This document shows, one piece after another, positions 1 to 45,624 of a DNA stretch of 45,624 nucleotides. The stretch is from the UHGV virus genome UHGV-0133287; one strand, given 5' to 3'. The notes beneath the pieces are model-generated. The model was not told the origin of the DNA. It saw nothing but the letters and a program-made list of their open reading frames with translations, and ran no database searches. A program made the translations under genes and the position numbers. Positions within the stretch are counted from its first letter, which is position 1; every line of letters starts with the position of its first letter. The DNA is from a virus.

Positions 1-1501
1 TTTTAAATCCAATCTTCGCCAAGTCAGTATTTCGAATCCAGGCAAGGATTGAGTCATTTTCAAAAGTAAGCCCACCGGACAAAGTATCGCCATTTTTTTG
101 CACGGCGTTACCAGCCCTGTTTACCGTTTCCTGTAAACCGAGGTATTCGATAACGGCGGCAACGGTCGATTTCGCAAGAATATCCCGCCCGACTTTTGTC
201 AGAGTTGCCAGGCTGGCGACATCATTCCCCGTAAAATACGGAAACCTGTCTGCCGCAGTAGCAAGCCCGGCCAGCGCCGTCAGGGTGGCATCTTTCGGTT
301 GCTTACCCGCAAGCGCGTTAGTCATGGTGGTCGCAAAATTCGGGTCGTTTCCCAGCGCCGCCGCTAACTCGTTCAGCGTATTCAGTGCGTCAGGTGACGA
401 ATCTACAAGGGCGGCAATCGCAGCCATAACATAAGCCGTGCTTGCGATCTGAGTATTGTTAGTACCTTTTGGCGCAGTTGGTGTTGTTGGTGTTCCGGTC
501 AGCGCCGGACTGTTCAGGGGCGCTTTCTTGTTCGTTTCATCCATTACCACCTTTACAGCTTTCGATGTCGCGGCCAGTGTTTCAGACGTGCTGTTGGTGG
601 CACTACTGAGCTGAGTTATTCCCCTTACAGTCAGTGAAGCTACAGGCACATTTGTTATCTGCTCCCACGAATGCGTGTGATTGGACGGAGCCTTTCCGGC
701 CGCAAGATCATACGCTGCCTTAACAGCCTTTGGTGTTGCTGCCAGCGTTTCAGACGTGCTGTTGGTGGCACTACTGAGCTGAACAATCCCTTTTCGCGCT
801 GTGGTAGCGTCCTGTGCGGTGTATTTAGCATTAGCCAGGTCATATGCTGCCTTAACAGCCTTAGGCGTCGCAGCAAGCGTTTCAGACGCGCTATTGGTGG
901 CGCTGCTAAGTTGAACAAAGCCTTTTGAGGTTAAAGTTGCATCAGGATGATTACGTGATTGCTCATGTTTCACAATGGCTTGCTTAAGCCGTTTTGCTGA
1001 AACAGCAAGGGAATCATCTGTACCTGCATCAATTTCTTGTTCATTAGCAAATCTTGCCACCCCAACAACAGTTTCGGTCGCGGGAGGATTAATAAACTCA
1101 ATATCACCAAATGTAATATTTTTAGTATCAAGAGTTTTAATTGCTATATCACTTGATATTAAAGCGATAGTAGATGATGCTTTATTTATTATTGCTTGTT
1201 CTTGTGAGTATACAGCAAACAACGTACCCTTATTCGTATACAATCCTATTGTATGGACAACATACTCATCTTTACTATCATCCTTCGCTGTTACATGAAT
1301 TGTATCAGGGGAAACAACTTTGCCACCTATTGTGGTAAGTCGTTTTATTTCGTTTGTTATATTTGTTTGTGAAGTTGACGTGACATAATATCTACTACCT
1401 AAACCAACAGAAACAATCTCAACTTTATTTGTTCCTGTTTTGTTGGCATTAACCAGCTCCTGACGCCCGGCGTCAGTCATCGTAAATAATAATTTACTCA
1501 C
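1..1501 (-). CDS. tail fibre protein, constant N-terminal part (3' end runs off window start)
   Basis: Minus-strand ORF absent from the ORF track because it has no in-window stop. Start is GTG 1501 (AAGGA 7 nt upstream) or ATG 1480. My translation contains three tandem ~50-aa repeats GIVQLSSATNS(T/A)SETLAATPKAVKAAYDLA, typical of phage tail-fibre repeat domains. It follows the baseplate I-like gene. Confidence 0.75.
   Translation of the reverse strand, partial: MSKLLFTMTDAGRQELVNANKTGTNKVEIVSVGLGSRYYVTSTSQTNITNEIKRLTTIGGKVVSPDTIHVTAKDDSKDEYVVHTIGLYTNKGTLFAVYSQEQAIINKASSTIALISSDIAIKTLDTKNITFGDIEFINPPATETVVGVARFANEQEIDAGTDDSLAVSAKRLKQAIVKHEQSRNHPDATLTSKGFVQLSSATNSASETLAATPKAVKAAYDLANAKYTAQDATTARKGIVQLSSATNSTSETLAATPKAVKAAYDLAAGKAPSNHTHSWEQITNVPVASLTVRGITQLSSATNSTSETLAATSKAVKVVMDETNKKAPLNSPALTGTPTTPTAPKGTNNTQIASTAYVMAAIAALVDSSPDALNTLNELAAALGNDPNFATTMTNALAGKQPKDATLTALAGLATAADRFPYFTGNDVASLATLTKVGRDILAKSTVAAVIEYLGLQETVNRAGNAVQKNGDTLSGGLTFENDSILAWIRNTDLAKIGFK
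125..150. other. gix/hix-like invertase crossover site inside the tail-fibre gene
   Basis: Minus-strand sequence TCGAATACC-TC-GGTTTACAGGAA resembles the Mu gix half-sites as I recall them. A similar copy in inverted orientation lies at 45367-45392 next to the invertase gene. It encodes LGLQET in the fibre reading frame. Confidence 0.5.
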
Positions 1502-1531
1502 GCTTAATTCCTTGAATTAACAAATTGCGAA

Positions 1532-2113
1532 TTAGCACTCGCCAATTAATCGTACATAAGACACAGGCTGACAAGCACCAACAATACCGACACCACCAGA
1601 AACATTGGCTGCTTGCGAAAATGTAAATAATGTTCTTGCCGACTTTGCGCTCTTGATACTTCTTAACGTATCTTCCAACATCTCTTTCGAAGGAACGGCA
1701 CCATCAAAAGAGTTAATCGAAGCAACAATTGAGGCTGTATATGGTTCGCCAGGTGGTGATGTTTCAAACCATTCTGTTATGTTTACCTCTCCACCCAAGC
1801 TATTTACTACATCTTCAACCGCTGCCCTTGTACCCTTTATTCGCTTTGTTCGTATTATTGATTTAAAAACAGAACGCTTTAACGATACAGGCCAACTATC
1901 CCTCCATGTATCAGCATTCCATTGCCAAGCTAAATGATCGAGAACAACTGAGTCCAGGTTATCAACAACGCTATATATTTCTGTCTTATATATTAAATTG
2001 TTAATTGCTTGTAGTTCATCATCAATAGCTTTCGACATAGCTATCACGTTGGGATCTCTAGCTAAGTTAGGAGGTAAAACATCCAACAAGCTAACATTAA
2101 AGATATCAGCCAT
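1532..2113 (-). CDS. baseplate/tail protein, P2 gpI-like
   Basis: 193-aa ORF between the baseplate J-like gene and the fibre gene, the position of gpI in P2/Mu-type tail modules. Family assignment from position and recalled similarity. Confidence 0.5.
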   Translation of the reverse strand: MADIFNVSLLDVLPPNLARDPNVIAMSKAIDDELQAINNLIYKTEIYSVVDNLDSVVLDHLAWQWNADTWRDSWPVSLKRSVFKSIIRTKRIKGTRAAVEDVVNSLGGEVNITEWFETSPPGEPYTASIVASINSFDGAVPSKEMLEDTLRSIKSAKSARTLFTFSQAANVSGGVGIVGACQPVSYVRLIGEC

Positions 2114-3230
2114 CCTCTAACCCCGCATACTGGCAATTTATATTTCTCTCTCTGGCGACCTGCGTCTCTCCAACTACAGTAAATACAGGACTTGATATTT
2201 CTAATCTTTTAGCCCCGGCATTTTTTAAACGTTGAATAATTTCATCTGGATTTATATCTCTTCCCATAACCGAACGTTGCCATTGTTTATACTCATCAAG
2301 AGCTTTCTCAACCTCACTTTGAATTAACGTTGTTCTGTTTTTGTCCGATGAGTTAATCCAGTATTTAATTATTATATCGTATTCAATGCTCTCTGGTTTC
2401 TTAACAAGAACTTTATCTGTGAATGGTCGAATATTAGTTGCAGAGAGAACGCTATTTATCTGCTCTAATAGTTCATCAGAAGGTATATCCCCGTTCTCTA
2501 ACAAAGAACGGATTTCTACAGTTCCGGGCGATGGTGTATATACATTCACATCTTTTATATTCTGATTGGCTGTTCTTGTCCAATATTTATAAGAATCCTC
2601 CGGCCCTGCTGTAGACAGTTTTTCCGGCGACAGTTTTATTCTTTCAGCATAATTATCATCTGACTCTGTATCAGCACCAGAATTAGATGTTGTTAGATTC
2701 CTTACGCTGGAAACATACGGCAACGGAGTCACCAACTCGTTTATTTGCCCAGGTAAAAACCCATTCCCCGATAAGCCAGGTATAACAGCATATCCTGAGA
2801 CTGTACCAACTGTTTTCCCAGCTGGTATTTCCAACAAAACATCTGTTTGGAAAATAACACTATTTCCAGTTGAAATTTGAGTGCCAGCAGGTATTGTATA
2901 TATCCCCGATAATTTTGTTGACAGATTAAACTCAAATGTAGTCAAGGCAGATTGAGCTTCCAGCCTAGGCGTATCCGTCAGATAGCCTATATGGTCGAGA
3001 TATTCACCCCCACCATATGTAAGAAGGTTTTGTTTTGCAGAAAAATCGATAGCTTTTCTTTGCTGTATAATAATCTCACACAATGACAAGATGAATAATC
3101 TACGTGGATCAGCAGGTGCTAATGTTTCACCTGTTATACTCTCAAAAGCCCTGATTGAACGAGTTGTTATATCAGTCGGGTTAGAATCTGCGAAAGTAAT
3201 ATCTGGCAAACCACCGCGCGGCAACGTCAT
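2106..3230 (-). CDS. baseplate protein J-like
   Basis: 374-aa ORF downstream of the gp25/W-like gene, translationally overlapping its neighbours; size and position fit the baseplate wedge protein J family. Confidence 0.6.
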   Translation of the reverse strand: MTLPRGGLPDITFADSNPTDITTRSIRAFESITGETLAPADPRRLFILSLCEIIIQQRKAIDFSAKQNLLTYGGGEYLDHIGYLTDTPRLEAQSALTTFEFNLSTKLSGIYTIPAGTQISTGNSVIFQTDVLLEIPAGKTVGTVSGYAVIPGLSGNGFLPGQINELVTPLPYVSSVRNLTTSNSGADTESDDNYAERIKLSPEKLSTAGPEDSYKYWTRTANQNIKDVNVYTPSPGTVEIRSLLENGDIPSDELLEQINSVLSATNIRPFTDKVLVKKPESIEYDIIIKYWINSSDKNRTTLIQSEVEKALDEYKQWQRSVMGRDINPDEIIQRLKNAGAKRLEISSPVFTVVGETQVARERNINCQYAGLEDG

Positions 3231-3547
3231 TCTCTAACTCCTATCACAAGTTTTGGCCTAATAAAACCATCAGAAACGTCCGTTCTTTCAAAAGTAACAG
3301 AATGGATAATCGCTCTAGGCTCAAACTCACTAATTTTTTGAATTATTTCTCGTGTTGCTGTAGCAATAAAAATTGGGCTAGGGCTATCAACAAGACTTGA
3401 ATTAACTCCTAATTTTCTGGCATATGGTACAGTGCCAATCTGAGTATTAATAATAGTAGAGACATTTTGCAAAACTTCTTCTACAACTGTTTTGGGCGAC
3501 CAATCAATCGAGTAAGAAGGTGATGATATGGTAAACGTATTATTCAT
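3227..3547 (-). CDS. baseplate protein gpW/gp25-like
   Basis: 106-aa ORF between the spike region and J-like gene; size and context fit the gp25/W family. Confidence 0.55.
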   Translation of the reverse strand: MNNTFTISSPSYSIDWSPKTVVEEVLQNVSTIINTQIGTVPYARKLGVNSSLVDSPSPIFIATATREIIQKISEFEPRAIIHSVTFERTDVSDGFIRPKLVIGVRE

Positions 3548-4011
3548 AATAATTTACCTAACGCACTTCTAGTTTTTGACTCTATATTGCCAGCAATATC
3601 AACTAATGCTTCTTTCAGAGAGGTCTGTCCGACTTCCTGTAATTTAATACCGACGATAATCACTCGTGGATTCCCAGTTGGACCGAAATAAGTCCATGAT
3701 TCCTCTATATCTGTAATTATAAAATTACCAAAATACTGAATACCAATTACAACAGGATTTACTTCCTGAATTGATTGCATTGTCCTAAGTAATGAAAGCG
3801 CAGCCAATGGAACAATGCCAAGTGTTGTATCCAACCGCATATTAAAACTAACTTCATCCAGATCTGGACCTATATCCTCCAGAACAGGTTTAAGCCCAAT
3901 AACATCATGGCGCGCTACACGACGCTTTGACGTCCTTTTAAAATTGTTGAACGTATTCACCACTATTGATGAGGCAACAAAAGGCATTGTACCAAGCATA
4001 CCCACAATCAT
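3544..4011 (-). CDS. hypothetical tail/baseplate-associated protein
   Basis: 155-aa ORF with start/stop overlaps to its neighbours inside the baseplate cluster; no motif recognised. Confidence 0.35.
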   Translation of the reverse strand: MIVGMLGTMPFVASSIVVNTFNNFKRTSKRRVARHDVIGLKPVLEDIGPDLDEVSFNMRLDTTLGIVPLAALSLLRTMQSIQEVNPVVIGIQYFGNFIITDIEESWTYFGPTGNPRVIIVGIKLQEVGQTSLKEALVDIAGNIESKTRSALGKLL

Positions 4012-4628
4012 GCCTGAGCCTCCGTTGTCGGAGCGTATTCCCCCTGAGCCGTGTGATGGTGGCCTTTAGATTTAATCCCATCAACATCTATATCACCACC
4101 AACAACCTTAACATCCCCAGAAATTGTAGCTGCAACACCTCCAGCAGAAGATCCTTTCATTCCACCTTTGAAGGTTAGTAATCCTTCAACTGTAGCATTT
4201 CCGGTAATGATGGTTTCTGGAGCATCAATAGTTACGGTTCCTGTAGCCTTAACGGTTACATCTCCGACAGCATCAACAAGGAGTAAATTAGATTCTCTGT
4301 CTACCTCAATACGAGTTCCGTTATTAAATCTAATGACGCGTTTATTAACAGTATTAGATGGCGGCTTCTGTGTTTCATCATAAAAACTACCAAGAATAAA
4401 ACCTTGTTGCGGCCCTGCGGGATGAAAGATACACAAAACTTGCTCACCAATATCTGGCATCCAGTAATCAGCATTCTTATCCGTATTTTTCACAATAACT
4501 GATAACTTTGCCGAAGTGACGTTATCCTGATCATCGAAAGTAACTCTTGCTGTAACATCACCATCATCAATATCAGAAACAACGCCAACTCTTATAGTCT
4601 GACGTAATAATGTTTCTAAATCATTCAT
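4008..4628 (-). CDS. baseplate spike protein, gpV-like
   Basis: 206-aa ORF whose N-terminal half (VGVVSDIDDGDVTARV...EQVLCIFHP) looks like the OB-fold of gpV/gp45-type spikes, followed by a Gly-rich C-terminal region. Confidence 0.55.
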   Translation of the reverse strand: MNDLETLLRQTIRVGVVSDIDDGDVTARVTFDDQDNVTSAKLSVIVKNTDKNADYWMPDIGEQVLCIFHPAGPQQGFILGSFYDETQKPPSNTVNKRVIRFNNGTRIEVDRESNLLLVDAVGDVTVKATGTVTIDAPETIITGNATVEGLLTFKGGMKGSSAGGVAATISGDVKVVGGDIDVDGIKSKGHHHTAQGEYAPTTEAQA

Positions 4629-4630
4629 AA

Positions 4631-5632
4631 TTAATACCCATTAATTACTCTTCGGACATCAATCGAGGTGGTATAACCACTAGCCCCAATTGAATGCACA
4701 GCTTTCGATATAAGATATTTTCCAGAAAATGAACCGAATCCGTCCAGATTTATAGTTACACCAGCTACCAATCTGGTGTCTCCAACCAATACTAAAGATC
4801 CTGTATTTTGATATCTATTTTTAAGCCGCAAAGCAGCCTTTGCCTTACGTTTTGCTTCATCTAAATTAGCTACCAGTTTTCTTATCTTAAGATTCGCCCC
4901 TTCTTCTACGGATGGATCTACCCAAGTATACGAAAGCGACTTTCTTTTTTTAGGTACGCGATATTTGCACGTGCAACTTTTATACAAATCTGTAGATTGT
5001 GTGCTAAAGCTATATCTGATTATCTCATCAATACCTAACGTAAGCGTAGCGATAGGATCTTTTTGCTCAAACATCTCTTGAGCAAATATTATTAATTGGC
5101 TATCAGTGACCTTTAACGACAACCCTTCATCCTGGCATAGTCGATGGAGAAATTTTAAATCGCTTTCCTCCATTTGATCTTCACGCGCATAATATGGATT
5201 ACTATCACCATCAATAAGAAACAACAGTTCAAGGTTAGCTAATTTAGCTATAGAGGTTGCTATATCTTTAAGAGTTGTTTTTTCCCATGCATTACTTTTT
5301 AAATCACGTCTAATGCCTGATGAAACAGGAACAGAAACAGCAGTCACCTCAACAACAGAAGGTGATCCAGAGCAAGTTATGCCATCTACCTGGAATTTCC
5401 CGCACTCAAGGACGATTTGATTTATAGGCTTAAAGCTCAAATCAATAAAATCACCCTTTTTAGGTGTCCAGTCTCCAGACCATTTCCCATCATCATTTTT
5501 TAATATAATAGAAATATCATCGACCTGACCATCTTCATTATCTGTATAAGACATTGACAAAACATCAGGTGACATATGAGCGGTAATATTTACATTCTGA
5601 TATATAACATCAAAAAGCGTTTTACGTAACAC
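4631..5632 (-). CDS. tail protein, gpD-like (late control D family)
   Basis: 333-aa ORF between the X-like and V-like genes, the context of the D protein in P2/Mu-type tails. Confidence 0.45.
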   Translation of the reverse strand: MLRKTLFDVIYQNVNITAHMSPDVLSMSYTDNEDGQVDDISIILKNDDGKWSGDWTPKKGDFIDLSFKPINQIVLECGKFQVDGITCSGSPSVVEVTAVSVPVSSGIRRDLKSNAWEKTTLKDIATSIAKLANLELLFLIDGDSNPYYAREDQMEESDLKFLHRLCQDEGLSLKVTDSQLIIFAQEMFEQKDPIATLTLGIDEIIRYSFSTQSTDLYKSCTCKYRVPKKRKSLSYTWVDPSVEEGANLKIRKLVANLDEAKRKAKAALRLKNRYQNTGSLVLVGDTRLVAGVTINLDGFGSFSGKYLISKAVHSIGASGYTTSIDVRRVINGY

Positions 5633-5840
5633 TATTGCGTCTCCACGGAGGCAAATTGTTTACTGATATTGGCATAACCGGAGCATCAGGAACTTTAAGA
5701 ATAATTCCCGCAGAAAAAAGCACCGTAAAGCGGTGCTCAGTATTAGCATCAATAAGAAGATAAGACAGGTACTCATTACCATACAACTTTAACGCGATAC
5801 TATCCCATGAGTCCCCTTGAACCGTTCTATAATCATCCAA
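5622..5840 (-). CDS. tail protein X-like (LysM-like)
   Basis: 72-aa ORF immediately after the tape measure gene; N-terminus DDYRTVQGDSWDSIALKLYG is LysM-like, as in P2 gpX. Confidence 0.45.
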   Translation of the reverse strand: MDDYRTVQGDSWDSIALKLYGNEYLSYLLIDANTEHRFTVLFSAGIILKVPDAPVMPISVNNLPPWRRNSVT

Positions 5841-8625
5841 AACTTAATCTCCGTTGTTGGAACATATGAGCACTCAATTTCTTCTCAAAATCAGAATATC
5901 CCGCATCTAATGCTCTTTTAGCTGCCGCCTCAGTTTTCTTTGGTGAACCAGCCGGAAGATTGATTACAGGTGAATAGGTTATTCCACCAGTCACAGCATT
6001 AACGTTCTGGCGAGGTCCAGAAGTCCCGGCGGCAGATATCCCGTGAGGTGATAAATTTGATTGCCCGAACTTGGTTGCTATTGCATTCTGTAAGCTGTTA
6101 TTTCTGCTAACGCCTGATGCCAGAGTAGTCATTATTGCACCACCTGACTTTGTTAGCTGTGAGAATGGACCTTTTTTCGCGTCAGAGAACGGTAAATACT
6201 CACGTACAGAAGAAAAAACGCCTTTCACTTCATTAATTAAAGCATTTGCTTTTGATTTTATCCCAGTGATTAACGTCTCAATTATTTTTGCGCCTGACTC
6301 ACTCCAGTTTATTCCAGACAAATAAGCCGTTACAGATTGGAATGCTCTTATAAAGAGTCCAACTGGTGAAAAACGCATAAAAACAGATACCAGTGTATCT
6401 ATGATTTTCTTTCCTGTTTCGCTCCAGTTAATACCAGAAAGGTAATTTGTTGTAAGTTTAAATGCTTTAATTAAGAACGGAAGCGGAGACATCCATTTAA
6501 AAGCACTAATTAATGTACTGTAAATTCTTACTCCTGCCGAACTCCAGTTTATGTTGGAAAGATAATCCCATGCTTTACCAAACATAGATATAATCCATCC
6601 ATTGAGATCAAAGTTTAAGATAAAGTTTTTTATAGCTTCAAACGATTTAACTGTATATTCCTTAACAGAAGGCCAAACTCTGACAGCATAATCTCTGATC
6701 TTATCCCAGTTCTGATAGAGCAATATTCCTGCGGCAACCAGCGCAGATATAGCCATCTGAATCCACCCGAAGGGTGTTAGCTTTGTCGCTACAGATAAAG
6801 CCAGCATAGCTACCCTACACGCTATAACCACACTTTTCATGGTTAGAAACGCACCTGCCGCCATCACAATCTGAGACACAAAATTGGGGTTGTTAGCTAC
6901 AAATTCACTAATTTTTGTAATCAGCGGAACCAAAACACTAAGCGCGGCATTCAAAGCAGGTTGCAAGGCCTGACCAAAACTTAATGATGCATTGCTAGCC
7001 TGAATACGTAATTGTTTCAATCGCTCCGCATTGTCTTTCGTTATGTTGGCAAAATCGCGGTCAATAACAGCACTTCCAGCACCAAGAGATGTTGCTTTGA
7101 TTCTCTGGTATTCCTTCCAGTTTTGAATCATCGGACGAACAAAGTTCTGAACCTGCATATCGCCAAATAGCTCACCAAGTAACTTCTGATCTCCGTTCTT
7201 AGTCATTTTCATGACAGAATGCATTGCAGCTTCGAATGGATTCTTCCCTTTTTTCTGCGCTGTTGTGACAATTTTATATAAATCTACACCGAAATTTTTC
7301 TTTGCTTTTTTTAGTGTTTCAGGGGAAAGTATTTTCGCCAAAAAGTTGTTCATATTATTAGCAGCCTCATCCGAAGTTGCAGCACCTTTGCGAGCTATCT
7401 GCAAAGCTGCCCCCATCGTCGCGGCGGCTTCTTTACCTCCCATTTTTAATGCCTGGAACTGAGCACCAAGCACAGGAAGATTTTTGGCCATATCTTTAAA
7501 TTCAAAGTTTCCCTCTTTCCCTGCCTGAACCAGAATCCCCATTGCAGACTTCATTTGAGATGGATCAATCTTCAATGAGTCACTTAATGTAAATGATGCT
7601 TTCGAGACATCGAGGATATCAGAGCCAGTAGCTGTAGCTGTTCGCCCAATAGTTAGTAGATTCGCCTGAGCCTCTTTATAATCCTGCCCAGCAGCGACGA
7701 GAAAACCCTGAGCGGCCTGAATATCAGATGCAAACTGGTTGGTGGCCGTTCCGGTAACAAGCATCGCCTGCCCCATCGCCTGAACTTCTTCTGGCTTCAT
7801 ATCTGCCGTAAGACCAATCATTTTGTTTTCACGATTGAAATTTGCTGCATTGTTAGCAGCAGCAAATGCACCAGCCGCTACAGCACCAGTTTGTAATCCT
7901 GACCTTACAAGTTGACTCTTTGCCTCACCAAGATGCTCTCGCTTCAATTCACGCTGCCTTTCCAACGCGCGGTTTAACTCCTCCTGAGCACGTTTTACTG
8001 CAAGAACATTTTTCCGTGCTTCAGCCAACGCATTTTTATAGCTGTTAATTTTATCAATACGTTGTTTTTCTAATGCCCGGTTAAGTTCCTCCTGCTGTTT
8101 TTTCACTTGCTGAACATTTGCTCTGGCTAAAGCCAAAGCCGTTCTGTAGCGGTTAACCTGCTCAACGCTACGGACCTGAGCCTCACGATTACGATCAATG
8201 CTGGCTTTAAGCTCTTTCTCTCTTGAGGCCAAAGCTCTGGCAGATGTATCAGCTCCCTGATAGGCAGACTTTAAAGCGGCCAGTTCTTCACGCTGAGAAC
8301 GTAGTGATGCTCGTAAATTCGATGAATGTGTTTTTGCCTTCTCAAAGTCACGAAGCATCGCTCTGGTTGGATTGGCCGTGTTTTTTATTTGCTTCTGTAA
8401 CTCTTCAACGCGAGCGGCAGCTTTATGATATTCGAGGGCAGTCTGTCCAACCTTTACTTTTACAGATTGTAGCTTTTGAATTTCCCCATGTTCTTTCGTT
8501 AATCCAGCAAGCTCGGCATTTAATTTAGCAACAGCCTGATTAGCTGTAGTAAAACTTTTGGGGAGAGAGGCGGCAACTTTGCCGCCAATTTCAAAAGCCA
8601 GCTTAAAGTTCTTATTGCTGGCCAT
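5833..8625 (-). CDS. tail tape measure protein
   Basis: 930-aa ORF directly after the frameshifted chaperone pair; N-terminal half is Ala/Lys/Glu-rich coiled-coil-like with repeated segments, C-terminal half has hydrophobic stretches. Confidence 0.8.
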   Translation of the reverse strand: MASNKNFKLAFEIGGKVAASLPKSFTTANQAVAKLNAELAGLTKEHGEIQKLQSVKVKVGQTALEYHKAAARVEELQKQIKNTANPTRAMLRDFEKAKTHSSNLRASLRSQREELAALKSAYQGADTSARALASREKELKASIDRNREAQVRSVEQVNRYRTALALARANVQQVKKQQEELNRALEKQRIDKINSYKNALAEARKNVLAVKRAQEELNRALERQRELKREHLGEAKSQLVRSGLQTGAVAAGAFAAANNAANFNRENKMIGLTADMKPEEVQAMGQAMLVTGTATNQFASDIQAAQGFLVAAGQDYKEAQANLLTIGRTATATGSDILDVSKASFTLSDSLKIDPSQMKSAMGILVQAGKEGNFEFKDMAKNLPVLGAQFQALKMGGKEAAATMGAALQIARKGAATSDEAANNMNNFLAKILSPETLKKAKKNFGVDLYKIVTTAQKKGKNPFEAAMHSVMKMTKNGDQKLLGELFGDMQVQNFVRPMIQNWKEYQRIKATSLGAGSAVIDRDFANITKDNAERLKQLRIQASNASLSFGQALQPALNAALSVLVPLITKISEFVANNPNFVSQIVMAAGAFLTMKSVVIACRVAMLALSVATKLTPFGWIQMAISALVAAGILLYQNWDKIRDYAVRVWPSVKEYTVKSFEAIKNFILNFDLNGWIISMFGKAWDYLSNINWSSAGVRIYSTLISAFKWMSPLPFLIKAFKLTTNYLSGINWSETGKKIIDTLVSVFMRFSPVGLFIRAFQSVTAYLSGINWSESGAKIIETLITGIKSKANALINEVKGVFSSVREYLPFSDAKKGPFSQLTKSGGAIMTTLASGVSRNNSLQNAIATKFGQSNLSPHGISAAGTSGPRQNVNAVTGGITYSPVINLPAGSPKKTEAAAKRALDAGYSDFEKKLSAHMFQQRRLSFG

Positions 8626-8630
8626 TAGTA

Positions 8631-8813
8631 TTAATCCTCATTAAACACATCAATCCATGCGACGATTCGCCTCAACCGAAGCGAAAGCCAGTAGGATATA
8701 GGTGTTGATTGAGATGATTGAGATAGAGAACTCGCGGCCCTCATTATTTGCTTATCAATAGGTTTTTGCTCATCAAAACCTACGAGAGCAAAAAATTCTG
8801 TACCTTTTGACAA
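8631..8813 (-). CDS. tail assembly chaperone -1 frameshift extension (gpE+E'/GT-like)
   Basis: ORF in the -1 frame overlapping the 3' end of 8780-9061. After a -1 slip at TTTTTTG the reading continues FFALVGFDEQKP..., which matches this ORF's translation. Its own ATG is probably not used. Confidence 0.5.
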   Translation of the reverse strand: MSKGTEFFALVGFDEQKPIDKQIMRAASSLSQSSQSTPISYWLSLRLRRIVAWIDVFNED

Positions 8814-9061
8814 ACTTTAATAAAGTCTTTCGCTGGCAATCCATTCAGATACTCTATTGGACGGCCAATACAGCGAGCAGCCAAGGCTGCATGGACTTTA
8901 TTATCAAGTGATGTTTGAACTGAAACATGCCCTTGAGATTGCAGTAAGTCCGATACCTCTAAAATATCACTGCCTTTTAGGTTGTCTAAATCAAGGTTGA
9001 GTTCAGTCACCGGCTCAAAGTCTTCAAAACGATATTCTTTACTTAATTTAACGGTTTCCAT
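8780..9061 (-). CDS. tail assembly chaperone (gpE/G-like, frame-0 product)
   Basis: 93-aa ORF between the tail tube and tape measure genes; carries the T_TTT_TTG slippery heptamer (minus strand, 8789-8795) near its 3' end. Confidence 0.55.
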   Translation of the reverse strand: METVKLSKEYRFEDFEPVTELNLDLDNLKGSDILEVSDLLQSQGHVSVQTSLDNKVHAALAARCIGRPIEYLNGLPAKDFIKVCQKVQNFLLS

Positions 9062-9070
9062 TTTGTCACC

Positions 9071-9592
9071 TTATAAACCTAAATCATCACGAACGCTTTT
9101 TAATATATCTTCACCATCAAAGATACAAATAAAGTTCAACTTATCAATTTCCAAGACTTCTTTTCCATCAATAAATAATTTGATATAGAGAACTTCAAAT
9201 TCATTCTCTGAATCAGTAGCCTTTGCCACCTGTAGCGAACCTAAATCCAGTTTTTTAGGGTTTAGCTTCATTGAAGCCCGAATAGGAACCGTTTTATATT
9301 TTCCTGTTCCTGCATCATAAACCTGCTGGCTACCGCGAAAATCTACCTGATGCGATGAGGATAGAAATAATTTTGTACCAGCAGAGGTCAGAGTTCGCCA
9401 TTTAAGAGAGACAGTCATTGGTTTGAAATGCCCCAGCGTTCCGCTCTCAAGCTCTCCAGCGATACCTGCACCACTAACAGTTTCTGTCATCATCTCAATT
9501 GATGGCAGCTTTGCGTCAGCAACACCGATAATACGGTTTCCCTCACCGTATACTGTAAAGTTAATAAGTCTCTCAGGAATTTGATTGCTCAA
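9071..9592 (-). CDS. tail tube protein (FII-like)
   Basis: 173-aa ORF immediately downstream of the sheath gene; size and position typical of contractile-tail tube proteins. Confidence 0.65.
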   Translation of the reverse strand: MSNQIPERLINFTVYGEGNRIIGVADAKLPSIEMMTETVSGAGIAGELESGTLGHFKPMTVSLKWRTLTSAGTKLFLSSSHQVDFRGSQQVYDAGTGKYKTVPIRASMKLNPKKLDLGSLQVAKATDSENEFEVLYIKLFIDGKEVLEIDKLNFICIFDGEDILKSVRDDLGL

Positions 9593-9608
9593 AGCAACCT
9601 CCTATTAT

Positions 9609-11072
9609 TTATTCAGAAAACAAGTTCAGCAGATAATCAGGATTATATTCCATGACGAACTCTATATCTCTGGCAGGTGAGAATGGTGTCATTTTTACAT
9701 GGAATTTAACAATCCCGTCCATCAATGACGTAATCGTGTTTTCAGACTGATCAAAGGTAACAACACCACCTGCAATATCCTGATTACCTGTGAGGCCGTT
9801 AAGCCAAATATTCGCACTTGTAACAATCGATTCAATTAATCGTCGGTTTGCAGGATTGTCTATTTTTGACCAATGCGAAAGAATTAACGTATTACCCACC
9901 CAGTTAAACATACGTCGGCAAACACGAAATGCGTCTTTGGGGTCTGTAGATGTTGGATAAATAGCATTACGATTTCCCCATGATTTCCAACCATCAAAAT
10001 TAAGGCTTGTTACAATCCCCTGTCCATTTAAGTAGTTTGCCTGGCTAATGTTAAGCCATACTTCACTGCCATCTTTACGTACAGCACCGTCCATCTGTAG
10101 TTTTATATTTGACGGAGAACGTGATGGAATATCACCATACTGACTATCCAGCAAGCATGTTGCGGCCGCTAAATGGGTTGAGTGATGGTAAATATTGTCA
10201 CCAAGTTTCACCATCGGCCAGCACACTGTCTGGTTAGCGGCCATGTGATTATTGTTCTGTTTCCATTCAGGAACAGCCGAGTAATCACTGATAGTAGATT
10301 TATCGGTCGGTGCATCAGTTATGGCTTCTGCTTTGAACAATTCACTAATCAACGCGGCTTTAGCCGCCATTAGCTGACCAACTTCACTATCAGAACTAAA
10401 TCCAGGCGCAATCACTTGTCCAGGAACCAACTTGAAGCGGGGATACACATCAGACAGTAACTCAAGCCCTGTATTGGCTTTAGTGTTGGAATCCACACCA
10501 CCGATAATGTCATTTTTAGTTACGGCACCGGGATCAAGATGCGTATAACTAACCTTAAGAGTAGCGTCTTTTTCGGTAATTTTTCCTCCGCTAATAGCGG
10601 TAATGACCGTATAGCCATTATCATCCAGCGCCAGCACATAATCGGTATCAACCGTTAATCCTGCCGAATCACCATCTGCTTTTTTCACAACAACAGATTT
10701 ATATAAGACACCATCGTTAGAGAGCGTACCTTTCCCGCCAGAAAGTTTTACTACCTCATCAGTTACGTCTTTCTTATGCTTTGCTGGATCAAGCACATTA
10801 ATAAATACAACTGGCGCAACACCATATATTCCAAATGCGACTTTAATTACTTCGCTTAAAGTATATTTCTCGAAGTTTGTGCTATATCCTATTTTAGATA
10901 CGGCCTCTGCGTATGTATAAGCAATGATAGGTTTATTTACCGCTGAGGCTGGATCTTCTAACTGATTAACAGGAGCTGTACCAAATGCGACAATCAACCC
11001 AGCACTAACTTGTACTGGAGGAGTTATAGATGTAGCCAGCTCAGATATATAAATACCGTGGCGATATCCCAT
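9609..11072 (-). CDS. tail sheath protein (FI-like)
   Basis: 487-aa ORF opening MGYRHGIYISE..., a characteristic sheath N-terminus; followed by the tube gene. Confidence 0.8.
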   Translation of the reverse strand: MGYRHGIYISELATSITPPVQVSAGLIVAFGTAPVNQLEDPASAVNKPIIAYTYAEAVSKIGYSTNFEKYTLSEVIKVAFGIYGVAPVVFINVLDPAKHKKDVTDEVVKLSGGKGTLSNDGVLYKSVVVKKADGDSAGLTVDTDYVLALDDNGYTVITAISGGKITEKDATLKVSYTHLDPGAVTKNDIIGGVDSNTKANTGLELLSDVYPRFKLVPGQVIAPGFSSDSEVGQLMAAKAALISELFKAEAITDAPTDKSTISDYSAVPEWKQNNNHMAANQTVCWPMVKLGDNIYHHSTHLAAATCLLDSQYGDIPSRSPSNIKLQMDGAVRKDGSEVWLNISQANYLNGQGIVTSLNFDGWKSWGNRNAIYPTSTDPKDAFRVCRRMFNWVGNTLILSHWSKIDNPANRRLIESIVTSANIWLNGLTGNQDIAGGVVTFDQSENTITSLMDGIVKFHVKMTPFSPARDIEFVMEYNPDYLLNLFSE

Positions 11073-11362
11073 TATTTAATCTCCATGATAGAAGAAGAAA
11101 CTCTAGAGTACATTACATACTCGACACTGGTTTTATCAGAAAGTCTTTTTTCTGCATCTGCAAAATCACTGGTTGCCACAAACAAACACTTTGCACCAGG
11201 AATATGTGATATTAATTTTTCACACTCTGGAGATAAACCATTCTTAAATAGTTTATGCTTCAAAATTGAGAGTTGAGGGATTGTTGGTCCTATATATACA
11301 AATGTTTGAGCAACATCTTCCTTCTTTTCTATATCTTCTTTACTACTTTTCTTATTAGCCAT
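11072..11362 (-). CDS. hypothetical protein (head-tail joining region)
   Basis: 96-aa ORF between capsid and sheath genes; no motif recognised. Confidence 0.3.
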   Translation of the reverse strand: MANKKSSKEDIEKKEDVAQTFVYIGPTIPQLSILKHKLFKNGLSPECEKLISHIPGAKCLFVATSDFADAEKRLSDKTSVEYVMYSRVSSSIMEIK

Positions 11363-11848
11363 TTAGATAAACTCCTGAGACTGAATATTCTGAGGCTTTA
11401 ATACTAGCCACGTTCCAGTTGCTTCCGTTATCCAATATGGATATGGTTGATCATCAAACATTCGCCATCTGATATCACCCTGAAAGAGAAATTTCTCTTC
11501 AAGTAAAGGCTTCTCCTGAAAATGAAACATCATCCTTTCAAGAAGAGCCATTACCCATTCATATCCAGTATGGTCCTCACAAAAACCACCTAGAAGAAAC
11601 TTAACCTTAACTTCATCCGTTTCAGGCTGCATTCCTCCTTCCGTGGGTCTGATGATCACATGAGGAAATTCTGGCGGTTTATCTGGAGATGGTTGTGATT
11701 TAGGAGGCAAGTACCCTTTAAATATTGTTGGAACAAACAATTTAATATCGCTGTCTGTTTCATCATAAGGAGGCCCCTGCACTAATAAATCATGGAAAAG
11801 CTCATGTTCCAACCGATTTTTTATTGCATCTATCAAAAGATTAATCAA
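11363..11848 (-). CDS. hypothetical neck/tail completion protein
   Basis: 161-aa ORF in the head-tail connector region; function by position only. Confidence 0.3.
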   Translation of the reverse strand: MINLLIDAIKNRLEHELFHDLLVQGPPYDETDSDIKLFVPTIFKGYLPPKSQPSPDKPPEFPHVIIRPTEGGMQPETDEVKVKFLLGGFCEDHTGYEWVMALLERMMFHFQEKPLLEEKFLFQGDIRWRMFDDQPYPYWITEATGTWLVLKPQNIQSQEFI

Positions 11849-12189
11849 ATCGGCATTCCTCTGTTAGTATTAACAGTGAGAGTTATTTCCAATACACCAA
11901 CATTATCTGATACTTCATCAACAATATAATTTTTACCGTTGATTTTCATTGACTGGTCTTTGACAGGGATAACAGGAAAATCTTTTCTTGAAACAAATAA
12001 TATTATTTGTCCCTGATTTATTCCCTCTGCAAACTCAGCATATGAGCGTTTATTACGCTCATGAATAAGGTCTGTATCAATAACGGCAAGGATATCCTTG
12101 CCGTCTATGTTATATGTATCGGCAAACTCTTTTTCATTGAGGAATATTGCAGAAATATCTTGCGCTATAACCTCTTTGAAGGAGTTCAT
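11845..12189 (-). CDS. hypothetical head completion protein
   Basis: 114-aa ORF with 4-bp overlaps to both neighbours in the connector region. Confidence 0.3.
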   Translation of the reverse strand: MNSFKEVIAQDISAIFLNEKEFADTYNIDGKDILAVIDTDLIHERNKRSYAEFAEGINQGQIILFVSRKDFPVIPVKDQSMKINGKNYIVDEVSDNVGVLEITLTVNTNRGMPI

Positions 12190-12581
12190 TACTTCTTATT
12201 ACCTTTTTTTTGCGTTGATTTTTTCGCATTACTGGTATCAGAAGTAGCTACAGATTCAGATGAATCATCAGCAACCATTTCCTCATTGCCGCCATCATCC
12301 TCAAACTCAACCTCGAATACACAGCTACCCGCCTCCGTTCGCGTAATCAACCCCGCGTCCACAGCATCATTAACAGCAGATGCGTATCCGTGCTCAAAAG
12401 CTAACTTAGCAGCATCATAGCCCCCAGCCGATGCCAAATCACCATCCTCTTCGGTGGCAATAGCATGTCCTGACGCAATCAGTTCGGCAATTCTGGAGTT
12501 ATCCATTAGCCCATTAAGCAAACGGCCCGCTTTTAGCGAGCCGTGGCTTATCGTATCGATGTTTTTAACCAGTCTGGCCAT
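12189..12581 (-). CDS. hypothetical protein with acidic C-terminus
   Basis: 130-aa ORF directly after the major capsid gene; C-terminus is Asp/Glu/Ser-rich then Lys-rich. Confidence 0.3.
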   Translation of the reverse strand: MARLVKNIDTISHGSLKAGRLLNGLMDNSRIAELIASGHAIATEEDGDLASAGGYDAAKLAFEHGYASAVNDAVDAGLITRTEAGSCVFEVEFEDDGGNEEMVADDSSESVATSDTSNAKKSTQKKGNKK

Positions 12582-13625
12582 TTAAACCACCTTAGCCACC
12601 AGATAGGCGTCAGCCACGCCAGGATTAGGCAGTGGAGACGACTTCATGGCAACATAACGACCTCCCGGCTTACGAGATACCCAAGTATCTGGAACTCGTG
12701 GTGACTCAACAATCGTCAGAGTCTTTTCAGCTTCATCTACAAGCTCTACAGCACCATACAACATAGTTCCCCGCCCCGGAGAGCCAAGGAGAATCTTATC
12801 CTCCGGCACTAATGGTTCTGGTTTTCCTGTTTTATCACTAAGAATAAGTTCGTCGTAACCATAAAAATCGAGCCCCTCAATATTACCATAATGAGTAACT
12901 CCTTCTTCTAAGTCCTCTGGCTTAATATACCCAAACTCTTTTCGACGATTATCAAGATATTTAGTTACTGCTTCATTTTTAACGAATGCATCAACAACTT
13001 TTGCACCCATTACAGCAGTACGAGGTGTAAAACCTGATGTTAGTGATACCCGGCGCTTCCAGTTGCGGATATTGACCAACGGATCTGATTTTGCGGCACT
13101 CCATAAATCATCACCTGTCAGTTCAAGGTATGGTTTATCACCTTCCTCTTCAGGCCAAAAATAAACTGTGTCATCTACTCCTTCACCAACAATATCAACC
13201 TGTCCCGTAAACAAGACCTGTGCACACATCCATTCTTCACGGCGGTTAACCATTTCATCAAGCTCAAGCAAATCTTTACCTAATTGCTCGGCGGCTCGTT
13301 CTGCTGGCGATTTTGCGTTGTAAATATTCTCACCCGGAAGCCTGTTTAAAAGCAGTTCGGCTGTTGTTACCAAATCAGGTGCAACAAGTGGTGGCTCCAG
13401 AGTTCTCGTTACAAAGCCGCGTCGCTCAACGGTTTTTGAGCCAAAACCTTTACCAACAAACGGAGCCATAGTACGGCCACCGCGAACAAAATCCAGATCA
13501 ACTTTCTTTGTATTAAAGGTCTGAACACCAGGGAAAAAGGTACGAAGAAGAAAACGACGAGCCTTGAAATTCTGAATAACAGGCTCAAGCATTGTACGTC
13601 GTTCAAAAATATCAATATTCGGCAT
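12582..13625 (-). CDS. major capsid protein (lambda gpE-like)
   Basis: 347-aa ORF opening MPNIDIFERRTMLEPVIQNF..., preceded by decoration-like and protease genes in lambda-type order. Confidence 0.75.
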   Translation of the reverse strand: MPNIDIFERRTMLEPVIQNFKARRFLLRTFFPGVQTFNTKKVDLDFVRGGRTMAPFVGKGFGSKTVERRGFVTRTLEPPLVAPDLVTTAELLLNRLPGENIYNAKSPAERAAEQLGKDLLELDEMVNRREEWMCAQVLFTGQVDIVGEGVDDTVYFWPEEEGDKPYLELTGDDLWSAAKSDPLVNIRNWKRRVSLTSGFTPRTAVMGAKVVDAFVKNEAVTKYLDNRRKEFGYIKPEDLEEGVTHYGNIEGLDFYGYDELILSDKTGKPEPLVPEDKILLGSPGRGTMLYGAVELVDEAEKTLTIVESPRVPDTWVSRKPGGRYVAMKSSPLPNPGVADAYLVAKVV

Positions 13626-13645
13626 AAAAATACGACCTCTTTATA

Positions 13646-14029
13646 TTATGCAGATGGATTTTGTTGTGCGGTATTAAGGAATATTCCAACCTTCCGGCAA
13701 GCCATATATACATCGGCAACTTTTGCTGATTCAGGAAGGATAACCGCATGTGCATTGAACATTCCGGTCAGCCATGCTGTTCCGACTTGCGCTGAATCAG
13801 TCGCATCAATATTGTGTTGAGCGATACAATACGGTTCTTTTGCCTCCCCTTCACCAGAGAGATTTATTGGCGCCACAGTGACAACATTTGTTGTCTGATC
13901 AATACTGACAAAAGCAAGTAACTCACCCCGTTTTACTTTACCGCTGGCAAGTTTAATACTTGTTGGAATTGCTGGCATACCACCAGAAATAATCAGATTA
14001 TCTGGTTCAAATGAAAAAGACTCTCGCAT
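13646..14029 (-). CDS. head decoration protein (gpD-like)
   Basis: 127-aa ORF between the protease and major capsid genes, the position and size of lambda gpD. Confidence 0.5.
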   Translation of the reverse strand: MRESFSFEPDNLIISGGMPAIPTSIKLASGKVKRGELLAFVSIDQTTNVVTVAPINLSGEGEAKEPYCIAQHNIDATDSAQVGTAWLTGMFNAHAVILPESAKVADVYMACRKVGIFLNTAQQNPSA

Positions 14030-14038
14030 AAACTCACC

Positions 14039-15127
14039 TTAATTTTTATCGCGGTTTTTAAATACTGACCCAATAACATTTTTTACTGCTTCAGCCTGTT
14101 TGTTGCCGTTGTTTTCTGGTTGATTAACATCAACTGAATCATTCACCTCACTTGCGTCTTCTTGCCGTTGATTAAGAAAGTTTTTGTTACGCGCTCGCTC
14201 TGCATTCATAATTTCCAAAGCAAGTTCAGCCGCAGAAACTCCTGTTTTGAATTTTGCATTCTTAACCAGGTCGTCATGACCAGGAATCACGCTATTCTCG
14301 ATTGTTTCAATGCGCTCGCGTTCTGATTTAACGCCCTCGTCTTTACCAGCATTAAAAACCTGATTGTATAATTCTGGATATTTATTTTTTAATTCATCAA
14401 GAGTCACAATATCGTCCTCATTTTGTTCATTTGATTCAGTAGATAACTCATTTTTATTTTGCGGCAACTTTGCGAGTGAATCAGGTAATTTTGAAAACCT
14501 TGATGCTTCAAAAGTTATTCCATTAAGCGAAAGCATCCCTTCCTTTATAGAAGCGGATAAGCGCATTGGTTTTTCAACTTCGTCAGCAAATCCAAGCTCT
14601 ACAGCCTCTTCTGCATTTAGCCATGTTTCCTGATCCATTAGTTCAATTAATTTATCCTCAGAAAGCCCTGTTTTCTCCTTATATGCAGATAAAATACTAT
14701 TGCGTATCTTATCCATCATCTCAGCAATATCACGCAATTCATCCGCATCGCCAGCAGCAAATGTCCACGGATTATGGATCATCATCATAGCATTAGATGG
14801 GATAATAATTTTATCACCCGCCATTGCAATAATAGTTGCAGCCGATGCAGCAATCCCGTCGATATAAATCGTAATATTCGCCTTATGACGCTTTAATGAT
14901 GAAAGAATAGCTTGAGCAGTAAAAACAGACCCACCATAACTATTAATTTTTACGTTGATAGTATTTGATGAAATATCCTTTAATTTATTAACTATGTCAG
15001 AAGAAGAAACCTCATCAAATTCACCAATATACCCGTAAATTAAAAGTTCAGCCGGAGAGTCATCTTCACCCGTGCTATTTTTTATTTCCCACCAATTAGG
15101 CATCATCAGTCTCCATATTTTGTTCAT
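14039..15127 (-). CDS. prohead protease (ClpP/S49 family) with scaffold-like C-terminus
   Basis: 362-aa ORF with a ClpP-like core (INSYGGSVFTAQAIL...IDGIAASAATIIAMAGD) and a charged C-terminal half; sits between portal and capsid genes. Confidence 0.7.
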   Translation of the reverse strand: MNKIWRLMMPNWWEIKNSTGEDDSPAELLIYGYIGEFDEVSSSDIVNKLKDISSNTINVKINSYGGSVFTAQAILSSLKRHKANITIYIDGIAASAATIIAMAGDKIIIPSNAMMMIHNPWTFAAGDADELRDIAEMMDKIRNSILSAYKEKTGLSEDKLIELMDQETWLNAEEAVELGFADEVEKPMRLSASIKEGMLSLNGITFEASRFSKLPDSLAKLPQNKNELSTESNEQNEDDIVTLDELKNKYPELYNQVFNAGKDEGVKSERERIETIENSVIPGHDDLVKNAKFKTGVSAAELALEIMNAERARNKNFLNQRQEDASEVNDSVDVNQPENNGNKQAEAVKNVIGSVFKNRDKN

Positions 15128-16670
15128 TTACCTCAGAAACAGGAGGTGTAATAAGCCCCAACTCACGGCGAGCATTCTCTTCTCTGCCACAGATTTGTGC
15201 GGTTTCTTCCCAGTTAAGACCTGACATTTCAGCCGCTTCCTTTTCACGGGTAGAGAATGTTTCCTCAACACGCAGTTTTGCAGCTTTAACTTCTTTAAGG
15301 GGATCTAATTGGCCTTGTGATGGGCCATACCATTGGGCGCCGCTCCATGCAGCGCGATATTCAGGACCATAAAAAAAACCAGGGGCAATAACACGGCCTT
15401 TTGCAACGGCTTCGGCCAACCATTCCTCATAGATCGGTTGGCAAAATGACTGAACCATCCAGTCACGTCGCATACGGAACATTTTCCAGGCTTCAAGTAA
15501 TGCGGCCCTGCTAGCGCTATAACTTGCTGTAAAATGCTTTACCAAGAGTTCGTAAGGGAGTTCTAAAGCAGCCCCAATTTGACGGCATATGGCGACAACA
15601 AAACCATCAAATGCCGTATTTGGTCGCCCGGGATTTGCTGTATCTATCGACTCACCTTCACCCAAACTTACTATGGAGCCATTCCCCATTTCTTGGGTGT
15701 TATCATCATGGTTATCGATCTGCTCGTACTGAGGGATACCCGATTCACCGACTGGTCCATCAGGAGCGTCTGTTTTAATAAAGACAGTAAACATCCCTGA
15801 CACAACCGCAGCAACCAATTCAGCATCGGTGTATCGTCCTAACTGCTTCAATGCTTCAATTACAGGAGCAAGGACAGGAACGCCACGGCGTTGCCCAGGC
15901 CTTTCAAAATCCTGCATGACATGCAGAATATTTCTTCTTCCTGTTTTACTCCCATATGCGGGAATACGTTCCCACTTGCGGGTTACAAAATCAGAAGTCC
16001 CGGCTGGGTGATGTTTTGCAACCCAGTACGCCACAGGCTCGCTAAATTCACCAACCTCTACGCCACCGTAAAGATTTGGTATAAAACGATCCTCTGGATT
16101 GCAAACACGATCACCTTCAATTAAATAGACGCACAAATCATATATAACACCCTTACGCTTAATAACTGGTAGCGCAGCAAATATATCGCCAGATGTTAAC
16201 GCAGATATTTGGACCAATGATTGCAATTGTCCAAAAGTACACATTCTTGATGCATCACAATTTGGAGAATCAGCCCATAATCTAAACTCACGCTCAACAT
16301 GCTTTTCCCATGCTCGCGCTTCTTCCTGCGTCATCCCCAAGAAATCGGCATCAATGTTCGCATTTAGTTTTAAACCGGAACCAACAACGTTTGTCCTGAT
16401 AGTTTTTATTGCGCCAACCGATAGCGGGTTTCCCATGAAGAGATCACGAGAACGCTCACGCAATTTATCTATATTTTTAACAATATCATCATCAGGAGAA
16501 CCAGCTTTACTAAACCAACCCCTTAATGATTTTTTATGAGTGCTTGCACCATGACGTGAATATCCAAGGTTATTAATACCTTCAAGTGCTTCTAACCGTT
16601 TTCTTGCCAAAGCTCGATTTAATGCCCTCTGAGGTGAAAACGGCGCAATAACTCGATCAAGAATATTCAT
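15096..16670 (-). CDS. portal protein (lambda gpB-like)
   Basis: 524-aa ORF following the gpW-like and terminase genes in lambda head-module order. Confidence 0.7.
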   Translation of the reverse strand: MNILDRVIAPFSPQRALNRALARKRLEALEGINNLGYSRHGASTHKKSLRGWFSKAGSPDDDIVKNIDKLRERSRDLFMGNPLSVGAIKTIRTNVVGSGLKLNANIDADFLGMTQEEARAWEKHVEREFRLWADSPNCDASRMCTFGQLQSLVQISALTSGDIFAALPVIKRKGVIYDLCVYLIEGDRVCNPEDRFIPNLYGGVEVGEFSEPVAYWVAKHHPAGTSDFVTRKWERIPAYGSKTGRRNILHVMQDFERPGQRRGVPVLAPVIEALKQLGRYTDAELVAAVVSGMFTVFIKTDAPDGPVGESGIPQYEQIDNHDDNTQEMGNGSIVSLGEGESIDTANPGRPNTAFDGFVVAICRQIGAALELPYELLVKHFTASYSASRAALLEAWKMFRMRRDWMVQSFCQPIYEEWLAEAVAKGRVIAPGFFYGPEYRAAWSGAQWYGPSQGQLDPLKEVKAAKLRVEETFSTREKEAAEMSGLNWEETAQICGREENARRELGLITPPVSEVNEQNMETDDA

Positions 16671-16906
16671 AAATCTCTTATCACCACTCGTTTAATTCGT
16701 GGGCCTCGGCGTATACTTGCTGATAATCTTTCTACTTCATTACGCCAGTAATCCATCTCTTTTCTGACTTCTGATAAATCCGCACGAGTTAACTGCCGCG
16801 TACCAAATTTATATGACTGACCGCCAATAGCAATAGCGCGATATGCTTCCCGCCAGACAGATAACATCTCTCTGGCTTCAGTCAGAGAAAATGCTTCATT
16901 GTTCAT
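16667..16906 (-). CDS. head-tail joining protein (gpW-like)
   Basis: 79-aa ORF between the terminase large subunit and portal genes, the position of lambda W. Confidence 0.5.
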   Translation of the reverse strand: MNNEAFSLTEAREMLSVWREAYRAIAIGGQSYKFGTRQLTRADLSEVRKEMDYWRNEVERLSASIRRGPRIKRVVIRDL

Positions 16907-16917
16907 TTATATTTCCT

Positions 16918-18774
16918 CTATATGGTTACGCCTTTACTTATAACTCTACGGCGTCTTCTACGTATACCTGACGAGTTCTGCACATACACATTACCTCGCA
17001 TTTCCTGTTCGGCAAGCCAGTTAAAATTAGGGTTCAGAATTTCCATCGCAGCAGTTGCATAGTTACGGCAATCAAGAGGCTCGTTACGCTCGTAGACTTT
17101 CACCCACTTTTCTTTTGTCTGCCCATTTTTATATTCAAATATTTTTTTCTCTGATAATAATCCTTTAAAGTATTCGGTATCATATCCTCTGTCAGAATCT
17201 AATGGGAAATGCATATAACCAGGACCAGGATCATGTAGTTTAATTCTTGCCATGATGGTCCCTTTACCATCATCAACCCCCAAATTAAACAACATAGCAC
17301 CCACACGGTTATTATTACTTGGCTTTCCTATAAATGGTAAACCTACCCCACCACGCCCCCTGATAGAGTATATTCGCCTTGATTCTCTCGGCTTAGTAAA
17401 GCGATATACCTCTGTCGTAAAATGCCCACCAGAGTCAATACAAACGGAAGAAATCTGTAATTTTCTACCGTCACGGAATGACCAGCTACGGAGTAAGTAT
17501 TCATCAAGTTGTTTCCAGACAACATCTTGTGCGGGATCACCTGGGAATATTTTATATTCTATCCCCCATGACTCCTTACCTTTTCCCCAACCGACCAATT
17601 CACAAACTAAATACGTGTCCTGTACGTCAACACCAGCACTTAACAATAAAACATCATCTGGTAAAAACTCTTCAAACCTTATTCTGCGTTGCAACAAGTA
17701 TTCAGGATCGATATCGTCTTTAGCATCCTCTTTCCATGGCTCACCCAGCTTAAGGTTAATAAACTCCATTAATCCATTTTTATCGCGGTTTCTGGTTGCT
17801 TCCGTAAACTCTTCAACCAGCTCTGACAATGCAACCCACGGGGAGTAAAGACTGTTAATATGAAAACCAACAATACCTTTAATTCCAGTATGTTCAGCTA
17901 TCCATACCCCCTTCGCCAACCAATCAACGTCTGGTTTACCAGATCCGCGCATAATCCCGCCGCACTCACAGCACTCATATCTGGCCGTTTCCGGTAACGC
18001 CTCACCTGAATCGCTCTTATCCCATCTGACTTGCGACCATTTCATCACCTGCATGGTGCCACAACATGGGCAAGGAACATGGTAGTAACGCTGATCGGAG
18101 AGCTTAAACCACTTGTGGATTTTGCTCGTTTCCTCCAAAACAGGAGTAGAAACAAAAACTTTCTTACGATTATGAAAGTTGGTAGTACGCTGAATACCTA
18201 GTTTTAGTGGGTCGCCCTCCTGCGTCACACCGTAACGATCAATCTCATCAGCTAACAGTATTCGAATTGGCCTGGATGCAAGACCTGCTGGGGAATTAGC
18301 ACCAACAAGTGCTATATATCCACCAGCGTAATGCTTCATACGTATAGTCGTGCTGGACTTTTTGGCTGCACCGCGCCCCTCTTTCCCTTCATGCAGCTTG
18401 TGTTTCAAACCAGGGGAATATTTGAACGTCGGATCAATACGCTCTTTTGAAAAAGCCTCAGCCGCCTCTACCGTTGGATAAATCATCAACTGAGGAGATG
18501 GCTCCTGATCTGCAAAGTAACCCATAACATTTAGCTGTAATTCGGATTTACCAATTTGCGAGCTACATTGCATCACTACTGTTTCTGTATCAGCGTCACC
18601 AATAACATCCATTGGTTCACGCAAATATGGCACTCGGCTTGTACGCCACGGCCCTGGCTCTGGAGACGTTCCCGGCGCTACATGACGATACTTATCAGCC
18701 CATTCGGAAACAGTTAGCCGTGATTTAGGGCGAAGCGCACGGAAAAAAGCGGTGCTCCATACTGTTTCGCCCAT
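16918..18774 (-). CDS. terminase large subunit (lambda gpA-like)
   Basis: 618-aa ORF with an ATPase region containing a Walker-A-like QIGKSE and a C-terminal nuclease-sized domain; preceded by a small-subunit gene. Confidence 0.85.
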   Translation of the reverse strand: MGETVWSTAFFRALRPKSRLTVSEWADKYRHVAPGTSPEPGPWRTSRVPYLREPMDVIGDADTETVVMQCSSQIGKSELQLNVMGYFADQEPSPQLMIYPTVEAAEAFSKERIDPTFKYSPGLKHKLHEGKEGRGAAKKSSTTIRMKHYAGGYIALVGANSPAGLASRPIRILLADEIDRYGVTQEGDPLKLGIQRTTNFHNRKKVFVSTPVLEETSKIHKWFKLSDQRYYHVPCPCCGTMQVMKWSQVRWDKSDSGEALPETARYECCECGGIMRGSGKPDVDWLAKGVWIAEHTGIKGIVGFHINSLYSPWVALSELVEEFTEATRNRDKNGLMEFINLKLGEPWKEDAKDDIDPEYLLQRRIRFEEFLPDDVLLLSAGVDVQDTYLVCELVGWGKGKESWGIEYKIFPGDPAQDVVWKQLDEYLLRSWSFRDGRKLQISSVCIDSGGHFTTEVYRFTKPRESRRIYSIRGRGGVGLPFIGKPSNNNRVGAMLFNLGVDDGKGTIMARIKLHDPGPGYMHFPLDSDRGYDTEYFKGLLSEKKIFEYKNGQTKEKWVKVYERNEPLDCRNYATAAMEILNPNFNWLAEQEMRGNVYVQNSSGIRRRRRRVISKGVTI

Positions 18775-18779
18775 GAGGT

Positions 18780-19340
18780 TTATTCTTCCTGCTTAATAAA
18801 TCGGGATTCCTGGAGCGCCTGAAGCGCAAAATTAATCTCGTCTTCAATAATGCGTTCGATCTCCCTGGCTGTTTTGCCTTCACAACGGGGAGCTGCTCTT
18901 GGAGCAATACTAAATAAGCGGCTACGCAATTCATTAGCTGCCAGAAATGCATCATCCCTGACCGCATCTTTAGCGATGAGAGAGCCTTCCTTTTCTTCAA
19001 ATTCAAGGCGTTTCAGCTTTGCCTGATAAATTTTTTCTGCGGTCTTAGCCTTGTTGAATTGCACCGCAACACCGGAAGTACCACCAGCTAATCCGGCATC
19101 ATCAGCGGGTAACTCTGGTTGTTCCGAAGATATCCCATGCCCTCTTTTTCCATTTTCAGCAGATACCTCACGACCAACCTGTCGGCTCGCTTCATAAGCC
19201 GCACTAGCTTTATCAAAATCCAGCTTGCCGCTTTTCAGCACTGGAATGCGACCGGAACGACAGAGCTTCGTAACCATTGCCGGAGAAATACCTTTTCGGC
19301 GGGCAAACTCTGACTTACTGACGATGGCCATTACTTGCAA
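18780..19340 (-). CDS. terminase small subunit (Nu1-like, N-terminal wHTH)
   Basis: 186-aa ORF immediately upstream of the large subunit; N-terminus KSEFARRKGISPAMVTKLCRSGRIPV is a winged-HTH like Nu1. Confidence 0.55.
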   Translation of the reverse strand: MQVMAIVSKSEFARRKGISPAMVTKLCRSGRIPVLKSGKLDFDKASAAYEASRQVGREVSAENGKRGHGISSEQPELPADDAGLAGGTSGVAVQFNKAKTAEKIYQAKLKRLEFEEKEGSLIAKDAVRDDAFLAANELRSRLFSIAPRAAPRCEGKTAREIERIIEDEINFALQALQESRFIKQEE

Positions 19341-19921
19341 CCATTAGCAAGATACTGAACAAATCCCTCATGCGTTTCATGCGCGTCGTGGTACTGACGA
19401 TAAACATCCAGCAACAATGCAATTTCCATATCCGTCGCGGGAATACGTTCTTTATCAATAGCCAGGTACTTAATTTGAACAACAGGGGAAGAATTATCGT
19501 CTTCTTCCTGCGGCTGTTCATCGCTTAACATTTCGTCAAGCTCTGCATCATTAAACCCAAGCAGATCAATATCAAAATCATCATCCATTAACGCTTTGAC
19601 TTCTTCGGCCAGAAGCTGCATATCCCAGCCAGCATTTAAGGCCAGCTTGTTATCTGCAATCCTGTAAGCCTTCTTCTGTTTTTCAGAAAGGTTACTCAAC
19701 CGAATCGCTGGAACTTTATCCATTTCCAGAATTTCGGCTGCTGCAAGCCGCCCATGCCCCGCAATCAGTTCATTCTTTTCATCGATCAGCACAGGATTAG
19801 TGAAACCGAACTCACGGATACTGTTCACCAACTGTTCAACTTGCTCATCTGAATGAGTCCGTGAATTTTTGGCGTATCTGAGCAGCTTACCGACTGGTAA
19901 ATATTCGATTTTTAGAGCCAT
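19331..19921 (-). CDS. ParB-like nuclease domain protein (paralog A)
   Basis: 196-aa ORF with the ParB/Srx motif IAGHGRLAAA; overlaps the terminase small subunit start by 10 bp. Confidence 0.65.
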   Translation of the reverse strand: MALKIEYLPVGKLLRYAKNSRTHSDEQVEQLVNSIREFGFTNPVLIDEKNELIAGHGRLAAAEILEMDKVPAIRLSNLSEKQKKAYRIADNKLALNAGWDMQLLAEEVKALMDDDFDIDLLGFNDAELDEMLSDEQPQEEDDNSSPVVQIKYLAIDKERIPATDMEIALLLDVYRQYHDAHETHEGFVQYLANGCK

Positions 19922-20478
19922 TTTTTAACCGCCATAACACAACAGGTTAAAGAAAACTGTTTAACTTATTGATACTAAAAGAGAAAAATGACGATCTTTT
20001 TACTCATAAAAAATCACACAAACCAGCATAATCATCTGATTTTATTAAGTTTTTATAAGTAAAAAGGATCTTGATATGGTGTTTTGGTTAAAAGATTGGA
20101 TGTATTTGCATGATTTATAACGATTTTTATCAAAACAGCCTTACATTGGTTAAAGATCTGCGCGTATCTTGATGATCTAAAAGAAAATTCTCTACTTTCT
20201 TTTCACCATCACAAGCACAGCAAAAAATCACGTTTTCCCGATGTTTTTCAATGAGATGAGTAAATTTCTTTTACCGAAACTTTTAACCTAACTTTTTTCA
20301 CGTTTAGCTAGCCGAACATCGGGGTTCGAATGACCCGCATCCAACGCTTTTGGCCAGAAGGACCCAATTCTGCCGGACGATGAAACGATGCTCGTGCTCC
20401 CCCACAGACAGCCAGCGAGCGACGCTACAGAACACAGTGAATACACTCTGCATAACAACACCATCAACCACACGATGA

Positions 20479-21198
20479 TTAACGAGAGAAGGTCTTAGAA
20501 AGAATGTCATCAATAGCCTTTGTGACTTCATCAGCAAACGCATCCTCACCAGCACGCAGCGCCACGCCATGCCAATCAAGACGCTGCGAATAGTTAGGTT
20601 GCTGGATAAACGTAAGGATCAACGTAGGACGCCGCCCAACGCGCTGCCAGACGCCTGGTTGAAGCGGGTTACTTGTACCAGGTCGAACAACAAAAAACTC
20701 CGTAGGCTTGCCCTGACGGCGATTTTGATGCGCATCTCGCTGAACTCTTAGGCCAGATAAGACCTGCTGTAATTGCCCCCGCGAAATATTCCCGTATTTG
20801 TCCAGCTTTGCGCCGGGACCAGGAGCAAGCTGCCAGCCGTTAGGCAAATATCCACCAGCCCTTAGCGCCCCTTCTGAGCGTTTGTACTGTCGTTGGCCAC
20901 CTTCGATTTGCGGAGTCAACGTTACAGGGGCTGGCGTTCCTCCCCATTCACGAGCATACACAATGGCTGTAGGATCACTCTTCTTTGCGGCCAAAACGTA
21001 AGTAGAGTTCTGAATCCACGGCGTGGGCCTGTCAAATACCCGATTAATTTCATTCTTAATCGCAGCCTGAGAAGCCTTTGCCGTTCTGGTTGCCGCAAGC
21101 GCCATTGCGAACGGCAATTCGCGTTCTTCAAGGCGCTGGAGTTGTCGTTGAATATCCTGAGAAGAAAAATCCATCTTTATCTCAATTCTGTCAGCCAC
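20479..21198 (-). CDS. hypothetical protein
   Basis: 239-aa ORF between the ParB-methyltransferase fusion and the 556-bp AT-rich intergenic region; no motif recognised. Confidence 0.35.
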   Translation of the reverse strand: MADRIEIKMDFSSQDIQRQLQRLEERELPFAMALAATRTAKASQAAIKNEINRVFDRPTPWIQNSTYVLAAKKSDPTAIVYAREWGGTPAPVTLTPQIEGGQRQYKRSEGALRAGGYLPNGWQLAPGPGAKLDKYGNISRGQLQQVLSGLRVQRDAHQNRRQGKPTEFFVVRPGTSNPLQPGVWQRVGRRPTLILTFIQQPNYSQRLDWHGVALRAGEDAFADEVTKAIDDILSKTFSR

Positions 21199-21214
21199 CA
21201 GCGCCTCCTACACA

Positions 21215-22594
21215 CTACTTAATCAACGGCCGGAAAGCCGCCAGCACATCATCAGATCGTCCGATTGTTGAACCACCAGGCAACGGCAACTCAAACTCAA
21301 AACGAACAGCTTTCTCCAGACTCGCCCAACTAAGGGAATCATCGTTAATGACGTGCAAATACCAGCTCTTACAGTTGAATATTGACCGCTTAATCCTGAA
21401 ACCATGTACACGACACAACTGCTTCACTTCCTCATCAGAGTGAAACTTCTGGTAAAACCAGTGCCCCTTCCGGTACAACGCGGTAAAACCGTTATGATCA
21501 ATAAAATAAAGCCGGCTTTTGGAACTCGCCGCTTGTGTCTGCTTCAGGACTGTTTCCAGCTCTCCACGGCTACGGCCAGAAAAGAATATTGACCCACCAG
21601 CTTTACACAGCCCTTTCAGAACCGTCAGAACGGACCATTCAGCCTCGACACTATCGACCGAGTTCAAAACGCTATCGCAAATCACGTAGTCGTAACGCCC
21701 TCGCGTTTTTAAGTCGTCCACCAGCGTATCAATCATCCGGTTTGTTGCGGTCCTATCCAGAGTGTTTCCAGCGCCCTTACGGCGGAAAAGCTCAAGATCA
21801 TGCAGGTTATATCCCTTTGCCCTGAGCATTCGCGCGTAGTCTCCCTGACCCGAACCAAAATCAATTCCTCTTGGCGTCTTGGCAATGATCGGGAGGATCA
21901 ACGACTCATACAGGTTTGATTTCAGGCTGCCACCATTACGCAACCGCATAAGCTGCGCATACGTCTGGATGTATGTTGTTTTCTCCAGATGAGAATACTC
22001 AAATACACCATAAGTTTTATTCAGATAACTTTGGTATTTTTCCTTCTCAACATCAGGGATCACAAACACCGTTAGCGGTGTGCGCGTCATCTTCGCTGCT
22101 AATGCATACTGAGCACAGTGAATAACCTCGCCAGACTGCGTAGCAACACAACCACCCCACGGACCATACTTGATAACCAGTTCCGCTATGTTCTTTCGAA
22201 CATATGCCATTTTCGCGCGCATATTGCCTGAGATCTGGCTTGCCGATACCTGAACAAAACCATGCTTATCTTCCAGACCGGACACCCTGCAACGCTCATC
22301 TCCGCTATCAAAATCCGTTCCGTTATGCAGTTGGTTAAACCGTACTTCGTCGTATACCGTCGTTTCACAGGGCAACACATACACCGCAGCACGCGTTATT
22401 CCCAACTTACGTAGCGCCTTCGTCCTTTGGTGTCCCGCCACCAGCAAATCGCCGCGCACTATCAATGGCTTCACAAGCCCCAGCTCCCTGACGCTTTCCG
22501 CCAGCCTCGCAAGATCATCCTCACCGATAAAACGCGGGTTATATTCCGCACCGCGTAGGTGCGTTATGTCGTAATTGAGGTGAAGCATCAGCAC
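21215..22594 (-). CDS. ParB-like N-terminal domain fused to class-I SAM-methyltransferase-like domain
   Basis: 459-aa ORF. N-terminus has LVAGHQRTKALRKLGI (ParB/Srx GxxR motif). C-terminal half has a glycine-rich IDFGSGQGDYA (SAM-binding motif I-like) and YDYVICDSVLNSV. No DPPY/NPPY or PCQ motif seen, so it does not look like a classical DNA amino- or C5-methyltransferase. Confidence 0.55.
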   Translation of the reverse strand: MLMLHLNYDITHLRGAEYNPRFIGEDDLARLAESVRELGLVKPLIVRGDLLVAGHQRTKALRKLGITRAAVYVLPCETTVYDEVRFNQLHNGTDFDSGDERCRVSGLEDKHGFVQVSASQISGNMRAKMAYVRKNIAELVIKYGPWGGCVATQSGEVIHCAQYALAAKMTRTPLTVFVIPDVEKEKYQSYLNKTYGVFEYSHLEKTTYIQTYAQLMRLRNGGSLKSNLYESLILPIIAKTPRGIDFGSGQGDYARMLRAKGYNLHDLELFRRKGAGNTLDRTATNRMIDTLVDDLKTRGRYDYVICDSVLNSVDSVEAEWSVLTVLKGLCKAGGSIFFSGRSRGELETVLKQTQAASSKSRLYFIDHNGFTALYRKGHWFYQKFHSDEEVKQLCRVHGFRIKRSIFNCKSWYLHVINDDSLSWASLEKAVRFEFELPLPGGSTIGRSDDVLAAFRPLIK

Positions 22595-23211
22595 ACCTCC
22601 CCAGCCAGCAATGCGGATACAAATCCGATATAGCTGCCATTATCATCAACATAACGAGATACCGCGCAGTCAAAACGATCCGCTTCCTCATCCGTTGCCG
22701 GGATTTTATGACCTCCAAATGACAGGTACTGAACTTTTACGCCTGATTTGGCCTCATCCTTCTCAAATGGGATATCCATACCCTCTGTGTCATCGTAGAC
22801 CGCCGCACTCAATAAGTTATCCAGTTCGCGCTGAGTAAAACCAATTGAGTCCAGAGCAAAATCATCGGCCGCAAGATCTGCAAGCTCCGCGCTTAACAAC
22901 TCTTCATCCCAACCAGCATTCAGCGGAATACGGTTGTCGGCCAGACGATATGCCTTCTTCTGATTCTCCGTTAGCCCAGCCAGAACAATGCAGGGAACAT
23001 CATCCATCCCCAACTGAGTGGCCGCAGCAATTCGACCATGACCAGCAATTACAACGTTGTTCTCGTCTATCAGGATCGGATTAGTCCATCCGTACTCCTG
23101 TATGCTGGCAACAATCTGATCTACCTGCTCCACGGAGTGTGTGCGAGCGTTCTTTTCATAACCAATCAACACAGAAAGTGGTAAAGAAACCACATTAAGA
23201 TGTTTTGTCAT
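22588..23211 (-). CDS. ParB-like nuclease domain protein (paralog B)
   Basis: 207-aa ORF with IAGHGRIAAA; colinear with paralog A over about 200 aa (roughly half identical by eye); overlaps the downstream fusion gene by 7 bp. Confidence 0.65.
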   Translation of the reverse strand: MTKHLNVVSLPLSVLIGYEKNARTHSVEQVDQIVASIQEYGWTNPILIDENNVVIAGHGRIAAATQLGMDDVPCIVLAGLTENQKKAYRLADNRIPLNAGWDEELLSAELADLAADDFALDSIGFTQRELDNLLSAAVYDDTEGMDIPFEKDEAKSGVKVQYLSFGGHKIPATDEEADRFDCAVSRYVDDNGSYIGFVSALLAGEVC

Positions 23212-23445
23212 GCCGTTTATCCGCTAAAATCCCCTCGCTTGTGCAAGCAAGTGGGCCTCGGTTTGTATCCACGGCACCCTGTGGGTATGAATGACTGTCG
23301 TCAGGTCGCAACTGACGGCGGTCGCCCACCTTCCAGTAATAAAAAAGCCACCAGCATTAACTCCACAGCGAGCTGGAGTTAATGAGGCAGCTTTGGTTTG
23401 CGCATTATCGCAGCCCCTGATAGGCACAAGAGCTGCTGTAATGCG

Positions 23446-23925
23446 TTACGCAGGGATCAAACGGAGGCAGCCGTTATTTACCTCAATACGAGAGTATTCC
23501 GGCTTACCATCAACGATTCCGGTAATGACAAGTTCGCCATCAGACGAGCATTCTTCTTTGTCGTCTTCAAGTACCGCGCCTTCTGGCAAATCAACACAGG
23601 CAAAAACAGGGCAGCCAGGATAACGATCATCTTCCATCGCAATCAGCATCGACTCACCGAACCACTCTGTGGTAGCACGGCCATCAGCCGCCTGATAGTG
23701 AATCAGATACTGGTTTTCGCCATTTGCATACTGAGCACGGGCTTTAACTTCTCCCCATTCGTCACTGATACGCATTGTTACCAGTTGGGATAATTCAAAC
23801 TTAAACGGAACAGCATCTGCACCAATGGCAATCGGTTTATCTTCTTTCTTTTCCATAACATCACCTGAAAATAAAAAGCCCCGCGACACCGCGAGGCTGT
23901 AAGAGTTACTTTCGATAGAAATCAA
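23446..23925 (-). CDS. hypothetical protein
   Basis: 159-aa ORF; an internal Met (MEKKEDKP...) may be the true start. No motif recognised. Confidence 0.3.
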   Translation of the reverse strand: MISIESNSYSLAVSRGFLFSGDVMEKKEDKPIAIGADAVPFKFELSQLVTMRISDEWGEVKARAQYANGENQYLIHYQAADGRATTEWFGESMLIAMEDDRYPGCPVFACVDLPEGAVLEDDKEECSSDGELVITGIVDGKPEYSRIEVNNGCLRLIPA

Positions 23926-24054
23926 GGCGCAATTGCTCCCGCTTACGCCGAAAAGCTCTCTGCGCCACTAAGATGCGCCACAGGACACCAGCGATAACCA
24001 CCAGCGAGATACAAAAACACACGGCCACAACCATCAGAAAAATGCCAACACCAT

Positions 24055-24261
24055 TCATGAAACTATCCATTCTTCAATGAATATCTCCAGTAATGTCAAG
24101 AGATACGCCGTCCCCAGCGCGGTTCCTACCGATATAGCTAAGACAAACCTCAAAGATAACGAGGTGTCTTTCGCTTTTCTCCAGACGTAAGCGCCAGCCA
24201 GAAATACCAACAAATCTCTTATTGGAAGCGGAAACCAGAACAAATCACTCGGCAAGTCCAC
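24055..24261 (-). CDS. hypothetical small membrane protein
   Basis: 68-aa ORF with two hydrophobic stretches. Confidence 0.3.
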   Translation of the reverse strand: MDLPSDLFWFPLPIRDLLVFLAGAYVWRKAKDTSLSLRFVLAISVGTALGTAYLLTLLEIFIEEWIVS

Positions 24262-24263
24262 GG

Positions 24264-24719
24264 TTATATCCTTCCATTCATTTTTATCGGATGACCAGAT
24301 AGCCTTACGCAGTTGAGCTGTAAAGCTCCGGTATCAACTAACTGATCAACTAACATGATTAGAGCTTCATATTCAGAGTGATAGCTAACCTGACGCATTC
24401 GACCGCCGTTGTTCTCCAGAATGTCGGCCACCTTTGCAGCCAACTCGCTTAGACAGGAGAACTTATTCCCATATATCGTTTTATACTCGCGCTTCTGGCA
24501 TTCTTCGGCTTGAGGCTGGTTATCGAGAGCTATCAGCGACCGATGGCTATCAATGAAGTCCACAATCTCATTCAGGCACTCTTTGGCTGCCTCGTCGTGA
24601 CTTTTTCCGTATGCTTCATGGAGGACTTTCATCCTCATCATTGCTCCGTCACACATAATCGAAAGCGCGTAAAGCACATCACTAATCGCCATTTCTTTTT
24701 TGGTGCTTGTCGAAGGCAT
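24264..24719 (-). CDS. hypothetical protein
   Basis: 151-aa ORF packed tightly in the same-strand operon. Confidence 0.3.
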   Translation of the reverse strand: MPSTSTKKEMAISDVLYALSIMCDGAMMRMKVLHEAYGKSHDEAAKECLNEIVDFIDSHRSLIALDNQPQAEECQKREYKTIYGNKFSCLSELAAKVADILENNGGRMRQVSYHSEYEALIMLVDQLVDTGALQLNCVRLSGHPIKMNGRI

Positions 24720-24793
24720 CCCATGTTCTCCTTTGTCTGGATGTAAAAAAGCCCCGGCAATTGCCGAGGCTCGTTGTTCGTTATCGTTACGGT

Positions 24794-24994
24794 TTAATGC
24801 TCGCGTCGTCCGGCGACAACTTCGGATTTGTATTTCAGGTCGCCCAGCAAGAATTGCAGTTTAAGCATCTTTGCCGCCGTGTAGTTCCCTGATTCCACAA
24901 CCTCTTTCATGAGGTCATAAACGGCCGCTACATCATCAGCCAGGAACTCTTTGCGTTGCTGCTCAGTCGCACGTTTGAAGGAAATACGCATCAC
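24794..24994 (-). CDS. hypothetical protein
   Basis: 66-aa ORF overlapping the upstream gene stop by 4 bp. Confidence 0.3.
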   Translation of the reverse strand: MMRISFKRATEQQRKEFLADDVAAVYDLMKEVVESGNYTAAKMLKLQFLLGDLKYKSEVVAGRREH

Positions 24995-25260
24995 TCATCA
25001 TCTCCTGCCGCACATACAACCTCACAAAAAACATCAGCGGAATGTTTCTCCTTGAACGAATGACGCTCAAAACCGCACTCAATATCAGGCGCAAAAACAT
25101 CCACCACATACGGTCTTTCAGAATGTTCGTTTTCCCAACGATAAACCGTAGTGACGTTGAAATGTTTTAACGCTTCACGGAACTCAACGCTGCCCGTCAG
25201 GTTTTTTGAGGTCAGGTATTGCAGGAGGTTTTTTACTACTTCACGGTCTTGTACTTTCAT
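24991..25260 (-). CDS. hypothetical protein (first gene after leader copy A)
   Basis: 89-aa ORF whose ATG follows GGAGATAACCCG at the end of the conserved leader cassette. Confidence 0.35.
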   Translation of the reverse strand: MKVQDREVVKNLLQYLTSKNLTGSVEFREALKHFNVTTVYRWENEHSERPYVVDVFAPDIECGFERHSFKEKHSADVFCEVVCAAGDDE

Positions 25261-25377
25261 CGGGTTATCTCCGGTTTAACCAGGGCGGGTATCGCTCGGT
25301 TTCGGGTATAACCATAGGAAATTTTTTCCCATCCGTAAAGCGCTTTTTATATAAATCTATAATTATATAATTCTATG
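25261..25377 (-). promoter_or_regulatory. conserved promoter/leader cassette, copy A
   Basis: About 115 bp nearly identical to 32437-32557 and 41314-41430. In the minus-strand sense it carries an AT-rich palindromic block (TATATAATTATAGATTTATATAAA), a TTTAC(G/A)-N17-TATGGT promoter-like pair, then a ~45-nt leader ending GGAGATAACCCG-ATG. Confidence 0.5.
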
Positions 25378-25960
25378 CCACTTGCCAGAGAGCATCATGC
25401 AACTGGATACCTCCATTGCACTGGTTGCCCCAGCCATGCCAGCCATCAGGTAAATCACCGCGAGCAAACAGCTCAATACGAGGAACATCACCTAACAGCT
25501 TTACCAGCTTGTCACGGACCACATCAGGCTTCCGAGAATGCTCCAGACGAGGCGATGTAAACGACTGAATGATCCCCGCATCAAGACGGGTCGGCAGTTT
25601 GCCTTTTACCGCAAACAAGCAATCTTCACTGTTTGCACGAGTCATATGCCCCATCCCCATCACCAGCTTATCTGGTTGTCGGCTACCACATTTGTTCCAT
25701 GTGAAGCCCTTCATGGTCATCAGCCTGAATCCCCATGCTTTAACCACCAGCAACGCTTCTTCTGGCTGAGTCGGAACCCACCACATGGCCAACAAACACG
25801 ATTCAGGATTAGCAAGCTGCCAGACAGGAATACGAGCAATCTCCTCAGCTTTCATCGTTGGATACTTAAAACCAGCTCCACGATTCCCATCCTTACACTT
25901 GTCTTTGTATTCCCAGGGGGGATCTGCATAAATCAGATTAAACAATGCAATTGCCTCCAT
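25373..25960 (-). CDS. DNA N6-adenine methyltransferase, MT-A70 family
   Basis: 195-aa ORF with N-terminal LIYADPPWEY (the DPPW catalytic motif). Confidence 0.7.
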   Translation of the reverse strand: MEAIALFNLIYADPPWEYKDKCKDGNRGAGFKYPTMKAEEIARIPVWQLANPESCLLAMWWVPTQPEEALLVVKAWGFRLMTMKGFTWNKCGSRQPDKLVMGMGHMTRANSEDCLFAVKGKLPTRLDAGIIQSFTSPRLEHSRKPDVVRDKLVKLLGDVPRIELFARGDLPDGWHGWGNQCNGGIQLHDALWQVA

Positions 25961-26267
25961 GTTAATTGTGCCTCCGGCGCTTATCTCCGGCAGTCATAAC
26001 GCTGGCCAGCTCTACAGCAAACACAACGAAAAGGGCACTAACCAGACTGATTAATGCCCTTGCCTGTTGTGTGCCGGATATCGCCCGACAACGCTGTTTT
26101 GGTAACACGGCTACAGTTCCGTGCCGCTCCAGCTTTTACCCCTTTGCGGATAACAGGCCCTGCCTGTAACTTAGCCCCACGTTCGCCCGAAATGCGCACT
26201 AGGCACGCATAAAGATGAGCACGAAGAAGTAACTCCACCGCGCTTATCTTTATGTGTGAGAGTGAAT

Positions 26268-26343
26268 TGGTGGCCCCTACCGGATTTGAACCGATGACCG
26301 TGCGATTATGAGTCGCCTGCTCTAACCACTGAGCTAAGGGGCC
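26268..26343 (-). tRNA. tRNA with CAU anticodon (Met or lysidine-type Ile2)
   Basis: 76-nt minus-strand sequence GGCCCCTTAGCTCAGTGGTTAGAGCAGGCGACTCATAATCGCACGGTCATCGGTTCAAATCCGGTAGGGGCCACCA folds by hand into a cloverleaf: 7-bp acceptor stem, GCTC/GAGC D-stem, CUCAUAA anticodon loop, TTCAAAT T-loop, encoded CCA. The 5' half resembles E. coli ileX as I recall it. Confidence 0.8.
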
Positions 26344-26512
26344 ATATTTGATTTGTTTGTCTGGTGTGGCGCCGCGCACGAAAATCCCAGCCAATAAATT
26401 CAGGATTTTTGGGCGCGGCGGCATATCAGACAAACATGGTTGATGCGTGCGCCCATGAGAAAAGCGCATAGAATGTTGTAACTATATATTTATATAATTA
26501 TAGAAATATATA

Positions 26513-26722
26513 TTACTTTGGACAGTTGATTTCCCATGCCCTGTTATGAGCCAGAATATCTTTCTTTGTCTGTCGGTCCATAACATCGATGTCGTGATCA
26601 GTCAGGTAGATGGGCTTTACCCAATCACAGGCGGTATCAACCACCACCGGGACGCTTCCACGACTCCCGCAGCTCGCGATCAACATCGTCATCAGCCATA
26701 TGGTTAACACTCTGCTGTACAT
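26513..26722 (-). CDS. o-spanin (Rz1-like lipoprotein)
   Basis: 69-aa ORF with signal peptide and lipobox LIASC; overlaps the 3' end of the Rz-like gene in another frame. Confidence 0.5.
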   Translation of the reverse strand: MYSRVLTIWLMTMLIASCGSRGSVPVVVDTACDWVKPIYLTDHDIDVMDRQTKKDILAHNRAWEINCPK

Positions 26723-26915
26723 TCCCCACCTCTTTTGTCACTTCTATACGCCGCTCCGCAGTGGCTTTTACGGCGGCTGCATTCTCATTAATGCGCTGCT
26801 TTTCAGCTTCATCTTCGGCCTTTTCTCGCCCCTTCATACGACCAAAACCAAACGCGCCAAATGCAACCAATATAATTGTGCCAATAAATGACAAAACAGC
26901 CTTCAAACCAGTCAT
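26637..26915 (-). CDS. i-spanin (Rz-like)
   Basis: 92-aa ORF with an N-terminal TM helix then a charged coiled-coil-like region; directly downstream of the endolysin. Confidence 0.5.
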   Translation of the reverse strand: MTGLKAVLSFIGTIILVAFGAFGFGRMKGREKAEDEAEKQRINENAAAVKATAERRIEVTKEVGNVQQSVNHMADDDVDRELRESWKRPGGG

Positions 26916-27454
26916 ACCACCACTCGCTCTTTCATCCAGCCGTAGACAAACGACTCATTAGCCTCGCGCTTCTCCGCCAACTCCAGATAGCGTTCGCCCT
27001 GCGTACAGTTCAGCGACGTCAGCATCACCCGTTCGCCGTCTTTTCCCCGATTCCCAAGATAAGCACGCAGCGCATTAATGGTACGTGGACCGATTCGTCC
27101 GTCTGCATCCAAATCGGGATACAGCTTCCCACGCAGGTTGAACACATTCAGCCAGCGTTGAAGCATTTTTGACGCCACTGTTGGCCCCATGTTGACGCCC
27201 GTGTCGCACAGTTCTGCGGCAATATCCGGCGACAGAGTTGCTATCTGGTCAAAACGTGGGCCGTACCAGTAATCAGCCTCAAGGATTTCCAGAGCCTGTT
27301 CGCGAGTTAAATCGCGCATATCGCCACGGTATCCATGAGCACGGGCAGTGTTCTGAGTAATGCCCCACTTTGTTGGGCCTCCCTTGTCGTCAGGGTGATC
27401 CACATAGCCGCCCTCTTTTCCAAGAACGCTGTTAAAAATCTCATCTTTGGTCAT
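26912..27454 (-). CDS. endolysin (GH108-type muramidase with PG-binding domain)
   Basis: 180-aa ORF with LGKEGGYVDHPDDKGGPTKWGIT, matching the GH108 EGGY...DPGG.T.YGIT signature. Confidence 0.7.
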   Translation of the reverse strand: MTKDEIFNSVLGKEGGYVDHPDDKGGPTKWGITQNTARAHGYRGDMRDLTREQALEILEADYWYGPRFDQIATLSPDIAAELCDTGVNMGPTVASKMLQRWLNVFNLRGKLYPDLDADGRIGPRTINALRAYLGNRGKDGERVMLTSLNCTQGERYLELAEKREANESFVYGWMKERVVV

Positions 27455-27773
27455 GATTAAACCCTAATGCGTCAACTATCCGCGCCAGATTGCCCCTGAA
27501 ATACAGAACAACGATGCAGATAATCAGATTTCCAATAACCACCAGCCAGTGGGATTCTTGATAAAGACCGAACACATAACGGAAGGGAACATTGGCGTAT
27601 ACAATGACGTAGATATAAGCCAGAAAGGAAACAAATGGACGATGCCTGGAGTCTTTCCGTCGATAAAGCATCAGCGCCATTACTATTACTGTGCAAAGCA
27701 CCGCATTAATCAGTGCTGACGGGTCACTGCTTACCATTTGAACCCCCTCCACGTAAGCGGGAAAGCATTCCAA
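27441..27773 (-). CDS. membrane protein in lysis cassette (possible holin/antiholin partner)
   Basis: 110-aa ORF with about three hydrophobic helices; overlaps holin 3' end and endolysin 5' end. An internal Met (MVSSDP...) may be the start. Confidence 0.4.
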   Translation of the reverse strand: MECFPAYVEGVQMVSSDPSALINAVLCTVIVMALMLYRRKDSRHRPFVSFLAYIYVIVYANVPFRYVFGLYQESHWLVVIGNLIICIVVLYFRGNLARIVDALGFNHDQR

Positions 27774-28119
27774 AGATGCTACCGAGATCCTGGCTGTTTA
27801 CGAACGTGAGGATTTTAATGGTCAATGCAGCCACAATAACCGCACCAAGCGCATCCAGAGGACGATCGTTGTAGCTGGTCCATTTGGCAAGAAATGAGCC
27901 AACTAACGGCGCTCCAATCACTCCAACAATGAACGATGTAAAGAAATAGCCAATCAGCTTGAGACGGCTAATATTCACCGCTGTAGCAACATAGAAAACA
28001 GCGCCAGCAAATGCCCCGAATACAACGCCGTAATCAATACCAGTTGCAATACCAAAAACGCTGGCACCCATCAGGCCACCAGCAGCAACGGCCGTACCGG
28101 AAATTGGTTCTGCTGACAT
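27724..28119 (-). CDS. holin
   Basis: 131-aa multi-TM Gly/Ala-rich ORF heading the lysis cassette; GAGGA RBS. Confidence 0.55.
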   Translation of the reverse strand: MSAEPISGTAVAAGGLMGASVFGIATGIDYGVVFGAFAGAVFYVATAVNISRLKLIGYFFTSFIVGVIGAPLVGSFLAKWTSYNDRPLDALGAVIVAALTIKILTFVNSQDLGSIFGMLSRLRGGGSNGKQ

Positions 28120-28130
28120 TGAAATCCTCG

Positions 28131-28164
28131 TTAAAAAAAAAGCCCCGCCGAAAAAGGCAGGGCT
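28131..28164 (-). terminator. intrinsic terminator 12 nt upstream of the holin start
   Basis: Minus strand: AGCCCTGCC-TTTTTC-GGCGGGGCT hairpin followed by nine U residues, ending 12 nt before the holin ATG with only an RBS between. Confidence 0.55.
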
Positions 28165-28309
28165 TCATAAAGCAACAAATTACGCGGTAATCGCTTAACG
28201 CAGTTTTACTACGTTAAATGAAACACTACACCCAGTTACCACCTAAAACAAGGTTTCTCCATAAAAAAACCTTCAAAACGTGGTTAATCGATCAATAAAA
28301 AAACAATTC

Positions 28310-28585
28310 TCACAGTAGTGCAGAAAAGAATAGCGGCTTAACTGCTTTCCTCACCTCACTAGCATACATCCCCGCAGCTATCTCAGTTGTGAACAAACGC
28401 CCTCCAACTAGCCATGCAACAGGTGCAGATGCCAGGGATGCCAATGCAATTTCATCGGTAGCAAGCTCTCTTTCAAGATACTCACGAAATCCGGGGTTAA
28501 TAGTTACCGTATCCAACATTCTCTGGCGCGCCACCTTACGTTCACGAATATGGGCGATCAATTGCTCTTTGGTACAAGTAGCCAC
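28310..28585 (-). CDS. hypothetical protein
   Basis: 91-aa ORF upstream of the pre-holin terminator. Confidence 0.3.
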   Translation of the reverse strand: MATCTKEQLIAHIRERKVARQRMLDTVTINPGFREYLERELATDEIALASLASAPVAWLVGGRLFTTEIAAGMYASEVRKAVKPLFFSALL

Positions 28586-28588
28586 AGG

Positions 28589-29089
28589 TTATCCCTTCCC
28601 ATCTTTGACTGTGCGATCAGCTTTTTCGCGTTTATGGCTCTCATAAAACCATCGGTGAAGCTCCATTAGCTCTTTATCAATAGGCTCATATTCACGGTCA
28701 AAATATGCCTGAGCATCTTTTTCATCTTCACTCGGTAACTCACCAGGACCAAACAAAGTGTTATAAATCCACATCAGTGCATTTTCTGCATTACCAGTTT
28801 CTCTCCATTCAATAATGGCAGCACGCATAACCAGGAGGTTTTTGCCAAAGAACAGATCGAGTTCTTTAAATCGCTTACGAATATATTCGTTTTCGCCTTC
28901 AAGAGCTGCGATGCGCTTATCTTTGCCTTCCTGCTCGTCCAGTAGTGCCAGCATAGCCTCTGGAGTTGCTAAATCCTGCCAGTTATCTGACGTGTCGCTT
29001 GCAGTTCGCAGCATAATTTCTTCTTCTGCTGCCTCACGCAGCGCCAGTGTGTCGATGTTGCTCATTGTGCCTCCTCGATTTCGTCCCAT
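28589..29089 (-). CDS. hypothetical protein (Ea22/Ead-like N-terminus)
   Basis: 166-aa ORF; internal start MSNIDTLALREAAEEE... shares its N-terminal pattern with 29292-29777. Confidence 0.35.
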   Translation of the reverse strand: MGRNRGGTMSNIDTLALREAAEEEIMLRTASDTSDNWQDLATPEAMLALLDEQEGKDKRIAALEGENEYIRKRFKELDLFFGKNLLVMRAAIIEWRETGNAENALMWIYNTLFGPGELPSEDEKDAQAYFDREYEPIDKELMELHRWFYESHKREKADRTVKDGKG

Positions 29090-29295
29090 TCCACCCAGGC
29101 ATTCTCTCCATCAGCATCGATTTCACCTTTGTGACCGCATTTGGAACAGACGGCCTCATCACCCGCCCACAAAGAATCTTTGGTTACCGACCATCCTGTT
29201 ACCTTGGCTTTGCCGTGCTGGCACTTAGGGCAATCATCAAGCCATTCGACTTCGACCGTTAACGGACCAAATCCATGTTCAGTTCGGATGCTCAT
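29062..29295 (-). CDS. small zinc-ribbon protein
   Basis: 77-aa ORF with CPKC...CSKC cysteine pairs. Confidence 0.35.
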   Translation of the reverse strand: MSIRTEHGFGPLTVEVEWLDDCPKCQHGKAKVTGWSVTKDSLWAGDEAVCSKCGHKGEIDADGENAWVEWDEIEEAQ

Positions 29296-29777
29296 AACTG
29301 AACTCCTTTGCGAATCTGGGCGGCTAACTCGTCACATATGTGCGTCAAAGAGCAAAGTTTGATTGATGGATGTTCTCGCATCATCTCTACCCCCTGTGCC
29401 CGCACTTCAGACAGGAAAGCATCAGTGGCTGGCATATTTCCTGTTGCCTTCATGGCCTCCAAAATAACCAGAACGCCATCTCTCCCAATCTCCTCACAGA
29501 TAACCTCGGTGCTGTCGCCAACAACATCGCAAAATGCCTGAACTGCTTTACGAGCCAGCTCACTCTCCGCCGACAGCGCCGCGAGATTAGTCTCAAGCTC
29601 TGCAATTCGGCACATTGCATCAATATTTGTGTCCTCCAGCCGCTTAATTTCATCCAGTAGCGCCAGCACAACCTGCGGTGTGACCTTCATACGAAACGCA
29701 AGCAATTTTTGCGGCGTTGCCACGACTTTTATTGCTTCTGCTGCCTCACGCAGTGCCTGGTAATTAATTTCGCTCAC
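29292..29777 (-). CDS. hypothetical protein (Ea22/Ead-like N-terminus)
   Basis: 161-aa ORF opening MSEINYQALREAAEAI..., a paralogous N-terminus to 28589-29089. Confidence 0.35.
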   Translation of the reverse strand: MSEINYQALREAAEAIKVVATPQKLLAFRMKVTPQVVLALLDEIKRLEDTNIDAMCRIAELETNLAALSAESELARKAVQAFCDVVGDSTEVICEEIGRDGVLVILEAMKATGNMPATDAFLSEVRAQGVEMMREHPSIKLCSLTHICDELAAQIRKGVQL

Positions 29778-30463
29778 TGGTTGCCCTCCTGAATACGCTT
29801 AAACTCAATTACCCATACCCACGGGTTAGATAGCCAGTTATCCTGCCCGTAAATACCGCGCCAGATATCACCAAAGCCAACGCGATAAACAGCTTCCGGC
29901 GGTGTAATCTTGTACGTCGCCGGAGATGCGCCTTCCGCTTTAGCATCTGCCTCGCTCATGTCATGCAGCCGTTCCACACGCACGTCGGTAATTTCCAGCA
30001 AAATACGCGAAGCCCAGCGCGGCATGTGAATTGATGGACGCCACCCGCCATCAAACTTTTCATTCACAGTGTGAGGTTTCCAGTCGGCATCATCGGGTAT
30101 CGACCATAAGCCGTAATCACCCGGCTTTTGCTCACAACTGGCCCGATAAATCCTTGCTGCGTTCTTCTCATCGCCACGACAAAGGTTGTCGTTCCAGTCC
30201 ACACTGCAACCATCCTCATTGCCTAATATCGCCCACGCCTCACGGACCCATATGCGATCACCAACGTTACCGAACGGGCATAAACCATGTTCAGGTGCAT
30301 CCATAACGTGGGTATAGACACCATTGCGTTTCTTTGTCGGTTTACGGATAACCAGGCAGTTATCGGCCCTGACATTTTTTACAGGTCGGCGAGTCTGCGT
30401 CTTCCTTCCTTCGAGGATGGCCCTAACCATATCGTCATTAAAAACAACACCACGTTCTTTCAT
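29774..30463 (-). CDS. ASCH/PUA-like domain protein
   Basis: 229-aa ORF with N-terminal AILEGRKTQTRRP and C-terminal WVWVIEFKRI, resembling ASCH-domain proteins such as YqfB. Confidence 0.4.
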   Translation of the reverse strand: MKERGVVFNDDMVRAILEGRKTQTRRPVKNVRADNCLVIRKPTKKRNGVYTHVMDAPEHGLCPFGNVGDRIWVREAWAILGNEDGCSVDWNDNLCRGDEKNAARIYRASCEQKPGDYGLWSIPDDADWKPHTVNEKFDGGWRPSIHMPRWASRILLEITDVRVERLHDMSEADAKAEGASPATYKITPPEAVYRVGFGDIWRGIYGQDNWLSNPWVWVIEFKRIQEGNQ

Positions 30464-30714
30464 TTAGAAGCCACCTTGTTCAATTTCCGGCGACAAGACA
30501 CGCAATCATCAGGACTCTCAAAAGTGTCTGGCTCACGGTAATCACCAAAATACATCCAACGGCCGCAAATGCTGGTTACTTCACCTTCATTAAAATAATG
30601 ATGTTTATTCGCCTTCATTGGCCTGACCCATCCGGCATTTTTCTTGCTCACTTCAACTCCTCCCGACGACGTTCCTGAAGCTCTAGCATTGCGGCTCGGA
30701 AATCCTGCCACCAT
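30460..30714 (-). CDS. hypothetical small protein with CxxC pairs
   Basis: 84-aa ORF; the real start may be the internal MKANKHHY. Contains CGRW and CVSC. Confidence 0.25.
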   Translation of the reverse strand: MVAGFPSRNARASGTSSGGVEVSKKNAGWVRPMKANKHHYFNEGEVTSICGRWMYFGDYREPDTFESPDDCVSCRRKLNKVASK

Positions 30715-31013
30715 TCCTCATCTGCAACGGGGGTGTTCCGCTCCAGCACCTTGTCCGCATCAGCGATCAGGTTTGCCAGACTCTTGTCTGAAATCTTCGT
30801 TACCGGAGTCGTTGGTTGCTCAACCTGCCCGATAGGTTTTATCGTGCTCAAAAGGAGGCGACGGCGGGAAAGTGGTGCCCCACAACGACGGCCATCTTCC
30901 TTGCGATATGTTTCTTTCGGACCAACACACCATGTTGTCGGCGTTTCGCGCAACTTCACTCTTTTCTCACCATCAATGGTGATGATTATTCCGGTATGGG
31001 TTTTGATGCTCAT
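30648..31013 (-). CDS. hypothetical protein
   Basis: 121-aa ORF in the same-strand operon; no motif recognised. Confidence 0.3.
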   Translation of the reverse strand: MSIKTHTGIIITIDGEKRVKLRETPTTWCVGPKETYRKEDGRRCGAPLSRRRLLLSTIKPIGQVEQPTTPVTKISDKSLANLIADADKVLERNTPVADEEWWQDFRAAMLELQERRREELK

Positions 31014-31312
31014 GCCACAGCCCCTCTCAACGGCTTAACTTTGGCTAATAAGGTGTTAAACAACATGGAGTTAGGATTCATGCCAAATGGCAATTCCGGT
31101 TTAGCGGAGTAGTACAGGCAACCATTTATTTTCCTGGTTGTTATCTGTCCTTCGGCAACCATGCTTCTCAGTCTGCAACGCATAGAGTTCTGCGACACAC
31201 CAATGTGCTCCGCGATTACGTCCACTTTTGAACATGGGTGATCGGTCAGGAAATTAATCACATCTTGGGGGTTAATAATTTTGCGTTTCATTGTCGAGGC
31301 GTCCTTATACAT
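31010..31312 (-). CDS. hypothetical DNA-binding protein
   Basis: 100-aa ORF preceded by the AT-rich palindromic motif at 31311-31337. Confidence 0.3.
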   Translation of the reverse strand: MYKDASTMKRKIINPQDVINFLTDHPCSKVDVIAEHIGVSQNSMRCRLRSMVAEGQITTRKINGCLYYSAKPELPFGMNPNSMLFNTLLAKVKPLRGAVA

Positions 31313-31336
31313 TTATATAAATATATAATTCTATAT

Positions 31337-31358
31337 ACGGCGGGAGACATCCCGCCGT
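31337..31358 (-). terminator. hairpin (possible attenuator) after the 355-aa gene
   Basis: Perfect 9-bp stem ACGGCGGGA-GACA-TCCCGCCGT followed on the minus strand by an AT-rich run that merges into the palindromic promoter motif. Confidence 0.35.
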
Positions 31359-31368
31359 AGGCTTACTG

Positions 31369-32436
31369 TCAGGCTTTCAATAGCGATTCTTTCAGATATC
31401 GGGCATCAGCCAGGGCGTTTGGAGTAATCTTGCGAACCCATGCATTACGGGTTGGACTCCACTTAAAGGCGCGTGATTTAAGCAGCGAACGAATGTTTGC
31501 CTCTGGTTTGCCAGGGAAATAAAACAGGATGCGGTTATCCTCTGGATCTATCTCCATAGAAAAGCCGTCGTATTCTTCGCGCTGTGCTCCTGTTACAGAC
31601 TTGACCGATTCAAGCTCCTTAATACGGCTCTGTAGTCGTTTGATTTCGGCGTTATTGTTGCTCAGTGCGTATGAAGGGAATCCGATGCGCCCACAGAAAT
31701 CTCCGGCCAGTAACTCTTTGGCTTCGCTTTCTGTAAACCTGAGATCGATTAATGCAGAAAGCTGCTGTAATTGGTCTTTTTTGTATTTGCGAATGGCCTT
31801 ATTTGCGGCCTTCATTTTGACGTGTGACTTCATGCAGCCTTGCAGCTTACGAAGCAACTTAAATAGCGCATCAGGATCATCAGACGAAATTCCATTACGA
31901 CCAACACCTGCGGCTTTGCTCTCGTAGTGTGATGCTTTACTTTCGCATTCAACAAACGCTTTTCTGAATAACGCATCAGCTTTAGACAAACGGCGGCGAT
32001 GGCCTTTCGCGCTATAATGGTCAACTAAAATCGGCTGGCCTAACGGGATCACATCCAACAGGTCATGCGCTCGCTTATGCGCTACCGCACCTTCTTTTCT
32101 GGCTTTTTCTGCACGAGCAATATATCGGGCAAGACGCGCGTTCTGGCGTTCCTGATAGGTGTTTACGTAATCATCTCCGCGCTGCTGCTGTTCAAGCCAT
32201 GCTTTGCGCAGATCTTCTGTTACGTCCACCAGCTCCGCAGGGATACAACCAGTTTGGGCTTCATAAGAGTAACCATCCTCATAGATACGCCCATCGTCTT
32301 CAACAAAGAAAAAGGTTTCGTGCTCATCGCTTTTGACCATACGACCATTAACATGGCGTAATAGGTAGCCAGTATCAGTGCTTAACAGGCTGTTAGGGTT
32401 GTTGATCCAGTCAGAAATAATTACTTGTTTATTCAT
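31369..32436 (-). CDS. hypothetical protein, first gene after leader copy B
   Basis: 355-aa ORF with a charged coiled-coil-like central region; possibly a DUF3560-like phage/plasmid protein (uncertain). Confidence 0.4.
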   Translation of the reverse strand: MNKQVIISDWINNPNSLLSTDTGYLLRHVNGRMVKSDEHETFFFVEDDGRIYEDGYSYEAQTGCIPAELVDVTEDLRKAWLEQQQRGDDYVNTYQERQNARLARYIARAEKARKEGAVAHKRAHDLLDVIPLGQPILVDHYSAKGHRRRLSKADALFRKAFVECESKASHYESKAAGVGRNGISSDDPDALFKLLRKLQGCMKSHVKMKAANKAIRKYKKDQLQQLSALIDLRFTESEAKELLAGDFCGRIGFPSYALSNNNAEIKRLQSRIKELESVKSVTGAQREEYDGFSMEIDPEDNRILFYFPGKPEANIRSLLKSRAFKWSPTRNAWVRKITPNALADARYLKESLLKA

Positions 32437-32557
32437 CAGATTTCTCCGGTTTAACCAGGGCGGGTATCGCTCGGTTTCGGGTATAACCTTAGGAAATTTT
32501 TTCCCACCTGTAAAGCACTTTTTATATAAATCTATAATTATATATTTATAGATTTTC
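32437..32557 (-). promoter_or_regulatory. conserved promoter/leader cassette, copy B (directly downstream of the Q-like gene)
   Basis: Near-identical to copies A and C over about 110 bp; begins 49 bp downstream of the Q-like gene stop. Confidence 0.5.
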
Positions 32558-32605
32558 GATGTTCCCGATGTCTACACACCATCAAAACAGCTCAAAATGA
32601 CACTT

Positions 32606-32983
32606 TCACTCTCTTCGCTTTTTCAAATAGTCGACAACATACGCCCTGGCTTTTGCCAGCTTCCGGCGATACTGTCTGAGACTAAGAGAAAGGGCGTGGG
32701 CTTTATCAATATGCGGTGCATTTATGTCGAGGCCCCGAATCTCCCACGCCCCGTATTCAATTCGGACAACCAGCGCCGCAGTCTCATCAACTACCGTGAG
32801 GGCCGTCACCGCTCCCTCGATACTGGTTTCCAGTGAGTCATTTGGTGCGCCGCCCCCTCCGGTAAACTGGCAACGCGTAACCATCATCATTTCTAACATC
32901 GACGCGAAACCGCTACGGGCGTTGCAGCCATTGCGCACCCACAGCGCCCATAGCTCAAACAAGCTATCCAGATCGCGTCTCAC
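32606..32983 (-). CDS. antitermination protein Q-like (QuuD-type)
   Basis: 125-aa ORF; N-terminus DLDSLFELWALWVRNG resembles the LERWGAWAANN pattern of small Q antiterminators such as DLP12 QuuD, and it sits after nin-like genes as in lambdoid phages. Confidence 0.5.
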   Translation of the reverse strand: MRRDLDSLFELWALWVRNGCNARSGFASMLEMMMVTRCQFTGGGGAPNDSLETSIEGAVTALTVVDETAALVVRIEYGAWEIRGLDINAPHIDKAHALSLSLRQYRRKLAKARAYVVDYLKKRRE

Positions 32984-32986
32984 TGT

Positions 32987-33319
32987 TCAGATCTCCCGTA
33001 TCGTGACGGGATAAAGCGCCTCTACCTGCTTTTTCTTCATGATGTAGACGTCTGTTCGCACACCTTTAGTGTCGACACAATCAATCGTCCCATCGTCATA
33101 AAACACCATGAAATCAAGTTTATAAACGACACCACCTGGCAGATGAAAAGGCACCTGCATAAGAAACGTCACAACGCGGCCAGCTTTTCTCAGTAGCTTC
33201 AGTTCGCAGTAGTAATCAGCCTCTTTTTTGCTATCAAAAGCGATATCATCGACAACAGTTTTTTTATTGCCGTATTTGCTTTTCCTGGTCGCTGGTTTGC
33301 GAAAGCCGGTATATCTCAT
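32987..33319 (-). CDS. conserved phage protein (nin-region-like)
   Basis: 110-aa ORF opening MRYTGFRKP...SKYGNKKT, a pattern I associate with small lambdoid nin-region proteins. Confidence 0.35.
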   Translation of the reverse strand: MRYTGFRKPATRKSKYGNKKTVVDDIAFDSKKEADYYCELKLLRKAGRVVTFLMQVPFHLPGGVVYKLDFMVFYDDGTIDCVDTKGVRTDVYIMKKKQVEALYPVTIREI

Positions 33320-33720
33320 TTGGTATCCCCTGGTACTTCACCAAGACTAAGATCAAACCCAATTTCGTCTTTAACTGACTGCGGCAACAGCTCCCACGTC
33401 TGCGCACACAAAAATTCATCGGTGCCATAACGCTCAACAAAGCGAGCACAATTACTCAGGGGAGGGTGACGAACGGCAATATGCGGAGGCACGCGCCCAC
33501 CACCAGGCACAACACCGCGATGATGTGGTGCGCACAACCCAAAGCTATGGAAGTGGCAATTCTCATCAACGCTGCCGTAATCAGGATCGTGATGTAGCTC
33601 CGTCCACAGCTCTGGATTCTCAATTTCACGGCCATCAATAATGCAAGCTATGCAACCCACGTGAGTGAGCACCGCTTGTATATAAAGTTTCTCTTTCTTC
33701 GTTGGTGTACGTCCGTTCAT
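33316..33720 (-). CDS. putative zinc-binding recombination nuclease (NinG/Ref-like)
   Basis: 134-aa ORF with GCIACIIDG, HHDPDYG, CHFHSFGLCAPHH Cys/His clusters resembling NinG/HNH-type proteins. Confidence 0.3.
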   Translation of the reverse strand: MNGRTPTKKEKLYIQAVLTHVGCIACIIDGREIENPELWTELHHDPDYGSVDENCHFHSFGLCAPHHRGVVPGGGRVPPHIAVRHPPLSNCARFVERYGTDEFLCAQTWELLPQSVKDEIGFDLSLGEVPGDTK

Positions 33721-33953
33721 CAGCGCCCCTTACCATTGATAAAGAGGTTGAACTCGTTGATTAACTGGACATACATGCTTCTGGCCGCGTAGTTCTTTGC
33801 CAGCTCTTTACGGGATGAGATCCCGCAAAACTCACGCAGAATCACAGAGGCCTCAGAACTGTTTGAAACGTTCTTCCCTGTTTTACTGGTCAGAAAGCGC
33901 CAGAATTGGGGATTCTGGCAATGCATCGCAGCACCGCGAACATAACTACTCAT
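33720..33953 (-). CDS. hypothetical protein
   Basis: 77-aa ORF in the nin-like cluster. Confidence 0.3.
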   Translation of the reverse strand: MSSYVRGAAMHCQNPQFWRFLTSKTGKNVSNSSEASVILREFCGISSRKELAKNYAARSMYVQLINEFNLFINGKGR

Positions 33954-34465
33954 TGATGGCCCCCGTCATTTCTGGTGCTTTTCACCGTGCGGCTTCTTAA
34001 AAACCTGCCATCACGAACAACAGACACTTCTCGTTTACCCAACCTCATTTCACGGCGGTAACATTCAGAAAATGCCTCGTCCGGCATCATATAAATGCGA
34101 CGCTTCGCCTCCGTATCCAGAAGGGAACGGCTTGGGGTTACATATAAAAACGACTCATCAATAGGGACAAAACCACGAGCAAGAATTGCTGGCAGAATGC
34201 CAGGAAGAACGCAGAAAACAGCTCCACGATGCAGCAACATCTGGTACTCCATGACCTCCGTTATCCCCGTGACTACTGTTACGGTGTCACGTCTGTTACG
34301 GCTGGCAACCAGTCGCTGCACACGTCCAATTTTCTGATCTACAGATAGATGTTTGCTATCGTTATCAATATGATCGATAACAAATCCTTTAATCGTTTGA
34401 TCAAGGTAGTGCACCACCTGCGATTGAATCTGGTGATTATCACCAAAGAAGGCCAGAATCATCAT
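33950..34465 (-). CDS. hypothetical protein
   Basis: 171-aa ORF following the Cro-like gene; no motif recognised. Confidence 0.3.
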   Translation of the reverse strand: MMILAFFGDNHQIQSQVVHYLDQTIKGFVIDHIDNDSKHLSVDQKIGRVQRLVASRNRRDTVTVVTGITEVMEYQMLLHRGAVFCVLPGILPAILARGFVPIDESFLYVTPSRSLLDTEAKRRIYMMPDEAFSECYRREMRLGKREVSVVRDGRFLRSRTVKSTRNDGGHQ

Positions 34466-34956
34466 TCCTCAAGCCTCCCAAGTGCTGAACGCCGGGCGTT
34501 GCTAATCTCCTTATGAATCAGCTCGATATCGCTGGAATCTTTATTCTTAAGCTCCAGCACGGTAATCGCATCACGAACCTCTGAAACGGTTACGTGTGAG
34601 TGTTTCCAGCGAGCAATGAATCGCGGACCGCGTAGATTGCAACGCTCCGCAGGCATCCCCAGCTCAGAGAAAACCGCTTTCAGCCTTGATAAGCAGTTAA
34701 CAGGGAGATTCCCTTTGATCTTGTTCTGCCGAACCGATGTGCCATCGCTACGCTGGCGCTGACGTTCGGCAAAATCTGCCGCCCATTGCTGGACGTTAAT
34801 CCGGCCTTCCGAATACGCCACCAGCAGCGTCAGGTTATCCGCACGAGGGAATCTCTCGAAGCGATACCAGGCACCAATCAGTGATGACGTAAAGCCAAAC
34901 TTTCTGGCAACACCAATTTGGCCTCCATTTTCGTCAACCCACTCCTGAAAGGTCAT
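34462..34956 (-). CDS. Cro-like HTH regulator (YdaS-like) with C-terminal extension
   Basis: 164-aa ORF divergent from the CI-like gene; N-terminus GGQIGVARKFGFTSSLIGAWYRF...RINVQQ resembles YdaS/Cro-type HTH proteins. Confidence 0.5.
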   Translation of the reverse strand: MTFQEWVDENGGQIGVARKFGFTSSLIGAWYRFERFPRADNLTLLVAYSEGRINVQQWAADFAERQRQRSDGTSVRQNKIKGNLPVNCLSRLKAVFSELGMPAERCNLRGPRFIARWKHSHVTVSEVRDAITVLELKNKDSSDIELIHKEISNARRSALGRLEE

Positions 34957-34975
34957 TTAACGAACTCCAGTTAAA

Positions 34976-35093
34976 ACCACGATATGTGGTATTAAAACCA
35001 CATATCGTGAGTTTTTCAATGGGCGAAACAAAAAATAACCTTCTATTTGTGGTCCACCTCTCGTCTTACCATGTGAAAACCACTAAATGTGGT
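34976..35093. promoter_or_regulatory. immunity operator cluster (ACCAC-N5-GTGGT)
   Basis: In the 174-bp divergent intergenic region: accacgatatgtggt (34976-34990), accacatatcgtga (34997-35010), inverted gtggtccacc (about 35048-35057), accactaaatgtggt (35079-35093). A fourth site accacattttgtggt lies at 35830-35844. Confidence 0.55.
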
Positions 35094-35130
35094 AATGTAT
35101 AAATAACCCACCATTCACGATTGATGAGAC

Positions 35131-35787
35131 ATGAAAAGCAACGACGAGAACATCAAGAAAGAAATAGGTCTGCGCATTCAGACTCTACGGAAACAATCCG
35201 GCATGACTGCCGGAGATCTCCAGCAAGTCACTGGAATAGGCTTAAGCACCTTGCAGAACTATGAGGCCGGATTAAGACAACCATCTATACCTGCCATCAA
35301 GAAAATCGCGCACGCCCTAAAAGCATCAGCGCCTTACATCGCGTGCTTAACAGATAACCCGTTCCCACCCCAGAATACTAACGCTCCTGTTATTCCTGGG
35401 CTTGTAGCTATAAAAAATGACATAGCATCGCACGCCGGAGAAAAGCCTGTGCTGGCGATAGAACAGGAGATTTTACGAAGCAAGAACATCAACCCATCGT
35501 CTCTGTCAGTTCTCCAGAGCAACGATGAGTTAATGTCACCAACAATATCCCCTGGCTCCCAAGTCCTGATTAATACAGACGATACAGAGATTCATGAGGG
35601 GATCTATGCCCTTGAAGACAGAAATGGCCTAGTTGTTTTGAGGCACTGTAGAGTCATACCGGGTGACAATGCTGTTATGCTGTCAACCGAAAGGGATGCT
35701 GAAATGAACACTAAGCATCTGAATAACGAGGAATTTAAGCGTTATAAAGTTCTTGGCCGCGTAGTTAGTGTTGTCAACTGGTTATGA
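35131..35787 (+). CDS. CI-like repressor (HTH-XRE plus S24 LexA-like peptidase domain)
   Basis: 218-aa ORF with an N-terminal HTH (LRKQSGMTAGDLQQVTGIGLSTLQNYEAG) and a C-terminal S24-like domain. Confidence 0.75.
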   Translation: MKSNDENIKKEIGLRIQTLRKQSGMTAGDLQQVTGIGLSTLQNYEAGLRQPSIPAIKKIAHALKASAPYIACLTDNPFPPQNTNAPVIPGLVAIKNDIASHAGEKPVLAIEQEILRSKNINPSSLSVLQSNDELMSPTISPGSQVLINTDDTEIHEGIYALEDRNGLVVLRHCRVIPGDNAVMLSTERDAEMNTKHLNNEEFKRYKVLGRVVSVVNWL

Positions 35788-35879
35788 TACACAGCACGGC
35801 GGAAGCCGTGCATTTCTACGCTCAAAAAAACCACATTTTGTGGTTTTGACAACATGTAAAAGTATAAAAGAGGCTACGC

Positions 35880-36254
35880 ATGGAATTACATACAGCCAAT
35901 AAAAACGAAACTCTGATCACTGCTGGAATCGAAATCCAAGCGTTGAACATAGCGATTGAGTGTATGTTATGCCAAATCATTGATAATGAGAAAGATATCG
36001 ACTGGATAGAATCTATCCTTCATCTGGCATCAGAACAAAAAGTCTGCCTCAAAACGGCCTTACAATACGATGTGCCAGCGGTATCGAAGCTGTGCCAGCC
36101 ATTGATGGCATATAACAGAGCTATTATTTCTGTATGCCTCATGATTCTCGATGAAAACACCCCTCTTAGCGACCGCTCAGAAGCTGCTCTAACCCTCTCA
36201 CGTAAACAGCGACAGCTAGCAAATCAACTGATATCAACGATAGCTGACCTCTGA
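35880..36254 (+). CDS. hypothetical protein downstream of repressor
   Basis: 124-aa ORF with AAGAGG RBS; an operator-like site overlaps its promoter region; followed by a hairpin at 36259-36278. Confidence 0.35.
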   Translation: MELHTANKNETLITAGIEIQALNIAIECMLCQIIDNEKDIDWIESILHLASEQKVCLKTALQYDVPAVSKLCQPLMAYNRAIISVCLMILDENTPLSDRSEAALTLSRKQRQLANQLISTIADL

Positions 36255-36389
36255 CTGCAAGCGGGCTAACGCCCGCTTATATGATTATAGATTTATATAA
36301 TTATATAAAACGCTTTTCATCCGCCAAAAAGTTGGTTATGCTTACCTCGTTCTATAAATATAGATTTATAGAATTATATAATCAAACAC

Positions 36390-37058
36390 ATGGAGTCTCG
36401 ACAAATGACTATCTCTGTAGGTATTTTCAACGGAAAAGGCGGCGTAACCAAATCAACAATTGCCCGTGCTTTAGCAGTTGCTTATGCAAAGGCTGGCTGG
36501 AATGTATGCCTGATCGATATGGATGTGCTTAACGGAACGGTAACGCGTTGGGTACAACGCAGAATGGCCAACAATATCGAACCAGCAATCGCGGCGCAGC
36601 CGTGCGGCACACCATCACAAGTCCAGAAAATCATCGAATCAGAAGTATACGACCTGGTTATCGTCGATGGCGGTGCCTACGCATCTGAATCAGTACCGAA
36701 GCTATCTGAATTTCTGGATATGGTTATTTTGCCAACCCGATTCTCTACCGATGACCTGGAAACCACCGTTAACACTGCTCACGGCATCGTTAAAAAGGGT
36801 GTACCAATCAAGAAAATTTGCATGGTGTTTTCCGGCGCGGCTGAAAACGAAGCTGACTATATTGAAGCCCAAGAGTACCTGGCTAATACGCCATACTTTG
36901 TTGTCGATAAGTACATTCCCCACAAGCCAGCTCTGAGCAAAGCTCAGGATAAGGGCTTAAGCCTCATTGAGTGCTCATACGTTGCACCACGCAAAAAGGC
37001 AGACGACGTTATTCAGGGGATTATCAACCAGCTTGAGGCTCTGACTACTGCCGCGTAA
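36390..37058 (+). CDS. parA: ParA-family partition ATPase (small ParF-like)
   Basis: 222-aa ORF with a deviant Walker A (GKGGVTKST). Alternative start at 36405 (MTISVG...). Confidence 0.8.
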   Translation: MESRQMTISVGIFNGKGGVTKSTIARALAVAYAKAGWNVCLIDMDVLNGTVTRWVQRRMANNIEPAIAAQPCGTPSQVQKIIESEVYDLVIVDGGAYASESVPKLSEFLDMVILPTRFSTDDLETTVNTAHGIVKKGVPIKKICMVFSGAAENEADYIEAQEYLANTPYFVVDKYIPHKPALSKAQDKGLSLIECSYVAPRKKADDVIQGIINQLEALTTAA

Positions 37059-37093
37059 TATATAATTATAGATTTATATAAGAGGGGATACAC

Positions 37094-37342
37094 ATGGCCG
37101 CACCATCAAAACCACCAAAGAAGAACAGCAAAGGCGTACCGCCATCGATCGAACAACCGCAGGTTTTCGACCCGACTGAAACGCCAACCAGAACCAAATC
37201 AGGTGGGGCACAAATGGCGTTTAACGTCGACCCTGAATTTAAACGCGAGTACAAAACGTTCGCCAGCTCAATGGATATGTCATTGAAAGAAGTGCTGACA
37301 AAATCTTTTGAGTTACTCAAGGCTCAATACAACCAGAAGTAA
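37094..37342 (+). CDS. small partition DNA-binding protein (ParG-like, RHH)
   Basis: 82-aa ORF 36 bp after parA; basic disordered N-terminus, C-terminal AFNVDPEFKREYKTFASSMDMSLKEVLTKSFELL consistent with a ribbon-helix-helix fold. Confidence 0.45.
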   Translation: MAAPSKPPKKNSKGVPPSIEQPQVFDPTETPTRTKSGGAQMAFNVDPEFKREYKTFASSMDMSLKEVLTKSFELLKAQYNQK

Positions 37343-37371
37343 GAGAAGGTGACGGCCTCCAGCGCCAACTG

Positions 37372-37554
37372 TTGGCCGTCGCGACACAACAAGGGGAATT
37401 TGTTATGTCCGAGCAACAATATACACGGTTACTGAAAACTCGTCTAACCGACCTCAAACGGCTGCAAGCTGGTCGCTTATTTGCCCTGCTATCCACCAGG
37501 CCAGAATGGGTACGTGAAGCAGTTCTGAAAGGCTTAATGCGCTCCAGCGTTTAA
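37372..37554 (+). CDS. hypothetical small protein
   Basis: 60-aa ORF; internal start with AAGGGG RBS; ends at the 37563-37586 hairpin. Confidence 0.25.
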   Translation: MAVATQQGEFVMSEQQYTRLLKTRLTDLKRLQAGRLFALLSTRPEWVREAVLKGLMRSSV

Positions 37555-37562
37555 ATTCAGCC

Positions 37563-37586
37563 ATAAAAAAGGCCCCCGAAGGGGCC
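37563..37586 (-). terminator. intrinsic terminator (minus-strand; convergent transcription stop)
   Basis: GGCCCC-CGAA-GGGGCC hairpin preceded on the plus strand by an A run, giving a U run on the minus strand. Confidence 0.45.
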
Positions 37587-38456
37587 TAATCGCTACTTGC
37601 TGCTAATGTTTATCGTCACATTCAGAGCGTTATCAGTAATCTTCCAACCCTCCCCATGTGGCGTAAACAAAGCTCCAGTAACAACGATAAAAATACACAT
37701 ACAGTATTTTTTCATTGTGTGGCCCTTACAGGCCGTTTCACGGCATCTCCACCGACGAAAATGACGCGAGAGCAAGCACTCCGCTTGTGCTTGCGTGTAC
37801 GGCAAGTGGATGATCCTTTCCTTAAAGTCGGTGCCCGGGTGCGAATCGGCGAAAAGGCCCCAAGCCATATTACACGTCCTCGCCTTCATAATGAAGGAAT
37901 AACAATTGCTTTTATTACATGTAATTACATCCGAAGAAGTTAAAAAACTTCATTCTGCATGAACTAAGGAACTAAATTTCTTTATATGAATAGTGGACTA
38001 TTCACCTCAGTTGAGTAAGAATAGATACGCCGCTTGTGCTTGCGTGGTTGTTTACACAACGACGTTATGCTGAAAGGACCGCGAATCCGATCAGCACGAA
38101 AGAACCGTCCTCAATAGGGCGGTTTTTTTGTTTCTGCCTACCAATAAACCCACGCTATGTGGTTGTCTCTGTTAAAATCCCGCCGTATTGACATGAATGC
38201 GCCATTGGTGGACACTTTCCGAGCCGTAGCAAAATCTACGGTCGGGATTGGCGTCCCGATTGCACAATGGCGCATACCGCGTTAGCGGTTTTTTTATGCG
38301 TAAAGCACTGCTACACCCGAATTATGGTGGGGCGTGCGGGGGCGGAGAAATCCGCGCCGGTTTGTCATTGTGCCGGTTACGCCAACCCTGTACGTCTCAC
38401 CACCATATTGATTGGCGTCATTGGTGGTGATAGTTCCTTTAATCGGAGATATCACA

Positions 38457-38648
38457 ATGACAAACCTACCCCATGACTATTACGTCAACCTCGTAAAGAT
38501 CCTTCTCAAGAAAGCCTCATATGCCGATAAATTCCGCCTGGCTGAAATCATCGAGCGCGAAGCTATGCGCATCGCCAGCAACGATAACGCTGTTTCTGAC
38601 GCAAAAATCTCCCTCGTAACCAAAGTAGTTATGGGAGGTGCAAAATGA
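38457..38648 (+). CDS. small ORF translationally coupled to antirepressor (icd-like position)
   Basis: 63-aa ORF (ATG 38457, GGAG RBS) whose stop overlaps the start of the next gene (ATGA); the ORF track shows a longer version starting 38412. Confidence 0.35.
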   Translation: MTNLPHDYYVNLVKILLKKASYADKFRLAEIIEREAMRIASNDNAVSDAKISLVTKVVMGGAK

Positions 38649-39787
38649 AAACGCTTCCGACCGTTAACACCCTACAGCCTATCCTGCATAACCAGATCCC
38701 CGTTATCACTAGTGAACTTCTGGCGCAGTTATACGGAACAAAAATCAAAAACATTTCTGATAACTTTCTGAACAACACGACGCGATTCGTAGCCGGAAAG
38801 CATTACTTTAAAATTGAAAAAAACGAATTACGCGAGTTCAAGAACAGACCCGAAACAATCGGGTTAGTTGGTAAAAATGCCCGCTCCCTAATTCTCTGGA
38901 CCGAACGCGGGGCTGCACGTCACGCTAAAATGCTCGAAACCGATCAGGCGTGGGATGTATTCGAACGGCTGGAAGACTGCTATTTCAGCCAGAACGCGCA
39001 AACGGCCGCGACCGTAACCGTCTCGCCAAACAATGCTCGTGAGGTTGTCGATACGCTCAACGCCAAACCGATGTTTTACATTAAGGTGTGCAATAACGAG
39101 CCACTCACAACCTCAGCCGATGTTGCCCAGGCATTCAGCACCACAAACAATTCCATCGTTATGGCCATCGATGCGTTACGCATTCCTCGCACAGCTGCGG
39201 CGCGTCATTTCTTTAAAGAGCAACGACCGTTGGAAGGAAGCGACCGCGAAATAACAATCTATCGCATGACAAAAGACGGATTTACCTTGCTCATGGAGAG
39301 CATCGACGGTCCCGGCGTGAAAGATATCAAGCTGGCCTACATTGAAGCCTTTAACGCTATCAGCAGCGTGTTAAAAACACAGTACGAGCGCGATCTGGCT
39401 AAACGACTGTACCAGGAAAAAACGATTATCCGCGCGGCAACAGAGCATAATCGGCTATTAACGGAACCGAACTACAGGAAGGAACTAATCAAGGAGTTTG
39501 ACAAGGCAACAGGGAAAACCAAAGCGGCGCTAAATCTGCCAGCAATGACTCAGGAAAATGTGATATCAGCCTTACTTCTTGATCTACTCAGAAACGCCAG
39601 AGCACTTATCAGCTTTGACGAAAACCTGAATCCTCAACTCAAGCTACTACCACCGACAGGCAAAGTAGTCGACCAGGCTGATCACAACAGCATACTCAGC
39701 GTACTGGATGCAAACCTGCCAACCAGGACACTACAGGATCTGATAAAAACATGTGCTGATAAGCTGGCACAGAAAAGCAGACCATAA
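38645..39787 (+). CDS. putative antirepressor / phage regulatory protein
   Basis: 380-aa ORF whose N-terminal ~110 aa (ITSELLAQLYG...GAARHAKMLETDQAWDVFERLEDCYF) resembles anti-repressor N-domains; preceded by an about 700-bp structured leader. Confidence 0.45.
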   Translation: MKTLPTVNTLQPILHNQIPVITSELLAQLYGTKIKNISDNFLNNTTRFVAGKHYFKIEKNELREFKNRPETIGLVGKNARSLILWTERGAARHAKMLETDQAWDVFERLEDCYFSQNAQTAATVTVSPNNAREVVDTLNAKPMFYIKVCNNEPLTTSADVAQAFSTTNNSIVMAIDALRIPRTAAARHFFKEQRPLEGSDREITIYRMTKDGFTLLMESIDGPGVKDIKLAYIEAFNAISSVLKTQYERDLAKRLYQEKTIIRAATEHNRLLTEPNYRKELIKEFDKATGKTKAALNLPAMTQENVISALLLDLLRNARALISFDENLNPQLKLLPPTGKVVDQADHNSILSVLDANLPTRTLQDLIKTCADKLAQKSRP

Positions 39788-39791
39788 CTAC

Positions 39792-39822
39792 AAGGGGCTA
39801 CGGCCCCTTACTCTTTTCTCTC
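39792..39822 (+). terminator. terminator after antirepressor gene
   Basis: AAGGGGC-TACG-GCCCCTT hairpin followed by a CT-rich run. Confidence 0.4.
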
Positions 39823-40523
39823 TTATCAACGCCAGAGACTTTCTGAAAATCCTTTCGAATAGCGTCAGCATCACGCGCCAAGCCCATACTGGAATGCGTC
39901 GCCATATGACGAAAATGATCAACTGCCGGAAACAAAGAAATAATGGACCCAATAGCTTGCAGCAAACTCGCTTTTCTACGCATCATAATTCCACCATAAC
40001 CGATAACCACCCTTCAGACACAACCCCCCCTCCCCCCATACAGGGTGCCCTTTACCGGAGTTCCGGCCCCTTCTCAAAAGCATCAAAAAAAGCTCGAGAT
40101 CGAGTACCGGAACTCATGCCACCAGATAGCTCCACATCGTTTCCAATGCTTCGCCGCCGTGTGCGCCCTGTGGCCCACAATCATGCCATTGGTCGTCTGA
40201 TATACCTTCTTCTGCTCATAGAGCACAGGCGAGTTGTCGCACTCCTGCCTTTCTCAGACTCGACTTAGTTTAGATCGCTGTTCCTGGCTTGCGTCAGCAC
40301 ACTTTCCCCTTGTACGCATACCCGCGCGCCACTTCGCCCAAAAACACCGAACCCAACGAAGTGGCAAAGACAACGACGCGAGCGTGAGTCTGAAATGGGC
40401 ACCAGTAAAAAAGGGGTTGCAGGCGCAAAAAGATTTGATTATCTTTAGACGCAAGAAAGCCGCCCCAATCAAGAGGTGTCTTTTTAAATCCAGCCTACCA
40501 AGCAAGATTTAAATTTCAGACTG

Positions 40524-40556
40524 AAAACCGCCCGGCAAGGCGGTTTTTGTCTTTCT
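40524..40556 (+). terminator. intrinsic terminator (possibly bidirectional)
   Basis: AACCGCC-CGGCAA-GGCGGTT hairpin followed by TTTTTGTCTTTC; lies 40 bp downstream of the minus-strand HTH gene stop. Confidence 0.5.
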
Positions 40557-40596
40557 GGCGCTTACATTACACCACCATAAAACGATCCGTAAAGGA

Positions 40597-40869
40597 TCAT
40601 TTGATCCCTTGTTCCAATTCTGACGACACTTTAACCTTTTCCCATACAAGGGTTTGCAGCCTTAACAGAATCGCATCTTTATCAAGGTGTGAAAGATCCT
40701 TAACCATATCGTCAAACGACAGAACGCGAATGGCCATCTCAATGACCCTCGGCGGCTCCCCCTTCTCATATCGCTTATATGTAGCCAACGATATCCCAAA
40801 TTCTTCGGCGGCTCGCTCCTGCGTCCAGTTCATCCCACGACGCCATAATTTCAATTCATAACCCGTCAT
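40597..40869 (-). CDS. HTH-XRE family transcriptional regulator
   Basis: ORF track gives 40597-40902; the internal Met with an AGGAGG RBS is the likelier start. HTH motif TQERAAEEFGISLATYKRYEKG. Confidence 0.5.
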   Translation of the reverse strand: MTGYELKLWRRGMNWTQERAAEEFGISLATYKRYEKGEPPRVIEMAIRVLSFDDMVKDLSHLDKDAILLRLQTLVWEKVKVSSELEQGIK

Positions 40870-40897
40870 AGCATCCTCCTCGCACAATATTAACACT

Positions 40898-40924
40898 CGC
40901 AAAGTGTCAAAATGACACTTTGCG
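40898..40924. promoter_or_regulatory. perfect 12-bp inverted repeat (candidate operator)
   Basis: cgcaaagtgtca-aaa-tgacactttgcg immediately upstream of the HTH regulator RBS. Confidence 0.4.
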
Positions 40925-40932
40925 CATTGTGT

Positions 40933-41313
40933 TTACTTAACGAGGAATAAAAATGGTTTATTGTTCGGCGGTGTAATCGGGGCTGGCTCGCTTTTGCTCA
41001 TGCGGTCAGTGTACCAGGCCAGCTCCTTGTCAAAGTAAGCCTGATTAAAATAGGCCATGAATGTGGTTTCAAATCCATAACGACCGCTAATACGCAGCAT
41101 CTGATTGCCGTTCTCTGTTTCCAGATATACCTGGGCACGCTCCTGATTCTCCTTCAGCCAGGTTAAAGCCTCATCGCACGAGGACACACGATACTCATCA
41201 TCGTAGCCATCATCGATGCGGCTTGAAGAAGAACGGCAAATCACGCCAACAGAACCAGCCAGGATAGTTTGAATTTTAAGGAAAGCGTTTTTGCGGATTT
41301 TAATCATGCTCAT
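40933..41313 (-). CDS. hypothetical protein, first gene after leader copy C
   Basis: 126-aa ORF following GGAGATAACCCG-ATG. Confidence 0.35.
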   Translation of the reverse strand: MSMIKIRKNAFLKIQTILAGSVGVICRSSSSRIDDGYDDEYRVSSCDEALTWLKENQERAQVYLETENGNQMLRISGRYGFETTFMAYFNQAYFDKELAWYTDRMSKSEPAPITPPNNKPFLFLVK

Positions 41314-41430
41314 CGGGTTATCTCCGGTTTAACCAGGGCGGGTATCGCTCGGTTTCGGGTATAACCATAGGAAATTTTTTCCCACCTGTAAAGCACTTTT
41401 TATATAAATCTATAATTATATAATTCTATG
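41314..41430 (-). promoter_or_regulatory. conserved promoter/leader cassette, copy C
   Basis: Near-identical to copies A and B, including the identical RBS/start context of copy A. Confidence 0.5.
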
Positions 41431-41432
41431 AG

Positions 41433-41461
41433 CACAAAAAAGCCCCTTTGCAACAGGGGCT
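41433..41461 (-). terminator. intrinsic terminator after toxin-antitoxin operon
   Basis: AGCCCCT-GTTGCAA-AGGGGCT hairpin followed on the minus strand by TTTTTTG. Confidence 0.45.
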
Positions 41462-41476
41462 TATCATTCGTTCTGA

Positions 41477-41776
41477 TCAGATGTTAAACGCTATTCTTTT
41501 TCCTGTGGGAAGCTCAACATCCAGGCTTAATTTGCCTCCCATAGCTTCAACGTAACGCTTTAATGTCGCCAGCTTTAAATCATTTCCGCGCTGCTCCAAC
41601 TTTGTTACTGCTGGCTGACTAATACCCATCGCCTCAGCAACCTGTTTTTGTGATAACTGGAGTTCTTCACGCATCATCTGCAAGCCGACCTCAAGAATCA
41701 TCTCATCTGCCATTTCTTTAATTCGCGCCTGGCTTTCCGGTGAACGGCTGGCAATCACCTCATCTAATGTTCTCAT
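41477..41776 (-). CDS. HTH-type antitoxin (HigA/XRE-like)
   Basis: 99-aa ORF with HTH LSQKQVAEAMGISQPAVTKLEQ; start overlaps the upstream toxin-like gene stop. Confidence 0.55.
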   Translation of the reverse strand: MRTLDEVIASRSPESQARIKEMADEMILEVGLQMMREELQLSQKQVAEAMGISQPAVTKLEQRGNDLKLATLKRYVEAMGGKLSLDVELPTGKRIAFNI

Positions 41777-42129
41777 TACTTGCTCTCCAGTGTGTTCAGA
41801 TGTGCTGCAAACTCATCCTCAGCTATACGCACCAGTTTTTTATAAAACCGCTTATCGTTACTTTTGTCTCCTGCACAAAGAACGATAGCCCGGCGAATCG
41901 GATCGAACGCATAAAAGGCTCTTATAGGACGGCCAGAAAACTGAACGCGAAGCTCTTTCATATTTTTGTACCGAGAACCTTTTACGGTATCGGCATATGG
42001 CCTGGGTAACTCAGGCCCGTAAACCTGTAGATTTTTCAAATCAGCCAAAACCTTTTCCTGAAGAGCGTCTTCTTGCTCATTTAGCCAGTCGTCAAATCGC
42101 TGGCTAAAAAGTACCGTCCACATGATCAA
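41776..42129 (-). CDS. RelE/ParE-superfamily toxin (Gp49/HigB-like)
   Basis: 117-aa ORF upstream of and overlapping the HTH gene, the toxin-first order of HigB-HigA-type modules; sequence pattern resembles Gp49-like killer proteins. Confidence 0.5.
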   Translation of the reverse strand: MIMWTVLFSQRFDDWLNEQEDALQEKVLADLKNLQVYGPELPRPYADTVKGSRYKNMKELRVQFSGRPIRAFYAFDPIRRAIVLCAGDKSNDKRFYKKLVRIAEDEFAAHLNTLESK

Positions 42130-42367
42130 TCCTATAACCTGTAGTTTATATCACTAACTATATAACCCGTAGGTTATAATTTCAAGAAAAACGAGGCTAT
42201 TTAACATAATGGACGTTATCAGCACCACCGGATCACCGTTCATTGTCGGATCTAAAAAATCCGCTCAAAAGATCATGTTTTCCTGGGCGTTTTCCACCGT
42301 TTTTTATGTTGCTTATTTGTTAATGAAATCTCGTTTTCAGTTTCGCCTCATTTTCGACGCGAAAGCC

Positions 42368-42658
42368 CTATTTTTGTGACTTTACTCCTGGCATATGGAC
42401 TTCCCAGCGACGAATCCCCATAGCTGCGCAAAAATCAGCCACATAATTCAATCCCGCCCATTCGCGGATACCACCACGGGCTTTTTCAATGAAAACGGCA
42501 ATCCCTTTTTTATTGAGAGCAAAAAGCCGCCAGCTTTTTGTCACTTCGTCCTGGGTAGCCACAACACAAGTGAAAGCTCCCATGCGATACAGGTCCAAGA
42601 ACTCTTTGCGTGTTTTGCGTACAAGTTCCATAACAAACCTCATATTTGCATGTTTCAA
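42368..42658 (-). CDS. hypothetical protein
   Basis: 96-aa ORF between the TA module and the replicon. Confidence 0.3.
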   Translation of the reverse strand: MKHANMRFVMELVRKTRKEFLDLYRMGAFTCVVATQDEVTKSWRLFALNKKGIAVFIEKARGGIREWAGLNYVADFCAAMGIRRWEVHMPGVKSQK

Positions 42659-42954
42659 ACATCTGTTTTGTTATCAATGAAGATTAACCCTAACCCAGCG
42701 AAGTAACACAGCAGCGCCCAGGCTGCATACGGAATGCTGGATCTGGATGTGGACTCCTTTAACATCTGCCAGTTGCGAACATTGCGACTATCTTTTAAGC
42801 CTAGTTTTTTGGCTAACTGCGAGCCGCTCATTCCGGTCAGGCCAATGACTGCCCGAACTTCTCCACATGTAGGAGATTCCCATTCATCCGCTTTTTTTAA
42901 ACAAGCCGGATTCAACATTTTTAAAACAGTATCTTTATCCATAACCATCTCCAT
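42655..42954 (-). CDS. hypothetical protein with C-terminal hydrophobic segment
   Basis: 99-aa ORF; possible HTH (GMSGSQLAKKLGL) and a C-terminal TM-like stretch. Confidence 0.3.
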   Translation of the reverse strand: MEMVMDKDTVLKMLNPACLKKADEWESPTCGEVRAVIGLTGMSGSQLAKKLGLKDSRNVRNWQMLKESTSRSSIPYAAWALLCYFAGLGLIFIDNKTDV

Positions 42955-43435
42955 TTATTATATCTACGATGGTAGGAAATCTTTTCCTATGTGGCAATAG
43001 AAATTTACTACATTGCGTATAAGACAAGTTTTCTATGTCTAATAGGAAATGATGTTTCTTACGTTTTATCGCGTTCTGATGGCTACTGTGTGCGTATTTA
43101 TCGACGTTTATTGATAAGGCTCGCCTCTTCCTCCTGCAAAGCCCGGCCGTAGGCCTTATTTCGGCCTTATATAAATTGATTTTGTATAGTTCGAAACGCG
43201 CCGTTTCGAAAAGGATGATCAGGCTGCTCCATGCCTCCGGCAAGTGCCGGAGGAGGTATATTTGAGCGTAGCGACTCGAACCGGCGCGAGCTTTAGCTCG
43301 CTGCAAGGGCGAACATATTCACAGGCAAAGCCTGCGTAAGTTAAATAAAGAAAGTCTTAATAAAAGAAAGTGATTTTGCATTTATTTGTTTAGTGCATCT
43401 ATTATAAAAAACCATTTGCATATACATATCAAAAC

Positions 43436-43444
43436 TGTGGATAA
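43436..43444 (-). promoter_or_regulatory. DnaA box in candidate replication origin
   Basis: TGTGGATAA, the reverse complement of consensus TTATCCACA, about 145 bp downstream of the repA stop within AT-rich sequence. Confidence 0.5.
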
Positions 43445-43585
43445 CTTTATTAGCCGATGCCTGTAAAGGCGATATTTTTGCTGTGTTCAGGTTTAGAGAA
43501 AATTAATTTAGATTGTTTTTTGAACAGATATTTTATTGCGACGTAGATAATCCTCCGGTAAAACCGGATTCATCATTCAGGTGGG

Positions 43586-44563
43586 TTAATGTTGGAGTGA
43601 TTTCCAAGTCTTTCTTAACCTGTTATAACGCTGCTCAACGAGGGATCGTAAATATGCAAGGTCAGCTCCAGGATACATGCCATCAGCAAATTCCTGGCTA
43701 ACCTCTCTAGTGATTTGATGACGAAGTTCGGCCTCTCCCTTTTCCCGAACAAGACGCGCAGCTCTCTCCGCTGCTTTCTGTTTTGCCTTTATCTCTCTGG
43801 CCGTCTTCCTCTGACGCCATACATTCTCCATCTGCTCCTGAATAACAATACGCTTATAATCAGCCTCCGTTATCGCTTTTTTAAGCCGTTCGCTATTCTT
43901 CGCATTGAAGTAATTAAGTTTCTGGCTAACCGCACGTCTCCATGCTTGTTCAGTAATACCAACGGTTTCCAGCAGTTGATCACGAATCTCTATTTTCGCT
44001 GGCCAATACTGTTTATTCACCCGATCCCAGCGACGTTCATAATCAATAAAACCTAACGCTTTCAGTTGCGACAACGCCCTTGTACAGCGCGTTATAGACT
44101 TGTTCCCAGCTTCGGATACGGTAGACAGACCGCAAAAATCAGCCAACGCCTCAGCACTGGCCAGAACCCGCTTAGAAATGATGTTTACATGGTGCAAAAT
44201 CGCAGCAATCACAGCATTAATCGCCCGACGACGATGCTCGTTTATCCGGCGTTTCCGCTCTGACGGTTGATTAACGTAGAACGCAACCTCACACGTAAGA
44301 TCACGACCATTAATGCGCTGTAAAGCATCAGATAACACCAGCGGCAGCTTGTGCGTATGGTGCTTTGGAGGCTGGAACTCCGGCGACAAATTACAAACGT
44401 AAGCTGAACGTAGAGACGGCATTGGTCTATCCATATGTTCGCTCTTGCGTCCACGGAAAACCAACGTATAATGGGAGTTGTCGAGGCGCCCATGGTTAAT
44501 TGTTGGTTTTCCGTGGATGTCGCAAGAAGCCCGCAGATTTATCTGCGGGCTTTTTGTTTCCAT
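43586..44563 (-). CDS. repA: replication initiator RepA (IncFII RepA1-like)
   Basis: The central region (GLSTVSEAGNKSITRCTRALSQLKALGFIDYE) resembles IncFII RepA1 (...SITRATRALTFLSELGLITYQTEYD...) as I recall it. The true start may be the internal ATG at 44434 (MDRPMPSL, about 283 aa), because the first 43 codons overlap a putative antisense RNA and hairpin. Confidence 0.75.
   Translation of the reverse strand: METKSPQINLRASCDIHGKPTINHGRLDNSHYTLVFRGRKSEHMDRPMPSLRSAYVCNLSPEFQPPKHHTHKLPLVLSDALQRINGRDLTCEVAFYVNQPSERKRRINEHRRRAINAVIAAILHHVNIISKRVLASAEALADFCGLSTVSEAGNKSITRCTRALSQLKALGFIDYERRWDRVNKQYWPAKIEIRDQLLETVGITEQAWRRAVSQKLNYFNAKNSERLKKAITEADYKRIVIQEQMENVWRQRKTAREIKAKQKAAERAARLVREKGEAELRHQITREVSQEFADGMYPGADLAYLRSLVEQRYNRLRKTWKSLQH
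44479..44560 (+). ncRNA. candidate CopA-like antisense RNA to the repA leader
   Basis: Plus-strand promoter -35 TTGCGT (44445-44450), 16-bp spacer, -10 TATAAT (44467-44472), then about 80 nt ending in a perfect 12-bp hairpin AAGCCCGCAGAT-TT-ATCTGCGGGCTT plus TTTGTTT (44527-44560), antisense to the repA 5' region. Confidence 0.5.
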
Positions 44564-44598
44564 ATCTGGTCGCTTTCCAACCAGACACCCACAATCAT

Positions 44599-44615
44599 AA
44601 CCACGTTACGTGGTT
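44599..44615. promoter_or_regulatory. 17-bp palindrome upstream of repA
   Basis: AACCACGT-T-ACGTGGTT perfect inverted repeat in the repA promoter-proximal region. Confidence 0.3.
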
Positions 44616-44744
44616 TTAAGAGAACTCTACCACAACACTTTCGGTCATGCACGAAGTCTCTCACTGATCGAACGATAATCCACCAGTAAAAGGATCTAAA
44701 TTGGATCTCGTTTTGCGAGCATCATACTACTGGCCTAACTCCAG

Positions 44745-45299
44745 TCAATGATTCCCAGCCGGAAACCTGCGGTAAAGCGTGGATAAGGTAACATCGAAGA
44801 TAATCGCTATCCGCTTACGTGAAACACCATTCGCAATAAGCCTTCCGATCTGTTCCCATTGCTCTGGTGCCAGCTTTGAGCGGCGTCCTCCTATCCTGCC
44901 GTTAGCCCTTGCCACCGCCAATCCTGCACGCGTTCTTTCAATCATATTTTCCCGCTCCATCTCTGCGACTGCACTCAGCATCGTGTAGGCAAAGCGGCCA
45001 ATTGAAGTGCTAATTTTTATCCCTTCCGTAATCGAAATAAACTCAATGTCGTTTGATAAAAAATGGTTAAGTAAATCAACAAGATGAATCAGAGAACGCC
45101 CCATTCGGTCCAGCTTCCAGACAATAACCGTATCGCCCGGTCGTAACACCTTCAGTAGCTTATCAAGTCCTGGTCGTTTTGATTTAGCACCGGATATTTT
45201 ATCTTCAAAAATCCGGTCACATCCTGAACTCCTGAGCGCCTCCAGTTGTAATTCCAAATTCTGGTCAAAAGTTGACACCCTCGCATAACCATATTGCAT
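44745..45299 (-). CDS. serine recombinase, DNA invertase (Gin/Hin/Cin/Pin family)
   Basis: 184-aa ORF opening MQYGYARVSTFDQNLELQLEAL..., with the conserved catalytic Ser region and a C-terminal HTH; strongly resembles Gin. Confidence 0.85.
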   Translation of the reverse strand: MQYGYARVSTFDQNLELQLEALRSSGCDRIFEDKISGAKSKRPGLDKLLKVLRPGDTVIVWKLDRMGRSLIHLVDLLNHFLSNDIEFISITEGIKISTSIGRFAYTMLSAVAEMERENMIERTRAGLAVARANGRIGGRRSKLAPEQWEQIGRLIANGVSRKRIAIIFDVTLSTLYRRFPAGNH

Positions 45300-45308
45300 A
45301 CTTTCTAA

Positions 45309-45624
45309 ACCACGATTGTTGCTAAAAGCGGGAAAAAATATCGTTCAGACGACACAGAGGCAATTCGCAAAAACCTCGGTTTGCAGGAAACGATAAACAA
45401 GGCTTCTGGCGCATTACAGAAAAACCAGAACGGCGCAGATATTCCTGGAAAAGATACCTTCACCAAAAATATTGGTGCCTGCCGCGCATATAGCGCATGG
45501 GTGGATATTGGTGGCGATAGTCAGGTCTGGACAACTGCGCAATTTATTTCGTGGCTGGAGAGTCAGGGGGCATTTAACCATCCTTACTGGATGTGCAAAG
45601 GCTCATGGGCTTATGCAAATAATA
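45309..45624 (+). CDS. alternative tail-fibre C-terminal segment, start-less (runs off window end)
   Basis: Open frame with no ATG/GTG start from the stop at 45306-45308 to the window end; encodes ...AIRKNLGLQETINKASGALQKN..., paralleling the ...EYLGLQETVNRAGNAVQKN... junction of the fibre gene at the window start on the opposite strand. Confidence 0.55.
45367..45392. other. gix/hix-like invertase crossover site
   Basis: GCAAAAACC-TC-GGTTTGCAGGAA, an inverted copy of the 125-150 site; 68 bp from the invertase start codon. Confidence 0.5.

Follow-up and report, generated by a model that had tools for sequence, protein, structure and literature searches.

The closest described systems are the plasmid replicons controlled by RNAI or Inc RNA, i.e., IncL/M (repBA of pMU604), IncB (pMU720) and IncI-alpha (repZ of ColIb-P9), which share the RepA superfamily NF040977 with the replicon described in this study, and the IncFII plasmids R1 and R100 (copB, copA, tap, repA, oriR), whose RepA belongs to the same Pfam family. 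To our knowledge, the classical replicons of this family (IncFII, IncB, IncI and IncL/M) all use an antisense RNA encoded in the repA leader. Phage-plasmids are recognised as common carriers of genes between the phage and plasmid pools, and as far as we know their copy control is understood in only a few cases, such as P1 and N15.

The window analysed here is the whole 45,624-nucleotide stretch of the virus genome UHGV-0133287, and its positions 42955-44744 are a theta-type plasmid replicon. As in the IncL/M, IncB and IncI replicons, the candidate antisense gene lies in the repA leader with its -10 element in the homologous position, where the mRNA strand reads AUUAUA, the terminator hairpin is preceded by the same A-run, and the origin is located downstream of repA. 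Unlike in those replicons, the leader has neither the UUGGCG target loop nor the CGCCAA antisense loop, there is no conserved leader peptide of the repB/repY type overlapping the repA start, and no conserved pseudoknot partner was found; recognition and termination are assigned to separate stem-loops, and the promoter of the antisense RNA lies within a long leader hairpin, P4. The nearest classical relative found was of the IncL/M type (locus L007), with a RepA 62.5% identical to that of the window and a leader that passes the Rfam model PK-repBA. As compared to IncFII R1/R100, an antisense RNA would likewise act against the leader and the origin likewise follows repA, whereas copB, tap and a match to the CopA covariance model are missing and RepA fails the strict IncFII model. 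The antisense RNA of the window, as far as its sequence tells, appears to be a rebuilt version of the classical copy-control RNAs.

A plasmid replicon on a tailed phage

The host element is a phage-plasmid, i.e., an E. coli phage of ~47 kb that has a P2-type tail and lives in plasmid form. It encodes tail, baseplate, terminase and portal genes, and it is kept outside the chromosome. Among 5,426 complete E. coli genomes it was located at 82 places in 71 genomes (~1.3%, E. coli ATCC 25922 among them), all on plasmids of ~46-52 kb. In ATCC 25922 the plasmid is NZ_CP009073.1 (48,488 bp), with the replicon at 12888-14680. None of the places was chromosomal, so that the plasmid maintenance of the prophage proposed in the earlier note, against which an integrated lysogen would have spoken, is borne out. 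PLSDB contains 62 circular, non-mobilizable records of the element, phage records with 98.7% identity exist, and it has also been deposited as the Yersinia phages vB_YpM_39, 41 and 44, which were propagated on Y. pestis. The ParA gene (36390-37058) and the toxin-antitoxin module, a HigB/HigA-like Gp49/HTH_3 pair (41477-42129), which the same note had taken as signs of plasmid upkeep, are both present. A P1-type C4 antisense RNA is found beside an antirepressor-like gene of the same element.

P1/P7 (IncY), SSU5 and N15 are likewise temperate tailed phages kept as low-copy plasmids with an initiator of their own, and they share ParA partition and toxin-antitoxin genes with this element. The RepA family of P1 is unrelated to the RepA described here; the P1/P7 RepA acts with iterons and copy control is by iteron handcuffing, whereas here it would be by antisense RNA. 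No iteron or direct-repeat array was found in the replicon region. Literature searches with the phage and plasmid names, with phage-plasmid combined with IncFII or antisense RNA, and with ATCC 25922 returned no description of this replicon. Plasmid pSLy3 is a member of the SSU5 supergroup and unrelated to this element.

The initiator gene repA is located on the minus strand at 43586-44422 and encodes 278 amino acids, its start being set from relatives. The protein matched PF02387 with 149.8 bits (cutoff 22.9; profile positions 2-272 of 275) and the NCBIfam model NF040977, RepA_IncFII_LM, with 232.2 bits (cutoff 70; positions 1-266 of 266), i.e., over the full domain and above both curated cutoffs. 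The strict equivalog TIGR03474 (incFII_RepA) gave 79.3 bits against a cutoff of 446.9, and annotated IncFII RepA proteins aligned to it by tblastn with 31-41% identity over 29-45% of the protein. It is therefore an initiator of the IncFII/IncL-M superfamily, for which the previous label "IncFII-like" was too narrow. In PHROGs this RepA is of "unknown function" and in phage records it is a "hypothetical protein".

A protein-based search of genome contigs found no relative. Scanning genome and metagenome contigs with a 20-mer of 18 specified bases gave many matches, of which roughly half were fortuitous, had no RepA in the neighbourhood and were rejected (L033-35, L039, L041, L043-45, L051, L053-54 and L058-64). 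All features listed in the earlier note were found, in place or within a few bases, and what raises the replicon features above chance is conservation and covariation in relatives rather than motif counts in the window.

That the origin lies directly downstream of repA is well supported; in this order it comprises a hairpin after the stop codon, a DnaA box, an AT-rich stretch with ATGCA repeats and a hairpin block rich in GC, all given here on the minus strand. The hairpin TCCGGT..ACCGGA directly past the repA stop (43552-43569) shows a compensatory change in relatives, from CCGG/CCGG to CCAG/CTGG, and is followed by the 13-mer CAAAAAACAATCT (43510-43522). In a true IncFII replicon a hairpin of this kind and the identical 13-mer are likewise present, at a similar distance. 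The DnaA box TTATCCACA (43436-43444), which had been reported in AT-rich DNA downstream of RepA, is the sole perfect box in the 45.6-kb window. It sits 142 nt past the repA stop, as compared to 176 nt in a true IncFII plasmid, adjoins the most AT-rich stretch (24% GC) and is kept at the same place in six of eight relatives, and such a box with AT-rich DNA directly after repA is the origin arrangement of the IncFII type. The AT-rich core (43340-43430) is a candidate for the RepA-binding and unwinding regions. Three ATGCA-containing blocks, ATGCAAATGG (43412-43421), ATGCAC (43393-43398) and ATGCAAAATCAC (43370-43381), are conserved in all relatives, L007 included. The GC-rich block CGCCCTTGCAGCGAGCTAAAGCTCGCGCCGGTTCG (43277-43311) is also conserved in all of them, with compensatory changes in its hairpin, and also occurs in a Klebsiella plasmid with a RepA of 37% identity. 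Its role may be that of a priming element (ssi/G-site-like).

The repA leader and its candidate antisense RNA

It is well supported that transcription of repA starts from a promoter at 44748-44721 and crosses a leader of ~290 nt which folds into four hairpins, P1-P4. The candidate promoter PrepA (TTGACT-16 nt-TATGAT, 44721-44748, minus strand) overlaps the last codons of an invertase gene and matches sigma-70 at 10 of 12 positions, better than any other site in the region; its motifs TTGACT and TATCAT/TATGAT are kept in L003, L004, L005 and L013 whatever the upstream gene. Just downstream, a pair of GATC sites (44693-44696 and 44704-44707) can be read from the sequence within the inverted repeat GGATC...GATCC, and the motif GATCC...GATCCTTTT is kept in L003, L004 and L005, with one copy in L013. 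P2 (44562-44588, minus strand) is a predicted 11-bp hairpin whose stem sequence is replaced, with pairing kept, in L003, L004, L005 and L013.

P4 (44443-44527, minus strand), identified by its inverted repeat, fold and covariation, is a long hairpin of the repA mRNA built from a 7-bp lower stem and a 16-bp upper stem. Its left internal loop varies, the inner helix is AUGGG/CCCAU, and the 13 nt of the apical loop, CGCCUCGACAACU, are invariant. The 3' arm of P4 finishes ~20 nt ahead of the repA AUG. In the predicted ensemble pairing of the arms is complete, and the apical loop is unpaired at 89%. The relatives fall into two leader clades: four pairs of P4 show compensatory changes in clade 1, and in clade 2 the same shape is made from an unrelated stem sequence. 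One stem pair splits on the strand it favours, being U-G in L003 (mRNA strand) and C-A in L004 (the other strand).

The putative antisense promoter (44445-44472, plus strand) lies inside the 3' arm and loop of P4, with the -35 element TTGCGT at 44445-44450, a spacer of 16 nt and the -10 element TATAAT at 44467-44472. The earlier note had called it strong; the site is present, but its strength was overstated, as the -35 element matches the consensus at three of six positions and a consensus promoter scan did not call the site. The evidence for this promoter is its conservation and not its consensus strength. TATAAT is invariant in all 23 distinct relatives from both clades, and the -35 element is TTGCGT with a 16-nt spacer in clade 1 and TTGCAT with an 18-nt spacer in clade 2. 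Another antisense promoter upstream of 44445, which would place the whole hairpin in the RNA, was rejected because there was no credible -10 element.

On the basis of fold, covariation and conservation, the antisense (counter-transcript) RNA would be ~80-83 nt long (44477-44559, plus strand), with its 5' end at 44476-44480. It is predicted to consist of the 8-nt single-stranded tail GUUGUCGA (99% unpaired in the predicted ensemble), a first stem-loop SL1 (44485-44521), and a terminator stem-loop SL2 with its U-tract (44522-44557; stem 44522-44537/44542-44557), in agreement with the ~80-nt unit ending in a hairpin and U-tract that had been noticed before. The 81-nt RNA folds with -41.1 kcal/mol (z = -6.7), and the layout of tail, SL1 and SL2, 80-89 nt in length, was the minimum-energy fold in all 19 sequences tested. 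In the alignment 99.4% of cells are paired and 3 pairs are changed on both sides. The terminator stem stays paired despite A-U to G-C replacements inside clade 1 and despite three pairs that differ between the clades; the two-clade covariance-model alignment placed SL1 of clade 2 as an insertion, and these between-clade counts cover the terminator only. SL1 and SL2 together contain five invariant G-U pairs, which on the opposite strand would be C-A mismatches and so tie the fold to the plus strand. For the run of A residues that precedes P3 on the mRNA strand, the simplest explanation is the U-tract of this plus-strand terminator. Judged by sequence, the unit has what defines a counter-transcript RNA, namely the opposite strand, a promoter of its own, a Rho-independent terminator, structure and conservation, and comparison speaks strongly for an antisense gene within the repA leader.

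The unit is kept in relatives whose RepA is only 34-86% identical, and the TATAAT and the 5' tail are invariant across the two leader clades, with RepA identity down to 60% and 34%. No part of the replicon is as well conserved as the leader segment encoding the RNA: identity is 87-90% in the P3-P4 segment, as compared to 62-76% for the repA coding sequence and 61-71% for the flanks. A covariance model built from clade 1 recovered all clade-2 copies on the right strand with ~34 bits, and neither L007 nor the IncFII locus L065 was matched by the model from this RNA. Since the sequences of a clade are close relatives, covariation inside either clade is modest, and the main signal is the contrast between the two clades.

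The apical loop of SL1 (44496-44510, plus strand) is hypervariable and is a candidate specificity (incompatibility) determinant. Among 16 distinct copies of the 1.8-kb replicon that are ~99% identical, 12 of the 20 columns at 44495-44514 vary, and the next densest window has 6. There are at least seven loop alleles, including TTAATTGTTGG and ATTGTTGTTGTTGG, with indels of 2, 3 and 5 nt; indels of 2 and 5 nt in near-identical copies exclude coding on either strand. In clade 2 the variable segment is likewise at the SL1 apex.

The name "CopA-like" given in the earlier note has to be dropped. CopA (RF00042), PK-repBA and PK-repZ gave nothing on either strand of 42900-44800, even with the limit relaxed to E<=10, the Rfam plasmid antisense and pseudoknot families as a whole had none at gathering thresholds in the whole window or at E<=10 in 42900-44800 on both strands, and the UUGGCG/CGCCAA loop of such RNAs is absent, as described above. 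In the positive control L007, CopA scored 34.3 bits and PK-repBA 49.3 bits. Weak matches to Thr_leader and CsrC were driven by the terminator only and were rejected.

It could be argued that there is no antisense RNA, that P2-P4 act only in cis on the repA mRNA as an attenuator or stabiliser, and that TATAAT and the U-tract are by-products. We consider this unlikely. The leader does fold far better than shuffled controls (z = -8.6 and -9.95, the latter for P4), P4 covaries on the mRNA strand, and the weak -35 element missed by the scan speaks for this reading as well; however, a by-product would hardly leave TATAAT in the P4 loop invariant in both clades though the neighbouring bases vary, nor produce five invariant G-U pairs that fit the plus strand alone. 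Both clades and L007 share the A-run that precedes P3, and in L007 this run forms the terminator tail of an identifiable antisense RNA. The hypervariable loop, apparently under diversifying change, better fits a trans-acting specificity determinant, and, as stated above, the classical replicons that share this RepA family all rely on an RNA of this kind.

Hairpins, leader peptides and the start of repA

The inverted 12-mers at 44451-44462 and 44506-44517, read previously as possible target or operator structures, are part of a perfect 16-nt inverted repeat (44450-44465/44502-44517) that extends to ~23 bp, and this repeat is the stem of the covarying mRNA hairpin P4 and not an operator. The P4 arms change in a compensatory way in clade 1 and are wholly replaced in clade 2 while the shape stays constant, so P4 behaves as an RNA helix rather than a sequence-specific protein site. 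It is thus distinctly improbable that this repeat and the palindrome at 44599-44615 are protein operators on repA transcription, serving RepA autorepression or a phage repressor, even though both are perfect in the window, and conserved arms with a variable centre, as the palindrome has, are a typical operator pattern. The upstream neighbour is a Hin/Cin-type invertase gene, or in relatives a tail-fibre assembly gene or others, and not a copB-like regulator. A 20-mer in the P4 loop is invariant across both clades, which would suit a protein site, and it could be conserved for a reason other than pairing, e.g., as a protein-binding site. The palindrome itself, P1 (44599-44615, minus strand), is indeed perfect, 8+1+8 nt in the form AACCACGT-N-ACGTGGTT with T at the centre in the window. 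Its arms are kept in clade 1 with G-U wobble changes and its centre varies, and because compensatory changes are absent a role in RNA and a role as a protein site are indistinguishable; P1 is either a leader hairpin or an operator, and an operator role for P1 alone is possible.

No copB repressor gene, as in the IncFII organisation, was found upstream of repA, and there is no small ORF at 44564-44745. A conserved leader peptide coupled to repA (tap, repY or repB) was not found either, as no ORF has a conserved stop relative to the repA start; among the positive controls, L065 carries an annotated tap and L007 an ORF ending in GTGA at the repA start. The upstream AUG at 44434 is in the repA frame in the window and L013 and in the +1 or +2 frame in L003, L004, L005 and L027. 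Leader peptides starting from the conserved AUGGA or from the loop AUG 44493 were rejected, since frame and stop are not conserved and clade 2 is without the loop AUG. An IncB-type pseudoknot, in which the P4 loop would pair close to the start codon, was also rejected: UUGUCG inside repA pairs with the loop in the window and is not conserved in relatives.

The true start of repA is most likely ATG 44422 (MPSLRS..., 278 aa) rather than ATG 44563, from which the earlier note had read a RepA1-like initiator; the ORF 43586-44563 (minus strand, 325 aa) exists and matches Pfam IncFII_repA with E=1.3e-43, but was over-extended by 141 nt. That the 325-aa ORF is the real RepA, with 44435-44563 as its N-terminal extension and the conservation as coding constraint, is hardly credible, although the ORF is open in the window and RepA is annotated as 325-326 aa in many RefSeq records, since the Pfam match begins at residue 52, relatives with 59-86% identical RepA have only 274-284 aa, and ATG 44563 is missing in L003, L004, L005 and L013 and shifted out of frame by 2- or 5-nt indels in the ~99% identical L014, L037, L038 and L042. 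Judging from these sequences, the first 43-47 codons of the long ORF are non-coding. The N-terminal extension of RepA in RefSeq is spurious and hides the control region.

Proposed copy control and its meaning

Taken together, we put the probability at about 0.7 that this is a plasmid-state (lysogenic) replicon whose copy number is controlled by an antisense RNA acting through the repA leader, including the proposed switch. In the proposed mechanism, a constitutive promoter within P4 would drive the ~80-nt antisense RNA on the strand opposite to repA, composed of the free 5' tail, SL1 with its variable apex and the terminator stem-loop SL2. This RNA would serve as a copy-number sensor because its level tracks gene dosage. 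The first contact would be between the invariant 5' tail and the invariant unpaired apical loop of P4; the variable SL1 apex would pair with the variable internal loop of P4, and the duplex would next extend across P3 and the 5' arm of P4. With the 5' arm occupied, the freed 3' arm, which starts with CGUUGG, may refold on the repA start codon and reduce translation, which is the most speculative step. RNase III cleavage of the duplex may contribute. Variation of the SL1 loop would define which relatives cross-inhibit each other, i.e., incompatibility.

The switch was modelled by forcing the antisense-bound stretch to be unpaired and recomputing the fold, with the mean pairing probability of the repA start region as readout. 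The predicted pairing rose from 0.42 to 0.75 in the window, from 0.36 to 0.60 in L003, from 0.55 to 0.87 in L004 and from 0.37 to 0.87 in L005. The effect was weak in L013 (0.46 to 0.56) and in clade 2, where pairing rose by ~0.1-0.18, and L017 did not show it. The partner of CGUUGG differs (CCAAUG, CCAGCG or UCAACG) with pairing kept, and the changes in this alternative helix are one-sided only. In clade 2 an analogous alternative helix is predicted over the Shine-Dalgarno region. 

Incompatibility with IncFII plasmids is not expected, because the control RNAs are without similarity. A further reading, which we hold only tentatively and regard as somewhat doubtful, is that the antisense gene and P4 form a portable copy-control cassette, distinct from the CopA/Inc-RNA design, in which the SL1 loop sets the incompatibility groups. 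In such a cassette the inhibitor promoter would be part of the target hairpin, with the 3' arm of that hairpin serving also as an anti-start-codon element, and the cassette would have passed between three initiator arrangements or have persisted while these diverged: the RepA type of the window, a RepA of 34% identity, and an ORF of 158 aa made of a RepA fragment and coupled to repA. If so, the fast-evolving SL1 loop would partition co-circulating phage-plasmids, much like phage immunity regions.

These results overturn nothing, as antisense control is expected for this initiator family. Defining the antisense gene would allow RepA annotations to be corrected and would provide a new family for Rfam-type resources, and the SL1-loop alleles may be usable as a typing marker for these elements. 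The replicon may also serve as a compact system for studying how control of the IncFII/IncL-M type can be rebuilt when UUGGCG loop, leader peptide and pseudoknot are all missing.

A replicon carried by a phage-plasmid

The element is a phage-plasmid, as follows from its plasmid-only places in complete E. coli genomes, its phage genes and its genes for ParA, a toxin-antitoxin pair and a CI-like repressor, the last also encoded in the window. In the database comparison, 62 plasmids from E. coli, E. fergusonii, Salmonella and Klebsiella, all circular, non-mobilizable and ~46-52 kb in size, matched the 1.8-kb replicon region (42955-44744) at 98.6-99.5% identity, and the match was just as close in three deposited phage genomes (Yersinia phage vB_YpM_39, 41 and 44). 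Tail-fibre, baseplate, terminase and portal genes are present in the matching plasmid and phage records. The region was found in 71 of 5,426 complete E. coli genomes, where all 82 places were on plasmids and none on the chromosome, and these records bear out the episomal maintenance of the prophage proposed in an earlier note. Carriers include a 48,488-bp plasmid of ATCC 25922. The ParA-like gene and toxin-antitoxin module of the same proposal were confirmed as a ParA ATPase (36390-37058) and a Gp49/HTH_3 pair (41477-42129).

Several other modules were observed in the window. An isrK-like RNA (38223-38295, 67 bits), a P1-type C4 antisense RNA (38320-38407, 75 bits) and, after the C4 RNA, an ORF6N+pRha antirepressor-like gene (38645-39787) form a block resembling the immI region of P1/P7. 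Rfam ryfA is matched over its full length at 37565-37862 (minus strand; 135 bits, gathering score 80), a short way downstream of the ParA gene; here the plasmid may have a further stabilisation module, of the small-RNA or small-toxin kind. A 355-aa ORF (31369-32436, minus strand) with DUF3560 and a PHROG primase-like C-terminal half is a candidate lytic-replication function separate from the plasmid replicon. The phage-plasmid also carries a tRNA-Met (CAT) gene (26268-26343, minus strand). A Hin/Cin-type DNA invertase (44745-45299, minus strand) adjoins the repA promoter, with a tail-fibre gene segment coming next (block 44745-45624), which suggests an invertible host-range switch; the relative L004 is without the invertase, and its promoter comes after a tail-fibre assembly gene. 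The first ~25 nt after the candidate repA promoter include two conserved GATC sites (44693-44707), and an MT-A70 adenine methyltransferase is among the phage's own genes (25373-25960); methylation could conceivably bear on repA expression.

The initiator and its origin

The ORF at 43586-44563 (minus strand), previously noted as a RepA1-like initiator, indeed matches Pfam IncFII_repA (E=1.3e-43), but only from residue 52, and its conserved start is at 44422 rather than 44563. The first 43-47 codons read as non-coding leader, because homologues, whether 81-86% or 59-63% identical, have 274-284 aa, their DNA lacks the ATG at 44563, and in four ~99% identical plasmids (L014, L037, L038 and L042) indels of 2 or 5 nt shift that ATG out of frame and leave the RepA body intact. 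The ATG at 44422 (MPSLRS...) is the only start kept in all relatives and gives 278 aa. The term IncFII-like is right at the superfamily level only, since in the profile search RepA passes NCBIfam NF040977 RepA_IncFII_LM (232 bits, cutoff 70) but scores too low for the strict IncFII equivalog TIGR03474 (79 bits, cutoff 447), and its 31-41% identity with annotated IncFII RepAs covers just part of the protein. The RepA annotation in RefSeq is already known, as are phage-plasmids as a class; many RefSeq records, such as NZ_CP009861.1, annotate the protein as 325-326 aa, PHROGs files it as phrog_7060 of 'unknown function', and the Yersinia phage records list it as hypothetical.

Read along the repA (minus) strand, the DNA downstream of repA holds a hairpin directly after the stop codon (43552-43569), kept via compensatory change, then the 13-mer CAAAAAACAATCT and, 142 nt after the stop, the expected DnaA box (43436-43444), which is the only perfect box in the window and adjoins 24% GC DNA. 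Three conserved ATGCA-containing blocks lie 3' of the box in this AT-rich DNA, followed by a small covarying hairpin and the GC-rich block CGCCCTTGCAGCGAGCTAAAGCTCGCGCCGGTTCG (43277-43311), whose hairpin shows compensatory changes. All these features are kept in relatives whose RepA is 60-86% identical. The true IncFII replicon of pEC404/03-3 shares with the window this type of hairpin after the stop and the identical 13-mer, and has a DnaA box 176 nt after repA. In IncFII plasmids (R1/R100), oriR follows repA and RepA acts in cis, and the layout seen here fits by analogy with that arrangement. The GC-rich hairpin block CGCCCTTGCAGCGAnnTAAAnnTCGCGCCGGTTCG is also kept on a Klebsiella KPC plasmid (L066, ~2630-2670) with a RepA 37% identical, and it may be a priming signal common to this initiator family.

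A candidate antisense RNA gene in the repA leader

On the plus strand, opposite the repA leader, a candidate promoter was present as described, with a -35 TTGCGT (44445-44450), a 16-nt spacer and a -10 TATAAT (44467-44472). It can hardly be called strong, because the -35 agrees with the consensus at 3/6 positions and a consensus scan missed the site; the case for an antisense gene therefore rests on comparison. The anticipated ~80-nt unit was found as the ~83 nt that follow TATAAT and end with a GC-rich hairpin and then UUUUUGUUU; its fold has -41.1 kcal/mol (z = -6.7).

Relatives were gathered through the RepA protein and through a conserved 20-mer, and were kept only if a RepA gene lay nearby. 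Their leaders form two clades. The window belongs to clade 1, together with relatives whose RepA is 60-100% identical; clade 2 has in common with clade 1 the exact 20-mer CCTCGACAACTCC[C/G]ATTATA, which spans the -10 and the antisense RNA's initial bases, but its stems show no sequence relationship to those of clade 1. Two arrangements follow the cassette (the antisense RNA gene with the P4 hairpin of the leader) in clade 2: in the L017 type, a RepA of just 34% identity; in the L008 type, a 158-aa RepA-fragment ORF and the repA (60% identical) to which it is coupled. This ORF (L008 2528-3004; also in L009, L012, L015, L020 and L052) lies between cassette and repA, with an ATGA overlap where repA begins. 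It is similar to the N-terminal half of a second RepA type (51% identical to the L017 RepA; NF040977, 46 bits) and seems to be a leftover of recombination, now in use as a long coupled leader ORF.

All 19 sequences folded (19/19) gave a plus-strand RNA of one layout and 80-89 nt, with an invariant single-stranded 8-nt 5' tail, G(U/G)UGUCGA, a stem-loop SL1 and a terminator SL2. In the clade-1 alignment, 99.4% of cells were paired and three pairs changed on both sides; the covariation score was reached by no shuffle, and slid registers fell to ~45-52% paired. The fold is specific to the plus strand by virtue of five invariant G-U pairs. Three terminator pairs changed by compensation between the clades; a few lineages and the contrast between the two clades account for most of the covariation. 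The clade-1 covariance model found every clade-2 copy on the right strand (~34 bits) and nothing in IncFII or IncL/M-type loci. The RNA-encoding P3-P4 segment is 87-90% identical where the repA coding sequence is 62-76% and the flanks 61-71% identical; coding on either strand is excluded because some indels in it are not multiples of three. These comparisons point to a candidate antisense RNA gene (RNA at 44477-44559) with a predicted product.

The repA-strand (minus) leader folds into four hairpins. P1 is the previously noted palindrome at 44599-44615, whose arms are kept and whose centre varies; it could equally be a leader RNA hairpin or an operator. In P2 (44562-44588) the stem sequence is replaced in relatives with pairing kept, and P3 is the complement of the antisense terminator. 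The inverted 12-mers (44451-44462 and 44506-44517), suggested earlier as possible target or operator structures, belong to the perfect 16-nt core of P4 (44443-44527, stem ~23 bp), and the covariation of this stem argues for an RNA helix instead of an operator. Compensatory changes occur at four P4 pairs in clade 1, the shape is kept in clade 2 with different sequence, and the inner helix covaries between clades (AUGGG/CCCAU versus AUCG/CGAU). The predicted antisense promoter lies inside P4: its spacer coincides with the 3' arm, its -10 is on the loop's right side, and transcription would start in the apical loop. The SL1 apex, opposite the variable left internal loop of P4, shows by far the densest variation among 16 distinct ~99% identical replicon copies (12 variable columns in 20, against 6 in the next window), with at least seven alleles, and the variable bases of clade 2 likewise lie there. 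A specificity (incompatibility) determinant would be expected to vary in this way, as do the copA alleles used for typing IncF plasmids.

Proposed inhibition and relation to known systems

The first contact would be made by the antisense 5' tail with the P4 apical loop, which is likely because the tail is 99% and its complement in the loop 89% unpaired in the modelled ensemble. Once the antisense RNA occupied its stretch of leader, the start of the P4 3' arm, CGUUGG, would pair with the repA start-codon region, to which it is complementary (CCAAUG in the window, CCAGCG in relative L003, UCAACG in L004 and L005). Forcing the antisense-bound stretch to stay single-stranded raised the start region's mean pairing probability from 0.42 to 0.75 in the window, 0.36 to 0.60 in L003, 0.55 to 0.87 in L004 and 0.37 to 0.87 in L005, but only from 0.46 to 0.56 in L013. 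Clade 2 has an analogous helix over the Shine-Dalgarno region with smaller shifts, and in the same kind of fold comparison L017 lacked the shift. We regard this modelled switch as a tentative step, somewhat short of an even chance; RNase III cleavage of the ~80-bp duplex would be an additional or alternative route.

The nearest classical relative, the IncL/M-type L007, has a RepA 62.5% identical and a contig with conjugation genes, including TrbC. Its leader (2860-3000) contains a long stem-loop with a UUGGCG loop and a short ORF ending GTGA at the repA start, and matches Rfam PK-repBA (49.3 bits, gathering score 45) and CopA (34 bits). In contrast, the leader of the window matched neither family in the Rfam scan and lacks UUGGCG, the relatives compared have no conserved leader peptide, and no copB gene was found upstream. 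Two different control designs thus serve closely related initiators. Both leaders have in common an A-run, the hairpin base and the -10 position, and the simplest reading of the sequences is that the window carries a rebuilt derivative of an IncL/M-type control region, in which the recognition loop, once part of the terminator hairpin, would now sit on a stem-loop of its own, with a long hairpin in place of the leader-peptide and pseudoknot device.

The antisense RNA is absent from Rfam, and our literature search found no description of this replicon or RNA. Of the CopA-like RNA suggested earlier, a conserved and covarying antisense unit in the repA leader stands, but membership in the CopA family does not. 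By analogy, the predicted RNA would work like CopA or RNAI but stands outside those RNA families, and it is readily testable in ATCC 25922.

Follow-up and report, generated by a model that had tools for sequence, protein, structure and literature searches.

A likely invertible tail-fibre switch of the Gin/Cin type on a ~48-kb RepA phage-plasmid

The virus genome UHGV-0133287, a stretch of 45,624 nucleotides that was analysed over its full length and is called the window here, ends in a gene for a DNA invertase followed by an open frame that resembles the C-terminus of a tail fibre. A preliminary description of this end had read the frame as the silent cassette of an invertible segment of the Mu G or P1 C type, which raises the question of whether the locus belongs to a functional host-range switch and where the remainder of that switch is located. 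Very likely, the element is a RepA phage-plasmid of ~48 kb that carries an invertible tail-fibre segment of the Gin/Cin type, and the region studied here is the end of this segment next to the invertase. The preliminary description covered half of the switch, and the partner site and the expressed fibre gene were found at the other end of the window (Table 1). In the orientation that was captured, the constant part of the fibre is joined to a P2 H-like tip, and a Mu S'-like tip lies silent beside the invertase.

Table 1 Positions of the predicted switch components and of the anti-repressor gene in the window.
Feature	Position	Strand	Remarks
Expressed variable fibre part (Sv, type C, P2 H / Mu S-like), first 46 codons	1-139	-	truncated by the window start
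Fibre-side crossover site, 26 bp	128-153	+	26/26 identical to published bixL; 24/26 match to gix
Tail-fibre constant part (Sc)	142-1501	-	Phage_fiber_2 repeats (Pfam, E 1.6e-58)
ORF6N/anti-repressor gene, 380 aa	38645-39787	+	
DNA invertase gene, 184 aa	44745-45299	-	small serine recombinase, Din (Gin/Cin/Hin/Pin) group, divergent 'GRFAYT' helix-E clade
Candidate Fis-dependent recombinational enhancer	45215-45277	-	predicted; 5' end of the invertase gene
Invertase-side gix-like crossover site, 26 bp	45364-45389	-	22/26 match to gix
Silent fibre C-terminus cassette start (Sv', type B, Mu S'-like)	45378-45624	+	truncated by the window end

Invertase, crossover sites and fibre tips

The recombinase at the right end of the window combines an N-terminal catalytic Resolvase domain (Pfam, E 3.6e-44) with a C-terminal HTH_7 domain (E 2.9e-13) and was assigned to PHROG 125, 'DNA invertase'. 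It aligns to Mu Gin without gaps at 55% identity and is 55.7% identical to P1 Cin. When solved structures were searched with the protein, two Gin structures were the best matches (E 1e-61), compared to E-values of about 1e-30 for the gamma-delta and Tn3 resolvases. The residues R7, S9 (the active-site serine), D64, R65 and R68 are invariant in the invertase alignment. The Pfam domains, the identity to Gin, the structure matches, the PHROG assignment and the catalytic residues thus uphold the earlier classification of the protein as a Gin/Hin-type invertase. A search of NCBIfam with the protein yielded no specific model, every match being far under its cut-off. We additionally observed that the exact protein is present in 820 blocks of a public assembly collection. 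The longest contig bearing it measures 2-5 kb in 320 of these blocks and 20-50 kb in 311, a split which suggests that short-read assemblies often break around the invertase locus.

The two crossover sites were aligned to the published 26-bp gix and bix sites (PMC3241671, Table 3), among which the bixL sequence of the Shigella boydii B segment is listed. On the minus strand, the invertase-side site reads TTCCTGCAAACC GA GGTTTTTGCGAA, with its core dinucleotide (TC on the plus strand) at 45376-45377, while the fibre-side site reads TTCCTGTAAACC GA GGTATTCGATAA on the plus strand, with its core at 140-141, and is located inside the expressed fibre ORF. The sites are in inverted orientation and share the identical central dinucleotide GA/TC, and their outer half-sites differ from each other. 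A search with the 21-bp gix core pattern, allowing up to three mismatches, returned just two matches in the 45.6-kb window, one on each strand (126-146 and 45371-45391), and none in 100 shuffles of the window sequence. These two matches also anchor the longest inverted repeat of the window. A wider scan for dix-type sites (up to 6 mismatches over 26 positions), which covered the window and each relative locus with a complete segment, revealed no site besides the two. The preliminary description had placed a gix-like site at 45367-45392, 68 bp from the invertase gene. The site itself was recovered, but it lies 3 bp upstream of that position, and the spacer between it and the invertase ATG at 45299 is 64 bp. 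In the comparison to Mu gix and P1 cix that had been suggested earlier, 24 and 22 of the 26 positions match gix, whereas only 15 to 21 match the cix sites, which have an AA core.

The expressed fibre gene starts with a GTG at 1501 that is preceded by AAGGA and agrees with the annotated CDS start in the Yersinia phage vB_YpM_41. It extends on the minus strand from 1501 to 1, where the window start cuts it off, and its translation contains ...AAVIEYLGLQETVNRAGNAVQKNGDTLSGGLTFENDS.... Used as a query, the first 420 bp of the window showed 98% identity to fibre genes in P88 and in Citrobacter phage Shae_phiSM and 94% to P2 H. At the other end, the plus-strand frame is open from 45309, after a stop codon at 45306-45308, to the window end and reads ...RKNLGLQETINKASGALQKNQNGADIPGKDTF.... 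No ATG, GTG or TTG was found between this stop codon and the crossover site, and the first ATG is at 45591. The DNA of the silent cassette is 95-97% identical to the start of S' in Mu, SfMu and D108, and the Mu record annotates the matching region as 'carboxyl terminal end of tail fiber protein (S') in G(-) phage'. The frame also matches PHROG tail-fibre families, and its equivalent in relatives is annotated as 'phage tail protein, missing N-terminus'. The claim of a fibre-like C-terminus without a start codon was therefore confirmed, both by the lack of a start before the site and by the identity to the S' DNA of the three phages. Both frames, silent and expressed, read ...LGLQET... through the crossover site in the same register, and the predicted recombinant junction of constant part and silent tip is in frame (...AAVIEYLGLQETINKASGALQKN... 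/ ...STVAAVIEYLGLQETINKASGALQKN...).

Inversion in near-identical elements and the missing interior of the segment

A first case comes from two independent complete plasmid assemblies of E. coli ATCC 25922, CP009073.1 and CP158444.1, which are both 48,488 bp long. Their flanks are 99.9% identical, and the 3,071 bp between the sites are inverted. An A/G polymorphism in the inner half-site (position 7) is carried along by the inverted segment, and the outer half-sites keep their places, which indicates that the exchange takes place at or near the core of the site. The invertase of this plasmid differs from that of the window by two residues. A third record of the strain (NZ_CP032086.1, 94,204 bp) contains three places that match the repA-invertase query and may represent a multimer or a misassembly.

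A second case is provided by pFDN11_2, which is 98% identical to the window over the aligned flanks and up to 99.2% identical near repA and the invertase gene. It carries both cassette starts of the window in swapped positions, with the Mu S'-like tip on the fibre and the P2 H-like tip beside the invertase. In 126 E. coli genomes, the recombinant junction lies within one contiguous fibre gene that is annotated as such, compared to 357 genomes with the parental junction. The invertase-side site of the window coincides with the inversion breakpoint in the relatives. The segment thus flips in vivo in near-identical elements, with breakpoints exactly at these sites. The inverted sites with their common core, the frame that is shared across them and the occurrence of both orientations in relatives together bear out the reading of the start-less frame as a silent cassette of the Mu G / P1 C type.

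The relatives share one layout, in which the fibre gene is followed by a chaperone gene, an opposed chaperone gene, an opposed silent tip, the invertase gene and repA. For nine relatives, the gene table was read over a complete segment, and each of these tables lists opposed Caudo_TAP genes; the loci of the other relatives were checked for sites only. By typing the first ~118 bp inside each site at 17 loci, we distinguished six types of cassette start in various pairings, and types B and C were each seen on either side of the segment. Such variety, together with an interior that lies outside the window, would also fit multi-site shuffling of the kind known from Min of p15B or from shufflons, with extra sites in the missing part. 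This is very improbable, since all 15 relatives that were inspected have exactly two sites (up to 6 mismatches to gix over 26 bp) and show a layout of two cassettes and two chaperones. The sites are 2.9-3.1 kb apart in these relatives, with pZ0117EC0148-4 (6.7 kb) as the exception.

We also considered that the protein might act as a plasmid multimer resolvase beside repA, the inverted fibre sites being an incidental homology derived from Mu- and P2-like fibre genes. The gene is 181 bp away from repA on a plasmid replicon, and NCBI labels the proteins of the relatives merely as 'recombinase family protein'. Several observations argue against this role, which we judge to be hardly plausible: the Gin structures match far better than the resolvases, the Fis-contact residues specific to invertases are conserved (see below), no directly repeated res-like site was found in the window, where both dix-type matches are inverted, and the inversion breakpoints of the relatives fall exactly at these matches.

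Both ends of the window fall within the invertible segment, of which ~140 bp are present at the left end and ~248 bp at the right end. Joining the two ends yields no sensible ORFs, and from this we conclude that the interior is missing. A closed circle with a tiny segment was accordingly rejected, as the joined minus frame stops after 4 codons (...KIGFKILFA, then the stop) and the plus frame reads into antisense. Judged by the spacing of the window ends in pFDN11_2, the missing interior amounts to ~2.66 kb, and by comparison with the relatives it would comprise the rest of both fibre tips and two chaperone genes. A single transposon insertion as the cause of the break was rejected as well, given that the window ends are 2.66 kb apart, and not adjacent, in pFDN11_2.

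A locked or defective relic is an alternative reading of these ends. In such an element, the interior would have been deleted or disrupted or the invertase would be silent, and the fibre would be fixed in its P2 H-like form. The absence of the interior from the window and the early stop in the joined fibre ORF are in line with this, and so is the closest complete relative, pZ0117EC0148-4 (98.9% identical), which carries Tn5403 in its silent cassette. In this plasmid (CP098182.1), the Tn5403 transposase and its resolvase are located at 8605-12232 within the silent fibre cassette, and the insertion, 65-95 bp past the point that corresponds to the window end, has stretched the spacing of the sites. 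The molecule studied here could carry an insertion in its interior in the same way. A promoter and terminator scan of 44500-45624 additionally found no sigma-70-like promoter upstream of the invertase gene, including the 64-bp spacer, which is a further point for a silent invertase; the same scan noted a promoter-like site at 44748-44721 on the minus strand that points toward repA. Against the relic stand the intact invertase ORF with all of its catalytic residues and the two intact sites, as well as the size of the element, since the window plus the gap gives ~48.3 kb and matches the complete relatives (48-49 kb). Moreover, segment-like sequences occur in up to 7 copies per E. coli genome, in other prophages, and such repeats would be enough to make an assembly break at this point. 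A break of a short-read assembly inside the segment is therefore a simpler reason for the absent interior than a locked relic, which we regard as unlikely.

Candidate Fis enhancer and the divergent invertase clade

In the mechanism that we propose for the invertible segment, dimers of the invertase would bind the two crossover sites and then synapse. Cleavage at the central GA/TC dinucleotide and subsequent strand exchange would flip the ~3-kb segment, by which the constant part would be fused in frame to the other tip, with the matching chaperone gene now downstream. The receptor specificity of the phage would change with the swap of the fibre tip. Activation probably requires host Fis, bound to a two-site enhancer within the first 85 bp of the invertase gene.

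A search for such an enhancer in the 5' end of the gene had been suggested earlier. Two Fis-like 15-mers were found, TGTCAACTTTTGACC at 45263-45277 and GTTCAGGATGTGACC at 45215-45229 (nucleotides 23-37 and 71-85 of the gene), the centres of which are 48 bp apart. Both overlap strongly conserved codons and fit the degenerate consensus (G/T)NNYRNN(A/T)NNYRNN(C/A), which reportedly goes back to Hübner and Arber (1989). Mu gin and P1 cin have consensus-fitting 15-mers at the corresponding nucleotides, where their Fis sites would lie. The core of the second 15-mer, CAGGATGTGA, is identical in the window invertase gene, gin and cin, synonymous positions included. From the centre of the proximal 15-mer to that of the gix site, the distance is 106.5 bp in the window compared to 96.5 bp in Mu and P88, a difference of 10 bp or about one helical turn.

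The enhancer of Hin, as described by McLean et al., is ~65 bp long and has a Fis site at each end, with centres 47 bp apart, at a distance of ~100 bp from hixL (PMC3798978). Our assignment follows these positional criteria (PMC3798978) and the consensus given above, in a region that also encodes the conserved active site. The findings are consistent with a candidate Fis-dependent enhancer at this position: the search did return two 15-mers, and what speaks for them is positional homology and a degenerate consensus.

Residue numbers of Hin and Gin are offset by one. In Hin, Fis is contacted by Gln151, Arg154 and Leu155 (PMC3798978). The window invertase has the corresponding residues, Q150, R153 and L154, which are nearly invariant across the alignment.

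Other regulatory residues deviate from those of the studied invertases. Helix E reads GRFAYTMLSA in the clade to which the window invertase belongs, compared to GRFFFHVMGA in Gin, Cin and P88, and residues 103-111 of the window protein are FAYTMLSAV, compared to FFFHVMGAL in the studied enzymes. Ala104, Tyr105, Thr106 and Leu108 thus occupy the positions of F105, F106, H107 and M109 in Hin, where the single changes F105A, F106Y and M109L were inactive, weak or toxic (PMC4513852, Tables 1-2). An intermediate form, 'FTFH', is present in other invertases. In helix B, the enhancer is contacted by Lys47, Lys/Arg48 and Lys/Arg51 of Hin, the first of which is 'always a lysine' in 15 invertases (PMC3798978). 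The window protein has Asp46, Lys47 and Lys50 here, so that two of the three basic residues are kept, and all members of the clade have either Asp or Asn where Hin has Lys47.

A database search with the invertase returned 6,873 proteins at E <= 1e-30, and the clade is formed by just the closest of these, which are ~68-99% identical. This enterobacterial clade is populous, and proteins from P1-like plasmids of ~95 kb, from Citrobacter chromosomes and from Shigella boydii are among its members. As the ATCC 25922 plasmid demonstrates, the clade inverts in vivo despite the substituted helix-E residues. Gix-type sites and the Fis-contact patch appear to have been kept, while the phenylalanine switch and the helix-B lysine were replaced, at positions where single changes leave Hin dead, toxic or deregulated. 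Since these regulatory residues differ from those of Gin, Cin and Hin, Fis dependence cannot be assumed. A tentative and, in our estimate, rather doubtful explanation is that the replaced residues have co-evolved into another way of controlling tetramer formation and enhancer use in this clade, which could include a relaxed dependence on Fis or an altered switching rate.

Comparison with known switches and the host element

The mechanism of the switch has been textbook knowledge since Mu, P1 and Hin, and the system described here is of a known kind. In layout, it matches the Mu G segment, which likewise has a crossover site inside an ORF, opposed chaperone genes, a silent tip without a start codon and an invertase gene that lies outside and is transcribed away from the segment. 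At 3.06 kb, it is also of similar length to the segments of the window's relatives. The GA core is common to the Mu gix sites and those of the window, and the start of the silent cassette shows ~95% DNA identity to Mu S'. Gin differs from the window invertase at the regulatory residues of helix B and helix E, and Mu is a transposing phage, whereas the window element is a RepA plasmid-prophage. The P2-like phage P88 (Xuanwuvirus) has the same types of cassette start, with C active and B silent, and a constant fibre end that is 98% identical. It differs in that the site beside its invertase gene is bixR and that its Gin-like invertase has the canonical motif 'FFFH', whereas the window has the outer half-site GGTTTTTGCGAA and an invertase of the 'FAYT' clade. 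With the B segment of Shigella boydii (PinB, bixL/bixR), the window shares the complete fibre-side site.

The C segment of P1 and P7 (Cin) is comparable in another respect, since P1 likewise resides in the cell as a plasmid-prophage and uses a Din-family invertase, acting on fibre tips, to switch its host range. In the P1-type phages P7, RCS47 and JL22, part of the fibre gene (S) is 97-99% identical to the start of the window's silent cassette. The differences concern the orientation of the invertase gene, as cin is transcribed toward the segment and the window invertase gene away from it, and the element itself, P1 being about twice the size and the window element having P2-like baseplate genes. 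With one tip homologous to P2 H / Mu S and the other to Mu S', the two orientations in the window's family would be expected to give different host ranges.

The element as a whole is a phage-plasmid with an IncFII-type RepA and P2-like baseplate genes. Its relatives are the Yersinia phages vB_YpM_39, vB_YpM_41 and vB_YpM_44 and many ~48-kb plasmids of E. coli, E. fergusonii, E. albertii, Klebsiella aerogenes and Salmonella. Around the switch, they are 96-99% identical to the window over the compared regions (up to ~11 kb, except for the ATCC 25922 plasmid), and their invertases are 98-99.5% identical. The three Yersinia phages, the ATCC 25922 plasmid and pFDN11_2 belong to the same element family and have the same switch layout, but differ in cassette pairs and orientation. 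Their GenBank records do not mark the locus as a switch and use the labels 'hin', 'recombinase family protein' and 'incomplete phage tail protein'. Assignment of the window to the phage-plasmid family of pSLy3 was rejected, pSLy3 being a member of the SSU5 supergroup. Among the papers that were searched, none covers vB_YpM_39, and the sole vB_YpM paper concerns the Mu-like phages 3, 5, 6 and 23.

Further features were noted outside the switch. The IncFII-type repA, which adjoins the invertase gene, is at 43586-44563 on the minus strand, and a RelE/HigB-type toxin with an HTH antitoxin is encoded at 41477-42129 on the same strand. Rfam models matched an isrK RNA and a C4 antisense RNA at 38223-38407 on the plus strand, directly upstream of the ORF6N/anti-repressor gene, an arrangement that resembles the immI (c4-ant) immunity module of P1 and P7. 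A full-length match to ryfA RNA (135 bits) was found at 37565-37862 and a tRNA-Met (CAT) gene at 26268-26343, both on the minus strand. We also found 11 copies of a 20-bp AT-rich motif, TATAAATCTATAATTATATA, on both strands between 25 and 41 kb, where 0.02 would be expected (up to 3 mismatches allowed). The occurrences are dispersed and partly clustered (~25350, 26483-26510, 31316, 32525-32550, 36278, 36351-36378, 37059 and 41403), and the motif could mark repressor operators or phage-specific promoters.

The switch would explain why the contig ends where it does, as the invertible segment contains both of its ends and has further copies among prophages, and it explains why annotation pipelines place an 'incomplete tail protein' beside a 'recombinase'. 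The divergent regulatory residues of the invertase are the sole aspect that goes beyond the textbook and may be of research interest; overall, the practical value of the finding exceeds its conceptual value. A widespread family of ~48-kb phage-plasmids would carry a working host-range switch with exchangeable fibre-tip cassettes. The family includes phages isolated on Yersinia pestis, and the switch bears on how far such plasmid-phages can spread.
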